Shown piece by piece: positions 1 through 64,000 of a stretch of DNA of 64,000 nucleotides (its first letter is position 1; the number at the start of each line of letters is the position of its first letter). The notes under the pieces are model-generated. The model had not been told where the DNA came from. It made no database searches and saw only the letters and a list, made by a program, of their open reading frames with translations. The translations under genes and the position numbers were made by a program. This stretch comes from Candidatus Collierbacteria bacterium GW2011_GWA2_42_17 (GTDB lineage Bacteria > Patescibacteriota > Microgenomatia > UBA1400 > MFAQ01). The DNA lies in the NCBI GenBank assembly GCA_000998275.1, contig LCDA01000001.1:30684-94683 (forward strand), written 5' to 3'.

Positions 1-23
1 GTTTGCCGTGATAAGATTTATGC

Positions 24-1484
24 GTGTATAGAAGGTTTTTATTACCGGACGAATTAATTTTACTTCCTCATGAACTGAAGCGGGTGATGAGTGAGTTTAT
101 TGCTGGTGGTTTTGAGATCTATTTGGTTGGTGGTGGTGTCCGAAATATCTTGATGGAAAAAATACCGGAGAACTGCGACCTGACCACAAACGCAACTCCA
201 GAACAAAGTTTGAAAGTTTTGGAAAAATACGACCCGTTTTACAACAATGATTTTGGGACCGTGTCGTACGAAGTGAAGGTTGACGGGAAAAAAGAACTTT
301 ATGAGGTGACAACTTATCGATCAGAAAAAGAATACTCTGATTTTCGTCGTCCGGACAATGTGAGCTGGGGTAAAACTTTGGAAGAAGATGTAACTCGTCG
401 AGATTTTACGGTGAATGCTTTGGTGATTGGCCAAAAGGACGGAAAATACGAGTTGATTGATTTGGTCAATGGACTGGAGGACTTTGAAAAAGGTTTAATT
501 CGGGCGGTAGGAAACCCCGAAAAACGCTTTGGGGAAGATGCTTTGAGAATGATGAGGGCAATTCGCTTTGCGGCCAGACTGGGGTTTGTGATCGAAGAAG
601 AGACATTAAAGGCGATTACCATAAAAGCACCTCTTCTTGAAAAGATAAGTAAAGAGAGGGTTCGCGATGAACTTTTGAAAATTATCGGCTCGAACTATCC
701 GGCGGATGGAGTGTCTCTTTTGATTTCGACCGGATTAATGGAGCAGATAATGCCTGAGGTATTAGAGGGACGTGGAGTGACGCAGGGGGGGCACCATACA
801 TTGACTGTCCTGGATCATATGATCGAGTGTTTACGAAACAGTTCTTCACCGGATCCGATTGTACGCTTTGCCACTTTTATCCATGATGTAGGAAAACCAA
901 GAAGTCAAAGATACAAGTGTCGAAAGTGTGGAAAAATGTTTAGAGATCTGGCCGAAGAGATGACGATGTGCGCAAACTGTGGTTTTGAACAGCCGACAAG
1001 AGGAATGATTACCTTTTATGGACATGAGGTGATCGGTGCCAGAATGGCGAAAGAAATATGTGACAGGCTGAGATTTACAAACAAACAGACGGAAAAAATC
1101 GTGACTCTGGTGAGAATGCACATGTTTGCATATCAACCGGAGATGACGGACGCGGCCATTCGAAGAATCATTAGAAAAGTGGGCAAGGAAAATATTGCCG
1201 ACATGGTGCTTTTACGTATTGCCGACCGAAAAGGAAGCGGAAGCAAAACTACCAGCTGGAGATTTATGGAGTTGCAGAAGCGAATTGGGGAACAACTTTT
1301 TGAACCAATGGAAATAAATGATATGGCGGTTAATGGACGGGACGTGATGGAGGTATTAAATGTTTCCCCCGGTCCAGTCATTGGTAAAGTACTGAAGGAA
1401 TTATTTGAGGAAGTTTTGGAAGACACGAGTAAAAACAACAAGGAGTATCTACTTTCACGAATTAAAGAGGTAGCTAAAGAATAG
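24..1484 (+). CDS. cca: CCA-adding tRNA nucleotidyltransferase (class II polyA polymerase head + HD domain)
   Basis: N-terminal GGGVRN..DLTT nucleotidyltransferase motif, central HD domain (HDVGKP...FYGHE); GTG start; contains CxxC...CxxC insert. Confidence 0.8.
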   Translation: MYRRFLLPDELILLPHELKRVMSEFIAGGFEIYLVGGGVRNILMEKIPENCDLTTNATPEQSLKVLEKYDPFYNNDFGTVSYEVKVDGKKELYEVTTYRSEKEYSDFRRPDNVSWGKTLEEDVTRRDFTVNALVIGQKDGKYELIDLVNGLEDFEKGLIRAVGNPEKRFGEDALRMMRAIRFAARLGFVIEEETLKAITIKAPLLEKISKERVRDELLKIIGSNYPADGVSLLISTGLMEQIMPEVLEGRGVTQGGHHTLTVLDHMIECLRNSSSPDPIVRFATFIHDVGKPRSQRYKCRKCGKMFRDLAEEMTMCANCGFEQPTRGMITFYGHEVIGARMAKEICDRLRFTNKQTEKIVTLVRMHMFAYQPEMTDAAIRRIIRKVGKENIADMVLLRIADRKGSGSKTTSWRFMELQKRIGEQLFEPMEINDMAVNGRDVMEVLNVSPGPVIGKVLKELFEEVLEDTSKNNKEYLLSRIKEVAKE

Positions 1485-1485
1485 C

Positions 1486-2343
1486 TTACCTATTTTTGGC
1501 AAAAATATTGTTCCAGACGATAAGAAGCGGGGCGGCAGTAAAGGTGGATGAATAAGTGCCGGTAACTGTTCCGATAAGAAGAGCCAGAGAGAAGAATTTG
1601 GTAGTTTCTCCACCAATAAGGAAAAGGGCAATAAGCATGAAAATAATGGTGAGGGAGTTGTTTAATGAACGGACCATGGTCTCGGTGACGGCTTGATTAA
1701 CCAAAGTAACGTATTCAATTCCTTTATTTTTATGGGAAAGCTCACGAATACGGTCGAAGACAACAATCGTGTCGTGGACGGAGAAGGAAAGTATGGTAAG
1801 AACGGCGGTGACAAAAAGAAGGTCAATCTCTACCCCAAAAAAGTGCCCGAGAAGACTGAAACTCCCCAGAAGAACGATCGTGTCGTGAAACATGGCAATA
1901 AGGGCGCAAACACCGTATTTGAGCTGTTTGAAGGCGAAGCTGATATAGAGAAGAAGCATTACACTGGCGATAATCAACGCGCTGATAGTCTTTTTGATGG
2001 TTTCTTTTCCGAGAGCGGCACCAATACTTTCGAAACCGGTAATTTTGATTTCGGGGTTGTCTTTTTTTAGGGTATCAATGGCTTTCTGGGCGGTGTCTTG
2101 AGAAATATTTTTAGTTTTTAGGGTGACGGAGTTTGGGGTCGAGTCTTCAAGAGATGGTGTGTATTCTTCAAAAGATTGAAGAATAATATCGGGTGAAGAT
2201 ATTGTGTTTTCAATAGTAAGCCGAGTACCACCGGTAAACTCGATAGAGGGTTTAAATCCGTAACGGACAAGAGAATAAATTCCCGGAACAATGATAAGAG
2301 AAGAAATCAAAAAGTAGATAGAGAGGTGCTTCATCCAGTTCAT
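1486..2343 (-). CDS. secF: protein translocase subunit SecF
   Basis: SIEFTGGT motif, multi-TM RND-like export protein, immediately downstream of secD. Confidence 0.85.
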   Translation of the reverse strand: MNWMKHLSIYFLISSLIIVPGIYSLVRYGFKPSIEFTGGTRLTIENTISSPDIILQSFEEYTPSLEDSTPNSVTLKTKNISQDTAQKAIDTLKKDNPEIKITGFESIGAALGKETIKKTISALIIASVMLLLYISFAFKQLKYGVCALIAMFHDTIVLLGSFSLLGHFFGVEIDLLFVTAVLTILSFSVHDTIVVFDRIRELSHKNKGIEYVTLVNQAVTETMVRSLNNSLTIIFMLIALFLIGGETTKFFSLALLIGTVTGTYSSTFTAAPLLIVWNNIFAKNR

Positions 2344-2344
2344 A

Positions 2345-3697
2345 TTATTTAGATTTTTGTTTTTTGATTTCTAAAGTTTTACCTTTATAAAAAAGGCGGA
2401 GGAGATTTCTCGTGACTACAATACCGGTAAAAAGAGAGATTAAAATACCAAGAATAAGGGTTAGAGCAAATCCACGAACGGCTCCGGAGGTATTCAAAAA
2501 ATTCCAGTTTAACGGATTAAAAAGAATAAAACCGGTGATGATGGTGGCCGTGTTGGCGTCTTTAATACTGTCCCAAGCGCGACCGAAGGCAAGTTCAAGG
2601 GCAACAGGCCAGGTGCGACCTGCCCTGATCTCTTCTTTGTAGCGCTCAAAAACGAGAATGTTGGAGTCGACGGCCATACCGACGGAAAGTAAGAAACCGG
2701 CAATGCCAGGAAGACTGAGGAAAACCGAGAAAAGTTTGTAAAGGGTGAGAGTAAATAAACCGTAGAGGACCAAACCAATGGAAGCAATGAGCCCCATCCA
2801 GCCGTAGTTACCAATCATGAAGAGGACAACCATAGAAAGGCCAATGACTCCGGCAGTGATACTTTTCTCGATGGAGTCCGCACCTAAGGTAGCGGGGATG
2901 TTTTTTTGGCTTAAGACGCTGACCGGAACAGGAAGAGCGCCGGCGTTTAGCTGAACTGCTAAAGCCTTGGCTTCGTCAATGGAGTTGCTCCCTGTTATTT
3001 GAGCTCTGCCATCCGGAATTTCAACCTGAACCGTGGGCATAGTAACAGGATAATCGTCAAGAAGAATAGCTATTTGTTTACCGATGTTTTCTTTGGTGAG
3101 TTTAGCAAACTTGGCCTTACCGGAGTCTTTGAAGACAATATCAACTACCGGCTGACCATTAGAGGAATCGAAAGTTGCCGTCGCTCGAGCAAGATCGGCA
3201 CCGGTCAGATCCGTTAGGACAAAGTCCGAGAGAGTGGCGGCATCGGTTGCGGTTTTACCTTCGATGTAGACAGGAAGAGCAAACTCCATCTTGGCTGTTT
3301 GACCAATAAGGGCAAGCGCTTGCTCCGGGTTGGAGATGCCGGGAAGCTCAAGAATGAGGCGATAATCATTGCCAGAAATAGCGGTTTTTATGCCGGATTC
3401 GGAGACCCCAAAAAAGTCAATACGTCGTCCGATGTTGGTTTTGAGTGATTCTAGCGCTGTAATGCGATCTTCCGATTTGATTTCCTGCATGTCGGCAGTG
3501 AGAGTAACCTGGAGACCTCCTTTGATATCAAGGCCTTGTTTTAACTCGATTTCTTGGGAAAGATCGAGGCTGCCAATTTTGAAATTAAGGCGTGGAACGG
3601 AGAAATTAAAGATTTTGGCTGGAAGAACTAGATACAGAGAAAGAAGACTGATGGCGCAGATAAAGATAAAGACCTTTTGGGGTTTTGAAAGAGTCAT
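2345..3697 (-). CDS. secD: protein translocase subunit SecD
   Basis: SecD-type periplasmic domain plus C-terminal 6-TM bundle; contiguous with secF. Confidence 0.85.
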   Translation of the reverse strand: MTLSKPQKVFIFICAISLLSLYLVLPAKIFNFSVPRLNFKIGSLDLSQEIELKQGLDIKGGLQVTLTADMQEIKSEDRITALESLKTNIGRRIDFFGVSESGIKTAISGNDYRLILELPGISNPEQALALIGQTAKMEFALPVYIEGKTATDAATLSDFVLTDLTGADLARATATFDSSNGQPVVDIVFKDSGKAKFAKLTKENIGKQIAILLDDYPVTMPTVQVEIPDGRAQITGSNSIDEAKALAVQLNAGALPVPVSVLSQKNIPATLGADSIEKSITAGVIGLSMVVLFMIGNYGWMGLIASIGLVLYGLFTLTLYKLFSVFLSLPGIAGFLLSVGMAVDSNILVFERYKEEIRAGRTWPVALELAFGRAWDSIKDANTATIITGFILFNPLNWNFLNTSGAVRGFALTLILGILISLFTGIVVTRNLLRLFYKGKTLEIKKQKSK

Positions 3698-3706
3698 ATG
3701 AATAAG

Positions 3707-3910
3707 TTATAGATGTTTTTTGTTTCTGGCGTGAGGAGAAAGACCGAGACTTAACTGATGGCTGTCGACAAAATCAATCGCAAGAGAGTTATTTAACTCT
3801 CTTTTGACATCAACCTGATCACCAGGTTTTAAAGAAAGGTCTTTCACCAGATTTGAAGGAATGGTAATTCCAAGTGAGTTGCCAACTTTGAGAATTTTTT
3901 GGATAGCCAT
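3707..3910 (-). CDS. SpoVT/AbrB-type swapped-hairpin DNA-binding protein (MazE-like)
   Basis: N-term IqKilKVGNSLGITIPsnlvkdl..kpGDqVdV matches AbrB/MazE looped-hinge-helix signature; start overlaps stop of upstream gene. Confidence 0.55.
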   Translation of the reverse strand: MAIQKILKVGNSLGITIPSNLVKDLSLKPGDQVDVKRELNNSLAIDFVDSHQLSLGLSPHARNKKHL

Positions 3911-4491
3911 TAGCCTAGTAACTGGATTTCGTCTCCGATGAGAGTGACACGGGGCTGAAGGAGAACTTTGATAATAAAGGGATCTTGATGACTTTTTCGA
4001 TAGTTGAACTCGTCTTCAGTCATACAGGAGTAATTTATTTCGGTGTTTAGCAGTTTCTCGGCGGATTTTACCAGGATAGCGACTTGGGGCATAATAATTT
4101 TGCCGATAATCATGAGATCAACTTCTTCCGGATCCCGCTTTAGACCACGAGCAAGTTTTTGGGAGATGAAAGAAAATTTAACAAAACCAAGTTTACTTTT
4201 GTTTTTGAGGACAAGTTTGCCAAGACCGGTGGATTTGGAAACTAAGTTTGAAAGCTCCGGGTAGATAGAAAAGGTAGTCTTAACGGAGTAGTAAAGGCGG
4301 TTACCACGTTTTTCGCTTTTGAGAAGACCGGCTTTTTGGAGATGGTCGAGTTCGCGCCTGACCGCATTAATCTCTTCTTTAGTAGCTCTGGTTAACTCAC
4401 GAACATAAAACATGTTTTTGGAGTCCGAAAGAAAGATCTTTAGGAGCTTAACTCTTACCTTGGAAATGATTAAGTCTGATAATTTGGCCAT
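3910..4491 (-). CDS. winged-HTH protein fused to putative minimal nucleotidyltransferase (Pol-beta superfamily) domain
   Basis: N-terminal ArsR-like wHTH (VRELTRATKEEINAVRRELDHLQKAGLL); C-terminal LARGlkrdpEEVDLMIIG resembles GSxARG...DxD MNT motif. Confidence 0.4.
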   Translation of the reverse strand: MAKLSDLIISKVRVKLLKIFLSDSKNMFYVRELTRATKEEINAVRRELDHLQKAGLLKSEKRGNRLYYSVKTTFSIYPELSNLVSKSTGLGKLVLKNKSKLGFVKFSFISQKLARGLKRDPEEVDLMIIGKIIMPQVAILVKSAEKLLNTEINYSCMTEDEFNYRKSHQDPFIIKVLLQPRVTLIGDEIQLLG

Positions 4492-4515
4492 ATATTTGGG
4501 GCAGGCCTAATATCC

Positions 4516-5733
4516 TTAATTGTATACGACTTTGTTGCCAATGGGTAATATTTCTACCCAGATATTGCCAGGAACAAAAACAATCTCTTTGCCGGCTTTG
4601 TCGGTAAAGATGGTGCGATCTTTCTGTTTGGCTTTTTTCCAAGTAACTTCTACCGCTACGCCATTCTGGAAGACGTAACCAGTTCCGGAACCGATGATAT
4701 CGTAGTACAGGTGTTTACCATAGTCGCCGAGTTCGGTTTCTTTGGCAAACTGGACGATGACGTTTGAGGCAGATAATTGCTGTTTGGTGTCGAGATCGGT
4801 GTGGGCTGTACCACCATTGAAACGGAGATAGGTTTTACTCACGGAGTCATATTTCCACTCAACGGAAAACTCGGAATAGTTTTTCCAGAACTCAAACTTA
4901 ACATCGGTTGCCGGAGTTCCGGAAACGACTAAGTCCGAATTAGTTTTCCACGCCGTGAATCCTGACAGCCAGGGTTTGTCGTTGGGCATTTTGGCAGTGT
5001 AACCTCTTTTTTCGGCTTCTTTCCAAGCATAAGGTAAGTAACCGACATAAGTGTGTTCGGTGGCGATTGTGGCGGCAGTACCAAGTCTGTCGTAGTCTCT
5101 TTTCATGACAGGGATGCCGATGTCTCCGATGGTGTCAAAATCATTACCACCTGGTTTTCTCCAGCCAAGTTTAGCGAGCTCTTCTATGGCAAAAGCTTTG
5201 GGGTTAGAAACACATTGACCGGAAGCTTCGTCACGTCCGCAGTTGGCACCGCCAACGTGCATATAGATAGGGGTGTTGTACTCGGTAGCAAGATTTACAA
5301 AATAAATACGGGCAGATCTGACTGGAGCAACTCTCATGGTGTCGGATTGTGCACCGCAGTAAAAGACACCCATAAAACGAGTAATACCACCTTCGGCAAC
5401 AGCTTCGTAAACAATATCGGCCGAAGATAAACCGGATTGAGGTCTGACTGAAGCGTCATTTTCGATCATAGCCAAAATGGGGCGACGTGTTTCCCAGAGA
5501 GCTTTTTCGGATTTACTGTAGAGCTTGCCATTTAAAGGACAGGCTTCGGTTTTGGGTTCGTTGGCAAATTGGCCAAAACCGGTGGATTTTATGCCAGTTT
5601 CTTCTTCTATCTTGGGAGAGATCAAAACTCCGCCTGAAGCAGGTACGATGGCATAAGCAACTCCTCCGGAGACCAGAAAAGTGACTATCAGACCAATAAT
5701 TGTTTTGAGGGAGAATAATTTTACTGAGGACAT
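4516..5733 (-). CDS. DUF3048 family membrane-anchored protein (YerB-like)
   Basis: N-terminal TM then ...IENdasvRPQSGLssADIVYEavAEGGITRFmgvF, characteristic of DUF3048/YerB. Confidence 0.65.
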   Translation of the reverse strand: MSSVKLFSLKTIIGLIVTFLVSGGVAYAIVPASGGVLISPKIEEETGIKSTGFGQFANEPKTEACPLNGKLYSKSEKALWETRRPILAMIENDASVRPQSGLSSADIVYEAVAEGGITRFMGVFYCGAQSDTMRVAPVRSARIYFVNLATEYNTPIYMHVGGANCGRDEASGQCVSNPKAFAIEELAKLGWRKPGGNDFDTIGDIGIPVMKRDYDRLGTAATIATEHTYVGYLPYAWKEAEKRGYTAKMPNDKPWLSGFTAWKTNSDLVVSGTPATDVKFEFWKNYSEFSVEWKYDSVSKTYLRFNGGTAHTDLDTKQQLSASNVIVQFAKETELGDYGKHLYYDIIGSGTGYVFQNGVAVEVTWKKAKQKDRTIFTDKAGKEIVFVPGNIWVEILPIGNKVVYN

Positions 5734-5736
5734 GAA

Positions 5737-6195
5737 TTATTTTAAAGCTTGTTTGATAACTTCTTGTTCTTCGCTACTTAAAGTTTGAGCACTGACTTTG
5801 CCACCGTGGACTTTTTTGGCATAAAGGCGCGTATTTTCGCGACTATGTAATGAGCTTATCATAATACCGTCCCCCAAGTCATCCAAAAGGGCTGCCGTAA
5901 AGCTTTGATCTCCGCCGGTATCGGTGAAAGGGTTATAGCGTTTGAATCCAATTTTTTGAAGATGTTTTTTGTTTTCGTTAATTTCATAGTTTAGCTTTTC
6001 AGTGAGGAGCTCAATATCTTTGGCGTTTCTCTCCGAAGTTGAAATTAGGTGATTGAGAGAAGAGATAAGATCTTTTTTGGAAACATTAGCCGTAAGATTT
6101 TTGTAGTGAAGAAGCATCCTGGTCAACAGGACGGTAATGATAACTAGCCATAAGGCAACTGCCCCGTAAATATAAATTGTTGGTATCATAGACAT
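5737..6195 (-). CDS. DUF4446-like membrane protein
   Basis: single N-terminal TM, coiled region, RYNPFtDtGGDQSFtaALLDdlGdG motif; commonly paired with DUF3048. Confidence 0.5.
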   Translation of the reverse strand: MSMIPTIYIYGAVALWLVIITVLLTRMLLHYKNLTANVSKKDLISSLNHLISTSERNAKDIELLTEKLNYEINENKKHLQKIGFKRYNPFTDTGGDQSFTAALLDDLGDGIMISSLHSRENTRLYAKKVHGGKVSAQTLSSEEQEVIKQALK

Positions 6196-6488
6196 ATTAA
6201 GTTTACTATACTCGACCCATGTCCAAACAAAGAAAAACTAGAAAAGAAAAAGTCAGAAGTGAGATTCGCCAAAAAGAGCGTGAGTCGTTTCAGGTTAAGG
6301 CTGAATGGCTTCAAACAGGCACAAAAAGCACTAAAACGGCAGTTGTTCTGGGAGAAACTGGAAAAAGATTCTTGAGATTGGACTTGACAAAGACTTTTCT
6401 TCTATCTATGCTTGTGCTAGCCTTGGAGTTAGCTTTGTGGCAGTATTTATCAAGGCACTAACAAAAAGAAAGGGGGTGAACCAAGAAA

Positions 6489-6629
6489 ATGCAGATCTAT
6501 TGTGTAAAATGTAGAGCCAAAAGAGACGTTACCGAATTCGAAAGAGTTACTATGAAAAATGGTAAACCAGCCGTAAAAGCTGTTTGTCCAGTTTGTGGCA
6601 CCAAAATGTTCAAAATCGGCGCTAAGTAA
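6489..6629 (+). CDS. small zinc-ribbon protein (DUF5679-like), 46 aa
   Basis: Not in ORF track (<60 aa). MQIYCVKCRAKRDVTEFERVTMKNGKPAVKAVCPVCGTKMFKIGAK; CxxC..CxxC; strong RBS aaagggggtg and TTGACA-17-TATGCT promoter upstream. Confidence 0.5.
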   Translation: MQIYCVKCRAKRDVTEFERVTMKNGKPAVKAVCPVCGTKMFKIGAK

Positions 6630-6689
6630 AAGCCGTCTTAAAACCCAAGAGAGAGAAATCTACCTTGGGTTTTTTGCTGAAAAAAGAGG

Positions 6690-7382
6690 TTATTTCTTTT
6701 TAAGATTTTTGTACCAACTTTCAAGGAGAGACTTGATCAGGTCTTTTGATCCAAGGCCTAGACTAATACCAATACCCAAGGCCAGAGCGGCGATAAAGCC
6801 GGTGAAGGTCGTCTCGATGAAAAAACGAGCAATACCAAGCTGGGAGATGGCGGCTAGAATAAAGAGGGTTAGAGTGGCGTAGCTAACTATCTTGCCAACC
6901 AAGCGGGAAAAGGCGGGGTCTTGAGAACCAAGAGAGCCTTTGACCATCTTTTCCAAGAAACCGGCAATAAAAATACCAACAGCGAGGATAATAATGGCAG
7001 CTACAAGAGTAGGAATTCCCAGGATGATGTTGTTGAGGAACTCACTGACTGAAGTAAGACCAAGAATATTGATACTGGCGATGAAAAACAGAATGATGAC
7101 TAACCAGTGAATAATCTCACCTATAATAATCTCAATTTTTTGAGTCATTTGGGCGTTTTTAAAAAACTCTTTGACGGCAGAATTTTTGATGTGTCCTCCA
7201 AGTTTGGTGAGATTGACAAGTTTGATGGTGAGGGTTTTTAACCAACCGGCGAGAATAAGACCCAGTAAAAACAAGACAATGGCTCCCAAGAGGCTGGGAA
7301 TAAAGCTAACGATACCAACCAAAACTTGGTTGAAGGCGTAAACGAGAGAGGTCTCAAAAGAATAAAAAACACTTGTGTTCAT
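6690..7382 (-). CDS. membrane protein with repeated conserved-TM-helix segments (MscS-associated type)
   Basis: four hydrophobic helices with similar repeats (IILGIPTLVAAIIILAVG... / VGIVSFIPSLLGAIVLFLLG...). Confidence 0.4.
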   Translation of the reverse strand: MNTSVFYSFETSLVYAFNQVLVGIVSFIPSLLGAIVLFLLGLILAGWLKTLTIKLVNLTKLGGHIKNSAVKEFFKNAQMTQKIEIIIGEIIHWLVIILFFIASINILGLTSVSEFLNNIILGIPTLVAAIIILAVGIFIAGFLEKMVKGSLGSQDPAFSRLVGKIVSYATLTLFILAAISQLGIARFFIETTFTGFIAALALGIGISLGLGSKDLIKSLLESWYKNLKKK

Positions 7383-7478
7383 ATGTCTATCTTATAGAGA
7401 ATTTTTGTTTTGTCAACAAAAGGTCTTGGAGAACACCGAGTTGTGCAATACTATGGGTTTTACTATATAATAGTAGTA

Positions 7479-7790
7479 CTCCCGGGTGCTGGTGAGGAAT
7501 GCCCTACCGCAAGGTGGGGAGGAAAGTCCGGACAGCTAAAAGATAGGGTGGCCGAGGAAACTCGGTTCTTCTCGAGGTAACTCGAGAAGCGCGATAGGGC
7601 CACAGAGACGAATAAAGGTGAAACGCTCTTGGATACAAGAGATTGCTTAGAAGTAATTCTAAGCAAGTGGTAACCCGCCCCGCTGCAATCGACGAATTGG
7701 GATTAAGGTATCTTTTCCGTCCCAGAAGTCTCGAGCATTAGATAGATGTTCCTCCTAGACAGAATCCGGCTTACTATGACCCGGGAGTCC
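7479..7790 (+). ncRNA. rnpB: RNase P RNA, bacterial type A-like, compact
   Basis: P1 helix ctCCCGGGtg.../...CCCGGGagt; conserved GGAAAGTCCGGaC (CR-I), AAAGGTGAAAcG (CR-IV), GGTAACCCGCC P15 loop, ACAGAAtCCGGCTTA (CR-V). Confidence 0.8.
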
Positions 7791-7798
7791 CGAAAGGG

Positions 7799-8794
7799 TT
7801 AATGAATCTCAGGAATGTTGGTGGTTTTGTTTACTTTAATGTGGGCGAGAATCACTCTGGCCGATAAGACAACGGGGAGCGAAAGGACGGCAAGTATTGG
7901 TCCGCCAAGCTTTAAACCAATCATGATGGCAAGAAGAGTAATTATCGGGTTTAGACCAGTGGCTTTTTGCATTACCTTGGGAACAATGAAGTTGTTTTCC
8001 AACTGCTGAACAATGATTGAGACGACTAGAGCACCAATTCCATGAGCGGGAGAGATCGAAAAACCGACAAGAACGGCGGGAATGGTCGCAATCGTGGGAC
8101 CGACATTAGGAACCAACTCCAAAATACCGGCGATAACACCAAGAGCAATTGCATATGGTAGGCCAACAATGATGTAACCTAGATAACTTAAGACACCAAC
8201 AATGAGCATTAAAAGAATTTCCCCCCGAATCCAACGTCCAATTTCGACTTCAAGTTTTTCGACAATTTGATAGTACTGATTACCTTTCTCGGACCACCAA
8301 AAAGTGAAGTAGCCTTTTAACTTATGCATCTCCTGAATCATGTAATAGCTGAGAACGATGACGGCGAAAATAGTGAGAAAACCGGAAAAGGTATCCGCGG
8401 CAATTTTGAAAACTTGGTTGGGAACTTGATAGATTTGAGTTGAAAATGAGTTGACGTCGAATTTTATGGGGCTAACAGTTTCAACAAGGGCGGGAAGTTT
8501 TTGAATGAACTGCTCTGTTTGGCTGAATAAAGGGGTGGCTACAGAAACCGCCAAAGTAATAATTAAACCAAAGAAAGTGAGAAGGATGACCATCGCGGAG
8601 AGCCCCCTCTTGATCTTAAATTTTTCGAACCAGTCGACAAGCGGACAGATGGCTAAAGTGATCAAAATTGCCGAAAAAATCAAAACAACTATATCTAGAA
8701 GCTGGACGATACTAAAAACAATGGCGAGGGAAAATAAAACCCAGATAATACTGGCAATGGAAAGGTCGAAGATGATACGTCTTTTTTTAAGCAT
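7799..8794 (-). CDS. AI-2E family transporter (PerM/UPF0118)
   Basis: 8-TM topology and C-terminal region typical of AI-2E family. Confidence 0.65.
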   Translation of the reverse strand: MLKKRRIIFDLSIASIIWVLFSLAIVFSIVQLLDIVVLIFSAILITLAICPLVDWFEKFKIKRGLSAMVILLTFFGLIITLAVSVATPLFSQTEQFIQKLPALVETVSPIKFDVNSFSTQIYQVPNQVFKIAADTFSGFLTIFAVIVLSYYMIQEMHKLKGYFTFWWSEKGNQYYQIVEKLEVEIGRWIRGEILLMLIVGVLSYLGYIIVGLPYAIALGVIAGILELVPNVGPTIATIPAVLVGFSISPAHGIGALVVSIIVQQLENNFIVPKVMQKATGLNPIITLLAIMIGLKLGGPILAVLSLPVVLSARVILAHIKVNKTTNIPEIH

Positions 8795-8795
8795 T

Positions 8796-9713
8796 TTATT
8801 GATATATTTTTTTCAACTGACTAACTAGCAAAGTCTTGTCAGTACTTTTATCATACCAAACAATACCTGGTTGTTTTTTAAACCAGACAATTTGTCTTCG
8901 GGAGTAATCTGTTTCAGCATTGGTCCACTCCTCAATTAACTGTTTTTGGGAGAGCTTTCCTTCCAAGAAAGAGATTATTTGTGAAACGCCCAGACTAGTG
9001 TAGATGGCTAGACTTCTATCGGGATATTTTTTAAGTAAAGCCCTGACTTCATCGATGGCTCCCTGCTCGATTCTTTCCAGGACACGATGGTGAATACTGG
9101 CTTTTAGAGTGTCTTTATCCGGAAGTAGTCCGATCCAGTAAAACGAGGTATCTTCGGTGGAAATATTAATATTAGGCGCGACGGTTTTTGATCGTGATAT
9201 TTCGATATACCGAATCAGTCGCCGTGGGTTCATTAAATCGGAGCGGTTAAGAGACGAGAATTTTTCAAGACTTTCTCTTTGGAGTAATTTTTGGAGTTTT
9301 TCAAGAGGTAGCTTTTCCAACTCTTCACGAAGAAGAAGGTTCGGTGGAATAGAGATGTTGGAAAGATTTTGAGTAAGAGCCTTTAAGTAGAGTCCGGTAC
9401 CACCCACAATAATTAAGGGGGTGTTTGATGATTTTGAATTTTTGATTAGTGTTTGCGAGTAACGAACAAAGTCGGCGAGGTTGGCTCGTTCATCAGGGGC
9501 AAATATATCGTGGCCAAATACTTTTATTCCCGACGGAAGGTCTAGAGGAATGTCTTTGCCGGTGATTAGATCAAGGTCTTGGTATACCTGTCTTGAATCA
9601 ACGGATAGGATGTTGGCTTTTTTTAACTCTTTGGCCAATTGAAGAGCCAAATCTGTTTTACCCGAGGCGGTCGGACCGCAGATAACAATTATTTTTTGTT
9701 TATTATTCCTCAT
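8796..9713 (-). CDS. miaA: tRNA dimethylallyltransferase
   Basis: IVICGPTASGKTdLAL P-loop, SVDSRQVYQdLDLITGK motif. Confidence 0.85.
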   Translation of the reverse strand: MRNNKQKIIVICGPTASGKTDLALQLAKELKKANILSVDSRQVYQDLDLITGKDIPLDLPSGIKVFGHDIFAPDERANLADFVRYSQTLIKNSKSSNTPLIIVGGTGLYLKALTQNLSNISIPPNLLLREELEKLPLEKLQKLLQRESLEKFSSLNRSDLMNPRRLIRYIEISRSKTVAPNINISTEDTSFYWIGLLPDKDTLKASIHHRVLERIEQGAIDEVRALLKKYPDRSLAIYTSLGVSQIISFLEGKLSQKQLIEEWTNAETDYSRRQIVWFKKQPGIVWYDKSTDKTLLVSQLKKIYQ

Positions 9714-9715
9714 AT

Positions 9716-10873
9716 TTAGGGAATTAGAGGTCGATTCGCCAAGTTGTCTTTGTTAGCTATTTGATCGAGGATTTCCCATCTTTCTTTTTTTACTTTGGCC
9801 GGAACATCGTCGGGGTAGAGTTTGAAGGAAGCGGTTCCTGGGCGAGGAGAATATCTGGCAACAAAGGCGACCTTAAACCCGACTTTCCTGACCAGATCCA
9901 AAGTATCCTGAAAATCCGCATCGGTTTCACCGGGAAAGCCAACAATGATGTCCGTACCAAAAACTGCTTCGGGAACTTTTGCCCTAATTCTTTCAACCAG
10001 GGATAGATATGACTCTCTGGTATATCCCCGATTCATTAGTTTTAGAACTCGGTTGCTTCCGGATTGAACCGGAAGATGAATAAAGCGATCAATTTTGGGA
10101 TTAGCGGCGATTTCCTCAATCAACTCGTCCCAAAAATCCCAAGGATTACTGGTGAAAAAGGTAATTTTTTCGACTCCTGAAATTTGACTAATTTTTTGGA
10201 GTAGTAAAACAAAGGGGGGTGTGGTTGTTGGTTTTTGATACTGAGACTCGTTACTGGGAATAGAACTCGCTGAAAAATTTTCTTTATCCATATAAAGTTT
10301 GCGAAGATTTATCCCTGATTTTTCCAAACCATATGAGTTGACGTTTTGACCCAGGAGATTGATGGTTTTGTAACCTTCTTTAGCGAGACTCTCTACCTCT
10401 TTGAGAATGTCATCCATGGAGCGTGATCTTTCTCTACCTCTGGAAAACGGAACAATACAGTAAGTGCAGAACGAGTTGCAACCGGTAGAAATTGGGACCC
10501 AAGCGTTGTCTTTATCTTTCCTAATGGCTTTTTGATTGAAACCAACTTCGGCTATGGGAAGAATTTCGTCTACTTCCGGAAGAAGATCTCTGATTTCTTT
10601 TTCATTGAAGTGAAGCATGCAACCGGTGAGAATTACTTTGGGTTTGGGTTTGCCGGTTTCGTTAATGTATTTCGTCAAATTAAGGAGAAAGCCACGAACC
10701 CTGTCTTCGGCCGACTGACGGACAGAACAAGTGTTGAGAACAATTTCATCCGCCTCTTTCCACTCAAGAGTCTCTTGATAACCTCTGGAGGAGTAATCAC
10801 CAAGGATTCTTTCGGAGTCGGATTTGTTTGCCTGACAACCGAAAGTTTTGATGAAAACGGACGGCATTACCAA
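9716..10873 (-). CDS. miaB: tRNA-i6A37 methylthiotransferase (radical SAM, MiaB family)
   Basis: N-terminal FIKTFGCQaN, radical-SAM CNSFCTYCIVP, TRAM C-terminus; adjacent to miaA. Confidence 0.8.
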   Translation of the reverse strand: MVMPSVFIKTFGCQANKSDSERILGDYSSRGYQETLEWKEADEIVLNTCSVRQSAEDRVRGFLLNLTKYINETGKPKPKVILTGCMLHFNEKEIRDLLPEVDEILPIAEVGFNQKAIRKDKDNAWVPISTGCNSFCTYCIVPFSRGRERSRSMDDILKEVESLAKEGYKTINLLGQNVNSYGLEKSGINLRKLYMDKENFSASSIPSNESQYQKPTTTPPFVLLLQKISQISGVEKITFFTSNPWDFWDELIEEIAANPKIDRFIHLPVQSGSNRVLKLMNRGYTRESYLSLVERIRAKVPEAVFGTDIIVGFPGETDADFQDTLDLVRKVGFKVAFVARYSPRPGTASFKLYPDDVPAKVKKERWEILDQIANKDNLANRPLIP

Positions 10874-11142
10874 ACCTTCTTTTTTAATGGCTTACCGACA
10901 TGAAAATTGATGACTTTGTGACCTTTGACGACCTGTCTTTTACCTTCATTACCAAAAGGAACAACTTGTTTGTCATCAACTTTTCCTACATAAAAAGTAC
11001 CGAAACCGGAAATGACTACTTTTTCTCCTTTGCCGAGTGCAACAATAGATTCTTCGAAAAATGTATCAACAGTTTCTTTAACTGCCTTCTTGGTCAAGTG
11101 TACCTTTTTGGACACTATGCCGATGAGTGTTTGTTTGGTCAT
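10867..11142 (-). CDS. hup: DNA-binding protein HU
   Basis: MTKQtLI..., GFGTF, RNP-arm signature. Confidence 0.85.
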   Translation of the reverse strand: MTKQTLIGIVSKKVHLTKKAVKETVDTFFEESIVALGKGEKVVISGFGTFYVGKVDDKQVVPFGNEGKRQVVKGHKVINFHVGKPLKKKVW

Positions 11143-11228
11143 ATTTTTTCACCCCCTTAAGGTGATTGGGCAGCAAAGTATTAATTAATTTAGCTGATGT
11201 TACCACCAAAAGAACGGTTTATGCAAGT

Positions 11229-12791
11229 CTAACTTGCAATTTCAGCAGCTCGAGTTTCGCGAATAACGTTGACCTTGACGGTTCCGGGAAAGGTCATGGT
11301 TGAACGAATCTCGTCGCGAATGGCTTGAGCCAGAATTGACAACTGATCATCACCGGCTTTGCCGGGGTTAACGATGACACGGATTTCACGACCGGCTGAG
11401 ATAGCATAAGCATCTTCAACTTCAGGATGTTTTTTAGCAATTTCTTCAAGTTGTTTAATTCTTTTACCGTATTCTTCGGTGTTTTCATGGCGGGCGCCGG
11501 GACGACTACCAGAGATAGCATCCGAGATATAAACAAGCATGGACTCAACGGAGCTGAATTCCTCGTCCTCGTGATGTTGAGCGACACAGTCTATGGCTGC
11601 TTGAGGAAGGTTGTATTTTTTAAGATAATTGACGCCTAACTCAACATGATTTCCTTCTCCTTCAATAACCTTACCAATATCGTGAAGAAGACAGCCAAGA
11701 CGAATAGTGTCGATGTTGGCTCCTACTTCGTTTCCGAGTTTGATACCGATTCTGGTTTCTTCGAGAGTGTGGCTAATCATGTTCTGGCCATAGGAAGTGC
11801 GGAATTTAAAACGGCCCAGGACAGCAATGACGTCACGGGGCATGTTGTAAACACCGACGGCGTGACAAAGTTTCTGACCTTCCTGGAACATTAGTTGTTC
11901 AACGTCGCGACGAGCTCTGTCAAAATACTCTTCAATGCGAGCGGGGTGAATGCGACCGTCTTTAATTAAACGAATTAGAGTTACACGGGCGATTTCACGC
12001 CTTATCGGATCAAAACTACTAAGTTTTACCTCGTCAGGAGCGTCATCCATGGAAACATCACAGCCCGAGACTTTTTCGAAAATACGAATATTTCGTCCGT
12101 CCTTGCCGATAATACGACCCTTGGTTTCTTCATCCGGGATGGGAACGGTAGAAATAGTGTACTCGGCTACATAGTCGGTAGCCCCGGCGCGCATGGAGTC
12201 AACAAGTATTTCCCTGGCGACATCTTCGGCTTCGATTTTGGCTTTTTCTTCAGTTTCTTTGATAATTCTGGCAATTTCTTGCGAAGAACCCTTTTCTACT
12301 TGAGCCAGTAGTTCTTTTTTAGCCTGTTCCGTAGTTAGAGAAGCAATCTTTTCCAGTTTTTTGGCCATGGCAGTTTCCTCTTCGGCGATTTTGGCTTTCA
12401 TCTCTTCAGCTTGCTTTTGCTGTGCCTCTAGTGTAAGTTTTTCTTTTCTGACCTGATCTTCTAGAGTTTGCAGACCTTGCTGTTTTTGAGCTAGGGCTTT
12501 GACTCTAATTTCGATATCTTCAAGCTGAATTCGAGTGTCTTTGAGAGCTTGATCTTTGAGTTTGAAGGCTTCGTCTTTGGCGGCAAGAATGATCTCTCTG
12601 GCCTGGTTTTGGGCTTGGGCTTGAGCCTGGGCAATAATGGCGGCAGTGTCGACCGAAGGAGTGGCGACTTTGGGCTCGTCTTTTTTAAGAGCAACTGTCT
12701 CTGAAGGGGTAGTTTTTGGAGTAGATGTAGATGAAGAAGGGGTCGAGGAGGCCTTAAAAAGATTGGTTTTAAAAATTGATAGTAATGACAT
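11229..12791 (-). CDS. rny: ribonuclease Y
   Basis: N-terminal TM/coiled-coil with A/Q-rich low-complexity segment, KH domain (GKDGRNIR), HD domain (LLHDIGK). Confidence 0.85.
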   Translation of the reverse strand: MSLLSIFKTNLFKASSTPSSSTSTPKTTPSETVALKKDEPKVATPSVDTAAIIAQAQAQAQNQAREIILAAKDEAFKLKDQALKDTRIQLEDIEIRVKALAQKQQGLQTLEDQVRKEKLTLEAQQKQAEEMKAKIAEEETAMAKKLEKIASLTTEQAKKELLAQVEKGSSQEIARIIKETEEKAKIEAEDVAREILVDSMRAGATDYVAEYTISTVPIPDEETKGRIIGKDGRNIRIFEKVSGCDVSMDDAPDEVKLSSFDPIRREIARVTLIRLIKDGRIHPARIEEYFDRARRDVEQLMFQEGQKLCHAVGVYNMPRDVIAVLGRFKFRTSYGQNMISHTLEETRIGIKLGNEVGANIDTIRLGCLLHDIGKVIEGEGNHVELGVNYLKKYNLPQAAIDCVAQHHEDEEFSSVESMLVYISDAISGSRPGARHENTEEYGKRIKQLEEIAKKHPEVEDAYAISAGREIRVIVNPGKAGDDQLSILAQAIRDEIRSTMTFPGTVKVNVIRETRAAEIAS

Positions 12792-12944
12792 CGGTTTATA
12801 AAAAATATTAAACCTAGTCTAAGAGAAACCCAGGGAAACCACGCAAACTCAGCCGCGGAGCGACTGAGTTATATTTAGATTGGTGTTGCTTATATCGAAC
12901 ATTGCGTAATTTTAAGAGTGACTTCTTAGATTAGTAACCATATT

Positions 12945-13457
12945 TTAGTCTTCAATGTACTCTGAGTCAAATAGTTTATTTATGGCGGAGGAACTGAAAC
13001 CTCGGGCATAGAGCTTGGAGGTAATCTTGTACTTGTCTAGTTTTGGGTATTTGAGGGTATATTTTTTGATGGCTGCGACTTGTTTGGCGATACTTGCTTC
13101 TTCCAAGGCGAGCTCAATTACTTCCCTATTTAGCTTCATTCTGCCTAGTTTGAGACTAATTATTCTGGGGCCGTAACACTTGTCCAGCTGACGTCTAGCA
13201 AAAGCCTGGGCAAGATAGGGATCATCGAGGTAGCCGCTCTTTTTTAGATCTTTTAGGATGTCTGTAATTACCTTCGATGCATTTTCAAACTTGAGCTTTT
13301 TGGATCTTAAAACAAGTTTTTGACGAATTGTTTCCTCAAAATATGGTCTTCGGCTAAGACAAAAGGCCGCGTATTTTATAAGACTAGCTCTGATCTCACT
13401 TGGTGATAGTTGCTCCGGCATTGACTTTGGCAACGACTTCTTTCTTGATTTTTTCAA
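12945..13457 (-). CDS. recX: recombination regulator RecX
   Basis: three-helix-repeat basic protein immediately downstream of recA; true start probably internal. Confidence 0.6.
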
Positions 13458-14451
13458 TCATTTCCGGTTTTTCGGCAAGAATGGCTTTAGCAGCCTCTCT
13501 TCCTTGGGCAATGGTTTCGCCGTTGTATTTTAGGAAAGCACCAGCTTTTTCGATAATTTCGTAAGCGATGGCGGTGTCCAGGAGATCACCCAACTTACTG
13601 ATACCACCGATATTAAGAATATCGAACTCGGCTGACCTGAAAGGGGAAGCTACTTTGTTTTTGACGATTTTGGCACGATGACGGGAGCCAACAATTTCTT
13701 CACCTTCTTGGATATTGCCAATTTTGCGCATGTCGATACGAATCGAAGCATAAAATTTGAGAGCTTTTCCTCCGGTGGTCACTTCTGGATTACCGAACAT
13801 GACGCCGATTTTGTCGCGAAGTTGATTGGTAAAAATGACGATACACTTACTCTTGGAAATGGCGCCGGTAATCTTTCTTAGAGCTTGACTCATGAGTCTG
13901 GCCTGCATACCCATGGAAGCGTCCCCCATTTCGCCTTCAATTTCGGCTTTGGGAACAAGGGCGGCGACAGAGTCGATGACGACAACATCAACACCACCTG
14001 AACGAATGAGGGTTTCGGCAATTTCAAGAGCCTGTTCGCCATTGTCCGGCTGGGAAAGTAAGAGGCTGTCCAGATCAACCCCAATGGACTTGGCTCTGGT
14101 AGGATCGACAGCGTGTTCGGCATCGATGAAGGCGGCTACTCCGCCCGCCTTTTGGGCTTCGGAAATAACGTGGAGAGCGAGCGTGGTTTTACCTGAGGCT
14201 TCTGGACCGTAGATTTCGATAATTCTTCCTTTAGGAAAGCCACCTACACCGAGAGCAAGATCGAGACTGATTGAACCAGAAGAAATGACTGGGATTTTTT
14301 CATTGATTTTGTCTGACCCCATGCGCATGATGGCGCCCTCACCATATTGCTTGGTGATTTGCTGCATAGCAATCTTGACAGCGGTTAGACGATCGTCATT
14401 GTTACTTACTTGGACAACTTTGGCTTTCTCTTCTTTTGCTTTTTTGGGCAT
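13396..14451 (-). CDS. recA: recombinase RecA
   Basis: [16 protein letters not shown] Walker A, full-length RecA similarity. Confidence 0.95.
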
Positions 14452-15187
14452 AAACTTTCGGGTTTTTTACTAATCTAAATCCATTATAGATATCTTGTGT
14501 TTTTTTGCAAGATGTTTAATTTATTTTGAAGGCGATTGTGCGGAAATAGATCACTCAGAAATAGACTTATTAGGCACAGTTTATATTCTTTGGCTTTTTG
14601 GAGTTTTGTTTTCATCAGACTGTCATAGTTTTTAAGTTGGCCACAAAGTCCAAACAATTCAATCCCATGAACGGTCGAATTTATTATGACAAAAATTACA
14701 TTCTACCTTAATAAAACTCATGATTTATTTAACCAAATTTTACCCGAAACATCAAGAGTGAAAACTGTTCTTTATGTTATAATTCAGTCCGTTCGGGGTA
14801 TAGTATAACGGTAGTATCTACGGCTGGGGGTCGTAGGGCCTGAGATCGTCACTCAGTACCCCGACTAAAAGTGAATCGTGTTCCCTGTTGGTATACTCAG
14901 TGACATGAATCGTTTTTTTGAAAAAGTATTTGTATTTAAGTTTGTTTTTGTTGTCCGGGAAAAACGTATTTTAAATTCTGGCTATGCCGAAGGGGTGTTT
15001 AGTCTCAATGGCGGTGTTTATTTAAACTTGGTTACCTGTGATGGGGTTTGGGATTTGAATAAAAAAAGTTATAACAAACGTCTGGTGGTTTTTACTGAAG
15101 GATTACGAATGTAACCAGAGGATTTGCACTTCTGGTTTAATATTTTGCCTCTGGTAATTTAGATTTATGATGATATATTTTCTTTAA

Positions 15188-15568
15188 ATGAATAAGGAAG
15201 TTGAATACTACCCTCCGTGTGAAGCTCCGGTTCATAACGGGTCATGTGATGGCGTTGGTAATACGATAGATCACTTTACTCCAAGATGTATTGGGAAACT
15301 CTGGGGGTGGAGTAATGAACAAATAAATGCGGAGGAAAATATTCAACATCTTTCCGAACCGTGCCATAGAGACAAGGACAGAACAACTGAGGCAAGACTT
15401 CTTTTAGCAAGAAAACAGTTAAAGGGCGTGTACATTAGTCTGGAGTATTATCTGACGGTGGAAGATCCAAATTTTATTCATAACGAAAAACCTCGGAAAG
15501 CAAAAAAGGAAAGACGTCGAAAGCAACGCAGAAATACCCTGAGACCCAGAGGAAAAAAGAGTTATTGA
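15188..15568 (+). CDS. small free-standing HNH endonuclease
   Basis: CxxC...DHftP...GG..N...L...CH..K pattern (HNH/McrA-like), basic C-terminal tail. Confidence 0.6.
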   Translation: MNKEVEYYPPCEAPVHNGSCDGVGNTIDHFTPRCIGKLWGWSNEQINAEENIQHLSEPCHRDKDRTTEARLLLARKQLKGVYISLEYYLTVEDPNFIHNEKPRKAKKERRRKQRRNTLRPRGKKSY

Positions 15569-15579
15569 ACAATATTGAT

Positions 15580-16743
15580 TTAGGCCTCGGTTTTTTCCGG
15601 AAGCATTGAGACGAGAGAGGCACCAAGTCCCATGCAGAAGGATGCAAAAGCGATTATCCAGCCAATAACCGGAATAATGGAGACAAGTCCGAGCAGGATT
15701 ACTCCTAAAAACATTTGAGAATAAAGAGAGGTCTTTGTTTTTTGAAGAATCTTTTCAAAAAAGAGTTTTCCGTATATGGCCGAGGGGTAGAGTGAAGCGG
15801 TAATCAGAGCAATAATGTAAACAAACATAACAATAAAGGCGAGGGGTATACCGACAACCGTAGCCAGAATAATAATGAAGGCTAAGGGCGCAGTGATTAA
15901 GACCGCCAAACCAATAAATCCGGTGACCAAAGGTTTGTTGATAATTGAGGAAATTTTTCTTTTGGTGTTTTTTCTGTCGAAATAAACAATGGCTAAACCA
16001 AGAAGACCAAAGGAGAGGATTCCAAATATGGTTTTAAGAATAATGGCTGTGCTGGTGAGGCCGGCCATTTGTCTGTCTAGTGCCGGCTTTGAGGGAGCAA
16101 CAATATCGTGTCTTAGTATATTTCCTTTGACATTTTTCTCGTCGATTGAAGCCGTGGCTGTTTTTTCCATATAGTAGTCAAGGTTGCCACCAATTTTTCC
16201 CGTTTCGATTATGGATAGATTTGTTCCTGTGACGACGGCATTTCTTAAAAGGGACCCGGTAAGGGTGATTGATTCACCGGCTCCAGCCAGATCACGTCCT
16301 ATCACACCCCCGAGTTCGACATTCTGAACTCCAAAAAATACATCGCCTTTTATTTGTGACTTTGGACCAAGAACCAGTTGTTGCGAGGCAACTGAAAGAT
16401 TCCTGGTGACTTGGCCAAAAATTTCGATGGTCTGACCTGCGGCGCGAATATTGCCATCAACGGTGCCGTTGACTTTGATATTTTGACCAACACAGATGAC
16501 ATCACCTTTGATATTCCCGTTAATCACAATACTTTGGCCGGCACAAAAAAGATCGCCGTTGATGTTTGAATTAATGGTAAGGGAAGAACCAGAAATAGCG
16601 GCCGTTTCGTTAATTATTTTTTCTTTGGGTATTACGAGGCTGTCTCCGGTTTGAAAAAAGATGGCGTCGGAGGGAGAAGCAAAAACAGAAATGAATAAAA
16701 ATGCAGGAATTAACAGGGAAAAGAGTTGGGTAATTTTGTTCAT
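15580..16743 (-). CDS. bactofilin-like beta-helical repeat protein with N-terminal signal/TM and C-terminal polytopic membrane domain
   Basis: repeats INGNIKGDVICVGQNIKVNGTVDGNIRAAGQTIEIFG typical of polymer-forming cytoskeletal (bactofilin/DUF583) fold; 5-6 TM helices at C-terminus. Confidence 0.5.
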   Translation of the reverse strand: MNKITQLFSLLIPAFLFISVFASPSDAIFFQTGDSLVIPKEKIINETAAISGSSLTINSNINGDLFCAGQSIVINGNIKGDVICVGQNIKVNGTVDGNIRAAGQTIEIFGQVTRNLSVASQQLVLGPKSQIKGDVFFGVQNVELGGVIGRDLAGAGESITLTGSLLRNAVVTGTNLSIIETGKIGGNLDYYMEKTATASIDEKNVKGNILRHDIVAPSKPALDRQMAGLTSTAIILKTIFGILSFGLLGLAIVYFDRKNTKRKISSIINKPLVTGFIGLAVLITAPLAFIIILATVVGIPLAFIVMFVYIIALITASLYPSAIYGKLFFEKILQKTKTSLYSQMFLGVILLGLVSIIPVIGWIIAFASFCMGLGASLVSMLPEKTEA

Positions 16744-16800
16744 GCTGATTAATCTATAGAGGGGAATAAGAAGGTTGTCAAGTTGGGGTAGAATTACATA

Positions 16801-17742
16801 ATGAAAATACTGGTAACCGGAGGGGCGGGATTTATTGGTTCACATCTATGCAAAAGGCTTGTTGATGAAGGTAACGAGGTGATATGTGTGGATAATTTTT
16901 ATACCGGAAGAAAAAAGAATATTGAGAAACTCTTGGAGTCGGATAAATTTTCAGTAATGGAACACGATATTATAAATCCCTTAGAAATTACCGGATTAGA
17001 TAGAATTTATAACTTAGCTTGTCCAGCTTCCCCTCCGGCATACCAAAAAGACCCCGTTTTTACCTGGAAAACTTCCGTGATCGGAGTGATGAATATGCTT
17101 GATCTGGCCAGAAAAAATAACAACTGCCGAGTGTTGCAAACATCGACATCAGAAGTCTACGGAGACCCCCTAGAACACCCTCAGAAAGAGAGTTATTGGG
17201 GCAACGTAAACCCGATTGGAATTCGATCTTGTTATGACGAAGGAAAGAGAGCATCAGAGACGTTAATTGTTGATTATTTTCGAAAGTTTGATCTTCCCGT
17301 AAGAATAATCAGAATTTTTAATACCTACGGTTCAAACATGGATCCAAATGACGGTCGGGTAGTTTCAAACTTTATTGTGCAAGCACTTTCCAATCAGGAT
17401 ATTACTATCTACGGAGATGGGTCACAAACAAGAAGTTTTCAATACGTGGATGATCTAATTGATGGCATGTTGAAAATGATGGAAAACAATCTTGGATTTA
17501 TCGGACCGGTAAATATCGGAAATCCTGGGGAGTTTACGATTAAAGAGTTGGCAGAAATTGTTTTAAAAATGATTCTCGAGTCAAAAAGCAAGATTGTTTT
17601 TAAGGATATTCCCAAAGATGATCCAAAGATTCGGAAACCGGATATTACTTTGGCGAAAGAGAAACTATCCTGGGAACCCTTGATCTCTCTGGAAAAAGGA
17701 CTTGTTCAGACAATTGCTTATTTCAGATCCGAAGTGGAGTAA
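16801..17742 (+). CDS. UDP-glucuronate decarboxylase / NAD-dependent sugar epimerase-dehydratase (UXS-like)
   Basis: [14 protein letters not shown] Rossmann motif, YxxxK SDR signature, strong UXS1-like similarity. Confidence 0.75.
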
Positions 17743-18659
17743 AAATTGGGTTGGCCGTAGTCAAAGATTTTTACAGGGAAAACCTCTTTTTTCATCAGTT
17801 TGCCATCTTGATAAGTAACCCTTAAGATTTCACCGAGACGCGTTTCTTCCGACCACATTTGATCAAAAACAAGATTGCCTAGGGAGTAGTAGATGGGTTT
17901 ACCAAGATAAATTTCTTCGGTTTGGATCCAGTGAGGATGATGTCCGACTACGATATCGGCACCGGAATCAATAGCCAGATGGGCAAGAAACACTTGTCTT
18001 GGGGTTGGATATCTTCGATACTCTGCTCCCCAGTGAAAAGTGGTAATGACCAAGTCGGCAGATTTCGAAGCGGCGAAAATTTGTTTCTCAACTTCTTTTT
18101 CATCTATTTGCGGAAGATCGGAAAAGGATAGTACCGCAAGACTGGTGTTTTTTACCGTACTAAATTCTGCTTTTCCGAGACCCACTGGGGTAATACCGTT
18201 TGTTTCCAAAATCGAGATCGTTTCAGCTTTCCCCTCTTGCCCTTGATTGTTAATGTGATTGTTGGCAAGCGAAGCCATATCCACTCCAGCAGTTACCAAG
18301 CCAAAGACATTTTTAGGGTCGGCACAAAATATCATTCCGGTATCCGTCGAACGGCAACCAGTGATAAAGGGAGATTCCAGGTTGATAATAGTTAGATCTC
18401 CGGTAGACAAAAGAGAAGAAATATTTTTGAATGGCCAGGTGGGGTCAGTATATTTTTGAATTCGAGTATTGACGGACCGGCCTAACATAACATCGCCGGT
18501 AAAAACAATAGTAAGAGGTGAAGAAGACTTGGGAAAAATTAATTCTGGAAGCCGACTGGAAATTGAACCCGAAGAGGGGTTTTGCCGAGCAAGAGTAAGG
18601 TTGATGCCGGCAAACAAACCGAGAACGAAGATTACAATGATTTCCGCCTTACGTCTCAT
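17718..18659 (-). CDS. CapA/PgsA family metallophosphatase (capsule biosynthesis-type)
   Basis: GDVMLGR, HWGAEY, VGHHPH motifs. Confidence 0.7.
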
Positions 18660-18784
18660 CTTGTCTGATTTTATACGCTAATGATAATATTTTCAGGTTG
18701 TTTGACAGTCCTATAACGTTGACACACCCGTCTTTTTGCGGTAGAATGCGCTATCTTAGAAAATTAAAATTCAAAGGAGTTGCG

Positions 18785-20146
18785 ATGAAAAAAATAGTGA
18801 TTTGGCTGTTCCTTGTTGTTTTTGGCCTCACCGGGTGCGGAGTGACTCAAGCTTTCATTGATTTACCGGCACCGAGCGGTGGTTTGTACCCGACGGTACA
18901 GATTGTACAAACGATTGGAGATACCCAAAACGTGTCTCTCCAATCACCCGTTTTGACTCTTAAATATGGCGAAACCGGTAGCGGCGCCGGGTCAATGGCC
19001 TATGAAGCCGTGACCTTGACGCAAACTAATATAAACGGCACAATGCTGGAGACTTCGTGGGGAGATTGGCTAGAGTCAAATATTAAAACGACCGAGTCGT
19101 ATGACCCCGACGGAAAACTGATTGAAGGTAGAGTATTAATGAATCTGCCTGACGCAAGTATTTTGCAGTGGTTTGGAGGATGCTTTTCCTGCACTATCGA
19201 CCGAAGTCGTTTGATTTTGCAGTATATTGCTCCAGAACCAGGAAGAGAACCGGTCCTAAGCACCGTCTACTACCTGGAAGAATGGGGTTTGTCGAGTAAA
19301 GATGTTCTAGCGCTTGGGCAATGGGCAGTATGGGAAAACCCATCTTCCTTGTTCCCCGGTTATACGGAATGGGGTTTTTGGGAAAATACCAGCTCACCGT
19401 TTACGCAAGTAACAAGTGCCTTGTCACTTGCCAAAACTAATCTAAAGTCAGTACCACCAACATTGGCTGTGCGAGATGAGGATAGTATTCGCGAGATCAT
19501 CGGACGACAAAGTGGCTTGCGAATTTACCAAAACGGCAACCTTGTTGGTCAGGTTTTGTTCACGTATAAAAATAACTGGGGCAGAATGCCAAACACCGAG
19601 TTTATTGGTAAGGGTGCTTTGTCTCGAGTAGAAATTACGATGAATGATTCCTGTTATGCCGTATCGGTCTTAAGCCCGGCTCTATCTCCAAGACCCACAA
19701 GCCTATTTGTTTTCGAGGACTGCGGCGTTGCCGAGGCGGTGGAAAATACATCTTCTTGGACTGTTCTCTATGATCAAATCAGAAACGAACAGATTCCGGG
19801 AGTATATTTCGCCATTTACGCCAATGGTTACATTGGGAAGATCACTTCTTCAACATCTGATGGCCCGGTGGATATTGGCGAAGGTGGCGGGGTGTTTTAC
19901 TCTGTAATTGGCCAACCAGTTAATGAAGATTTCATTGAAGCGAGGCAAAACCTTTCCTTTATGGGTCTGGGTGGCATTAAGGCTTCCGGTTTTTATTATG
20001 CTACGTCAAATGTGTCAGGAAACGGTATTGACTACTACCTGGCAACCTTGATACTGGCGACGGCACCTGAAGATCTGGCAATGCGGAGTTTTGGACATGA
20101 TATCGGTGTCCTTGATCGTGTAGGCATGCCGACGGTTGTCGAGTAA
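18785..20146 (+). CDS. hypothetical lipoprotein
   Basis: start moved to MKKIVIWLFLVVFGLTGCG (lipobox) with RBS aaaggag; Trp-rich tandem motif WAVWENPSSLF/WGFWENTSSPF. Confidence 0.5.
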   Translation: MKKIVIWLFLVVFGLTGCGVTQAFIDLPAPSGGLYPTVQIVQTIGDTQNVSLQSPVLTLKYGETGSGAGSMAYEAVTLTQTNINGTMLETSWGDWLESNIKTTESYDPDGKLIEGRVLMNLPDASILQWFGGCFSCTIDRSRLILQYIAPEPGREPVLSTVYYLEEWGLSSKDVLALGQWAVWENPSSLFPGYTEWGFWENTSSPFTQVTSALSLAKTNLKSVPPTLAVRDEDSIREIIGRQSGLRIYQNGNLVGQVLFTYKNNWGRMPNTEFIGKGALSRVEITMNDSCYAVSVLSPALSPRPTSLFVFEDCGVAEAVENTSSWTVLYDQIRNEQIPGVYFAIYANGYIGKITSSTSDGPVDIGEGGGVFYSVIGQPVNEDFIEARQNLSFMGLGGIKASGFYYATSNVSGNGIDYYLATLILATAPEDLAMRSFGHDIGVLDRVGMPTVVE

Positions 20147-20162
20147 CTGAATTTGAATGACT

Positions 20163-20188
20163 GCCCTCCTTTACAGGAGGGCTTTTTT
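20163..20188 (+). terminator. rho-independent terminator after lipoprotein gene
   Basis: GCCCTCCT-ttac-AGGAGGGC 8-bp stem followed by TTTTTT. Confidence 0.6.
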
Positions 20189-20207
20189 ATGGGAAAAAAT
20201 TTCTCAT

Positions 20208-20237
20208 ACAAAAAACCCCGGAACACCAGGGTTTTTG
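20208..20237 (-). terminator. putative terminator ending the ribosomal superoperon after rpsI
   Basis: imperfect CCCCGG/CCaGGG hairpin flanked by A-run (+) = U-run on minus strand. Confidence 0.4.
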
Positions 20238-20254
20238 TAAATAGATAAAATGTT

Positions 20255-20734
20255 TTAACGTTTTGGAGACTGTTTCTTGGCACGTGCACGGCCACCCTGA
20301 CCAGACTTTCTGGTTTCTTTCATACGAGGATCTCTGGTAAGAAAACCGCCGTCGCGCATGAGCTTTTTGAATTTTTCGGGGTCGGCTTTCATGAGAGCGC
20401 GGCCAATGCCATGCATGATGGCTTCGGCTTGACCCATGATGCCGCTACCAGAAACTTTGATACTACCGGTATATTGACCTGAAACGTCGGCCACGACAAA
20501 GGGAGAGAAAATCATTTTCTTGATGGTTTCACCCTTGAAATATACAGATAAAGGCTTGCCGTTAATGACGAGCTCTTGTTTTCCCGGCCAGATGCGAACG
20601 CGAGCAATGGCGGTTTTACGGCGACCAACAGCTGAGAAGTACTCTTTAGGCATAACCAGAACGCCTTTTTTGACGGGAGTGGTTTTGACCGGTTTGACGG
20701 CGACTTTAGATTTTTTGGTTAGTTTTTGTGCCAT
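20255..20734 (-). CDS. rpsI: 30S ribosomal protein S9
   Basis: GRRKtAiARV, C-terminal ...KKQSPKR; Lys-rich N-terminal extension. Confidence 0.85.
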   Translation of the reverse strand: MAQKLTKKSKVAVKPVKTTPVKKGVLVMPKEYFSAVGRRKTAIARVRIWPGKQELVINGKPLSVYFKGETIKKMIFSPFVVADVSGQYTGSIKVSGSGIMGQAEAIMHGIGRALMKADPEKFKKLMRDGGFLTRDPRMKETRKSGQGGRARAKKQSPKR

Positions 20735-20736
20735 AT

Positions 20737-21171
20737 TTATTTTTCGGTTTTTTTGTTAAGACCCAACTCCTGAGAGTAAGGATGTTTATCACCAGCGAAG
20801 ATTTTGAGACGGCGTTGTCTGTCCTGTTGGTGTTTATTTTTGGGAAGCATACCTTTAACGGATTTTTCAATGACCTTACGTGAGTCTTTGGAGAGTAACT
20901 CTTGAAGAGTGATATCTTTTAAACCACCCGGGAAACCGGAGTGAGAGTAGTAGATTTTATCGGAGAGTTTTCTGCCGGTAACTTTAATTTTGTCGGAGTT
21001 TATGGCAACAACATAATCACCATTATCAAGATGTGCACCGGTAAGAGTTTTTCCCTTTCCCATGAGGAGTTTGGCAATTTCTGTGGATACACGACCAAGA
21101 ATCTGGCCATCAAGATCGATAAGATGCCATTTTCTATTGAGATCGGTTGGTTTTAAAGTAGTTGTTTTCAT
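20737..21171 (-). CDS. rplM: 50S ribosomal protein L13
   Basis: KWHLIDLDGQILGRvsTEIAklL. Confidence 0.9.
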   Translation of the reverse strand: MKTTTLKPTDLNRKWHLIDLDGQILGRVSTEIAKLLMGKGKTLTGAHLDNGDYVVAINSDKIKVTGRKLSDKIYYSHSGFPGGLKDITLQELLSKDSRKVIEKSVKGMLPKNKHQQDRQRRLKIFAGDKHPYSQELGLNKKTEK

Positions 21172-21176
21172 AGGAT

Positions 21177-21614
21177 TTATTTGGCTTTTTTAGTCTTTTC
21201 AACAGGAGCGGCTTTGACTTTTTTCTCGACAACTTTTTTCTCGACTACAGGAGGCATGGCCATCAAAGAAAGGGTGGCAATAGAAGTAGCATCACCTTTT
21301 TGGACAGAGACTTTTTGAATGGTAGTAAAACCACTTTTGCGTCCTCCCATGACCGGGATGATGGAGTCAACCAGTCTATTGGCCAACTTCGGTGAACCGA
21401 GAGTGGCAGCAACATTGCGACGAGAAGCCAGGGTGCCTTCGGTGGCCTTAGCAGCAAGTTTATCAAACAAGCGTTTGATTATTTTTGCTTTTGTTACTGT
21501 GGTTGTCAACTTGCCATACTCAATAAGTGACTTTAACTGAACCCTAAAGAGGGATTTACGCGAGTTTGAGTCACGGTTGAGCTTTGGAAGTTTTGATTGA
21601 TGACGTCGTCCCAT
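21177..21614 (-). CDS. rplQ: 50S ribosomal protein L17
   Basis: MGRRHqSKLpKLNRdSnsRKsLfR. Confidence 0.85.
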   Translation of the reverse strand: MGRRHQSKLPKLNRDSNSRKSLFRVQLKSLIEYGKLTTTVTKAKIIKRLFDKLAAKATEGTLASRRNVAATLGSPKLANRLVDSIIPVMGGRKSGFTTIQKVSVQKGDATSIATLSLMAMPPVVEKKVVEKKVKAAPVEKTKKAK

Positions 21615-21616
21615 AT

Positions 21617-22519
21617 TTATTCAATAGTAATGCCCTTCTCGCCTGCTTTTTCGATAACCTGCATGGCAGATTTTTCGCCAAGGTTTTTGACTTTTTTAAG
21701 GTCAGCGAGAGTGAGAGCTTTAAGGTCTGATAACTTGTTGATGTCGGCTTTTTTCAGGGCGTTGAGAACACGAGTAGGAAGGTCAAGATCGTCGACGAAA
21801 CCGGCGGTTTCGATGACGGATCTGGATTTCACTTCCTGAATGTAGGCTTCGGCGGAGTTAACGTAGTCAAAAAATCCGGTAGTGATACGAGCAGCGCTCT
21901 TGACTGCCTCTTCAGGGGAGATGGTTCCGTTGGTGGTAACAACTAGACGAACTTTGTCATAGTTACTGGATCGTCCGACACGAGCGGCTTCGATAGTGTA
22001 GTTGGCTTTGATGACAGGTGAGAAAGAAGAGTCTAGAGGAATGACACCTATTTCATCGGTAGCGTTTTCCTCGGCGGAGATATAGCCCATGCCTTTGGAG
22101 ACGGTAACGGTAGCCGAAAGCTTAGCTTTGGCGGAGGTTAAATGACAAAGAATGACGTCTGGGTTAGCCAGGGTAACATTGGCGGGAAGATCAAGGTCAG
22201 AAGCTTTGACAATAGAGGATCCTGAAGCTTTGAGTTTGATTTCAACAGGTTCATCGGAGTCGACGGCAAAGTTTAGAGTCTTAAGGTTTAGAATCAGCTC
22301 AAGAACATCTTCTTTCATACCGGCTAGAGTGGAGAACTGGTGGGTAACACCGTCAATCTTGACACGGGTAGCGGCGCCACCTTCGAGAGAGGTTAATAAA
22401 ACACGACGAAGCGCATTGCCAAGAGTGTGACCAAAATTCTGAGGAAGTGGCTCGATAATTACTTCGGCGGAGTTAACAGCGATATTCTTGACGGAAACTT
22501 TGAAATTTGGTTCTAACAT
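21617..22519 (-). CDS. rpoA: DNA-directed RNA polymerase subunit alpha
   Basis: N-terminal dimerisation domain and C-terminal HhH domain; conserved position after rpsD. Confidence 0.9.
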   Translation of the reverse strand: MLEPNFKVSVKNIAVNSAEVIIEPLPQNFGHTLGNALRRVLLTSLEGGAATRVKIDGVTHQFSTLAGMKEDVLELILNLKTLNFAVDSDEPVEIKLKASGSSIVKASDLDLPANVTLANPDVILCHLTSAKAKLSATVTVSKGMGYISAEENATDEIGVIPLDSSFSPVIKANYTIEAARVGRSSNYDKVRLVVTTNGTISPEEAVKSAARITTGFFDYVNSAEAYIQEVKSRSVIETAGFVDDLDLPTRVLNALKKADINKLSDLKALTLADLKKVKNLGEKSAMQVIEKAGEKGITIE

Positions 22520-22547
22520 TTTCTTTTGTTTTTAATTACTAAATTAA

Positions 22548-23171
22548 TTACCTTGAGTAGTACTCGATAATAAGATTCTCTTTGATGTCGCTACCGATTT
22601 CTTCACGAGTAGGAAGACGATCGATTTTTCCTTCGGCACCTTTTTTAGATAACCATTTGGCGGGGACATTCTTTTCGGTCAAGTTAGGAGAGACAAAAAC
22701 AAACTTGGTAGCTTTTTCGGTAAGAGAAACTGTTTGACCAGGTTTGGTGATGTAGGAGGCAATGTCAACTTTCTTGCCATCAATTTTGACGTTACCGTGA
22801 GTAACGAGCTGACGTGCCAAAGATCTGGACGTAACGAATCCAAAACGGAAAACGATGTTGTCCAGGCGAGATTCGAGAAGCTGCATGAGAACTTCACCGG
22901 TATTTTCGGTAGATTTGATAGCGATGTCATAGTAGTTGTGGAACTGACCCTCAAGAACGCCATATGAACGTTTGGCTTTTTGCTTCTCGCGAAGCTGGAT
23001 GCCATAACCGGAGATACGACCATGGGATCTCTTTTTTCCGTGCTGACCAGGAATTTGGGCGCCTGTCTTTTCGATAGGACATTTAGGGGAGAAACAACGT
23101 TCTCCTTTAAGATAGAGCTTGACGCCTTCGCGGCGACAGAGTCTGCATTTGGGGTCGATGTATTTAGCCAT
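22548..23171 (-). CDS. rpsD: 30S ribosomal protein S4
   Basis: MAKYIdPKCRLCRREG zinc-finger N-terminus, S4 domain. Confidence 0.9.
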   Translation of the reverse strand: MAKYIDPKCRLCRREGVKLYLKGERCFSPKCPIEKTGAQIPGQHGKKRSHGRISGYGIQLREKQKAKRSYGVLEGQFHNYYDIAIKSTENTGEVLMQLLESRLDNIVFRFGFVTSRSLARQLVTHGNVKIDGKKVDIASYITKPGQTVSLTEKATKFVFVSPNLTEKNVPAKWLSKKGAEGKIDRLPTREEIGSDIKENLIIEYYSR

Positions 23172-23194
23172 GTTTTGTTTTCTTGATTTTTTTA

Positions 23195-23644
23195 TTAGAC
23201 TCTTCTGGTTTTCTTAGGACGGCAACCATTGTGAGGAATAGGAGTGGTGTCAGCCAGTAAGTTGATTTCAACTCCGGATGTTTTTAACACACGAAGTGCG
23301 GCGTCTTTCCCAGGACCAGGTCCTTTGAGAAAAACTTCAACGGCGGTAAGTCCTAGGGATTTAGCTTTTCTGGTGCCTTCTTCAATAATAGTGGTCGCGG
23401 CGAAAGGGGTAGAACGCTTGGCACCTTTAAATCCGCAGGTGCCGGCAGCACTCCAACAAACAACATCACCATTCATGTTGGTGAAGGAAACGTAGGTAGT
23501 GTTGAAAGTAGACTTGACGTACATCTTTCCCTGACCGCCCTTGAAGTGAACGGCTGATGCTTTTTTCCCTTTGGTAGCCACTTTAGGTGAGGTTACGGGG
23601 GCGACTATTTCGGGAGTAGTGATTTCTGGTTTTGTTTCTGGCAT
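23195..23644 (-). CDS. rpsK: 30S ribosomal protein S11
   Basis: core S11 similarity with N-terminal extension. Confidence 0.9.
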   Translation of the reverse strand: MPETKPEITTPEIVAPVTSPKVATKGKKASAVHFKGGQGKMYVKSTFNTTYVSFTNMNGDVVCWSAAGTCGFKGAKRSTPFAATTIIEEGTRKAKSLGLTAVEVFLKGPGPGKDAALRVLKTSGVEINLLADTTPIPHNGCRPKKTRRV

Positions 23645-23653
23645 TTTGTTAGA

Positions 23654-24058
23654 TTATTTTTTTACGGCTGAGGTTTCTGTTTGGGTGGCGGCTTCTTTGG
23701 AGATGGCGCCGATGGTCTTTCTCTTTCCCTTACGGGTACGAGCGTTGGTGCGGGTTCTTTGACCGCGAACGGGAAGGCCCATGGAGTGACGGGATCCGCG
23801 ATAGGTTTGAATTCTTTTTAGGGTTTCAATGTTGTCGCGATTGATCTTTCGGAGTTCACCTTCTGTTGGAAGAGTTTCAACTGCGGCTTGGATGGCCTTG
23901 AACTCATCTGAAGTTAGGTTTTTAGTACGAATATTTGGTTCAACCTTGGCTATTTTGAGAATATCTTTGGCGACTTTATCACCAATTCCAAAGATATATG
24001 TTAGAGCAATGTCAATTCTTTTTTCGTTTGGGATGTCGATACCGGCTATTCTAGGCAT
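23654..24058 (-). CDS. rpsM: 30S ribosomal protein S13
   Basis: MPRIAGIDIP... Confidence 0.9.
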   Translation of the reverse strand: MPRIAGIDIPNEKRIDIALTYIFGIGDKVAKDILKIAKVEPNIRTKNLTSDEFKAIQAAVETLPTEGELRKINRDNIETLKRIQTYRGSRHSMGLPVRGQRTRTNARTRKGKRKTIGAISKEAATQTETSAVKK

Positions 24059-24073
24059 GTTTTTATATATTAA

Positions 24074-24187
24074 TTATCCCTGACGCTGTTTATGGCGTGG
24101 GGTGGTGCAAATAATGAACACCTTACCGTGGCGTTTAATAATTTTGCAGTTTTTGCATCTGGGTCTGACTGACGATTGAACGCGCAT
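24074..24187 (-). CDS. rpmJ: 50S ribosomal protein L36 (zinc-ribbon type), 37 aa
   Basis: Not in ORF track. [37 protein letters not shown]. Confidence 0.85.
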
Positions 24188-24251
24188 GCGTGTTTAGTTT
24201 TTAGTTAATAAATATTTTTGTATTATAAAGCAAACGGGGAGTCGAAAAGGA

Positions 24252-24470
24252 TCAACCTTGCCTGTAAGTGATTCTGCCTTTGTCGGTGTCGTAGGGGCTC
24301 ATTTCGAGCTTGACCTTGTCACCGGGCATCACGCGAATGCGATATAGTCGCATTTTACCTGCAAGATGAGCCAAGATTTCTCTGCCGTCTTCGAGAGTTA
24401 CCCGAAATTGTGTATTGGGTAAAGCCTCGGAAACGACTCCGTTTACCTCAGTCATCTGGTTTTTAGCCAT
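24252..24470 (-). CDS. infA: translation initiation factor IF-1
   Basis: MAKnq..eVnGvV...[10 protein letters not shown]..ahlaGKMR. Confidence 0.9.
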
Positions 24471-24516
24471 ATTTAAGTTGTACGAGCGTTATTTTAACAG
24501 ATAATAATAAAAAGCG

Positions 24517-25263
24517 CTAGTCAAGCGTGTCTTTTAGTTTTGTAAGCACGATAGGGCCGTCTGAGGTAAGGTAGACAGTCTCTTCAAAATAGCCTGTAGT
24601 CGAATGGTCTTGGGTGGATAGTGTCCAGCCATCGGGATCTTCTACCAGGTGCCAGTCGCCCAGGGTGTACATAGCTTCGATGGCGATGGTCTGATCTTGC
24701 TGGAGAATGTCTTTTTTATTGTGGCTGTCGGCAAAGCAAGGAATATAGGGGTCCATGTGCAGTTTACGACCAATTCCATGGCCTGTAAGGTCTCTAACTA
24801 CGTTAAATCCGGCTCCTTCGATGATTTGCTGCATAGTCTGCCCAATATCAAAAACCGAGTTTCCAGGAAGGGCAATGTCGATAGAAGCCTGGAGAGCTTT
24901 TTGACCTGTCTCCAAAAATCGGGATATTTTTTCGTCATAGGGAGGAACTTGCACAGTAACGGCAGTGTCGAGATGGTAACCGTGGTGAAAAAGACCCATG
25001 TCGATTTTGACGACGTCTCCCGGTTTGAAAGGGATGGAGTTTGGGATACCGTGAACCATACCTTCGTTGATGTTGATACAGGTGGCGTGACGATAGCCAG
25101 GCTCCATCTTGAATGAAGCTTTATCTCCACCTTCTTTAATTAGTTTGTCGGCTAAGGCCTCGATTTCGAGAGGGGTAACGCCGGCTTTGATGGATTTCAT
25201 TAACTGACCCTTGATCCAGCCTAAACGGGCACCTCCTTCAGTCATGATTTCGAGTTTGGTCAT
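24517..25263 (-). CDS. map: type I methionine aminopeptidase
   Basis: pita-bread fold metal ligands, conserved position between adk and infA. Confidence 0.9.
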   Translation of the reverse strand: MTKLEIMTEGGARLGWIKGQLMKSIKAGVTPLEIEALADKLIKEGGDKASFKMEPGYRHATCININEGMVHGIPNSIPFKPGDVVKIDMGLFHHGYHLDTAVTVQVPPYDEKISRFLETGQKALQASIDIALPGNSVFDIGQTMQQIIEGAGFNVVRDLTGHGIGRKLHMDPYIPCFADSHNKKDILQQDQTIAIEAMYTLGDWHLVEDPDGWTLSTQDHSTTGYFEETVYLTSDGPIVLTKLKDTLD

Positions 25264-25826
25264 TTGACGAGTGGTTCCAGCTTAGTAACTAAGTCCTTGA
25301 AGATAGTCTCGATATCCGGAGTACCGTCGATGACGAGGAGTTTTCCTCGCTCGCGATAAGTTTCGACTACAGGAAGGGTATTTTTTTCGTAAATATCAAG
25401 CCTGGCGCCGATAACTTCGGGGGTATCGTCGGAACGATGTTCGATTTCGGCTCTCTTGGATAATCGAAAAAGACTTACTTCGCGGGGAATGTCCAGTAAG
25501 ATTATTTTGTCGAGGTTGATGTCTTTTTCCTTTAACAACCAGTCGAGATACTCAAGCTGTTTGATGTCCCGAGGAGTGCCGTCTAGAATGAAGCCGGATT
25601 TGCTGGAAAGGAGTGCTGGTTCGAGGACTTGAATGACGGTTTCAAAGGGGATGAGTTCTCCGCTTTCGAGGATTTTACCGATGATTTTGCCCTTTTCCGT
25701 GCCACTTTCGGCTTCGGCACGAAGAAGTTCACCGGTAGAGATATGTTTGAGACCAAATTTTTCCGCCAGGAGTTTTGCTTGAGTGCCTTTTCCCGACCCT
25801 TGGGGACCTAAGATAATTAAATTCAT
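25260..25826 (-). CDS. adk: adenylate kinase
   Basis: ILGPQGSGKGTQA P-loop; short form without zinc lid cysteines. Confidence 0.9.
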   Translation of the reverse strand: MNLIILGPQGSGKGTQAKLLAEKFGLKHISTGELLRAEAESGTEKGKIIGKILESGELIPFETVIQVLEPALLSSKSGFILDGTPRDIKQLEYLDWLLKEKDINLDKIILLDIPREVSLFRLSKRAEIEHRSDDTPEVIGARLDIYEKNTLPVVETYRERGKLLVIDGTPDIETIFKDLVTKLEPLVK

Positions 25827-25827
25827 A

Positions 25828-27114
25828 CTAATCCAAGAATTTGTCGTAACTGTGCATATAGAGCTGGGAGTTGATGGTCTTTAAGATCTCGAGAACAACC
25901 GAGACGACGATGAGGACACTGGTACCGCCAATAGCTAGTGAGGAAATACCAGTAAACCCGGACATAATTGAGGGGAGAACGGCTACAAGACCCAGGAAAC
26001 TGGCTCCGACCAGAGTGATACGACCGAGGATAAAATTTAGATAATCAACAGTGTCAGGACCGGGTCTTATACCGGGAATGAATGATCCAGAGGAACGAAG
26101 ATCTTTGGCAATTTTTTCCGGATTGAAAACAACGGCGGTATAAAAGTAGGTAAAAGCGACCACCAGAACAAAGTAGAGAACGTTGTAAAGAACGGAGTTC
26201 GGAGACAACAAAATACTTAAGGTGGTAGCAAAACTAGCTAGCGCTGGCTGATTGACGCGACCCAAGACCTGACTGAGCATTCCGGGAATGAGCATAAAGG
26301 AAACAGCGAAGATAATTGGGATGACACCGGCCTGATTCAAACGGAGAGGGAGATGGCTACTGGCGACTGCGCCGTAAGAGGCTCCCCCGCCACGACGGGC
26401 GGACTGAATGGGAATTTCACGAACGGCTTCACCTGTTCGCACAATGGCATAGATAGCGGCGACAATAAAGATAAGAAAGATAAGGTAGGTGAAGATTCTT
26501 GTTTGATCAATGGTAGAAATGGTCTGCATAATGCTTATAGGAATACGAGTAACGATGCCAACAAAGATAATGAGACTGATACCATTTCCTAGACCGTAGT
26601 CATTTAACTGTTCTCCAAGCCAGATGAGAAAGGAAGTACCGGCGGCAAGAGTAAAGACAATGGAGGCGAGCTGAAGAGGATCATTGGTAGTGGTGAGACC
26701 TTGTTTTTGGAGAAGAAAAATAAGAGCAATACCTTGAAGGAAACAAAGAGGAATGGTGAGGAGACGAGTGTACTGGTTAATTTTTTGACGGCCGTAGTCC
26801 CCTTCTTTTTGAAGTGCTTCAAGCTTGGGAATGACCATACCGAGCATCTGAAAGATAATAGAGGCGTTGATGTAGGGGTTAAGACCAAGAGCCATGATGG
26901 AGAAGTTTCCAAGAGTACCGCCGGAAAAGACGTCGAGAAGAGACAAAAAAGCAGACGAGTTGAACATCTCCTTAAGGGCGGCAAGATTTATTCCCGGAGC
27001 GGGAACGTGAGCAACGAGACGAAAGATGGCGATAACAATGGCAGTAAAGACCAAGCGACGACGAAGTTCGGGAATCTTGAGCAGAGCACGTAAGGGAGCT
27101 AATAAATTATTCAT
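25828..27114 (-). CDS. secY: preprotein translocase subunit SecY
   Basis: 10-TM SecY similarity, conserved position. Confidence 0.9.
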   Translation of the reverse strand: MNNLLAPLRALLKIPELRRRLVFTAIVIAIFRLVAHVPAPGINLAALKEMFNSSAFLSLLDVFSGGTLGNFSIMALGLNPYINASIIFQMLGMVIPKLEALQKEGDYGRQKINQYTRLLTIPLCFLQGIALIFLLQKQGLTTTNDPLQLASIVFTLAAGTSFLIWLGEQLNDYGLGNGISLIIFVGIVTRIPISIMQTISTIDQTRIFTYLIFLIFIVAAIYAIVRTGEAVREIPIQSARRGGGASYGAVASSHLPLRLNQAGVIPIIFAVSFMLIPGMLSQVLGRVNQPALASFATTLSILLSPNSVLYNVLYFVLVVAFTYFYTAVVFNPEKIAKDLRSSGSFIPGIRPGPDTVDYLNFILGRITLVGASFLGLVAVLPSIMSGFTGISSLAIGGTSVLIVVSVVLEILKTINSQLYMHSYDKFLD

Positions 27115-27213
27115 TGGTTTTATTTTAGCAGTTGGCTTGAAACTTAGTTAGACAAAAGGTATTTTAACACCAAGAAAAACCCACCTGATGAGGGGTGGGT
27201 AAAACAGATTTTG

Positions 27214-27723
27214 TTATGACACTTCGAAAAGAGCTTTTGTCTTTTCGAACATGTCCTTGTCGACAAAAAAGAAGAAGCCGTTATCCAACTCCAACCAACC
27301 AACTTTGTCCTGATTATATTCATCAGGGTGATTGACTCTGTCGGATAACCCGCACCATCCTTTCAAATGGAGCGAGTGTTCGTCATCCAAGAGAGCTTTG
27401 ATGACGGCGATGACGCCTGTTTCGTAACTCTGGGGACAGATATAGAAAACCCCCTGCGTTTCACCAGAAACAATGGTCTTGAGACTTGACTGTTCGGCAA
27501 TGAAGTTCAAGGCCGCCGGCACAGCGCCCCATTCGAACTCGCTAGATCCCATGTAGTCAAAATTAAAGATATCCCCCAGAACATCCATGGCTTCTTTGGA
27601 GAGACCACCATTTTTAAGGCCTCCACCAAAAGAAAAGGGGCTAGCACGACCGATTGGTTTCTCGAGTCTTTGGATTAACCGTGTGCAACGCATGTGATCT
27701 CTCAACAGCAATTTTTCTTCCAT
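27214..27723 (-). CDS. hypothetical protein (169 aa) inserted between rplO and secY
   Basis: long ORF with strong SD aaaggag 8 nt upstream of ATG; no recognisable domain; own promoter and upstream terminator. Confidence 0.5.
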   Translation of the reverse strand: MEEKLLLRDHMRCTRLIQRLEKPIGRASPFSFGGGLKNGGLSKEAMDVLGDIFNFDYMGSSEFEWGAVPAALNFIAEQSSLKTIVSGETQGVFYICPQSYETGVIAVIKALLDDEHSLHLKGWCGLSDRVNHPDEYNQDKVGWLELDNGFFFFVDKDMFEKTKALFEVS

Positions 27724-27772
27724 CGTTTTTCTCCTTTTACGATATTGAATATGAATTTAAAGTTGCCCGGGT

Positions 27773-27781
27773 ATTATATCA
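27773..27781 (-). promoter_or_regulatory. extended -10 promoter element (TGaTATAAT) for the inserted 169-aa gene
   Basis: minus-strand TGATATAAT ~50 nt upstream of start codon, downstream of the terminator. Confidence 0.35.
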
Positions 27782-27823
27782 AAATATATCATTTTTTTGT
27801 ATTATGGGAGTTTACCTGAGCAC

Positions 27824-27853
27824 AAAAAGGCCCCATCGGGGGCCCTTTTTTTT
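27824..27853. terminator. bidirectional intrinsic terminator downstream of rplO
   Basis: AAAAA-GGCCCC-atcg-GGGGCC-TTTTTTTT. Confidence 0.6.
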
Positions 27854-27870
27854 GAAATACTTCTAATTAT

Positions 27871-28323
27871 TTATTTATTGACAAAAACGTATTTACCTCC
27901 AGCCTTTTCGATGGCTTTAATGGCTCCAGCAGAGGCAGGAACGTTGACCTCAAGAGCCTTCTCAAGTTTACCTGTGCTGATTATCTTAAAACCACGTTTA
28001 GCTTCTTTGTCACTAACCTTGAGTGTCTTGACCAAAGAGGCAGTATCGACTACAGCTTTATCTTCGAAGTAGCTAGTAAGAATATCAAAGTTGACGGTGA
28101 TTGGTTGAAGTTTGATTACCTGGAAACGGTGCTTGCCTTTGATGAAAGGGGTACGTCTGACAATTGGAAGTTGACCACCTTCAAACCACAAAGGGATAAC
28201 TCCACGAGTTTTTTGACCTTTTTGTCCATGACCAACGGTGTGACCACCAACTCCGGAACCAAATCCGCGACCAAGGCGTTTCTTTCCTGTTTTGACTGAT
28301 TGAGGGAGGTTAGATAAGTTCAT
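27871..28323 (-). CDS. rplO: 50S ribosomal protein L15
   Basis: MNLSNLPQS..KKRLGRGFGSG. Confidence 0.9.
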   Translation of the reverse strand: MNLSNLPQSVKTGKKRLGRGFGSGVGGHTVGHGQKGQKTRGVIPLWFEGGQLPIVRRTPFIKGKHRFQVIKLQPITVNFDILTSYFEDKAVVDTASLVKTLKVSDKEAKRGFKIISTGKLEKALEVNVPASAGAIKAIEKAGGKYVFVNK

Positions 28324-28328
28324 AGGAT

Positions 28329-28853
28329 TTAGGCTTTAACTTTAAGTTCTTTTAAGAGGGCGTATTTCTTGGCAAGAGACTCGACTTGTTTAAGGGCTTT
28401 AAAGGTAGCTCTAGCGTTCGTTGTTTTGTTGTTTGAGCCGAGAGCTTTACAGACGATGTCGGTAACACCGGCAGCCTCTACGACAGCACGAATGGAGGAA
28501 CCAGCGATAATGCCGGTACCTTTGGGAGCCGGACGGAAGAGTACTTTGGAAGCACCAAACTTAGAGATGGTTTCGTAAGGAATGGTTCCATTTACCAGAG
28601 GAACCTGAACGAGGTCACGATTACTGAGACGAACGGCTTTTTTGATAGCATCGGCAACGTTTGGGGCTTTGGCGAGTCCTAGACCAACCTTGCCTTTTTT
28701 ATCTCCAGTAACGACTAGGGCAGAGAAAGAAACGTTACTACCACCCTGGGTCTTTTTACTAACGCGGCGGATTTGAAGAACTTGTTCGAAACCATCTTGT
28801 TGGGGACGATCTCCTCTACCACGATTGTTGTTTGAGTTATTTGAAGGATTCAT
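28329..28853 (-). CDS. rpsE: 30S ribosomal protein S5
   Basis: S5 dsRBD and C-terminal domains. Confidence 0.9.
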   Translation of the reverse strand: MNPSNNSNNNRGRGDRPQQDGFEQVLQIRRVSKKTQGGSNVSFSALVVTGDKKGKVGLGLAKAPNVADAIKKAVRLSNRDLVQVPLVNGTIPYETISKFGASKVLFRPAPKGTGIIAGSSIRAVVEAAGVTDIVCKALGSNNKTTNARATFKALKQVESLAKKYALLKELKVKA

Positions 28854-28859
28854 GTGATT

Positions 28860-29207
28860 TTAGAATTTAATTCCTGATTCTCTGACTGCCTCAGCTAATG
28901 CTTTGACGCGACCATGGAAACGGTAGGCACCGCGATCAAAAACAATACTGTCAATTTTGTTTTCTTTGGCTATTTTGCCCAAGAGAGTTCCAATTTCCGC
29001 AGCTTGAGCTAGTTTGGTTCCCTTAAAGGATTTGAGGGACTGGGAAGTGACGGCTGCCAAAACATGTCCATCTTTTCTGATAATTTGAGCCCCGATGTTC
29101 TGGTTTGAACGAAGAACAGTGAGTCGGGGGAGGTTGGTTCCGGCTAAAAGCTTGGCACGTACTCGGTGCTGTCTTCTGGCCTTAGAGGTTAAGGTGTTTT
29201 GAATCAT
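28860..29207 (-). CDS. rplR: 50S ribosomal protein L18
   Basis: L18/5S rRNA-binding family. Confidence 0.9.
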   Translation of the reverse strand: MIQNTLTSKARRQHRVRAKLLAGTNLPRLTVLRSNQNIGAQIIRKDGHVLAAVTSQSLKSFKGTKLAQAAEIGTLLGKIAKENKIDSIVFDRGAYRFHGRVKALAEAVRESGIKF

Positions 29208-29224
29208 TTTTGTTAATAAATTAA

Positions 29225-29773
29225 TTAAGCGGCTGTTTTAGTAGCGGTCTTGCCTTGTTTCTTGATGACGACTTCATCAGCATAGCGAATACCTTTGCCT
29301 TTGTAAGGCTCGGGTTTCTTGAGCTCTCTAATGTTGGCGGCAACTTGGCCAACTAGTTGTTTGTCAATTCCGGTGATGTGAATCTTGTCTTGACCTTCGA
29401 CGACAATGTTGACTCCGGGAACTTTTTTGAAAATGACGGGGTGACTAAAACCGAGAGATAAAGAAATCCCTTCGCCGGAGTTGGCAACACGGTAACCAGT
29501 ACCTAAGAGCTGAAGGTGTTTTTCAAAACCTTCGGTGACTCCTTTGACACAGTTCTCCGCCAAACGACGCGCAAGGCCATGAAGAGCACGGGTGGCGGGA
29601 ATGTCGTTTTCGCGGGTGAAGTTTAGAATGTTGTCTTTTTGTTCAACTTCGATACCTTTGGGAACTACGGATTCAAGGGTTCCTTTGGGACCGGTGAATC
29701 TAAGTAGACCGTCTAGTTTTTCGACTTTGACAGTTTCAGGGAGATATAGTGGTTTGCGTCCAATGCGGCTCAT
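29225..29773 (-). CDS. rplF: 50S ribosomal protein L6
   Basis: MSRIGRKPL... Confidence 0.9.
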   Translation of the reverse strand: MSRIGRKPLYLPETVKVEKLDGLLRFTGPKGTLESVVPKGIEVEQKDNILNFTRENDIPATRALHGLARRLAENCVKGVTEGFEKHLQLLGTGYRVANSGEGISLSLGFSHPVIFKKVPGVNIVVEGQDKIHITGIDKQLVGQVAANIRELKKPEPYKGKGIRYADEVVIKKQGKTATKTAA

Positions 29774-29779
29774 ATTTTT

Positions 29780-30169
29780 TTACCAAATTTGACAGATAAC
29801 TTCACCGCCGAGATGCTTTTCGCGAGCGGTTTTGCCGGTCATAAGACCTGCTGATGTAGAGATGATAGTAGTACCGGCACCAGAGAGAGCTTGAGGGATC
29901 TCGTCGAAGCCGGAGTAGATACGGACACTTCCCTTACTGATGCGTTTGATGCCTGTAATGGCGGGAAGATTCTTGTCAAAATAGCGGAGGGTTACAATAA
30001 TTTTCTTCGAAGGTTTGGTATTTTCGACCGAGTAATCGACGATGAAACCGTCGGCTTTAAGGAGTTTGGCTATTTCCTCACTGATGATGGTATGTTTGGC
30101 CACGACTGTATCTTTTTTTGCGAGATAGCCGTTTCTTATAATGGTGATGAAGTCTGCGATTGTATCCAT
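29780..30169 (-). CDS. rpsH: 30S ribosomal protein S8
   Basis: start set at MDTIADFITIIRNG (ORF track extends further upstream into rpsZ). Confidence 0.85.
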   Translation of the reverse strand: MDTIADFITIIRNGYLAKKDTVVAKHTIISEEIAKLLKADGFIVDYSVENTKPSKKIIVTLRYFDKNLPAITGIKRISKGSVRIYSGFDEIPQALSGAGTTIISTSAGLMTGKTAREKHLGGEVICQIW

Positions 30170-30170
30170 A

Positions 30171-30356
30171 TTATTTTGACATTTTGTAGACGCCCGGAAG
30201 TTCACCTTTGTGGGCTAACTCGCGGAAGCACAAGCGGCATAATCCGAAGATACGGATAACACCACGAGGTCTACCACAAAGCTGACAGCGATGGTGATCT
30301 CTGGTCGAGTGACCTTTCAGTCTTTTTGATTTTTCGATTTTACTTGTTTTAGCCAT
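30171..30356 (-). CDS. rpsZ: 30S ribosomal protein S14 type Z (zinc-binding)
   Basis: 61 aa, CQLCGRPRG...CRLCFRE. Confidence 0.9.
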
Positions 30357-30363
30357 GTTTAGC

Positions 30364-30915
30364 TTATTTTGCTTCTTTGGTAAAAGGCATGCCGAGAGCG
30401 GTGAGAAGCATTAAGGAAGAGGCGGCGTCTTTGGCACTCGTTGAAATAGTAATTTCCAAGCCTTGAATCCTGCCTATTTTATCATATTCGACCTCGGGGA
30501 ACACAATCTGCTCGGAAAGACCGAGAGTGTAGTTGCCACTTCTATCGATAGTAGTCTTGGAAACACCTTGGAAGTCTTTGATACGAGGAAGAACAATAGA
30601 GGTCAGCTTCTGAAAAAAGTCATACATGCGATTGCCTCTTAAGGTAACCTTGACGCCGACAACTTCACCTTCACGAAGATTGAAGGCAGCAATACTATGC
30701 TTAGCCTTGGTTTCGACTGGAGTCTGACCGGTAATGGTAGCAATCCAGGCTTTTGTCTTAGCAAGAAGTTCTTTGTCTGTTTTGAAGTCACGAGAACTGG
30801 TGTTGAGGGTGATCTTCTCCAGTTTTGGAGTGGCTTCAATAGAAGAAAGTCCGAGTTCCTTTTGGAGAGCCGGCCTTATGGTCTTTAAATAGTTTTCTTT
30901 AAGAGTTTGTGTCAT
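30364..30915 (-). CDS. rplE: 50S ribosomal protein L5
   Basis: L5 family similarity, conserved position. Confidence 0.9.
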
Positions 30916-31238
30916 TTTTTCTTGGTTTCACCGGTAATAACTTGACGACATAAGTGACAGACTCTGACCTTGGGTGTCTGGCTGGCATCGAAACCAACTC
31001 TGGTGGCTTTGCCACAACTGGGACAGACAAGAGCGACCGAGGCGGTGGAAATGGCTCTAGGAAGAGTCACTATTGAACCAGCTTCATTACCCTTAGGCTT
31101 GAGGTGTTTTTTGTAAACATTGAGACCTTCGACTAAAACTTTTTGGTCTTGAGGAAGAACTTTGAGGATCTTACCTGTGCGACCTTTGTCTTTGCCGGCG
31201 GTGATTTTTATGGTGTCGTTGATTTTAAATTTAAACAT
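30912..31238 (-). CDS. rplX: 50S ribosomal protein L24 (with Cys4 C-terminal segment)
   Basis: KOW domain ItaGKDKGrtGKIlKV; C-terminal CPSCGK...CHLCRQ. Confidence 0.85.
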   Translation of the reverse strand: MFKFKINDTIKITAGKDKGRTGKILKVLPQDQKVLVEGLNVYKKHLKPKGNEAGSIVTLPRAISTASVALVCPSCGKATRVGFDASQTPKVRVCHLCRQVITGETKKK

Positions 31239-31244
31239 ATACTT

Positions 31245-31619
31245 TTAGACGACTTCGGGTGCTAAGGAAGCAATTTTGGCAAATCCTCTGTCTTTAACCT
31301 CTCTCGCAATGGGTCCAAAGATACGAGTTCCGAGAGGTAGCTTACCAGCAATCGAGTCAATAATAACGACGGCGTTGTCATCAAAACGGACGTAAGTACC
31401 ATCGGAACGACCGGTTTCCTTACGGCAACGAACGATGACGGCCTTAACAACTTGCTTGTCTTTAACGGTGCCGCTGGCGTCTGCACCTTCAACCGCGGCG
31501 GTGACGATGTCACCCACAAAACCAAATCTGCGGTGAGAACCACCATGAACAAGAATGACCTTGACTAGTTTGGCACCAGAGTTATCGGCAACATTGAGGA
31601 CTGATCTTAGTTGAATCAT
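31245..31619 (-). CDS. rplN: 50S ribosomal protein L14
   Basis: [17 protein letters not shown]. Confidence 0.9.
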
Positions 31620-31843
31620 AGAACTTTAGTTATTTGCCAGTGTTTGTTTTTACTAATAGGTCGGGTTTCTTCGAGACGGACACTGTCGCCTTCTTTGGCT
31701 CCGATTTCATTGTGAGCGGTGTAGGACTTGTTGACCTTGATACGTTTGAGGTATTTGGGGTGAACTTGGAAATGAACCACATCAACAACAGCAGTTTTGA
31801 TCATTTTGGCGCTTTTGACGGTTCCAGTTAAGTGTTTTTTCAT
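31616..31843 (-). CDS. rpsQ: 30S ribosomal protein S17
   Basis: start set at [11 protein letters not shown]; OB-fold S17 similarity. Confidence 0.85.
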
Positions 31844-31844
31844 A

Positions 31845-32006
31845 TTATTTTGATCTTGATAGCAATTGAGCAATTTGAACTTTGGTTTTCTTGTGAGCGT
31901 TGGTGTTTTTTTCCTGACCGGCTTTAATTTTCAGTTTGATATCAGCCAATTTAATTTTTAGCTCGTCTAGGGTTTCGATAGGAGTTTCGATCTTGGTTTT
32001 AGGCAT
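31845..32006 (-). CDS. rpmC: 50S ribosomal protein L29, 53 aa
   Basis: Not in ORF track. MPKTKIETPIETLDELKIKLADIKLKIKAGQEKNTNAHKKTKVQIAQLLSRSK. Confidence 0.8.
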   Translation of the reverse strand: MPKTKIETPIETLDELKIKLADIKLKIKAGQEKNTNAHKKTKVQIAQLLSRSK

Positions 32007-32412
32007 TGTCTTTTTCTATAAATTTGGTTTTAACGGAGATTTTGTGACCGGCAAGACGAATAGCCTCGGCAGCAACTTCACGACTAACACCGGAAAGTTC
32101 CATAAGGATCTGACCAGGTTTCACGACGGCGACATAAGCTGAAACATCAGATTTTCCGGAACCCATACGGGCGCCAGGGGTCTTCCAACCAATTGGTTTG
32201 TGAGGGAAAACTCTAAGGAAAAATTTACCGACACGTTTTGTGTGGTGAGTGATGGTACGACGAGCAGACTCGATTTCAGCAGCGGTGAGCCAGCCACAAC
32301 CTTCGGCTTTGATACCGTAGTCTCCATAGGCTAAAAAGTTACTTCTGGTGGCGACACCACCCATGGAACCTCGGAATTCTTTTCTATATTTTCGTCTTGA
32401 TGGTTGTAGCAT
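31999..32412 (-). CDS. rplP: 50S ribosomal protein L16
   Basis: MLqPsRrKYRKefRG. Confidence 0.9.
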   Translation of the reverse strand: MLQPSRRKYRKEFRGSMGGVATRSNFLAYGDYGIKAEGCGWLTAAEIESARRTITHHTKRVGKFFLRVFPHKPIGWKTPGARMGSGKSDVSAYVAVVKPGQILMELSGVSREVAAEAIRLAGHKISVKTKFIEKDNA

Positions 32413-32427
32413 AGTCTTTTTGGTTTT

Positions 32428-33081
32428 TTAGATGATGATGTCTCCGGTATAAATCCAGACTTTAATACCAACGTAGCCTGAGCGGGTTAGGGCTGGCTTT
32501 TCAACATAGTCGATATTGGCACGAAGGGTTTGGGTAGGGATACGACCCTGTTTGAATTTTTCGGTACGGGCAATTTCAGCTCCATCGATACGGCCAGCAA
32601 AAACGATTTTGACACCTTTAGCGCCGGCAGCCATAACTTTTTCGATGGCTTGATTGGCGGCACGACGGAAAGGATAACGGTGTTCAAGCTGGTTACTGAG
32701 ACGGTCGACGATGATACCAGCAGAAAGTTCAGGATTTTTGATTTCCATGGGATGGAGATTAATCTTGATGGCGTTTTTGACCTTGAGATCAATTTTGAGA
32801 AGTTTTTCAATGTCTTTTTTGAGCTGTTCGAGGGAAGAGCCTCCGCGACCAATGACGACACCGGGGCGAGAAACATACATGAAAATGTCAACGGTGTTAA
32901 TACTACGTTTAATTTCGATGTTGGTGATGCCAGCAAGCTTCAACTTTTCTTCCAAAAAACGGCGAATACTGTTGTCTTCAAGAACAAACTTAGCGTAGTT
33001 TTTGAAGTTACTGTACCAGACGGACTTGGTTGGGAAGATGTATCCGGTTCTAAAAATGGTTGGATTAACTTTTTTACCCAT
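32428..33081 (-). CDS. rpsC: 30S ribosomal protein S3
   Basis: KH domain + S3 C-terminal domain. Confidence 0.9.
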   Translation of the reverse strand: MGKKVNPTIFRTGYIFPTKSVWYSNFKNYAKFVLEDNSIRRFLEEKLKLAGITNIEIKRSINTVDIFMYVSRPGVVIGRGGSSLEQLKKDIEKLLKIDLKVKNAIKINLHPMEIKNPELSAGIIVDRLSNQLEHRYPFRRAANQAIEKVMAAGAKGVKIVFAGRIDGAEIARTEKFKQGRIPTQTLRANIDYVEKPALTRSGYVGIKVWIYTGDIII

Positions 33082-33082
33082 G

Positions 33083-33556
33083 TTATTTAGTTTTTTTAGT
33101 GGTGGCTGCTTTTACTTTTTTGATTGTTTCTTTTTTGACCTCTTTAACTTCAACCTTGGGTTTAACCTCAGCTTTAGGAGCGGTGATCTTGGGTGTGACG
33201 ACCCTAAGGCTTAGGGTTAGGTGGGAAGAAATTCTCTCGTAAGGTTTGGTGCGACCACGGCCACCGATGTGAGCACGTTTGATGGTGCGACCTTTGGTGG
33301 CGAAAGCCGAGTTGATTATAAGAGAGTCTGGAGAAGCTTGTTTGAGTGAGACAGCGTTGCCAATGGCCTGTTTGATGAGCTTAGCTACGGGATCTGAAGC
33401 TCTTTTTTGGATGACAGCTAACTGTTTGATTGCGAGAAGAGCGGGACGTCCAACTAGAGCCTTAAGAATAAGATTGGTTTTACGAGGCGAAGACAACACG
33501 TGACTGGCACGTGCAGTAATGATATTGGAGTTTTCTTTATTATTAAGAGTAGCCAT
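33083..33556 (-). CDS. rplV: 50S ribosomal protein L22
   Basis: L22 core with Lys-rich C-terminal extension. Confidence 0.85.
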   Translation of the reverse strand: MATLNNKENSNIITARASHVLSSPRKTNLILKALVGRPALLAIKQLAVIQKRASDPVAKLIKQAIGNAVSLKQASPDSLIINSAFATKGRTIKRAHIGGRGRTKPYERISSHLTLSLRVVTPKITAPKAEVKPKVEVKEVKKETIKKVKAATTKKTK

Positions 33557-33562
33557 AGTATT

Positions 33563-33847
33563 TTAGGTTTTGGTTAAGAGTCTCTTGACGATACGTCCAT
33601 GACCTCGGAAAGTTCTGGTGAGAGAAAACTCTCCTAAACGGTGTCCAACCATGTCTTCGGTGATGAAAACATCCTTGAAGACTTTACCGTTGTGGACCGA
33701 AAAAGTGTAGCCAACAAATTCCGGGGGGATCTGTGAGGATCTTGCCCAGGTTTTGATAGGCTCTTTTCTGCCCGAGTTTTTGAGTCGCTCTATTTTAATG
33801 ATGAGCTTCTCATCAACATATGGTCCTTTTACCGAACTTCTAGACAT
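33563..33847 (-). CDS. rpsS: 30S ribosomal protein S19
   Basis: [15 protein letters not shown]. Confidence 0.9.
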
Positions 33848-33849
33848 AA

Positions 33850-34608
33850 TTAATGGTTGTAGCGATGTTTAATAATTGATTTATTACTGTATTTCTTTTT
33901 GTCTCTGGTTCTCTTGCCCATGGTTCTCTTGCCCCAAGGGGATTTAGGAGATTTCATACCGACTCCAGAACGACCTTCTCCACCACCGTGAGGGTGAGAT
34001 CTAGGATCTTGAGCAACACCACGAACCGAAGGACGGCGACCCATGTGGCGGGCACGACCGGCGCTGCCAATGATTTCTTCTTTGTGATGTTCGTTGGTGA
34101 GACTGCCGATAGTGGCCTTGCAATCACCTTTGAAAATGCGGATTTCACCCGAAGGAAGTTTGACAGAGACTAGCTCGCTTTCTTTGGACTGAACCGTGGC
34201 GTAGTTTCCGGCACTTCTGACCATTTGAGCACCTTTTCCGGGGGTGATTTCCAGATTATGAATCTGAATACCAATCGGGATATTTTTTAAGGGTAAACAG
34301 TTACCGATTTTAATTTCAGCGGTTTCGGAAGAAATAATGACGTCTCCGACTTTAAGTCCTTGCGGGGCAAGAATGTAGTCTTTAACACCATTTCCATAGA
34401 CTAAAAGAGCAATATCGGCGGTACGATTTGGGTCGTATTCGATAGAAGCCACTTTAGCGGTCAGCGCAACATTACGCTTCCAGTCAATATGACGGAGAAA
34501 ACGTGTTTCGCGACCACCTTGATGGCGAACTGTTATTTTACCAGAAAAATTACGGCCTGACGATTTAGGATTTAATTTTCTTAGTTTTTTGGGTGCTTTG
34601 GTCTTCAT
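33850..34608 (-). CDS. rplB: 50S ribosomal protein L2
   Basis: L2 N- and C-terminal domains (HqGGgrsp.. [10 protein letters not shown].sHPHGGGEG). Confidence 0.9.
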
Positions 34609-34613
34609 AATCT

Positions 34614-34922
34614 TTATGATTTAACAGTATTAAAGAGTTCGATCTTTTGACCGGCTTTAATTTTAACTATGGCTTTTTTATTCACAGGAAGGGTAACATG
34701 GCGACCTGTTTTTCTGGATTTCATTGGTCTGGAGCCGTGTTTTACGGTGTTGATGCTAAGAACATTAACCTTGAAGAGATCTTCAACCGCTTTTTTGATC
34801 TGATATTTACTGGCACTGGGAGCTACGTTAAAAACGTACTTGTCGAGAGCCGAAAGAGCATAACTTTTCTCAGTGACGACCGGACTAATAATGGTATTTT
34901 GGTGAATTAAAGGTGTAGACAT
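34614..34922 (-). CDS. rplW: 50S ribosomal protein L23
   Basis: L23 family, conserved position. Confidence 0.85.
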   Translation of the reverse strand: MSTPLIHQNTIISPVVTEKSYALSALDKYVFNVAPSASKYQIKKAVEDLFKVNVLSINTVKHGSRPMKSRKTGRHVTLPVNKKAIVKIKAGQKIELFNTVKS

Positions 34923-34924
34923 GG

Positions 34925-35542
34925 TTATTTAGATTTGGTCGATAAAACAGATTTCAATCTTTCGACTAAGTGGGTATAGGCACTAGGAGTAAGGACAATC
35001 TTGGGGCTTTGGACCACTTTGTAAACATTAAGACGATTGGCGGAGAGAAGAACCACGTTGTCCAGATTTCCGATAGATTTGAGTGTTTTGGTGTCTTCAT
35101 TAAAGTGAACAAGTCCAAGTTTGTCTGTACCTAGAGAACTGAGGGCGGATTTGGTCGAAGAGTCTTTGATGGCGGCCGTGTCCAGTAGGGAGAGTCGTTT
35201 TTCTTTGTTGTAGAGTGAGAGAGCACCAAGAAGGGCCTTAATTTTCATTTTTTTGTTGAGGGATTTGGGGGTAAGTTTCAAGCCACGAGGACCAAAAACT
35301 ACGCCACCACCGACAAAGATAGGGGCGGATTTAGCACCATGACGAGCATTACCGGTACCTTTTTGTTTGTAGACTTTCTTTTTAGTGAAGTCAACTTCTC
35401 CACGTGTTTTGACTTTGGAAACTCCAACGTGAGAATTTTCCTGGTAAACATAGATTGCCTGAGCAAGAAGTGATGGTGAGACTTCCTTGTTGAAAATCGA
35501 AAGATCCTTGGGCTCGGTTGTGAGAACTTTTTTAGTAGCCAT
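34925..35542 (-). CDS. rplD: 50S ribosomal protein L4
   Basis: L4 family, conserved position. Confidence 0.9.
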   Translation of the reverse strand: MATKKVLTTEPKDLSIFNKEVSPSLLAQAIYVYQENSHVGVSKVKTRGEVDFTKKKVYKQKGTGNARHGAKSAPIFVGGGVVFGPRGLKLTPKSLNKKMKIKALLGALSLYNKEKRLSLLDTAAIKDSSTKSALSSLGTDKLGLVHFNEDTKTLKSIGNLDNVVLLSANRLNVYKVVQSPKIVLTPSAYTHLVERLKSVLSTKSK

Positions 35543-35545
35543 AGT

Positions 35546-36145
35546 TTATAAAATAGTGATCTTAGTAACGGCGCCGCGGGAACCGGGAATTGAACCGGTA
35601 ATCTGAAGGATACCTGTCTGCGCATCAAATGAGTGAATTTTCAAGTTTTCGATAGTGACGTTGACGTTACCCATGCGGCCGGCCATGTGTTTGCCTTTGA
35701 CAACTCTACCAGGAGTGGTGCCTCGACCGATGGAGCCGGGAGCACGACCTCTGTCGGACTGACCGTGAGTGCGGGGACCACCGTGCATACCCCAACGCTT
35801 CATAACACCGGAGGTGCCTTTGCCTTTGGAGGTAGCAGTGACGTTGACTAGGGAACCAGGAACTAAGATTTCGGCCAAATTAACATCGGTAACTTCTTCG
35901 GAGACTTCTCTAATTGATTTAGGAGTTGTGCCAAAGCCGACTTTTTTAAGAAAACCTGCAAGAGGTTTGTTAGCCTTCTTTTTGTTTCCAATACCTAAGA
36001 CTGTGGCTTGGTATCCGTCTTTATCAATAGTTTTTTGAGAAATAACCACGTGAGGATCTACCGTGAGGACGGTCAAGGGGATCCGCTTACCTTCGACGAA
36101 GGTCTGTGACATTTCTGTCTTGGTTGCGTATACTTGTTTGTTCAT
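35546..36145 (-). CDS. rplC: 50S ribosomal protein L3
   Basis: L3 family similarity. Confidence 0.9.
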   Translation of the reverse strand: MNKQVYATKTEMSQTFVEGKRIPLTVLTVDPHVVISQKTIDKDGYQATVLGIGNKKKANKPLAGFLKKVGFGTTPKSIREVSEEVTDVNLAEILVPGSLVNVTATSKGKGTSGVMKRWGMHGGPRTHGQSDRGRAPGSIGRGTTPGRVVKGKHMAGRMGNVNVTIENLKIHSFDAQTGILQITGSIPGSRGAVTKITIL

Positions 36146-36162
36146 TTTTTATTAATATAAAA

Positions 36163-36205
36163 CGCCCCCGATTTTCGGGGAAACCGAAAAACGGAAAGGG
36201 GGTTT
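36163..36205 (-). promoter_or_regulatory. candidate attenuator/alternative-hairpin element in rpsJ-rplC spacer
   Basis: minus-strand RNA CCCCCUUUCCGUUUUUCGGUUUCCCCGAAAAUCGGGGGCGUUUU: either local CCCCG/CGGGG terminator hairpin + U-run, or outer CCCCC/GGGGG pairing. Confidence 0.35.
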
Positions 36206-36233
36206 TAGTTATTTAAAGATAGCGACATTCAGG

Positions 36234-36551
36234 TTACATCTTGATTTCAATTCCAACACCGGCAGGAAGATCAAGGTGCTGAAGTGAATCAATAGTCTTG
36301 TTGGTAGGATTTACAATGTCGATAAGCCTCTTGTGAGTAAGGATGGCGAACTGTTCGCGGGCATCTTTATCGGTGTGAGGCGAAGAGGTAACGACGATAA
36401 CCTTCTTCTTGGTGGGCAGGGGAACGGGACCAACCACCTGAGCGCCGGAAACTAAGGCTGCCTGAATGATTTTCTTAGCAGCCTCATCGATAACACGATG
36501 ATCGAAAGATTTTAGTTTGACGCGGATACGTGGTTGGTCTGTCATTTTCAA
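36234..36551 (-). CDS. rpsJ: 30S ribosomal protein S10
   Basis: [15 protein letters not shown]. Confidence 0.9.
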
Positions 36552-36586
36552 GAAGAATAAATGTGCAATTTAATGGATATCGTAGT

Positions 36587-37762
36587 TTAGGCGATAACCT
36601 TAGTGATAACTCCAGCGCCGACGGTGAGACCACCTTCACGGATAGCGAAGTTTTGGCCATCGGCCATAGCAATTGGTTGGATAAGTTCGACATTCATTTT
36701 GGCGTTGTCTCCAGGCATAATCATCTCGACACCTTCTGGAAGTTTGACCTCTCCGGTAACATCGGTGGTGCGGATAAAGAACTGGGGTTTGTAGCCAGTG
36801 AACATAGGAGTGTGACGACCACCTTCATCTTTACCTAGGATATAAGCCTCGGCTTCGAATTTGGTGTGAGGAGTGATGGAACCAGGTTTGGCCAGAACTT
36901 GACCTCTTTGGACATCATCTTTTTCAATTCCACGGAGAAGTAGACCGACATTGTCGCCTGCTTGACCTTGTTCGAGCTGTTGATGGAACATTTCGACTCC
37001 GGTAACAACAGATTTGGTGGTGTCTTTAATACCGACAATTTCGATTTCATCACCAATCTTGACGATTCCAGTACTGATACGTCCGGTAACGACTGTGCCA
37101 CGACCTTTGATTGAGAAAACGTCTTCAACGGGCATAAGGAAGGGTTTGTCTAGGTCACGAACAGGTTCAGGAATCCAGGTATCGACGGTGTCCATGAGTT
37201 TCATGATACCGGCCTGGGCTTCTTTGTCGCCTTCAAGAGCTTTTAGAGCGGAGACGCGAACAATTGGAGTGTCTTCTTCGAATTTGTATTTTTTCAAAAG
37301 CTCTTTTATTTCCATCTCAACAAGTTCGAGAAGCTCTTCATCTTGAACAGCGTCACATTTGTTTAAAGCAACGACTAAACGAGGGACGTTAACTTGGTGG
37401 GCCAAAAGTAAGTGCTCTTTGGTTTGAGGCATAGGACCGTCAGTAGCAGCGACGACCAAGATAGCACCGTCCATCTGAGCAGCACCGGTAATCATGTTTT
37501 TGATGTAGTCGCGGTGACCTGGACAGTCGATGTGAGCGTAGTGACGAATTTTTGTCTCGTAGGGAACGTGGGAAATGTTGATAGTAACTCCACGCTCTCT
37601 CTCTTCGGGAGATTTGTCGATTTGATCAAAAGGAAGTGCTTCTGCAAGTCCTTGAGCAGCTAAAGTTGTAGTAATAGCAGCAGTTAATGTGGTCTTACCG
37701 TGGTCAACGTGACCGATAGTACCGATATTAACGTGAGGTTTGGTTCTTTGGTATGTAGCCAT
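36587..37762 (-). CDS. tuf: elongation factor Tu
   Basis: [10 protein letters not shown], full-length EF-Tu. Confidence 0.95.
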
Positions 37763-37834
37763 TTTTGTTAATTTTTTTTAATTATTTATAATATTAGCGT
37801 TTTAAGCCTATTTATTTTAGCAGATTTTACTCTA

Positions 37835-39955
37835 TTATGCGGGATTTTTCAATAACTTGGAGGCAATGTTGTTAGGAAGTTCTTGGTAATGACTTGGCTC
37901 CATGTAATAAGAGGCACGTCCGGCGGTAAGTGAACGAATGGCCGTGGCATAGGCAGAGAGTTCGGAAAGAGGAACCGTGGCCGTAATAACACGAGCATTA
38001 CCACGTTGAGCTGTGCCACCAATTTGGGCACGTCTGGCCGAAAGATCACCGATAATATCACCCATGTTGGCTTCCGGGGTAGTAACTTCAACTTTCATAA
38101 TTGGTTCAAGAATAACGGCACCGGCTTGTTTAACGGCGTCTTGAAGAGCCATTGAACCTGCAATTTTGAAGGACATTTCGGAAGAGTCGACTTCGTGGAA
38201 ACTTCCATCAACAACAGCGACGTCGAGGTCTACCATAGGGAAACCGGCGATAAGACCGTTGTCGAGAGCTTCACGAACACCTTTTTCAATAGGATTAATG
38301 AACTCGCGAGGAATGGTTCCACCGACAATTTTATTGGTAAAAGTAAACCCTTCACCACGAGGTTTAGGAGTGACGACTAGAATGGCGTGTCCATACTGAC
38401 CACGACCACCCGATTGACGAATATATTTACCTTCACCCCTAGCTTCTTTGGTGATTGTTTCTCGATAAGCCACTTGAGGAGCACCAGTTGTAGCATCGAC
38501 CTTGAATTCACGACGAAGACGGTCAACAAGAATTTCCAAGTGAAGTTCACCCATACCAGCAATGACGGTTTGACCCGTTTCATGGTTGGTTTTGATTTTA
38601 AAAGTAGGATCTTCTTCAGCTAGACGACCGAGGGCAATGTCGAGTTTTTCTTGATCGGCTTTTGTTTTTGGTTCTATTGCAAGAGAGATAACAGGATCCG
38701 GGAAGTCGATAGATTCGAGAACAATAGGTCGGGTTTCTTCACAGAGAGTGTCCCCTGTCTTGGTGGCCTTAAGACCAACAATGCCGACAATTTCTCCGGC
38801 TCTGGCTTCTTGAATTTCCTCACGAGTGTTGGCATGCATAAGCATCAAGCGACCGAGACGTTCACGTTCGGATTTACTGGCGTTAAAGACGTAAGAACCG
38901 GCAGTAATTTTTCCAGAGTAAAGACGCACATAGGTAACTTTTCCAACGTGGGGGTCGGCTTGAATTTTGAAAGCCAGGCCGACAAAGGATTCGTCTGGAC
39001 TGGGTTTTCTGGTTTCTACCTCACCGGTTTTGGGGTTGGTTCCAGCAGTGTCGGCAATGTCGAGAGGAGAGGGAAGAAAATCAACAACAGCATCAAGGAG
39101 TGGCTGAACACCTTTGTTTCTTAAAGATGAACCAGGAAAAACAGGAACAATTTCGTTGGCAATCGTAGCTCTGCGGAGAGCGGTTTTAAGATCCTTCATG
39201 GAGGGTTCTTCGCCGTTTAGGTATTTTTCCATTAAAGCTTCGTCTGTTTCAACGATAGACTCAACAAGTTTGGCTCTTTCACTCTCACACTCTGCTTCCA
39301 TGTCGGCAGGGAAACCTTCGGTGATGTCGTATTTGGCGCCGGTTTCATCTCCCTGCCAAATGATAGTTTTTTTCTCAAGAAGCATAGCAATTCCCTTGAA
39401 GGTATTTTCGACTCCAATGGGAAGAGCTAGGATGGCGGTTTTGGCTCCAAGTTTTTCATGAACGTCTTTGATGGTAGCCATAAAATCGGCTCCCAAAACG
39501 TCCATTTTGTTAACCAGAGCAATACGAGGAACTTTGTATTTGTCGGCTTGGCGCCAGACGGTTTCGGTCTGAGACTGAACGCCTGAGCCCGCGTCAAGAA
39601 CAATAATTCCTCCGTCGAGAACGCGGAGAGAGCGTTCGACTTCGGCAGTGAAGTCAACGTGTCCGGGAGTGTCGATGATGTTGAAACGACAGTCGTCCTT
39701 GATATTGGCATCCTCTAAAACGGGAGTCCAGAAGGTAGTGGTAGCGGCGGAAACAATGGTAATACCACGTTCGCGCTCTTGGTCCATCCAGTCCATCTGA
39801 GTGTCTCCTTCGTCAATATCACCAATCTTGTAGGTTTTACCGGTGTAAAAAAGGATACGCTCCGTGGTGGTGGTTTTACCAGCATCAATGTGAGCAATGA
39901 CACCGATATTTCTAACATTCTCTAGAGGAACTTGTTTTGAGACGGCTGCGGCCAT
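37835..39955 (-). CDS. fusA: elongation factor G
   Basis: AHIDAGKTTTTE G-domain and domains II-V. Confidence 0.95.
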   Translation of the reverse strand: MAAAVSKQVPLENVRNIGVIAHIDAGKTTTTERILFYTGKTYKIGDIDEGDTQMDWMDQERERGITIVSAATTTFWTPVLEDANIKDDCRFNIIDTPGHVDFTAEVERSLRVLDGGIIVLDAGSGVQSQTETVWRQADKYKVPRIALVNKMDVLGADFMATIKDVHEKLGAKTAILALPIGVENTFKGIAMLLEKKTIIWQGDETGAKYDITEGFPADMEAECESERAKLVESIVETDEALMEKYLNGEEPSMKDLKTALRRATIANEIVPVFPGSSLRNKGVQPLLDAVVDFLPSPLDIADTAGTNPKTGEVETRKPSPDESFVGLAFKIQADPHVGKVTYVRLYSGKITAGSYVFNASKSERERLGRLMLMHANTREEIQEARAGEIVGIVGLKATKTGDTLCEETRPIVLESIDFPDPVISLAIEPKTKADQEKLDIALGRLAEEDPTFKIKTNHETGQTVIAGMGELHLEILVDRLRREFKVDATTGAPQVAYRETITKEARGEGKYIRQSGGRGQYGHAILVVTPKPRGEGFTFTNKIVGGTIPREFINPIEKGVREALDNGLIAGFPMVDLDVAVVDGSFHEVDSSEMSFKIAGSMALQDAVKQAGAVILEPIMKVEVTTPEANMGDIIGDLSARRAQIGGTAQRGNARVITATVPLSELSAYATAIRSLTAGRASYYMEPSHYQELPNNIASKLLKNPA

Positions 39956-39999
39956 ACTTTTTGTTGTTTTTGTTTAATTATTTATTTAGACGAAAGAAA

Positions 40000-40020
40000 C
40001 CTGTCCTTTTCGGGACATAA
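40000..40020 (-). terminator. weak hairpin terminator downstream of helicase gene
   Basis: minus-strand UGUCC-cgaaaa-GGACA followed by GGUUUCUUUCG. Confidence 0.3.
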
Positions 40021-40075
40021 TTTCACGAGCTTAATTTTACCATAACTCCGATTGTTATGGGTAAAAGGGTAATGC

Positions 40076-42172
40076 TTAGCGATGCGATTTATGACGAGAG
40101 TAGTGTTTGGATCGGCCTGATTTGTTTTCGTGATTTAGATGATGTCTGCCCGAAGAGCGATGCAAAAGTTCCGGAGCATAGTCTTTGAGCCACTCCCTCT
40201 TGACTTCAACACAGTTACAAGCAAACGCTTTGCTTTGGGGATTTATGAAAATTTCGTTCGCGACGAGATATGCCCCTTTGGGTAGTAAGTTGTTGAAGTA
40301 AACAGAGCTGGGGTGAATAGAGATATTACTTTTGGTACCATCGATTTTTCTGAGCGTAAATTTGTCGACTTTTTGCATGAGATTACTGATAAGACCGGTG
40401 ATAATAGCTTTGTTGATGACGTCTTTTTTGACTATCGGTTTGGTGTTGGGGTCGATATTAATACCATGACTTGCCAAGATATCCAGAATATCCAAACGAA
40501 CATTTTTGACCTCATCAAGAACTTTTTCATTAAGGAAATTTTGTTTGGCCCACTCATCACTAAAGCCACTTGCCACATAGCCTTTCCAAACATTAAGAAG
40601 AACGATAAAATCCGAGTCATTATTTTTCCTAAACTGTGCATGAGCCTTGTCGGCAAGAAATTCCTGCTCTTTTCCCGACGGTCTAAGAAAGACATTTTTT
40701 CCATCAAGGAACGAGGCGATGATGACAATTTCATTAGCACAATTAAGTTCTGGCTCTAAAGATTCAATAATCATGCGACCTAGGTGTGGTTCTATAGCTA
40801 ATTCAAAAAGCCATTCACCAATTTCGGTTAGTTCATTATTGTCGTCAAAACTTCCAAGTTTGGTCAAGGTTTCATCTGCCCAAGCAAGAAATTCATTACC
40901 GGGGTGATCCATGTAATCAAAAGAGTAAATGTTTTTAATGCCCACTTTTCTCATCGCGAGAACAACCTGACATAAATTGGAACGCTGCATTTCGGGAGTT
41001 TGATACTGAGGACGCCTTTTTAAACTCTCTTCTGTAAACAAACGATAACAGTAACCTGGGGCAGTCCGTCCGGCTCTCCCCTTGCGTTGATTGAGACCGC
41101 TAATGGCGTGTTCGGTAAGAACCAGCTGTTCGATGCCACTGCGAGGATCAAACTGAGTTTGCTTGATCAGACCGGAGTCGATAACATGAATAATGCCGTC
41201 TATCGTGACCGAGGTCTCAGCGATGTTGGTGGCCACGATGATCTTTCTTTTGGGGGTGTTAGTAAAAATTTTGTCTTGATCTTCTGGTGAAAGTTCGGCA
41301 TGTAATGGAAAAATATCGACGGTAGAGTTACCAACTATAGCCTCGATCTTTTCAATGGTATCGATGATTTCCTTTTTTCCTGGCATAAAAATGAGAATGT
41401 CGCCGTCGAGGTGATTATCAATAATCATTTTCACTTTTTCGGCAGCACCTCGGGTAAAGTCGTAGTTAAAAGAATCTTCATCTTCATAAAAAACTTCAAC
41501 TGGATACATTTTGCCGGGAATTTCAACGGAGTTTTCCGTGTCACCGTAACCGATGTACTTAGCAAACCTATTGCGTTCGATGGTGGCGGAAGTAACGACC
41601 ACCCGGATGAGATCAAAACCGGCGTCGTAACGACGTTCGTTAACATCTTTTAAAAGTCCGAGGCAGAGATCAATATTCAGGCTGCGTTCATGGGCTTCAT
41701 CGATCATGATAATGGAATAATCGGTAAGCAAGGGATCAAATTGAATTTTGCGTAGAAGAATACCGTCGGTCATAAAAGTAATGTCTGTTGCGTCTGTCGT
41801 AACATTTTCAAAACGAATGTGGTAGCCAACTTGGTCCCCTACTGGACACTGCATCATTTCGGAGACGCGACTGGTAACGCTTGTAGTGGCAAGTCTTCTG
41901 GGCTGGGTTACGGCAATACTACCTTTGAGACCGAGCTCGTTTCTCAGCTCGAGCAATAAAGGAGGAAGACAGGTGGTTTTGCCCGAACCTGTCTCGCCAA
42001 TGAGAACAAAATTAGGATGACGTCTGATCTCTTCTCTTAGATACTCTCTTAATTTGGCTACAGGAAGCTGATCCAGATTTTCCAGAGCATACTCAGACGA
42101 ACGGTTATATTGTATATTTTCGATTGTTTTTAGGGCCATCTTAAGAAATATTTTGCTGAGGTAGATTAACAC
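40076..42172 (-). CDS. DEAH-box ATP-dependent RNA helicase (HrpA/HrpB family)
   Basis: GETGSGKTT, DEAHERS, SATI, TNIAETSvTIDG, QRkGRAGR motifs plus HA2/OB C-terminal region; basic His/Arg-rich tail. Confidence 0.8.
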   Translation of the reverse strand: MLIYLSKIFLKMALKTIENIQYNRSSEYALENLDQLPVAKLREYLREEIRRHPNFVLIGETGSGKTTCLPPLLLELRNELGLKGSIAVTQPRRLATTSVTSRVSEMMQCPVGDQVGYHIRFENVTTDATDITFMTDGILLRKIQFDPLLTDYSIIMIDEAHERSLNIDLCLGLLKDVNERRYDAGFDLIRVVVTSATIERNRFAKYIGYGDTENSVEIPGKMYPVEVFYEDEDSFNYDFTRGAAEKVKMIIDNHLDGDILIFMPGKKEIIDTIEKIEAIVGNSTVDIFPLHAELSPEDQDKIFTNTPKRKIIVATNIAETSVTIDGIIHVIDSGLIKQTQFDPRSGIEQLVLTEHAISGLNQRKGRAGRTAPGYCYRLFTEESLKRRPQYQTPEMQRSNLCQVVLAMRKVGIKNIYSFDYMDHPGNEFLAWADETLTKLGSFDDNNELTEIGEWLFELAIEPHLGRMIIESLEPELNCANEIVIIASFLDGKNVFLRPSGKEQEFLADKAHAQFRKNNDSDFIVLLNVWKGYVASGFSDEWAKQNFLNEKVLDEVKNVRLDILDILASHGINIDPNTKPIVKKDVINKAIITGLISNLMQKVDKFTLRKIDGTKSNISIHPSSVYFNNLLPKGAYLVANEIFINPQSKAFACNCVEVKREWLKDYAPELLHRSSGRHHLNHENKSGRSKHYSRHKSHR

Positions 42173-42231
42173 AGAAAGAAGAAATAAAATAGCGCCCGTA
42201 AGGGCGCTAAGTAGTTTGGGAAGATTTTTCC

Positions 42232-42486
42232 CTAGTTTGAATTTGCCAGAAGAGAGATATCTTCGCCGATGTCACTGAGAGTTCTCGAGATATCATCGAG
42301 GTGGTCTTTAATCTCGAGAAGGGTTCTATCTTTGGTCAGATGTTTTAGGCCACAGTCATTTCTTTGAGAGTCCCACATTTGACACCGGAATTCTTGACAG
42401 TCAAGAAACGTTGTGCCTCTTACCTGATCAACAGAATTTTTCCCTCCATTACTGATTAGTGCTGCAGCGATTAGTGGGCACCACAT
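42232..42486 (-). CDS. hypothetical small Cys-containing protein (84 aa)
   Basis: ORF immediately upstream of, and co-oriented with, the helicase; four Cys (C3,C30,C35,C45); no recognisable domain. Confidence 0.35.
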   Translation of the reverse strand: MWCPLIAAALISNGGKNSVDQVRGTTFLDCQEFRCQMWDSQRNDCGLKHLTKDRTLLEIKDHLDDISRTLSDIGEDISLLANSN

Positions 42487-42535
42487 TTTTCCTCCTCTGA
42501 AAGTGCAAGATTTGGGGATATTTTAGCACAGGGTA

Positions 42536-42568
42536 ACAAAAAGCCTCCCGGAGGAGGCTTTTTTGTTT
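42536..42568. terminator. bidirectional intrinsic terminator downstream of rpsG
   Basis: AAAAA-GCCTCC-cgga-GGAGGC-TTTTTTGTTTT. Confidence 0.6.
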
Positions 42569-42591
42569 TAGATTATTAATCTCATTACCAT

Positions 42592-43068
42592 TTACCATCT
42601 AAAGTGAGCGAAGGCTTTGTTGGCCTCAGCCATTTTGTGAGTGTCAAGCTTTTTCTTTATAGCGGCACCGGTATTTTCGTGAGCTTCCATAATTTCGGCG
42701 GCGAGTTTATCGGCTAAAGTTCTCGTGGGGTTATTTGATCTGGCTTTGGCGGCGTTTAAAACCCAACGAATAGCGAGAGAGTCACGGCGTTCGGGCCTTA
42801 TGGGAGTAGGAACCTGATAAGAGGCACCACCAACACGACGGGAACGAACCTCAATTGTAGGCTTAACATTTTCCATGGCTTCAGTAAGGTACTCGAGACC
42901 GTTTTTACCGGACTGTTGTGCAATAAGGTCGATGGCTGTGTAGATTTGTTTAGCGGCGATGGATTTTTTACCTTCGAGCATACAGCCGTTGATAATCTTG
43001 GAAACCAACTCGCTACCATAGATTGGATCGAGCTGGATTTTTTTGGCGTGTGTTTTCTTAGATCTCAT
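42592..43068 (-). CDS. rpsG: 30S ribosomal protein S7
   Basis: S7 family similarity. Confidence 0.9.
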   Translation of the reverse strand: MRSKKTHAKKIQLDPIYGSELVSKIINGCMLEGKKSIAAKQIYTAIDLIAQQSGKNGLEYLTEAMENVKPTIEVRSRRVGGASYQVPTPIRPERRDSLAIRWVLNAAKARSNNPTRTLADKLAAEIMEAHENTGAAIKKKLDTHKMAEANKAFAHFRW

Positions 43069-43073
43069 ATATA

Positions 43074-43490
43074 TTATTTAGCACTAGGACGTTTGGTACC
43101 GTATTTACTACGACTGGTTCTGCGTTTTTCGATACCGCCGGTGTCGAGCTTGCCGCGAATAATGTGGTACTTGACACCTGGAAGGTCACGAACACGACCA
43201 CCACGGATCATAACGATACTGTGTTCGGCCAAGTTGTGTCCTTCACCCATGATATAGGCAGTGACTTCTTGTTTGTTTGATAGTCTGACGCGAGCGATCT
43301 TACGCAAAGCAGAGTTTGGTTTCTTGGGGGTCATAGTTTTGACCTGAAGACAGACTCCGGCTTTTTGAGGAGACTGAGTCTCGACCATACGTCGTTTGAT
43401 AGAGTTAAAACTCTTACGGAGAGCGGTCGTTTTCACTTTGCGCGCAGTTGTGATGCGGCCGTGTTTGATTAATTGGTTGGTTGTAGGCAT
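43074..43490 (-). CDS. rpsL: 30S ribosomal protein S12
   Basis: [12 protein letters not shown]... PNSALRKvaRVRL. Confidence 0.95.
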
Positions 43491-43509
43491 ATTTCAGATG
43501 TGTATTTTA

Positions 43510-46500
43510 TCAGATATTCTCGATTTTTGCTCTCAGCTTGCTCGTAGGGACCAAGCGACCAATGATGACATTTTCCTTCATACCAATAAGATGATCGATC
43601 TTGCCTTGAACCGCAGCGTCGGTTAACACGGAAGTGGTGTCTTGGAAAGAGGCGGCAGAGAGCCAAGAATCGGTATGAAGAGCGGCTCTAATAGCACCAA
43701 GAATTAGATTGGTGGCAGTAGCTGGTTCTCCACCCTGGGCAATGATTGCTTCATTGGCCATTTCGTAAGATCCTCGACTGATAACATCTCCGGCAACAAG
43801 TGCGGTGTCGCCAACGGCGTCAATACGAACGTAGTCACACATCTTGCGAAGGATAACCTCAAAGTGTTTGTCATGAATACTGATACCCTGTGACTCGTAG
43901 ATTGACTGAATTTCGCCGATGAGATAGTTTTGAGTAGCTCTGAGACCTTTGATCTTTAAGAGCTGTTTAATGTCTACACCACCAGAAGCCAGTTGAGTAC
44001 CAACAGAGATCAAGTCACCATCGGCTACTTTGAGAGACATGGCCAGAGGAACGAGATATTCTTTACGGTCGTCCTTTTTACCACCAGGAGTGACGGTAAC
44101 AAGATTACCGTTTTCGGTTTCAACAACTTTGACTTTTCCAGATACTTCGGAAATAGGGGCAACAAGTTTAGGGGTACGAACTTCCAAAAGTTCGGTGACA
44201 CGAGGAAGGCCCTGGGTAACGTCGACACCAGCGGCACCTCCGGAGTGTTTAGTACGCATAGTTAACTGAGTACCTGGCTCGCCGATGGATTGAGCGGCGA
44301 TAACACCAACAGGATCACCAATAATAGCGAGAGTGTTGGTGGCTGTGTTGTGACCATAACACTTGGCACAGAGACCGAAACGAAGTTTACAAGTAATGGG
44401 TGATCTAACTTCGACTTCTTTGACCCCGGCGGCTTCGATAGCGGCAGCAATTTCTTCGGTAATCAACTCACCAGCATCAACTAAAACTTTTTTAGTGACA
44501 GGAGAGATTACTTTTTTGACGGCATAACGATAAACGATACGCTTGCCAAAAATCTTGCCTCTTTCCTCGGCGAGAATGGTGATGAACTCATCGGTACCAC
44601 AGTCTTCGGCACGGATAACAGCGTCGTGACTGACATCAACCAAACGGCGAGTCAAGTAACCTGCGTCTGCGGTACGGAGAGCAGTATCGGTGAGACCCTT
44701 TCTGGAACCTCTGATGGAAGTAACATACTCGAAGATTGAAAGACCTTCACGGAAGTTACCCTTGATAGGAAGTTCAATAAGGTTACCTAGAGGATCAGCA
44801 ATAAGTCCACGCATGGCGGAAAGCTGTTCGATGGAGTTTTTGGTAACACGTCCTGAAGCCGAGTCGATAACGAGGCGAATTGGATTGGTTTTGGAGAAAG
44901 TCTGCCAGGTTTTTTCGGCCAGGTCGGCGGCGGTTTCACGCCACATATTGATGGTGAGTTTACTTCTTTCACTGTTGGTGATCAAACCGAGTTTATAGTT
45001 TTCTTCGATCTCTTCGGCTTTTTTGTTTCCGGCGGCGATGAGCTCGGCTTTTTGAGGGAAGACTTCGTTATCGGAGATGGCAAATGAGAAACTACTGATG
45101 GTAGCGTACTCAAAACCAATACTCTTGACGGCGTCGATTAATTTGACAACGCGTTTAGTGTCGACGGTTTTGATAGCACGAGTAAAGAAGGCGGAGATCT
45201 CTTTTCCTGTAAGACTCTTGTTTTGGAATTCCCATTCCTTGGGAAGAATCTCGTTGAAGATGATACGGCCAACGGTAGTGTTGGTCATTTCCATTTTTTC
45301 CGGGTCAAGCCTAACATCGATTGGCTGACGAACTTCAATAACTTTGACACTTTGTCCAGATGAAGGCTTAAGAAGGTTGAACTGAGGCAGCATAAATTTC
45401 TTGGCTTCACGGATAGCTTTTTTGGTTAGAGGAACGTGAACAGCCATCTGGTCACCATCAAAGTCAGCGTTGAAACCTTCACAGACGACCGGGTGCAAGC
45501 GAATAGCAGAACCGTCGACCAGTACTGGTAAGAAAGCGAGAATGGAGAGTTTGTGAAGTGTAGGAGCACGGTTTAGAAGAATCGGGTGCTTTTTGGTAAT
45601 TCTTTCCAAGATATCAAAGACTTCAGGCTGGCGTTTTTCAATCAAAGCCTTGGCGGCTTTAACGTTTGGAGCCAAGTCCTGTTTGATGATCTCGTGAAGC
45701 ACGAAGGGCTTGAACATTTCAAGAGCCATGTCCTTGGGAAGACCACATTGGTTAAGTTTGAGCTCTGGTCCAACGATAATAACACTACGTCCGGAGTAGT
45801 CGACGCGTTTTCCGAGGAGATTTTGACGGAAGCGGCCTTGTTTTCCACGAAGCATGTCGGAAAGAGATTTAAGGGTTTTGCCGGTTCTGGATCTTCTGGT
45901 AGAGCGGGCTTGAGAAGAGTCGATGAGAGAGTCAACGGCTTCCTGAAGCATGCGTTTTTCGTTTCTGAGAATGATTTCAGGTGCACCCAGATCAATAAGG
46001 TGTTTCAAACGATTGTTGCGGTTTATTACACGGCGATAGAGATCGTTGAGATCCGAGGCGGCAAAACGGCCACCCGAGAGCTGAACCATAGGGCGAAGAT
46101 CTGGAGGAATAACGGGGAGAACTTCGAGAACCATCCATTCAGGTTTGACCTTAGAGTCAAGCAGTCCCCTGACAACCTGAAGGCGTTTAGTAGCACGGAG
46201 ACGTTTGGCTTCGGAGTTTGAGAGAGACTCTTCTTTGAGTTTAACGGCCATTTCCTCGAGATTAACTTTTTTGAGAGCTTCCAAAATTGCTTCCGAACCC
46301 ATACCGGCAGTCATCCAGTCTACGAGGTTGTATTCGGCAAGTTTGGCGTATTCAGAGTCGGAGAGAAGCGAGTTGACCTGAATTCTTTCGATAATAACGG
46401 CCAGTTTGCTATAGATTTCTTCGGTGAAGGCTAGTTCCACAACCATTTGCTCTCTGAGACTGGCTATTTTTTGTTTGGCCTCAACTTTTAGATCTTCTGA

Positions 46501-47091
46501 TTTTAGTTCTCGCTCGTCTTTGGCTTTGGATTTTTTCTTAACTTCGGCCAGTTCTTTTTGACCTTCTTTTTTGACATCTTCAATCTGTTTGTCAAAATTG
46601 GAACGGACTTCTTCGAGCTTGGTTTCCTTTTGAGCAGCGATGTCTTTTTGAGCAGCTTCTCTTTTTTCTTCATCAATAGACATGATGAGGAATTTACTAA
46701 AGTAAATTACAGAAGTAAGAGCCTTGGGGGAAATATCTAAGAGTAATGATAGTTTTGACGGAGCCCCTTTGAAGAACCATACGTGAGCAACGGGAGCGGC
46801 AAGGTTGATGTGACCCATGCGTTCACGACGAACACGACTGAGGGTAACTTCGACACCACATTTGTCACAGACAATACCCTTGAAACGGACGCGTTTGTAT
46901 TTACCACAGTAACACTCCCAGTCTTTTACCGGACCAAAGATTCTTTCGCAGAAGAGACCATCTTTTTCTGGTTTTTGAGTACGATAATTAATGGTTTCCG
47001 GTTTGGTGACTAAACCATGGGACCATTTTTTGATGTCATCCGGACTGGCAAGCCTTATTTGTAAACCTGAGAAATCGACAATGTTGTTCAT
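43510..47091 (-). CDS. rpoC: DNA-directed RNA polymerase subunit beta-prime
   Basis: zinc-binding CxxC N-terminus, NADFDGDQMAVH catalytic motif. Confidence 0.95.
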   Translation of the reverse strand: MNNIVDFSGLQIRLASPDDIKKWSHGLVTKPETINYRTQKPEKDGLFCERIFGPVKDWECYCGKYKRVRFKGIVCDKCGVEVTLSRVRRERMGHINLAAPVAHVWFFKGAPSKLSLLLDISPKALTSVIYFSKFLIMSIDEEKREAAQKDIAAQKETKLEEVRSNFDKQIEDVKKEGQKELAEVKKKSKAKDERELKSEDLKVEAKQKIASLREQMVVELAFTEEIYSKLAVIIERIQVNSLLSDSEYAKLAEYNLVDWMTAGMGSEAILEALKKVNLEEMAVKLKEESLSNSEAKRLRATKRLQVVRGLLDSKVKPEWMVLEVLPVIPPDLRPMVQLSGGRFAASDLNDLYRRVINRNNRLKHLIDLGAPEIILRNEKRMLQEAVDSLIDSSQARSTRRSRTGKTLKSLSDMLRGKQGRFRQNLLGKRVDYSGRSVIIVGPELKLNQCGLPKDMALEMFKPFVLHEIIKQDLAPNVKAAKALIEKRQPEVFDILERITKKHPILLNRAPTLHKLSILAFLPVLVDGSAIRLHPVVCEGFNADFDGDQMAVHVPLTKKAIREAKKFMLPQFNLLKPSSGQSVKVIEVRQPIDVRLDPEKMEMTNTTVGRIIFNEILPKEWEFQNKSLTGKEISAFFTRAIKTVDTKRVVKLIDAVKSIGFEYATISSFSFAISDNEVFPQKAELIAAGNKKAEEIEENYKLGLITNSERSKLTINMWRETAADLAEKTWQTFSKTNPIRLVIDSASGRVTKNSIEQLSAMRGLIADPLGNLIELPIKGNFREGLSIFEYVTSIRGSRKGLTDTALRTADAGYLTRRLVDVSHDAVIRAEDCGTDEFITILAEERGKIFGKRIVYRYAVKKVISPVTKKVLVDAGELITEEIAAAIEAAGVKEVEVRSPITCKLRFGLCAKCYGHNTATNTLAIIGDPVGVIAAQSIGEPGTQLTMRTKHSGGAAGVDVTQGLPRVTELLEVRTPKLVAPISEVSGKVKVVETENGNLVTVTPGGKKDDRKEYLVPLAMSLKVADGDLISVGTQLASGGVDIKQLLKIKGLRATQNYLIGEIQSIYESQGISIHDKHFEVILRKMCDYVRIDAVGDTALVAGDVISRGSYEMANEAIIAQGGEPATATNLILGAIRAALHTDSWLSAASFQDTTSVLTDAAVQGKIDHLIGMKENVIIGRLVPTSKLRAKIENI

Positions 47092-47096
47092 ATTTT

Positions 47097-50000
47097 TTAT
47101 TGATTTACTTCTTCGTTGGTAACACCCGCTTCAGCGGCTTCTTCCGATACTTCTTCGGTTTCTTCGGATTCTTCTTCATCTTCAAAAGTAGCAGCTTGAA
47201 GTTCTTCACTCATCGCGGTCGCTTCGGTAATTTCGGCGGCAACTTCTGGTTTTATCGAAACGGCTTCTTCTTCAACAACTTCGACGGATCCAGTTGGAAC
47301 GATTGCCAGTCCAAGAGAGTTAAGTTCTTTCATAAGGACCTTGAAGGACTCAGGAACCGAGGACATGGAGATAGTTTCGCCCTTAACAATTGATTCGAAG
47401 GCTTTGGAACGACCAACAACGTCATCGGATTTGATGGTAAGCATTTCCTGGAGAGTATAGGCTGCTTTGTGCGCTTCGAGTGCCCAAACTTCCATTTCTC
47501 CCAAACGCTGTCCACCCATCTGAGCTTTACCACCCAATGGTTGCTGAGTGACTAAACTGTAAGGTCCAATTGAACGAGCATGGGTCTTGTCTTCGACCAT
47601 GTGGTTGAGCTTGATGATGTAGGTAACACCGACAGCGGTCTCTTCTTCGAAAGCTTCTCCACTTCGACCGTCATAGAGCTGAATCTTGCCAGTGACGGGA
47701 AGATTGGCTTCTTTTAAAGCAGCAGCAATTTTGGCTTCGGAAACACTTTCAAAAACCGGGACCGAGTAGCGTTTGCCGAGTTTACTTCCAGCAAATCCAA
47801 GCTGGGCTTCCAAAAGTTGACCTAAGTTCATACGGGCGAGGACAGAAAGAGGAGAAATAATAATATCAACGGGAGTACCGTCGGCCATGTGGGGCATGTC
47901 GGCCTGAGAAACGATCTTACTGATGACTCCTTTATTACCATGACGTCCGGCGACTTTGTCACCGACAGTAATTTTTCTGAGCTGAGCAACTTTGACCTTG
48001 ATCTGCTTGATGACACCAGCATCAAGTTCGTCACCGTCATCACGATTTAGGATGCGGATAGAAATAATGACACCCTGTTCACCGTGAGGCATACGAAGGG
48101 AGGTATCCCTAACTTCTCTTGCCTTTTCGCCAAAGATAGCGCGAAGCAATCTTTCTTCAGCAGTGAGTTCAGTTTCACCCTTAGGAGCAATTTTTCCTAT
48201 TAAAATGTCGTTTGGACCAACTACGGAACCGACGGCGATAATACCTTCGTGGTCTAGGTTTCGTAGATCAGTTTCGGCAACATTGGGGATGTCTCTTGTT
48301 AACTCTTCAGGTCCAAGCTTTGTATCCATAACATCACAAGTGTGTTCGTGGATATGGACAGAAGAGAGAAGATCTTGGCTGACACAGCGATCGGAAACAA
48401 CGATGGCATCTTCATAACCCAAACCTTCAAAGGCGGCATAGGCGATTAAAAGATTTTGACCAAGAGCCAACTCGCCATTTTCAGCGGCTGGACCGTTGAT
48501 GATGCAGTCACCTTTTTTAATTTTGTCGCCAATGTCGACCAAGGGGTGCTGGTTGTAGGAAGTGTCTTGAGAAGAGTTGTGATATTTTCTGATGTTGTAG
48601 GTAACTATGTCACGATTGACTTCGACAAAACCGTAGTCAAAAGGTGAGATCTCGGAAGCAGCGATTTTAGCGTCGGACGGAGAAAGCTTAAGAGAAATAT
48701 GGTCGGCGTCGACGGAGATAACTTCACCTGCAAACTGAGAGGTGACGGACCAGCCCATACTTTGAGCAACAACACTTTCCATACCAGTGCCTACAATAGG
48801 GGCGGATGGCTTGACTAAAGGTAGAGCTTGAGTAAGGTGATGAGTACCCATGAGAGCACGAGTGCCTTCGTCTTGCTGAATAAAGGGAATAAGAGAAGCT
48901 GAGGTACCAACAACCTGACGAGGAACAACATCAATGTACTGGATTAAGTCAACATCGACTTCGAGATATTTGCCTTGGTATCGAGCAGGGACCCATTTTT
49001 GAGTGATGACATCACCATCGCGTTCGATTCCGGCATGAGTAACATAAACGTCTTCTTCGTCGTCGGCGGCGAGGAAAATAATTTCTTTACCAATAACCAT
49101 CTTGGTTTTGCCACCCCTTGTTACTTTTTCAACTTTGAGATAGGGTGATTCAAGGAAACCGTAGTCGTTGATACGAGTGTAAAGGGCCAGATAGGTAACC
49201 AAGCCAATGTTTGGACCCTCGGGAGATCTCACGGGACAGATACGAGAGTATTGAGAAGAGTGAATATCACGCATGGAGAAACTGGCACGTTCTCTCGTTA
49301 TACCACCGGGCCCCATAACGGAGATACGGCGAAGGTTGTCGATTTCCGAAAGAGGGTTAACTTGATCCAGGATGGAAGAAAGTCTGTTTCGGCGGAAAAA
49401 CTCGGTAATGGCGGAAATTATTGGCCTGGGGTTTACAAAGGCGGCGGGGGTGGGAAGTTCATCGGGTTTGGCAAGAGACATTTTCTCTTTGATGGAACGC
49501 TCGAGGCGAAGAAGTCCGGCTTTGAAAGATGTCTGGTTGACAAGTTCACCAACACAGCGGAGACGACGGTTGGCCAAGTGATCGATGTCGTCAACTTTAC
49601 CTTTACCATTTTGAAGATCGATAAGATATTTGATGGAACCGACAAAATCGTCGATGGAGAGGGTAACATGTTGCTTATCTACAGGAATAGAAAGACCAAG
49701 TTTTCGGCTCATCTTGTAACGTCCAACGAGTCCTAGGTTATAACGTCGGGAATCAAAAAACATTTGGTGAAGAAGAGCCTTGGCGTTGTCAAGAACGGCC
49801 GGTTCACCGGGGCGGACCTTTTGATAGAACTCCAAAAGAGCTTCTTCTGTGTTGGTAGTTGGATCTTTAAGGAGGGTGGTGGCAATGTAGGGGTGATCTT
49901 TATCAATATCGACTTCACTGAAAAGGGCGAGAATTTCTTCGTTGGTACTAAAACCTAGAGCGCGAAGGAGGGTGGTAGCTGATACTTTGCGATGGCGGTC

Positions 50001-50537
50001 GATTCTGACGGAGAGATGATCATTGCGACTAACAATTACTTCCAGCCAAGAACCGCGCATAGGGCGAATTTCGGCTTGATGAATAGCACGTCCAGAGTGA
50101 GGATCGACCTCGCGAGTGAAGTAGGCGCCTGGAGAACGAACCAGCTGATCAACAACGACACGTTCGACACCGTTAATGATAAAGGTTCCCGTGGAAGTCA
50201 TCATGGGAATGTCACCCAAGAAAATTTCCTGTTGCTGAGTGGCTTTGGAATGGAGATTGGTTAATTTAACGGTTGCCCAAAGAGGAGCTTCAAAGGTAAC
50301 ACCTTTTTCGATGGCTTGTTTGGGAGTGATTTTGGGAAGACCAATGCGATTTGAAAGAAATTCGAATTCAAAGACCTTACCCGTGAAGTCCTTGATGGGG
50401 TTAAGCTCAGTGAGAGACTCGCTTATGCCGTCTTGGAGAAATTGCTTGTATGAGTTGATTTGAATTTGAATCAAATTCAATTCTGGTAATACCGGGTTTA
50501 TTGTTCCCCAGTTTTCACGATTGGTTTGTTTATTCAT
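47097..50537 (-). CDS. rpoB: DNA-directed RNA polymerase subunit beta
   Basis: full-length RpoB similarity; acidic E-rich C-terminal tail. Confidence 0.95.
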   Translation of the reverse strand: MNKQTNRENWGTINPVLPELNLIQIQINSYKQFLQDGISESLTELNPIKDFTGKVFEFEFLSNRIGLPKITPKQAIEKGVTFEAPLWATVKLTNLHSKATQQQEIFLGDIPMMTSTGTFIINGVERVVVDQLVRSPGAYFTREVDPHSGRAIHQAEIRPMRGSWLEVIVSRNDHLSVRIDRHRKVSATTLLRALGFSTNEEILALFSEVDIDKDHPYIATTLLKDPTTNTEEALLEFYQKVRPGEPAVLDNAKALLHQMFFDSRRYNLGLVGRYKMSRKLGLSIPVDKQHVTLSIDDFVGSIKYLIDLQNGKGKVDDIDHLANRRLRCVGELVNQTSFKAGLLRLERSIKEKMSLAKPDELPTPAAFVNPRPIISAITEFFRRNRLSSILDQVNPLSEIDNLRRISVMGPGGITRERASFSMRDIHSSQYSRICPVRSPEGPNIGLVTYLALYTRINDYGFLESPYLKVEKVTRGGKTKMVIGKEIIFLAADDEEDVYVTHAGIERDGDVITQKWVPARYQGKYLEVDVDLIQYIDVVPRQVVGTSASLIPFIQQDEGTRALMGTHHLTQALPLVKPSAPIVGTGMESVVAQSMGWSVTSQFAGEVISVDADHISLKLSPSDAKIAASEISPFDYGFVEVNRDIVTYNIRKYHNSSQDTSYNQHPLVDIGDKIKKGDCIINGPAAENGELALGQNLLIAYAAFEGLGYEDAIVVSDRCVSQDLLSSVHIHEHTCDVMDTKLGPEELTRDIPNVAETDLRNLDHEGIIAVGSVVGPNDILIGKIAPKGETELTAEERLLRAIFGEKAREVRDTSLRMPHGEQGVIISIRILNRDDGDELDAGVIKQIKVKVAQLRKITVGDKVAGRHGNKGVISKIVSQADMPHMADGTPVDIIISPLSVLARMNLGQLLEAQLGFAGSKLGKRYSVPVFESVSEAKIAAALKEANLPVTGKIQLYDGRSGEAFEEETAVGVTYIIKLNHMVEDKTHARSIGPYSLVTQQPLGGKAQMGGQRLGEMEVWALEAHKAAYTLQEMLTIKSDDVVGRSKAFESIVKGETISMSSVPESFKVLMKELNSLGLAIVPTGSVEVVEEEAVSIKPEVAAEITEATAMSEELQAATFEDEEESEETEEVSEEAAEAGVTNEEVNQ

Positions 50538-50670
50538 CCGTTTTGGATTTTAAGGAAAAGTAAATAACAATGAAACATACGAAAACCTGACCGACACAAA
50601 ATCCAGCCAAGTTTATAGCAGTGCCATTAGGATATCATAATATTGAGGCCGTTGTCAACCTAAAGATTGA

Positions 50671-51675
50671 TCAGTTAACGCAGTCTTTTTGAAGGTAAGT
50701 ACAAATGTTTTGATTGTGTTCTTCGATGGTGTTTGCAAAATGAATGTTTCCCTTTAAATCGTGAAGATAAAACCAAGCAGAGGTTTCCTTGGGAGAGGCG
50801 GCGGCCATAAGGGCAGCTTTCCCGGGATTACTGATCGGTTTGGGGGGTAAGCCTTGATTGAGATAGGTGTTGTAGGGTGAGTTGATCTGAAGATCTGCCC
50901 TGGTAAGGTTTTTTGGCCACCAGTCGCAGTCAAGTTTTCGGCAACGGATGGTGGACAAGGCATATTGAACAGTGGCGTCAATTTGAAGTGGCCAGGCGGC
51001 GTTGATTCTATTTTCGATAACGCCAGCAACTTCGGGCATTTCGGCAGACGAAGCAGCTTCTCTTTCCAAAAGTGAGGCAATTATGGTTACTTTGTTTATG
51101 TCTGTCTCCGAAACTTTTGCCTCAACTAAGATATCTAAGTATCTTTTTTCCAGGCGACTAATGATGGCGGAGGTAGTGGCTTGGGGATCAAAATCGTAGG
51201 TATCCGGAAAGAGTCTACCTTCTTTATCAGCGGTTTTGGAAATAAACTCGGTAGTGGTAAAGGTTTTACCTTCGGCATTTTTAAAAGCACTTTCGAAGAT
51301 AAGGGCTATTTCTTGACGACGAAGGCCTTCGGGAATGGTGACTCTTATTGTTTTGGTACTGGCATGAGTCAGACTGTTGGCTATTTCAGTAATGGTCATG
51401 TTGGGTGAAAGTCTGAAAAAGCCAGCTTGGACTCGATTGGAAATGCCATAAACAATAACGGTAATTTTGAAAGCGGCTCTGGACCTAATCAGCTTAGCAG
51501 TACTTAACTCCTGACCAATACGATCGATACTCCAACCGGACTTGATTTCAAACTCGGTGGCGGAAGTTTGTTTATAAGTGACTGGTCTGGTAGCTTGAAA
51601 AAACCAACCAAAAAAAGCGATAAAAAGGAAGGTAAAAACAGTGAAAAGGCGTTTAAACATGAATCTATACTTCAC
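50671..51675 (-). CDS. mltG: endolytic murein transglycosylase MltG (YceG-like)
   Basis: N-terminal TM, YceG domain with ...SLLEREAA... catalytic Glu region. Confidence 0.75.
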   Translation of the reverse strand: MKYRFMFKRLFTVFTFLFIAFFGWFFQATRPVTYKQTSATEFEIKSGWSIDRIGQELSTAKLIRSRAAFKITVIVYGISNRVQAGFFRLSPNMTITEIANSLTHASTKTIRVTIPEGLRRQEIALIFESAFKNAEGKTFTTTEFISKTADKEGRLFPDTYDFDPQATTSAIISRLEKRYLDILVEAKVSETDINKVTIIASLLEREAASSAEMPEVAGVIENRINAAWPLQIDATVQYALSTIRCRKLDCDWWPKNLTRADLQINSPYNTYLNQGLPPKPISNPGKAALMAAASPKETSAWFYLHDLKGNIHFANTIEEHNQNICTYLQKDCVN

Positions 51676-51871
51676 TTAAAAGGGCGCGGCGATAAGTTTT
51701 TGTCTTGGGATTATAAATAAAGATACGGCCACATTTGCAGGTGACTTGGTTACAGTCTTTGACCTTTTTTGAGGGAACACTTTCACCCTCAACAAGTGGA
51801 GTGCCACAACCAACACAAGAGCCCTTGGAAAGGAGCCAGGCTTGGACGGGAGCAATGATATTCTTGAACAT
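51665..51871 (-). CDS. hypothetical small zinc-ribbon protein (68 aa)
   Basis: CVGCG...CNQVTCKCG Cys4; stop overlaps mltG start by 11 nt. Confidence 0.4.
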   Translation of the reverse strand: MFKNIIAPVQAWLLSKGSCVGCGTPLVEGESVPSKKVKDCNQVTCKCGRIFIYNPKTKTYRRALLSEV

Positions 51872-51892
51872 AACTTTATTGTATCAAAGTAG

Positions 51893-52291
51893 TTAATTAT
51901 CGGCGTTGTCTAGATAGTCCTCCAAAATGATAGCAGCAGCTGTTTGATGTTCACTCTTTTTTCTTCTCATAAGAGTTTTGCCCGATTTCTTCAGGAGACT
52001 TCTGGCCGAACGAGAAGAAAAATCTTCGGAAAATAAAACAATTTTACCGGAGAAGACCTTCTGTAGTTCTTTTTTTAAGCTTGAGGCTGTTTCAACCAAA
52101 GGACCATGATGAGGAACTCCGATAACGATAGTTTCAGGATTGTTTTTGGCTATAAAAGGGAGTAGTTTGCCGAGAAGTTTATCTTTTTGGGACTCAAAGA
52201 TGGTAGCCAGAGGCTCAGCAAGCATTCCCTCGCGAGAGATAGCGATGCCTGTATGAGCAGTACCAAGATCGAGACAAAGTATTGTTTTCAT
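51893..52291 (-). CDS. ruvX: Holliday-junction resolvase-like nuclease RuvX/YqgF
   Basis: MKtILcLDLGTahtGIAIS RNase H-fold N-terminus. Confidence 0.8.
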   Translation of the reverse strand: MKTILCLDLGTAHTGIAISREGMLAEPLATIFESQKDKLLGKLLPFIAKNNPETIVIGVPHHGPLVETASSLKKELQKVFSGKIVLFSEDFSSRSARSLLKKSGKTLMRRKKSEHQTAAAIILEDYLDNADN

Positions 52292-52293
52292 GT

Positions 52294-53046
52294 TTAATTT
52301 TCGATGAGGGTTGCCTCCACCACCAAACGGCGAAGAGTGGTTCCAGGAGGAACACAGGTAATTAATTTAATAGTTTTAGCGTTGTAGTTTTGTTTTAGTA
52401 CCCAAAGTTCTGACGGTTTTACCTCAATAATACTGGTAACCCGATAAGTGTATTCTGCCTCTTTGTATTTAACAAAGACGTCAGAACCGAGTTTCATTTT
52501 GGGTAAATTGGAAAAAATAGTGGTGTATTTTAAGGGATTATAAAATTGTGGAAGGGTAGAATGACCAAAGATTACAGGTGAACCGCGTTCACCCGGAAGC
52601 GCGGTTTGAGGATACTGAACCAGGTGTTTCGTAAGATCTTCGTCAAATAAACTTACTTGAACATCAGCAAGTTCGAGAGAGGGGATAGAGATTGAATAAA
52701 ATTCGGGGATGTTGCCATCGTCTATCTTGGGGGTAGTAAAGGGATTGTTTTGGGTGTCTCCGGGGAACCAACTACTGGCTTTGGTATAGTCTAGATCACT
52801 CAGAACTTTTGGTTCACGATCCGAACTTGCTTTTGATTCGTAATAGACCGGGGAGAGAAGCCCAGAGTTAACCAAACTAAATGGTTTGAAGTCTTTTAAT
52901 TGGTAACTGACCACTGGATAAGTTACGGCACCGAGAATACCAAGACCGACAGCAGAGATTAATGTCGGTACGGTTTTTAAATATATGGGGATTTTTCTCC
53001 CAGGATGTGGGTTTTTTGCCGTAGCTTTTTTGTATCCGTAGAGCAT
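52294..53046 (-). CDS. sortase family transpeptidase
   Basis: N-terminal TM, conserved His (VIFGHStL), TLITC active-site Cys, downstream Arg (LRRLVVEA). Confidence 0.7.
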   Translation of the reverse strand: MLYGYKKATAKNPHPGRKIPIYLKTVPTLISAVGLGILGAVTYPVVSYQLKDFKPFSLVNSGLLSPVYYESKASSDREPKVLSDLDYTKASSWFPGDTQNNPFTTPKIDDGNIPEFYSISIPSLELADVQVSLFDEDLTKHLVQYPQTALPGERGSPVIFGHSTLPQFYNPLKYTTIFSNLPKMKLGSDVFVKYKEAEYTYRVTSIIEVKPSELWVLKQNYNAKTIKLITCVPPGTTLRRLVVEATLIEN

Positions 53047-53047
53047 G

Positions 53048-54559
53048 TTAGTCCTCCACTAGTTCAAACTTGATGTTTTTTAGAGGAAGGAAGTTGGTAA
53101 AGACGGGAATTTTGGGGGCAATCTTAATCCTAAGCTGACTAAATCCTTGAATGGTAGAGAAGTAGGGGCGGATTCCCGTGACAGATTTTCCCCCGATAGC
53201 TGCCTTTAATTTTTCTTCGTCAATCTTGGGAAATAGACTAGTTTCAACGTTTACTTTTGCTTCGTAGTAGCCGTCTTTTTTAACTGGTTCTTCGAGTATG
53301 ATGGCAGTGTTTCCGGGAAAAATTTCCGATCCGGCGGGTATTTGGGGAGCAAGTTGAACCGCAATTAATTGATAAAGATTGTCCTCGGAATAAACAAGAG
53401 TATCGACCGATCCTTCAAGATCCAAATTTAAAACTGTTGCCTCTTCACCAATATCCTTATCAAAAGTTTTTTTGGTGAAAGCAAATTCAGAGAGTGCCAG
53501 AGATTTAAGTCCGGGAGTTTGTGATTGGGTTGAAGCCTGAATCTGAGTCTTTATTTTCTCGGTAGCTAACAAAAGAAGTTTATCCTGATCGGCTTTGGAA
53601 ACAGCACGAACTGCTCTGGATGTTCCGCCGGAGAAGTCTGCGTCGGCGACAGCGATGATGGTGTTTTTTGAGTAGTTATCAACGGAGAAATTTGAGTTTT
53701 TAGGAAGGTTGTAATCAGCGCCAATCTTGGCTGCGTTTACCTTTACTCCTGACACAATCCCGTATGCTCCTTGAACAATACCGACATCGGCACTCTTGGA
53801 GGCGACGGTTATTGCATCAGTTATGGTATATGCATATTTACTATTTTCAGAAAGGATGGTGGAGCCGGCTTTGATGACAATGGGGGCAGTTGATTTGTTG
53901 GCGATGGTGATTGTCCCGGAAGCTTTATCACCTACAGTTGCGTCTCCGGTGGTAGGAATTTGTTCTTTGGCGGAACCAGAAACTGTTTTTTTTGTAGCCA
54001 GTAAGGTGGGTGTGGCGGAAACAGAACTTTCGGCAATGGAGATGATGTACTGACCAGTGATTTTTTGAGGATTGAAGGCAATGGAGATAATTGCCTGTCC
54101 GGTAAACAGATAGAGGATATAACCCAAACCTAATAACAAAGGTAGAACAAGTAAATATAACCAAGAAAGTTTATTTACTTTTATATCGGGAAGTCTAAAT
54201 TTTGGAAAAGTTGGTAAGGAAAAAGCGAGTTTGGTTTTCGGTTTTGGAGTAAAGGACGGTTCTTCTTGGGGAAGGGCATACTCCGGTTCCGAGATGTCGG
54301 TCGAAGGCTCGACGTATGTTTCGGGAAGAGCTTTTTCTACAGATGAAGGAGCGTCGGCCTCTTCGTACGAAAAGCCGAGCTCGTCAATGGATGTCGGAGA
54401 TACTTCCGGAACATAAATATTGGTTTCTTCATGAGGGAGACTCTCTTCATGAGACTCTTCGCCTGTCTTTCCAGTAAGATACTGAACAGCTTCAGTACCT
54501 CCGGTGAGGGCAGTTGCTCGAATACTAAAGTCTACGGGTAAGGCCTCAACCTTGGGCAT
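53048..54559 (-). CDS. hypothetical membrane protein with acidic/Pro-rich N-terminal region, one TM and ~340-aa extracytoplasmic domain
   Basis: hydrophobic segment LSWLYLLVLPLLLGLGYILYLF; no recognisable domain. Confidence 0.4.
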   Translation of the reverse strand: MPKVEALPVDFSIRATALTGGTEAVQYLTGKTGEESHEESLPHEETNIYVPEVSPTSIDELGFSYEEADAPSSVEKALPETYVEPSTDISEPEYALPQEEPSFTPKPKTKLAFSLPTFPKFRLPDIKVNKLSWLYLLVLPLLLGLGYILYLFTGQAIISIAFNPQKITGQYIISIAESSVSATPTLLATKKTVSGSAKEQIPTTGDATVGDKASGTITIANKSTAPIVIKAGSTILSENSKYAYTITDAITVASKSADVGIVQGAYGIVSGVKVNAAKIGADYNLPKNSNFSVDNYSKNTIIAVADADFSGGTSRAVRAVSKADQDKLLLLATEKIKTQIQASTQSQTPGLKSLALSEFAFTKKTFDKDIGEEATVLNLDLEGSVDTLVYSEDNLYQLIAVQLAPQIPAGSEIFPGNTAIILEEPVKKDGYYEAKVNVETSLFPKIDEEKLKAAIGGKSVTGIRPYFSTIQGFSQLRIKIAPKIPVFTNFLPLKNIKFELVED

Positions 54560-55089
54560 GCGTTGGAAAGGAAGTCGCTCCGGGCAGTTTCTTCTGATGA
54601 AGTTATTTCACCTTTTTCGATAATAGAGACAGCGACTTTGGTGGTGTAGATCTCAAGAAGAATAGCCGTAGGAGGAATACCTTCAAGGTTTTTCATGTAA
54701 TGGGCAATGGCGGAGTTTATGGGAACCATACCAATGGGATCAAGCCCTAACTCTTTGACTAAACGACTTATTAGCTTGGTTTTTGAAGGATGAACTTTGC
54801 CGTCGTTAATCCAGGAATCAGGGAGTCCAAAGATAACTTTTCGGGGCTCGGAATCAATGTCTTTGACGGCTTGCTCAAGTGAAGCGTCGACCCCGTTTAT
54901 AAGAGAGTCTTCGTCTTCCCATGACTCGAACGAACCTACCTTAATAACAGAAGGAATTCCCTCGACTACTTCCCATAGAGCGGTTTTGATGAGAGATTCA
55001 TGAATCTCGATGGCCAAAAAAAGATCCGGTTCTTTGGTTTTTGTATTGTTTCCAAATAGATTTACTAAGTTCATGGCAAAAGTCGTCAA
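54532..55089 (-). CDS. FtsA/PilM-like actin-fold N-terminal fragment (185 aa)
   Basis: LFLAIEIhESlIKtAlwEV..G.PsVIkvGSfeS and ...ILLEIYttKVAVSII resemble phosphate-1/phosphate-2 motifs; protein ends early; overlaps next ORF by 28 nt. Confidence 0.4.
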   Translation of the reverse strand: MTTFAMNLVNLFGNNTKTKEPDLFLAIEIHESLIKTALWEVVEGIPSVIKVGSFESWEDEDSLINGVDASLEQAVKDIDSEPRKVIFGLPDSWINDGKVHPSKTKLISRLVKELGLDPIGMVPINSAIAHYMKNLEGIPPTAILLEIYTTKVAVSIIEKGEITSSEETARSDFLSNACPRLRPYP

Positions 55090-56924
55090 ACAAACTGCAA
55101 GTATAGGCGCCGTGTTCCGGCACCTAGTGATTCTTGTTTGACTATCTTTATCTTAGCAAGTTCTTGAGTGTTAGTCACATGGGGGCCACCACAGATCTCC
55201 TTGGAAAAGGTATTTTCTTTGGTACCAATCGTGTAAACACTGACGATGTCGGGATATTTTTGACCGAAGAACGCCATAGCTCCCTGCGCAATGGCATCAT
55301 CCTTTTTCATTTCTTCTTGGGTGACCGGTAGTTTATCGGAAATTGCTTTGTTTATTAGTTCCTCGGTTAATTGGAGCTCATTATCTGTGAGTTTTTCCGG
55401 GTGAGAGAAATCAAATCTGAGTCTCTCCGAGGTAATATTGGATCCCTTTTGACTAACGTGAGTACCTAAGATTTGACGGAGAGCGGCGTGAAGCAGATGA
55501 GTGGCCGTGTGATATGCCGTGACGGTTTTGGAGTGGTCGGCAAGGCCTCCGGTGAACATGCCGGCAGAAGCAGAACGAGAAAGTTGTTTATGTTTTTCAA
55601 ATTCAGCTTCAAATTGTTTTGTGTCGATCTTGATATTCATTCTAGATAGTATTTCGGCGGTGATTTCCAGTGGAAAACCATAGTTTTGATAAAGATCAAA
55701 GGCGGCTTTACCGTCAATTTTGGGGTTTTTTTGGAGTTCTTTAATACCTTTGTCTAGTGAAGCACTAAATCTCTTAATTTCGGTCTTTATGGTCTCGTGA
55801 AGAACTGGAGTATCTTTTTTAATATCGAAATAGAGGGGTGAGTAAAACTCCGCAACCTTGAAACTAAGTTCGGAAAGTCTTTCAAGGATCTCAAAATTGG
55901 CAGTTAGAAAATATAACTTAACGGCTGCCCGGCGGAGTATTCTTCGCAAGACATACCCCTGAGCTTTGTTAGTTGGAAAAACACCATCTTTAATGAGAAA
56001 AGTGGCCGCGGTGAGATGATCGGCAATCACGCGCATGAGTGGTTGATTCTCGGCATCGGAGTAAGATTTTCCCGAGATTGTTTCAATTTCTTGAATTAGT
56101 GGATAGAGACTGGAAATCTTGAACATATCCGGGTCGGAGTTAACGGCGGCTTCCAAGCGAGTAAGGCCGCCACCAAAATCAATGTTTTTGCGAGGTAGTT
56201 CTTCAAGAGTGCCGTCTTCTTTTTTAAGATACTGCATAAAAACAGAGTTACCGATTTCCATGAAACGACCACAGTCGCAGTTGGGGTGACACTTTTCTTT
56301 TTTGAAGATCGATTTTTCATGGAGTTTGAGATCTTCACCAAAGTCAAAAAAGACTTCGGAGTCCGGGCCACCAGGTTCTCCGGCGGGCATATTTTCGGGA
56401 GGACCGGATCTGGACCACCAGTTTTTATTAGCGGGATAAGCAAAAATACGTTCACCTTCCTTGGCACTAACACCCACTCTTTTAAAGAGATCTTGCCAGA
56501 TGGAGATGGCTTCTACGTCCTTGCTCACACCGGATCCCCCTTCAAAAACGGTGACGAAGAGTTTTTTAGGGTCCAGACCAAGACCTTCGTTTTTACTTAT
56601 CAGGAAGGTAAAAAACCATTCTAGTTGTTTGTCTTTGGAGTAGTCTCCCAACGACCAGTTGCCGAGCATTTCAAAAAAAGTGGTGTGGCGATTATCCCCT
56701 ATTTCATCGATGTCTCCGGAGCGGAAACATTTTTGAGAATCAACAAGACGCGTGCCCAAAGGATGTTTTTGACCAAGTAAATAGGGCATCATCGGTTGCA
56801 TACCAGCAGAGGTAAAGAGGGTAGTGGCGTCGCCTTCGGGAACAAGTGATGCTGAAGGGATTAGGGCATGTCCTCTTTTTTCCATAAAAGAGAGAAATTT
56901 ACTTCTGATGTCATTAATGGTCAT
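55086..56924 (-). CDS. alaS: alanine--tRNA ligase, short form lacking C-terminal (C-Ala) domain
   Basis: class II catalytic core, editing domain HxxxH...CGGpHV; only 612 aa. Confidence 0.85.
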   Translation of the reverse strand: MTINDIRSKFLSFMEKRGHALIPSASLVPEGDATTLFTSAGMQPMMPYLLGQKHPLGTRLVDSQKCFRSGDIDEIGDNRHTTFFEMLGNWSLGDYSKDKQLEWFFTFLISKNEGLGLDPKKLFVTVFEGGSGVSKDVEAISIWQDLFKRVGVSAKEGERIFAYPANKNWWSRSGPPENMPAGEPGGPDSEVFFDFGEDLKLHEKSIFKKEKCHPNCDCGRFMEIGNSVFMQYLKKEDGTLEELPRKNIDFGGGLTRLEAAVNSDPDMFKISSLYPLIQEIETISGKSYSDAENQPLMRVIADHLTAATFLIKDGVFPTNKAQGYVLRRILRRAAVKLYFLTANFEILERLSELSFKVAEFYSPLYFDIKKDTPVLHETIKTEIKRFSASLDKGIKELQKNPKIDGKAAFDLYQNYGFPLEITAEILSRMNIKIDTKQFEAEFEKHKQLSRSASAGMFTGGLADHSKTVTAYHTATHLLHAALRQILGTHVSQKGSNITSERLRFDFSHPEKLTDNELQLTEELINKAISDKLPVTQEEMKKDDAIAQGAMAFFGQKYPDIVSVYTIGTKENTFSKEICGGPHVTNTQELAKIKIVKQESLGAGTRRLYLQFV

Positions 56925-56982
56925 TTGAATACAAATTATAGCTCAAACAGGTCGCTGTAAACAAAAGAATTAAGAATAGTGA

Positions 56983-57291
56983 TTATTGAGGACGAAGTGG
57001 ATAAACGGTGGGGGGAGCAGGTGGAGGGGCTTCAAAATCATAAGTGGCATGATGAGGGGTCTCTTGAGGGGTAATTATTGGAGTCCGAGGAGTTTCTTCA
57101 GGTTTCTCATGAGGAATGATATTGCCCGGAATATTTTTGTATTTTTCGGGAATAGCATTTAAAACTTCTTTGACGACTTTTCGGCCCTCTTCGGTGCCAA
57201 AAAGTAAGGCGGCAATGACGCCGATGGTTGCTCCCATGGCAAAGGAGGAAAAGTGGTGGTCTTGGTTATTATTGGGACTCATCTTCTTCAA
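56983..57291 (-). CDS. YtxH-like small membrane protein with Pro-rich C-terminus
   Basis: GAtIGViAALLFgTEEGRK motif. Confidence 0.4.
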   Translation of the reverse strand: MKKMSPNNNQDHHFSSFAMGATIGVIAALLFGTEEGRKVVKEVLNAIPEKYKNIPGNIIPHEKPEETPRTPIITPQETPHHATYDFEAPPPAPPTVYPLRPQ

Positions 57292-57568
57292 GATTTACCG
57301 GGGCTGACGGTTTGTCTTTACCAAGTAAGTGCTGGACCATTTCGACGATTTTTCCGGACTGACGGAAACCTTCGATAATGGCAAATAGGCCAACTGCCGG
57401 CTGGGATAGTTTTTGGAGAGTCTCGTCGGCGGTGTCAAGAGTGCGATTGACTCTTGTTAGAGAACTTTTTAATTCTTTGAGAACTAAAATCAACTCGATA
57501 CCGACAATAACAGCAACGACGGTGAGAACCGAGATAGAAATCAGCGAAATAATCTGGGACAAGGTCAT
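57269..57568 (-). CDS. DUF948-like membrane protein
   Basis: N-terminal TM then coiled-coil helical region typical of DUF948/YtxG. Confidence 0.4.
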   Translation of the reverse strand: MTLSQIISLISISVLTVVAVIVGIELILVLKELKSSLTRVNRTLDTADETLQKLSQPAVGLFAIIEGFRQSGKIVEMVQHLLGKDKPSAPVNLEEDESQ

Positions 57569-57600
57569 ATATTCATAATAGCAAATTTTTGCTTTCTCGG

Positions 57601-58230
57601 TTAGTTGGAGATGATGGTGAGAGGTAACTCGATAGTAGTGACTCTCCCAAAACGATTGGTGGCTTTTATTTTTATAGAGGTTTCACCGACAGGAAGATTG
57701 ACGCTCATCCGAAAGGCACCGTTTTGATCTGGTTTGACGACACTGTCTTCATTTATGGTAACCAAGGAGTCTGTTGAGGTTGAGCCCTGAATTTCAATCG
57801 GAGAGGAAAGAACGGCGTCCATCAGAGGGCGATTTACCGTGAGAGGAGGAGGAGTAAGAATAACTCTAAACTGAAAAATAAGATAGATAAGAAAAACAAT
57901 CACACCTAAAACTATAGGTAACAGCTGTGAAGATATATGGGGAAGATTAAAGCCCGTTTTTTTGTGCTGTTTGACAATATTTTTTTTGAGTTCCGGATTA
58001 CGATAGTCCCTTCTGAAAACAGCGATAAAATCTTCCGGATCGCTACCAAGACTTAACGATAGGTTTCTGATAAAACCCTTGGCGAAAGTTTCGGAGGGAA
58101 GGAGATCGTAACGGTCTGCTTCTAAAGCTTCGATGTATTTGCCATCAATTTTGGTGGCCAAAGAAAGTTCTGAGATAGAAATATTTTTTCTATTTCTTTC
58201 AGAGTGGAGAAGTTGTCCAACTGTTTTCAT
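57601..58230 (-). CDS. rodZ: RodZ-like cytoskeleton protein (XRE HTH + TM + DUF4115)
   Basis: N-terminal HTH, central TM, C-terminal beta-rich domain. Confidence 0.6.
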   Translation of the reverse strand: MKTVGQLLHSERNRKNISISELSLATKIDGKYIEALEADRYDLLPSETFAKGFIRNLSLSLGSDPEDFIAVFRRDYRNPELKKNIVKQHKKTGFNLPHISSQLLPIVLGVIVFLIYLIFQFRVILTPPPLTVNRPLMDAVLSSPIEIQGSTSTDSLVTINEDSVVKPDQNGAFRMSVNLPVGETSIKIKATNRFGRVTTIELPLTIISN

Positions 58231-58235
58231 GACAG

Positions 58236-60347
58236 TTACTGTTCCTGCTCTTCGTTTTGGGGCAGATATTCTTCAAAACTATTAACAATAACCTCGCGAG
58301 GCTTATTACCTTCGGCGTGGGCAAGAATTCCGGCATTTTCCAGTTGATCTAAAATTCTTGCGGCTCTGGCATAACCAACTTCAAGACGACGCTGAAGGAG
58401 GGAGGCGGAGCCTTTACCTTCGGCGATACAAAGTCTGGCGGCTTCTTCAAATTTTTCATCTACGTTACCCATGTCCTGACCACCGGTTCCAATTCTTCCC
58501 TTAGAAACATTTTTTGTAATGGTGTCATCCCTTTTGGCTTCAACACCAATACTTTGAATAAATCTGAGAAGATCGGCGATCTCTTTTTCGGAAACAAATG
58601 CTCCCTGGATACGTTTGGGTTTGGCCACATCTGGAGGAATAAAAAGCATATCTCCTTTACCTAGTAGTTTTTCGGCACCTGGGGTGTCGATAATAACACG
58701 GGAATCAATCATCGAAGTAACTTGGAAAGCAATGCGGGCGGGAATGTTGGCTTTGATGATACCGGTGATAACATTGACGGAAGGTCGTTGGGTAGCAAGA
58801 ACCAAGTGAATACCAACGGCACGAGCCATCTGAGCCAAACGAACGATATGATTTTCAACTTCGCCGGCATTTTTATTCATCATAATGTCGGCGATCTCAT
58901 CGATAACAATGATGATGTAGGGCATAGACTGAAAAGCTTTACTTTCGTTGTAACCGGCGATGTTTTTGACGCCAACCTCTTGAAAAATTTTGTAACGTCT
59001 TTCCATTTCGGCCACAGCCCAACCTAGAGCGTTGACTACTTTATCGACATCGACAATAACATCGGTAAGTAAATGAGGAATACCACTATAGGGAGTAAGC
59101 TCGACACGTTTTGGGTCAACCATAATAAATTTGACTTCTTCAGGGGAAGCTCGAAAAAGTATCGAGGCAATAAAGGCGTTGATGAGAACCGATTTTCCGG
59201 AACCGGTAGTACCGGCGATGAGAATGTGAGGCATCTTTGCGATATCTACAACACAAGCAGTACCAGAAACATCTAAACCAAGAGAGACCATGGTTTTTGA
59301 CTTATTGTTTTGCATGGCAGGGGAACTGAGCATGTCTCTCAGAGAAACAAATTCAAGTGAGCGGTTGGGAATTTCGATACCCACTAGGTCTCGACCAGGG
59401 ATGGGAGATTCAATACGAATTTGCCCTTGAGGTGCAGAAAGAGCAAGGGCCAAATCAGACTGGAGGGCATTAATTTTAGACAACTTGGTACCCATAGCAA
59501 TAGTCAGAGCATACTGGGTAACAGCAGGGCCTTTGTGAACTTCAGAAACGTGTGCTTGAATACCAAATGATTCAAGAGTGTTTTGGATGACCTCAATATT
59601 TTTATTAATATCTCCACGGTCGGCCTTACCGAGTTTTTGATCCGAAAGAAGACTAATGGGGGGATACTGCCAGATCGTGGCCGTGGCTCCTTCAAGCATG
59701 GGTTTAGGGGGTAGTTGACCAACTACGGGAGGTTTTTTGGTATCTTCCTGATGAATGATAGGGGGGGCGTAGTTGTCTTCCCCGCCGGTAATCTTAACTG
59801 AGCCGGGTTTACTAACAAAAACAGTGCCGTTCTTTTTACCGAGTGTTTGGAGTTTGCTACCGGCGTCACCAACTCTTTTGAGATTTTCTTGGATGAAGAC
59901 AACGAGATCTTCAATGGAGGTTTCAAAAAGAATGAAGAGCCCAATGGCTGTACCGACCAAGAAAAAAAGGATTGCTCCGGGGGTGGAAATAAGAGAGATA
60001 ATCGATTCTCTGATACCCGAACCGATACTACCTGAACCGGTAAGTCCACTTAAAGAAATCATGGTGACAACACTGCCGAGAAGAACATGGGCTGAAGCGA
60101 TGGCAAGTTTAACATGGGTAAGAAGCAGGCCACCAACAACAAAGATAAAGGGGACAAAAAGAAGTGGCCAGCCTAAAAGATTGCGGCCAATTTCGTTGAC
60201 TTGGGTGAGAAAAGCTCCTTGCTGAGAAAAAGAAATGGCAATTAGGCCACCTGTACCCATAATCAATAGCGCCATAACAGAGTTGGCGGTGTCTTTTTTT
60301 AGATTCAGTTTGTAGGGCTTTGAACGACGACCTTTTTTACGAGCCAT
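58236..60347 (-). CDS. ftsK: DNA translocase FtsK/SpoIIIE
   Basis: N-terminal 4-TM domain, IAGTTGSGKSV Walker A, C-terminal winged-helix gamma domain. Confidence 0.9.
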   Translation of the reverse strand: MARKKGRRSKPYKLNLKKDTANSVMALLIMGTGGLIAISFSQQGAFLTQVNEIGRNLLGWPLLFVPFIFVVGGLLLTHVKLAIASAHVLLGSVVTMISLSGLTGSGSIGSGIRESIISLISTPGAILFFLVGTAIGLFILFETSIEDLVVFIQENLKRVGDAGSKLQTLGKKNGTVFVSKPGSVKITGGEDNYAPPIIHQEDTKKPPVVGQLPPKPMLEGATATIWQYPPISLLSDQKLGKADRGDINKNIEVIQNTLESFGIQAHVSEVHKGPAVTQYALTIAMGTKLSKINALQSDLALALSAPQGQIRIESPIPGRDLVGIEIPNRSLEFVSLRDMLSSPAMQNNKSKTMVSLGLDVSGTACVVDIAKMPHILIAGTTGSGKSVLINAFIASILFRASPEEVKFIMVDPKRVELTPYSGIPHLLTDVIVDVDKVVNALGWAVAEMERRYKIFQEVGVKNIAGYNESKAFQSMPYIIIVIDEIADIMMNKNAGEVENHIVRLAQMARAVGIHLVLATQRPSVNVITGIIKANIPARIAFQVTSMIDSRVIIDTPGAEKLLGKGDMLFIPPDVAKPKRIQGAFVSEKEIADLLRFIQSIGVEAKRDDTITKNVSKGRIGTGGQDMGNVDEKFEEAARLCIAEGKGSASLLQRRLEVGYARAARILDQLENAGILAHAEGNKPREVIVNSFEEYLPQNEEQEQ

Positions 60348-60380
60348 ATTTAATCTAAGTATAGCTTAAGCTAAATAATT

Positions 60381-62039
60381 TTAAACCTCCAAAAGTATAG
60401 CTATAACAAGAGGACGTCTCTGGGTATGTTCGAAGGCAAATTTTTCCAACTCCCCTTCTATTTTTTTTCTAATAAAACCCCAGTCTGTAGCTTGGCCTTT
60501 AAGATCTTTGAGACTGTTATAAACATGTTTTCTGGCGTCATTAATGAGTTCTTGGGACTCTTTTTGGTAGACAAAACCACGGGAAATGATTTCAATATCT
60601 CCAGTGACTTGGGAGTTGTCTCGTCGCATGGGAACAATTGCAAGGAGAACTCCGTCGGCAGACATGACCTGGCGGTCACGTAGAACAACAGTACCGACAT
60701 CACCAATACCTAAACCATCGACATAAACGTTTCTCGTTTCGATTTTGGGACCTTCTTTGACAACACTGTTTTCGAGGAGGATCGATTGACCGTCTGAAAG
60801 GACAAAGACTTTTTCAGGATCAAAGTTCATTTCTTTAGCGAGATCCTTATAAATCATCATGTGGCGAAGATTGCCGCCGATGGGGATGATGTTTTTGGGT
60901 CTTACCAGACGCGCAAGAAGAATCATATCGCCGCGATAGCCATGTCCAGAGACGTGAAGGTTCTCGGAAGTCCCGGAATATTTAACGTCAATGCCTCTCT
61001 TGTAGAGAGTATCGAGTAGGTCAAAAATATCACCTTCATTGCCGGGAATAGCATCGGAGCTAATGACGACTTTGTCACCTTTTTTGAGTTTAATTTGGGT
61101 ATGTTCGTCGTTGGCTAGCCTGTGCATGGCAGAGCCGACTTGACCTTGGGAACCAGAGACAATCACGGTTACCTGATTGGCAGGAAGACTACTGACTTGC
61201 TGGCTTTTGATAAAAATACCTTTAGGAATCTTGATAAAGCCATTTTTGGCGGCGGCTTCAACATTTTGTTCTACACTACGCCCAACAATGGCGACACGAC
61301 GATGGTACTTAGCTGAGGCATCGATGGCCATCTGAATACGAGAGATTGAGGAGGACATGGTGGTAAAGATGAGCTTACCTTCGGCGGATCTGACTTCATT
61401 ATCGATCGCTGTAAGGAGAGAACGTTCCGAAGGGCAGAAGCCATTTTTTTCTACACGGAGACAGTCGGTAAGCATCAAATCGACACCATTATTCCCGGCG
61501 ACAGCCATAGCGCCCATGTCTGGAGGAAGATTGTCTATGGGGGTAAGATCAAATTTAAAATCAGCACCGTGATAGACGGTACCGGCCGGAGTTTTGATTA
61601 AAACGTGGAAACAGTTGGGGACAGAATGGGTGATGTGGATAAATTCCAGGTGAAAAGGTCCAAGATCAAGCTTACCTTCTACGGGAGTCATTTTATTGGT
61701 AATGCCAAACTCACGAACTTTGATCTCGGCGATGGCGATGGCCAGTTTACTACCGAAGACTTCGATGCCTTTGAGGCGAGGAAGAATATAAGGTAGACCA
61801 CCTACATGGTCTTGGTGAGCATGGGTTAGGACAATGCCGTGAAGCTTTTTGTCGGAGTGCTCGAGATAACTGATATCGGGAATAACAGCATCGACACCGA
61901 GGGCATCATCTTTGGGGAAGCCCATGCCACAGTCGACCACAATTTGTTCGTTGCCGTATTCGTAAACGTACATATTCTTAGTAACATCACCGACGCCACC
62001 CAAAGGAATAATTTTTAGAGGAGTTTTTTTAAAATCCAT
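60381..62039 (-). CDS. rnj: ribonuclease J
   Basis: metallo-beta-lactamase HAHQDH motif, beta-CASP and C-terminal domains. Confidence 0.85.
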   Translation of the reverse strand: MDFKKTPLKIIPLGGVGDVTKNMYVYEYGNEQIVVDCGMGFPKDDALGVDAVIPDISYLEHSDKKLHGIVLTHAHQDHVGGLPYILPRLKGIEVFGSKLAIAIAEIKVREFGITNKMTPVEGKLDLGPFHLEFIHITHSVPNCFHVLIKTPAGTVYHGADFKFDLTPIDNLPPDMGAMAVAGNNGVDLMLTDCLRVEKNGFCPSERSLLTAIDNEVRSAEGKLIFTTMSSSISRIQMAIDASAKYHRRVAIVGRSVEQNVEAAAKNGFIKIPKGIFIKSQQVSSLPANQVTVIVSGSQGQVGSAMHRLANDEHTQIKLKKGDKVVISSDAIPGNEGDIFDLLDTLYKRGIDVKYSGTSENLHVSGHGYRGDMILLARLVRPKNIIPIGGNLRHMMIYKDLAKEMNFDPEKVFVLSDGQSILLENSVVKEGPKIETRNVYVDGLGIGDVGTVVLRDRQVMSADGVLLAIVPMRRDNSQVTGDIEIISRGFVYQKESQELINDARKHVYNSLKDLKGQATDWGFIRKKIEGELEKFAFEHTQRRPLVIAILLEV

Positions 62040-62292
62040 ATTTATATTTATTTAATTACTAAACCGATCAAAACAGAAACACTGCTTGAACGCGCCGGCA
62101 AAAGGCCAGCTTAACTTAATTTATTTTACACTTACTAAGGAAATTGTTTGGGAACCGAAGCTGCAATAAAACTTGGGAATCAAAGGTAACTTGTCTTAGT
62201 CAAAGTCTAAACTTAATATAAGGTTATTATACCACGTTTGGCCGGTTAGCCTTGTGTTACATTGATTAGAAATAGAGTAAACTGTTTTTTGC

Positions 62293-63663
62293 ATGAAAAA
62301 ACTGGTGAAAGAAAGGGTCGTTCGGATCTTCAATTTGTCGGAGGACGTTTGGCCATTTATTCAAACGATTGGAGATGAGAAAGAAAGGACGGCGGAAGTT
62401 GAGGAAAATGCTAATCTGGCTGATCGTGATTTGTTCTCGATGGCCGAAGAATTTGAGTTTACATTTATCACTCCAAAAAAACTGAATCCTCATTTTACAA
62501 AGTACTTTATTGACGTTTGTATGATGCGGAAAATGGAGGTTTTGGTTCCTAAAAAAAATACTGGGATAATTTGCGAGGATATTTTAAAAGATAAGGCAAT
62601 CATGGATAGATTGGTTAAGTTGGGTAAAATGTGTAAAAGACTGATACTAACTTCCTACTCTACCTCTCCTTACTTTTTGTCCTTAGTTAGTGAGCTTCGA
62701 AATAAAGGGGTTGAAGTGAGAACTCCGGAAGCCCCTGAAGAAGCAAATGCTTGGACGGTTAATTTTTATGGTAGTAAATCGGGAATTCGTCAATTGACAC
62801 AGATAAATGGGGCAATTAGAGCCGACCTTAAAATGCCTGATGGGGTGGTGAGTTCTGGGGTGCTAGATTCGGCCAAAATCGCAGCCAATAAATATATTAA
62901 GGAGGGAGGCGTGGTAATCAAAACAAATAAAGGCCATTCGGGTTTGGGAGTTTTGATTTTCCGTAAAGGGGATTTGCCCAAAAAATTTCGTGAGTGTCAG
63001 AAAAAGATTGTGGAGGTGTTTAATGGAGATAAATATTGGGACAAATTCCCTATTGTGGTTGAGTCGTTGGTAAAACCAAATCCAAGGATTGGTGGAGGTT
63101 TCCCAAACGCAGAGTATCTCATTAAAAAAGACGGGGAAGTAAAACTTCTTTATTACTGTGGAATGAGAGTGGATGACAAAGGAGTATTTGGAGGAGTAGA
63201 AATTGGTGAAGAAGTGCTGCCAAAAAGAGTGACTTCCAGGATAACCGACATTGGATATTTAATTGGTGAACAGTATTCAGAAGATGGATATCGAGGTTTT
63301 TTTGACATTGATTTTATTGCCGGTAAGGGTGGAGAAATATTTGTTAACGAGTCGAACGTTAGAGTAACCGGAGGAACACACGTATATCAAGCGGCGGTGG
63401 AGCTTGTCGGTCGCGAGTTTATGAAAAAAGTATATGTCTTGTCGGACAATAATTATCAGATGCCAACTAAAAAGATCTTTACTTTTGATCAGTTGCATAA
63501 ATTAATGAGGCCCATACTTTTTAGTCGAAAAACAAAAGAGGGGTTGGTGATTGCATCTTCAAACCTCTTAGCAATGGGAAAACTGGCATACATTATTTTT
63601 GGTAAAAATAAACGAAGGGCTCTAGCGATAGAGGAAGAGATGAAGAAAGTTTTAAAATCTTAG
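62293..63663 (+). CDS. ATP-grasp fold ligase of unknown specificity
   Basis: VVIKTnKGHSGLGVLIF, EYLIkKDGEvKLLYY..., DIDFIAgkGGEIFVNESNVRVTGGTH consistent with ATP-grasp B/C subdomains. Confidence 0.5.
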   Translation: MKKLVKERVVRIFNLSEDVWPFIQTIGDEKERTAEVEENANLADRDLFSMAEEFEFTFITPKKLNPHFTKYFIDVCMMRKMEVLVPKKNTGIICEDILKDKAIMDRLVKLGKMCKRLILTSYSTSPYFLSLVSELRNKGVEVRTPEAPEEANAWTVNFYGSKSGIRQLTQINGAIRADLKMPDGVVSSGVLDSAKIAANKYIKEGGVVIKTNKGHSGLGVLIFRKGDLPKKFRECQKKIVEVFNGDKYWDKFPIVVESLVKPNPRIGGGFPNAEYLIKKDGEVKLLYYCGMRVDDKGVFGGVEIGEEVLPKRVTSRITDIGYLIGEQYSEDGYRGFFDIDFIAGKGGEIFVNESNVRVTGGTHVYQAAVELVGREFMKKVYVLSDNNYQMPTKKIFTFDQLHKLMRPILFSRKTKEGLVIASSNLLAMGKLAYIIFGKNKRRALAIEEEMKKVLKS

Positions 63664-63665
63664 GG

Positions 63666-64000
63666 TTACCACTTAGGAAGGAAGGATTTGATGTTTTCTG
63701 GGTTTAGGGCAATAGATTTGGCCTGGCCGGTGACTAGTAGCAAAGCTACTTTACGAACAATACCTTCGATGGTGCGATTGAGGGTACGGATACCCGCATC
63801 ATAACCTAAGGGGCGAATGATTGTGGGCCAAAGGGCGGGATCTATCGTAATGAGAGCAGGGTCCATACCAGCGGCCTCCAAAGCTTTGGGAAAGAGATAA
63901 CTTTGGGCAATATGGGTTTTTTCGTCATCGGAGTAAGAAGGCATTTGGATGGGTTCCAGACGATCCATAACAGCCGTGGCTAGATTGCCGGTATTGTTGG
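63666..64000 (-). CDS. Lon-like AAA+ ATPase C-terminal lid region (partial; gene continues beyond window end), no protease domain
   Basis: LEPIqMPsYsDdEKthIAqsyLfPK... matches Lon AAA+ lid; ORF stops ~65 aa later where the S16 protease domain would begin. Confidence 0.5.
   Translation of the reverse strand, partial: NNTGNLATAVMDRLEPIQMPSYSDDEKTHIAQSYLFPKALEAAGMDPALITIDPALWPTIIRPLGYDAGIRTLNRTIEGIVRKVALLLVTGQAKSIALNPENIKSFLPKW

What the first reader, a model, noticed from the sequence alone, without database searches (positions are those of the whole stretch)
14452..15187. Unusually long noncoding gap (~740 bp) in a gene-dense genome, next to a free-standing HNH endonuclease
Elsewhere in the window intergenic spacers are mostly under 100 bp. 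This AT-rich gap between recA and the HNH gene holds no convincing ORF. The 78-aa ORF at 14878-15114 starts with GTG and looks like a low-complexity artefact. The gap does contain a tRNA-like structure and a 10-bp inverted repeat. The HNH gene is the only plus-strand gene for ~9 kb. Together these suggest a structured ncRNA and/or the remnant of a mobile insertion. An HNH nuclease beside a structured RNA is reminiscent in organisation only of nuclease-guide RNA pairs; that comparison is speculative.
Basis: partly seen in the sequence, partly recalled or inferred. Interest (0 to 1): 0.6.

Follow-up and report, generated by a model that had tools for sequence, protein, structure and literature searches.

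The report
tRNA gene flanked by gene wreckage
The long "empty" stretch next to recA in this Candidatus Collierbacteria genome holds an ordinary proline tRNA gene, two promoters and the broken remains of genes that a sister genome still has intact, so it is not a new RNA or a nuclease-guide pair.

Summary
The gap is real. At 736 bp and 34% GC it is the longest stretch without an intact protein gene in a window whose median spacer is 13 bp. Almost every base is now accounted for.

- **tRNA:** 14794-14865 is a genuine tRNA-Pro(GGG). It scores 41 bits on the Rfam tRNA model. Orthologues lie beside recA in 30 or more relatives, with strong compensatory covariation.
- **recA-tRNA spacer:** relatives need only about 90-120 bp here. 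The window's 342 bp is inflated by a 259-aa homing-endonuclease-like gene that has lost about 600 bp internally. The gene is intact in sister genome L003.
- **Downstream of the tRNA:** the 78-aa ORF is a deletion chimera. The first ~12-16 codons of a membrane-protein gene are fused, at a 14-nt microhomology, to the last ~57 codons of a sortase.
- **Regulatory parts:** the recA, tRNA and 126-aa-gene upstream regions are the other conserved pieces.
- **The 126-aa gene:** it is a divergent HNH protein under purifying selection (dN/dS 0.08). It keeps its position in relatives and is absent from some.
- **No other RNA:** no structured RNA, attachment repeats or guide-RNA organisation was found.

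One oddity remains: the tRNA's T-loop has A54/U58 where tRNAs almost always have U54/A58.

The parts
13396..14451 (-). recA (351 aa), the left border of the gap
   Evidence: Pfam RecA E 1e-129. The protein is identical in 42 contigs, which name it Candidatus Collierbacteria bacterium GW2011_GWA2_42_17.
14452..14482 (-). recA 5' untranslated leader, conserved
   Evidence...TAGATTAGYAAAAAACCCGAAAGTTT-ATG is nearly invariant in 12 relatives.
14483..14510 (-). recA promoter: -35 TTGCAA, 16-nt spacer, -10 TATAAT
   Evidence: The consensus scan matches 10 of 12 positions. Both hexamers are conserved in all 12 aligned relatives. Homology to short-spacer relatives ends at about 14518-14528.
14484..14663 (-). 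C-terminal remnant (59 codons plus stop) of a 259-aa HNH_repeat (PF18780) homing-endonuclease-like gene
   Evidence: BLASTP gives 72% identity to residues 203-259 of the intact L003 protein, E 2e-25. The L003 protein carries PF18780 at E 5e-9.
14659..14721 (-). N-terminal remnant (20 codons then stop) of the same gene, in a different frame from the C-terminal piece
   Evidence: It translates to MSFIKVECNFCHNKFDRSWD*, against MTRILIICSFCKGKIYRN in L003. The ATG lies 73 nt from the tRNA in both genomes. The three-way alignment shows about 600 bp missing.
14775..14783 (+). Probable tRNA promoter, an extended -10 element TGTTATAAT
   Evidence: Read directly from the sequence. L003 has TGATATAAT at the same place, and short-spacer relatives have TGATAAAAT or TGGTAAAAT. 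This is an inference; no expression data exist.
14794..14865 (+). tRNA-Pro, anticodon GGG, with a non-canonical T-loop AUCGUCA (A54, U58)
   Evidence: ARAGORN. Rfam RF00005 41.2 bits against 29. Orthologues sit divergently beside recA in L003, L093, L094 and L021 and in about 30 metagenome loci. Across 20 sequences 99.5% of cells are paired and 11 of 22 pairs change on both sides.
14875..14953 (+). 5' end (upstream region, ATG at 14905, first ~12-16 codons) of a membrane glycosyltransferase-like gene. A 435-aa version is intact in L094. The piece ends in the 14-nt microhomology at 14940-14953.
   Evidence: blastn gives 75% identity to L094 3757-3864, E 4e-16. The three-way alignment shows the switch from L094-like to L003-sortase-like sequence at GTTTGTTTTT(A/G)TTG. 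The L094 protein is weakly similar to NF047440, a putative glycosyltransferase family.
14940..15114 (+). C-terminal ~57 codons of a sortase. The catalytic Cys and Arg motifs are kept; the His and the N-terminal membrane anchor are lost. It is fused in frame to the piece above, giving the 69/78-aa ORF.
   Evidence: Pfam Sortase profile positions 75-123 of 125, 17.2 bits, below the 26.6 cutoff. BLASTP against the intact 203-aa L003 sortase gives E 2e-30. DNA is 82-83% identical to L003 3294-3047.
15113..15137 (+). Terminator-like hairpin followed by a T-rich tail, at the end of the sortase remnant
   Evidence: Consensus scan: 9-pair stem. It also appears in the minimum-energy fold. It is only partly conserved in L003. 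Function is inferred.
15140..15187 (+). Conserved upstream region (probable promoter and leader) of the 126-aa gene
   Evidence: It aligns with L003, L177 (87.5%), L166, L150 and L094, whatever gene lies upstream in each.
15188..15568 (+). 126-aa divergent HNH-family protein, the right border of the gap

Best explanation
The gap is not one element. It is a small hypervariable islet around a conserved tRNA gene, and in this genome the islet is in a decayed state.

The stable backbone in this Collierbacteria clade is recA(-) | tRNA-Pro(GGG)(+) | variable cargo | (126-aa HNH gene) | bactofilin-like gene. recA and the tRNA are transcribed divergently from back-to-back promoters that fit in about 90-120 bp in most relatives.

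1. An ancestor of this genome and its sister L003 carried a 259-aa free-standing endonuclease-like gene between recA and the tRNA. It has zinc fingers and a homing-endonuclease-associated repeat. Its C-terminal half looks to me like a nuclease domain, but that was not tested. Here the gene has lost about 600 internal bp. What remains is 20 N-terminal codons and 59 C-terminal codons in different reading frames.

2. Downstream of the tRNA, a deletion between two copies of a 14-nt microhomology (GTTTGTTTTTxTTG) joined about codon 12-16 of a membrane-protein gene to about codon 147 of a sortase gene. This removed everything between them and left a 69/78-aa chimeric ORF that lacks the sortase catalytic histidine and its membrane anchor.

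3. What remains functional is the recA promoter and leader, the tRNA with its promoter, and the promoter of the 126-aa HNH gene.

Shown here: homologies, breakpoints, tRNA covariation, synteny and selection on the HNH gene. Inferred: the direction of the events (loss here rather than gain in L003), the microhomology-mediated mechanism, and the promoter assignments.
For: - **Sister genome.** L003 (GCA_049303575.1) has an identical RecA protein and a recA dS of 0.47. In the same interval it carries the intact 259-aa gene, the tRNA, an ice-binding-like surface protein with an LPNAG sorting signal, an intact 203-aa sortase and the 126-aa gene.
- **Colinearity.** Window 14452-14668, 14723-14865 and 14940-15187 are colinear with L003. 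About 600 bp and about 1.75 kb are missing between them.
- **Remnants.** The C-terminal remnant is 72% identical over 57 aa, E 2e-25. The N-terminal remnant sits at the same distance from the tRNA. The sortase remnant matches at E 2e-30 but covers only the C-terminal part of the domain.
- **Junction.** The alignment shows the switch from the L094 membrane-gene 5' end to sortase sequence at a shared 14-nt motif.
- **Short spacers elsewhere.** Relatives L093, L094, L148, L170, L165 and L142 have recA-tRNA spacers of 106-121 bp. These hold only the conserved promoter and leader block.
- **Independent decay.** L113, L116, L152 and L155 carry a separate internal deletion of the same 259-aa gene with different breakpoints. 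In the protein frame pN/pS is 0.16-0.26, against about 1 in the other frames. So the divergence accumulated while the gene was intact, and inactivation is recent.
- **Variable cargo.** Cargo downstream of the tRNA differs in nearly every lineage. L177 has none, L108 has a sortase only, L094 has a methyltransferase plus a membrane protein plus a 238-aa protein, L093 has a GIY-YIG gene plus hemerythrin, and in L142 the tRNA is followed directly by the bactofilin-like gene.
- **tRNA.**
- **No excess RNA structure** outside the tRNA and no Rfam family.
Against: - The direction of change is inferred from truncated reading frames and from outgroups. No dated phylogeny was made.
- The exact ancestor that held both the membrane-protein gene and the sortase was not observed. 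L094 has the first and L003 the second.
- The N-terminal remnant is too short for a significant score on its own.
- There are no expression data, so the promoters, the terminator and the silence of the remnants are inferences.
- The C-terminal remnant keeps an open frame with a low pN/pS, so a residual peptide function is not formally excluded.
Confidence: 0.88

Rival explanations
1. The gap encodes a novel structured non-coding RNA, possibly a guide or partner RNA for the adjacent HNH nuclease, by analogy with IscB/Cas9/TnpB-type nuclease-RNA pairs.
Against: - The folded RNA is an orthologous tRNA-Pro with full cloverleaf covariation.
- The rest of the gap folds no better than shuffles (z -1.26, +0.16, -1.05) and has no Rfam match.
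- The rest of the gap is made of recognisable coding remnants.
- The protein is 126 aa with no RuvC or other domain.
- The tRNA-to-HNH spacing and content vary from 115 bp to about 3 kb, and several relatives have the tRNA without the HNH gene.
Confidence: 0.02
2. The tRNA-Pro(GGG) copy in this genome is itself a decaying pseudogene, because its T-loop has lost the near-universal U54 and A58.
For: The T-loop is AUCGUCA. The Rfam score is 12.5 bits lower than for the L003 orthologue (41.2 against 53.7). The default-filter scans missed the gene. A GGG-anticodon proline tRNA can be dispensable where a UGG isoacceptor exists (general knowledge, not checked here). The neighbourhood is full of decaying genes.
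Against: - All 21 cloverleaf pairs are intact in the window copy, together with G18G19, U33, G37 and G53-C61.
- The same A54/U58 loop occurs in L173 and L175 with compensatory T-stem changes, and L166 has A54/A58. So the variant has persisted through speciation.
- Compared with L003, acceptor, anticodon-stem and T-stem pairs changed on both sides.
- The extended -10 element upstream is retained.
Confidence: 0.18
3. One or both surviving ORFs are functional small proteins rather than wreckage. These are the 69/78-aa membrane-start/sortase-end chimera at 14878 or 14905-15114, and the 57-aa C-terminal piece at 14484-14657.
For: Both frames are open. The chimera is an in-frame fusion that keeps the donor gene's upstream region and start codon and is followed by a terminator-like hairpin. 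The C-terminal piece has pN/pS 0.16-0.26 in its own frame, and an ATG-started version also survives in L113. Gene callers annotate the 69/78-aa ORF in public assemblies.
Against: - The chimera lacks the catalytic His and most of the sortase fold.
- It is found only in this species cluster, so selection cannot be tested.
- Its dN/dS against L003 is raised: 0.27 compared with 0.04-0.13 for neighbouring genes.
- The low pN/pS of the C-terminal piece is expected if the deletions are recent and independent, which the different breakpoints indicate.
- The 57-aa ORF starts with TTG and overlaps the recA promoter.
Confidence: 0.06
4. The window shows the ancestral state, and the extra genes in L003 are later insertions, for example an integrative element at the tRNA, so nothing was deleted here.
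For: tRNA genes are classic integration sites. The cargo differs among relatives, and L177 (97% identical to L003) lacks the ice-binding/sortase cassette. The short recA-tRNA spacer in most lineages shows that the 259-aa gene was gained at some earlier point.
Against: - The window holds truncated, out-of-frame or domain-incomplete pieces of those very genes. Insertion in L003 cannot produce these.
- No integrase is present in any variant.
- No tRNA-derived direct repeats flank the cargo. The longest exact match is 9-11 nt.
Confidence: 0.03

Closest known systems
Bacterial tRNA gene (Rfam RF00005), specifically tRNA-Pro with anticodon GGG
   Same: Full cloverleaf, 7-nt anticodon loop with U33 and G37, G18G19, G53-C61, and a score above the Rfam threshold. 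It has a conserved orthologous position and covarying stems.
   Different: The T-loop has A54 and U58 where tRNAs have U54 and A58. A review calls U54 universal apart from eukaryotic initiator tRNA, which has A54-A58 (PMC7912444). CCA is not encoded in this copy.
Variable genomic islets and integration hot spots next to tRNA genes
   Same: A conserved tRNA is flanked by cargo that differs between closely related genomes. The cargo includes surface-protein/sortase cassettes and nuclease genes.
   Different: No integrase and no attachment-site repeats derived from the tRNA. Both flanks of the tRNA vary. The turnover looks like small replacements and deletions rather than excision and integration of one element.
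Gain, decay and loss cycle of free-standing homing endonuclease genes (Goddard and Burt model; cited from my own knowledge)
   Same: An endonuclease-associated gene (PF18780 repeat) is intact in some strains and was independently inactivated by internal deletions in at least two lineages. Other nuclease-type genes (GIY-YIG, DUF559-like by my reading) occupy the same islet in other relatives.
   Different: No homing site, intron or intein is involved. Nuclease activity and mobility of the 259-aa protein are untested.
Microhomology-mediated (short direct repeat) deletion creating chimeric pseudogenes
   Same: The junction at 14940-14953 lies in a 14-nt motif shared by the two parental genes. One copy of the motif is retained.
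   Different: The parental arrangement is reconstructed from two different relatives, not observed in a single genome.
Small stand-alone HNH endonucleases of phages, such as the Geobacillus virus E2 HNH protein (PDB 5h0m/5h0o) and PHROG 4234
   Different: It is below Pfam and NCBIfam detection. It is chromosomal and keeps its position in a Collierbacteria clade. It has a conserved helical extension and a basic tail. There is no terminase or phage context.

Membership tests
tRNA (Rfam RF00005) | Covariance-model score at or above the curated threshold | tested here: met
   41.2 bits against a gathering score of 29, covering model positions 1-71. Default filters missed it in larger searches.
tRNA (Rfam RF00005) | Four-stem cloverleaf maintained by compensatory change among orthologues | tested here: met
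   Among 20 orthologues, 99.5% of cells are paired, 11 of 22 pairs change on both sides, and the covariation score is 0.427 against 0.125 in shuffles and 0.084 or less in slid controls.
tRNA (Rfam RF00005) | Canonical T-loop with U54 and A58 (reverse Hoogsteen pair), U55 and C56 | tested here: not met
   The window has A54 U55 C56 G57 U58. U55 and C56 are kept. A54/U58 is shared with L173 and L175, and L166 has A54/A58.
tRNA (Rfam RF00005) | Transcribed, processed and aminoacylated | not testable with these tools
   No expression data are available.
Sortase (PF04203), for ORF 14878-15114 | Complete catalytic domain with the His-Cys-Arg triad and an N-terminal membrane anchor | tested here: not met
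   Only profile positions 75-123 of 125 are matched, at 17.2 bits against a 26.6 cutoff. It aligns to about residues 122-203 of the 203-aa L003 sortase (clear homology from about residue 147). The part with the AGH motif and the anchor is absent.
HNH endonuclease (PF01844 / beta-beta-alpha-Me fold), for the 126-aa neighbour | Significant match to an HNH profile | tested here: inconclusive
   The protein itself gets no Pfam or NCBIfam hit. PHROG HNH families match at E 2e-4 and 2e-3. 14 of 92 family members hit PF01844. The family profile hits PDB 5h0m at E 0.004.
HNH endonuclease (PF01844 / beta-beta-alpha-Me fold), for the 126-aa neighbour | Conserved catalytic D/H-N-H residues and metal-binding cysteines | tested here: met
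   D28, H29, N51, H60, C11 and C20 are invariant or at least 90% conserved across 92 family members.
HNH endonuclease (PF01844 / beta-beta-alpha-Me fold), for the 126-aa neighbour | Beta-beta-alpha fold similar to solved HNH nucleases | tested here: inconclusive
RNA-guided nuclease systems (Cas9, IscB, TnpB with guide or omega RNA) | Large multidomain nuclease (RuvC with or without HNH) encoded next to a conserved structured guide RNA | tested here: not met
   The protein is a 126-aa single HNH domain. No conserved non-tRNA RNA is present. The content between the tRNA and the gene is variable.
tRNA-targeting integrative element / genomic island | Integrase gene plus direct repeats of the tRNA 3' end bounding the insert | tested here: not met
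   No integrase appears in any variant. The longest tRNA-derived repeat within 4 kb is 9-11 nt.
Homing-endonuclease-associated protein (PF18780 HNH_repeat), for remnant 14484-14721 | Presence of the PF18780 repeat and an intact reading frame | tested here: not met
   The intact L003 orthologue has the repeat at residues 94-141. The window retains only about residues 1-18 and 201-259, in different frames.

The most novel reading that the evidence does not exclude
The two flanks of tRNA-Pro(GGG) may be a preferred landing site for several unrelated free-standing nuclease genes in Collierbacteria and related Microgenomates. The candidates are the PF18780/zinc-finger protein, a GIY-YIG gene, a DUF559-like gene and the small HNH gene. 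On this reading the tRNA gene evolves unusually fast, partly as a consequence of that conflict. It carries many compensatory stem changes and a swap of the almost universal U54-A58 T-loop pair to A54-U58. The swapped tRNA would then be a functional elongator tRNA with a non-canonical elbow.
Probability: 0.1. Interest if true: 0.55.

Novelty: new member of a known kind. Interest (0 to 1): 0.2.

Why it matters
It mostly removes a false lead. A conspicuous AT-rich "non-coding" gap next to a nuclease gene in a reduced candidate-phyla-radiation genome turns out to be a tRNA gene plus recently broken accessory genes.

It is also a clean, base-resolved example of how streamlined genomes shed accessory genes through short-repeat deletions. 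It shows a tRNA-flanking islet turning over within a species-level clade.

Two practical lessons follow. Default Rfam filters can miss a real tRNA whose T-loop is unusual. Small ORFs called by gene finders in such gaps can be deletion chimeras.

The A54/U58 T-loop variant, shared by several lineages with compensatory stem changes, is a modest but genuine curiosity for tRNA structure and modification biology.

Tried and rejected
- **RecA scan of genome contigs.** Exact-protein look-ups and a tRNA 5'-half pattern scan of metagenomes gave the informative relatives.
- **Rfam.** The whole-window gathering scan and the 1.4-kb scan at E up to 10 found no tRNA. Only a 141-nt search did.
- **Sequence searches for the 126-aa protein.** Pfam, NCBIfam and PDB searches with the protein or a 9-member profile found nothing.
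- **Structure work on the 126-aa protein.** AlphaFold with 8 sequences gave pLDDT 45 and was discarded. Foldseek against the PDB gave no match.
- **Fold energies** of the three non-tRNA segments were not better than shuffles.
- **The palindrome at 14487-14518** over the recA promoter was considered as an operator. It is not conserved in relatives.
- **Inverted and direct repeats** in the gap look like chance matches.
- **tRNA-derived attachment repeats** were searched for; none were found.
- **Homologues of the chimeric ORF** were found only within the same species, plus two contig-end fragments.
- **PDB sequence search of the 259-aa protein** was uninformative.
- **The Zagryadskaya et al. 2003 paper** on the 54-58 pair (PMC165963) is not held.

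Full report
**Observation**

recA ends its reading frame at 14451 (minus strand; Pfam RecA E 1e-129). The next intact protein gene is the 126-aa ORF at 15188-15568 on the plus strand. A crude greedy gene call over the window gives 71 genes with a median spacer of 13 bp. Once an artefact (recX overlapping recA) and the RNase P RNA locus (7481-7789) are set aside, this is the longest stretch without an intact gene. It is AT-rich: 34.1% GC against 43.6% for the window. The exact RecA protein occurs on 42 contigs, and NCBI names the source Candidatus Collierbacteria bacterium GW2011_GWA2_42_17 (Microgenomates, candidate phyla radiation).

**The tRNA**

- ARAGORN finds one tRNA in the whole window: tRNA-Pro(GGG) at 14794-14865 (+).
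- Rfam's tRNA model did not report it in the whole-window scan or in a 1.4-kb scan at E up to 10.
- A 141-nt search, which uses laxer filters, gives 41.2 bits against a gathering score of 29 over the whole model. The L003 orthologue scores 53.7 bits. The earlier misses were therefore filter losses.
- The same tRNA lies divergently beside recA in L003, L093, L094 and a Daviesbacteria genome. It does so in about 30 of 80 metagenome loci retrieved with a pattern from its 5' half.
- On 20 distinct orthologues the cloverleaf is 99.5% paired. Eleven of 22 pairs change on both sides, and the covariation score is 0.427, against 0.125 for shuffles and 0.084 or less for slid controls.
- The window copy forms all stem pairs and keeps G18G19, U33, G37 and G53-C61.
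- Its one anomaly is the T-loop AUCGUCA, with A54 and U58 in place of U54 and A58. L173 and L175 share this loop with a compensated T-stem. L166 has A54/A58. L003 is canonical.
- A review states that U54 is universal except in eukaryotic initiator tRNA, which has A54-A58 (PMC7912444).

**The recA-to-tRNA spacer (14452-14793)**

- In most relatives this spacer is 106-121 bp (L093, L094, L148, L170, L165, L142).
- The part shared with the window is 14452 to about 14520. It holds a nearly invariant leader and a TTGCRA-N16/17-TATAAT promoter.
- The extra sequence in the window is a broken gene. Sister genome L003 has an identical RecA protein and a recA dS of 0.47. It carries a 259-aa ORF between recA and the tRNA, with a treble-clef zinc finger and the PF18780 homing-endonuclease-associated repeat.
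- Window 14484-14663 (minus strand) encodes the last 59 residues of that protein, at 72-75% identity, E 2e-25.
- Window 14659-14721 (minus strand) encodes a start codon at the same distance from the tRNA as in L003, then MSFIKVECNFCHNKFDRSWD and a stop. L003 reads MTRILIICSFCKGKIYRN.
- The two pieces are in different frames, and about 600 bp between them is gone.
- L113, L116, L152 and L155 (RecA about 89% identical) carry a different internal deletion of the same gene.
- Over the 38 shared C-terminal codons, pN/pS is 0.16-0.26 in the protein frame and about 1 in the other frames for the window-L113 comparison (0.38 and 0.96 for window-L003). The alleles therefore diverged while coding, and the inactivations are recent and independent.

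**The tRNA-to-HNH stretch (14866-15187)**

- The 78-aa ORF is not low-complexity noise. It matches the C-terminal part of the sortase domain (profile positions 75-123 of 125, below the Pfam cutoff).
- It aligns to about residues 122-203 of the intact 203-aa class-F-like sortase of L003 at E 2e-30, with clear homology from about residue 147.
- In L003 that sortase follows an ice-binding-like surface protein with an LPNAG sorting signal.
- The first part of the window ORF (14875 to about 14953, with an ATG at 14905) instead matches the upstream region and first codons of a 435-aa membrane glycosyltransferase-like gene of L094.
- A three-way alignment shows the switch between the two parents inside a 14-nt motif, GTTTGTTTTT(A/G)TTG, that both parents carry (window 14940-14953). 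This is the signature of a deletion between short direct repeats.
- The resulting in-frame chimera keeps the sortase Cys and Arg motifs but lacks the His and the anchor. Its dN/dS against L003 is 0.27, compared with 0.04-0.13 for neighbouring genes. It occurs only in this species cluster.
- A terminator-like hairpin follows at 15113-15137.
- 15140-15187 is conserved upstream of the 126-aa gene in L003, L177, L166, L150 and L094, whatever lies further upstream.

**The islet in relatives**

The backbone recA | tRNA-Pro | ... | bactofilin-like gene | epimerase | PGA_cap | ribosomal genes is conserved. The content around the tRNA is not.

| Locus | Content around the tRNA |
|---|---|
| L003 | 259-aa gene; ice-binding protein plus sortase; 126-aa gene |
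| L177 (97% identical to L003) | 259-aa gene; then tRNA, hairpin and 126-aa gene within 115 bp |
| L108 | sortase only |
| L094 | methyltransferase, membrane protein, 238-aa protein |
| L093 | GIY-YIG gene, hemerythrin, broken 238-aa gene |
| L150, L156, L175 | other inserts between recA and the tRNA; the L156 insert looks DUF559-like by my reading of the sequence, untested |
| L142, L162, L174 | tRNA followed directly by the bactofilin-like gene, with no 126-aa gene |

No integrase appears in any variant, and no tRNA-derived repeats bound the cargo. This is therefore not a classical integrative island.

**The 126-aa neighbour**

- Pfam, NCBIfam and a small-profile PDB search gave nothing.
- An exhaustive profile search found 116 representatives of a family of roughly 100-aa proteins.
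- Across 92 of them, C11, C20, D28, H29, N51 and H60 are 90% or more conserved.
- 14 of the 92 hit PF01844. The profile hits the GVE2 phage HNH endonuclease 5h0m at E 0.004. PHROG HNH families match the window protein directly at E 2e-4.
- It is therefore a divergent HNH-type protein under purifying selection (dN/dS 0.083). It keeps its position where present and is absent from some relatives. Nothing ties it functionally to the tRNA.

**Other RNA**

Outside the tRNA the three segments fold no better than dinucleotide shuffles (z -1.26, +0.16, -1.05). Rfam reports only chance-level hits. The short inverted repeats, including the palindrome over the recA promoter, are not conserved.

**Conclusion**

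The gap is a real tRNA-Pro gene, three promoter or leader blocks, and the remains of three genes. The remains were produced by two recent deletions in a hypervariable tRNA-flanking islet.

The guide-RNA analogy is not supported.

The only unusual feature is the A54/U58 T-loop, which is shared by several lineages.

Noticed in passing
window 14845-14851 (T-loop of the tRNA at 14794-14865); also L173, L175, L166: tRNA-Pro(GGG) has the T-loop AUCGUCA, with A54 and U58 instead of the near-universal U54 and A58. L173 and L175 share it with compensatory T-stem changes. L166 has A54/A58, which looks like an intermediate. Sister genome L003 is canonical. This may be a functional non-canonical elbow in an elongator tRNA.
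   Followed up: partly
window 14794-14865: Rfam's default speed filters missed this real tRNA in the 64-kb gathering scan and in a 1.4-kb scan at E up to 10. It scores 41.2 bits when only 141 nt are searched. Covariance scans of candidate-phyla-radiation genomes can therefore lose atypical tRNAs.
   Followed up: yes
window 7481-7789 (+): Bacterial RNase P RNA class A at 111.5 bits. It is short (309 nt), and several peripheral helices of the 367-position model are deleted.
   Followed up: no
L099 (4066-4144), L129, L136, L147 (1727-1857): Partial duplicates of the tRNA-Pro 5' half lie next to, or a few tens of bases from, a full tRNA copy in other metagenome contigs. They may be scars of recombination or integration at the tRNA.
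   Followed up: no
L120, 47-370 nt downstream of the tRNA start: A tandem repeat of about 90 nt gives a repetitive 107-aa ORF (RGNIFPNLWSGYSPAHRNK...SSVLRGEL, about three and a half copies) directly after the tRNA.
   Followed up: no
L003 5188-5967; L093 about 6430-6679; L156 94-468 nt upstream of the tRNA: Three unrelated nuclease-type small genes occupy the same recA/tRNA-Pro islet in different relatives: a PF18780 zinc-finger protein, a GIY-YIG protein, and a protein that looks DUF559/Vsr-like by eye. This hints at a preferred landing site for selfish nuclease genes.
   Followed up: partly
L010 (GCA_000997955.1) 1-982; L007 (GCA_003512045.1) about 4362-5700: recA is split into two ORFs in L010 and is not called in L007. 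Both assemblies are otherwise near-identical to the window in the region compared, so these are probably assembly or frameshift errors.
   Followed up: no
window 12945-13457 / 13396-14451: In the mechanical ORF list the recX ORF overlaps the 3' end of recA by about 60 nt. Gene callers use a later start, giving a 158-aa protein that overlaps recA by 26 nt.
   Followed up: no
L093 7187-7902: The 238-aa secreted or membrane protein that is intact in L094 and L150 is broken into two pieces in L093. This is another decaying gene in the same islet in a different lineage.
   Followed up: partly
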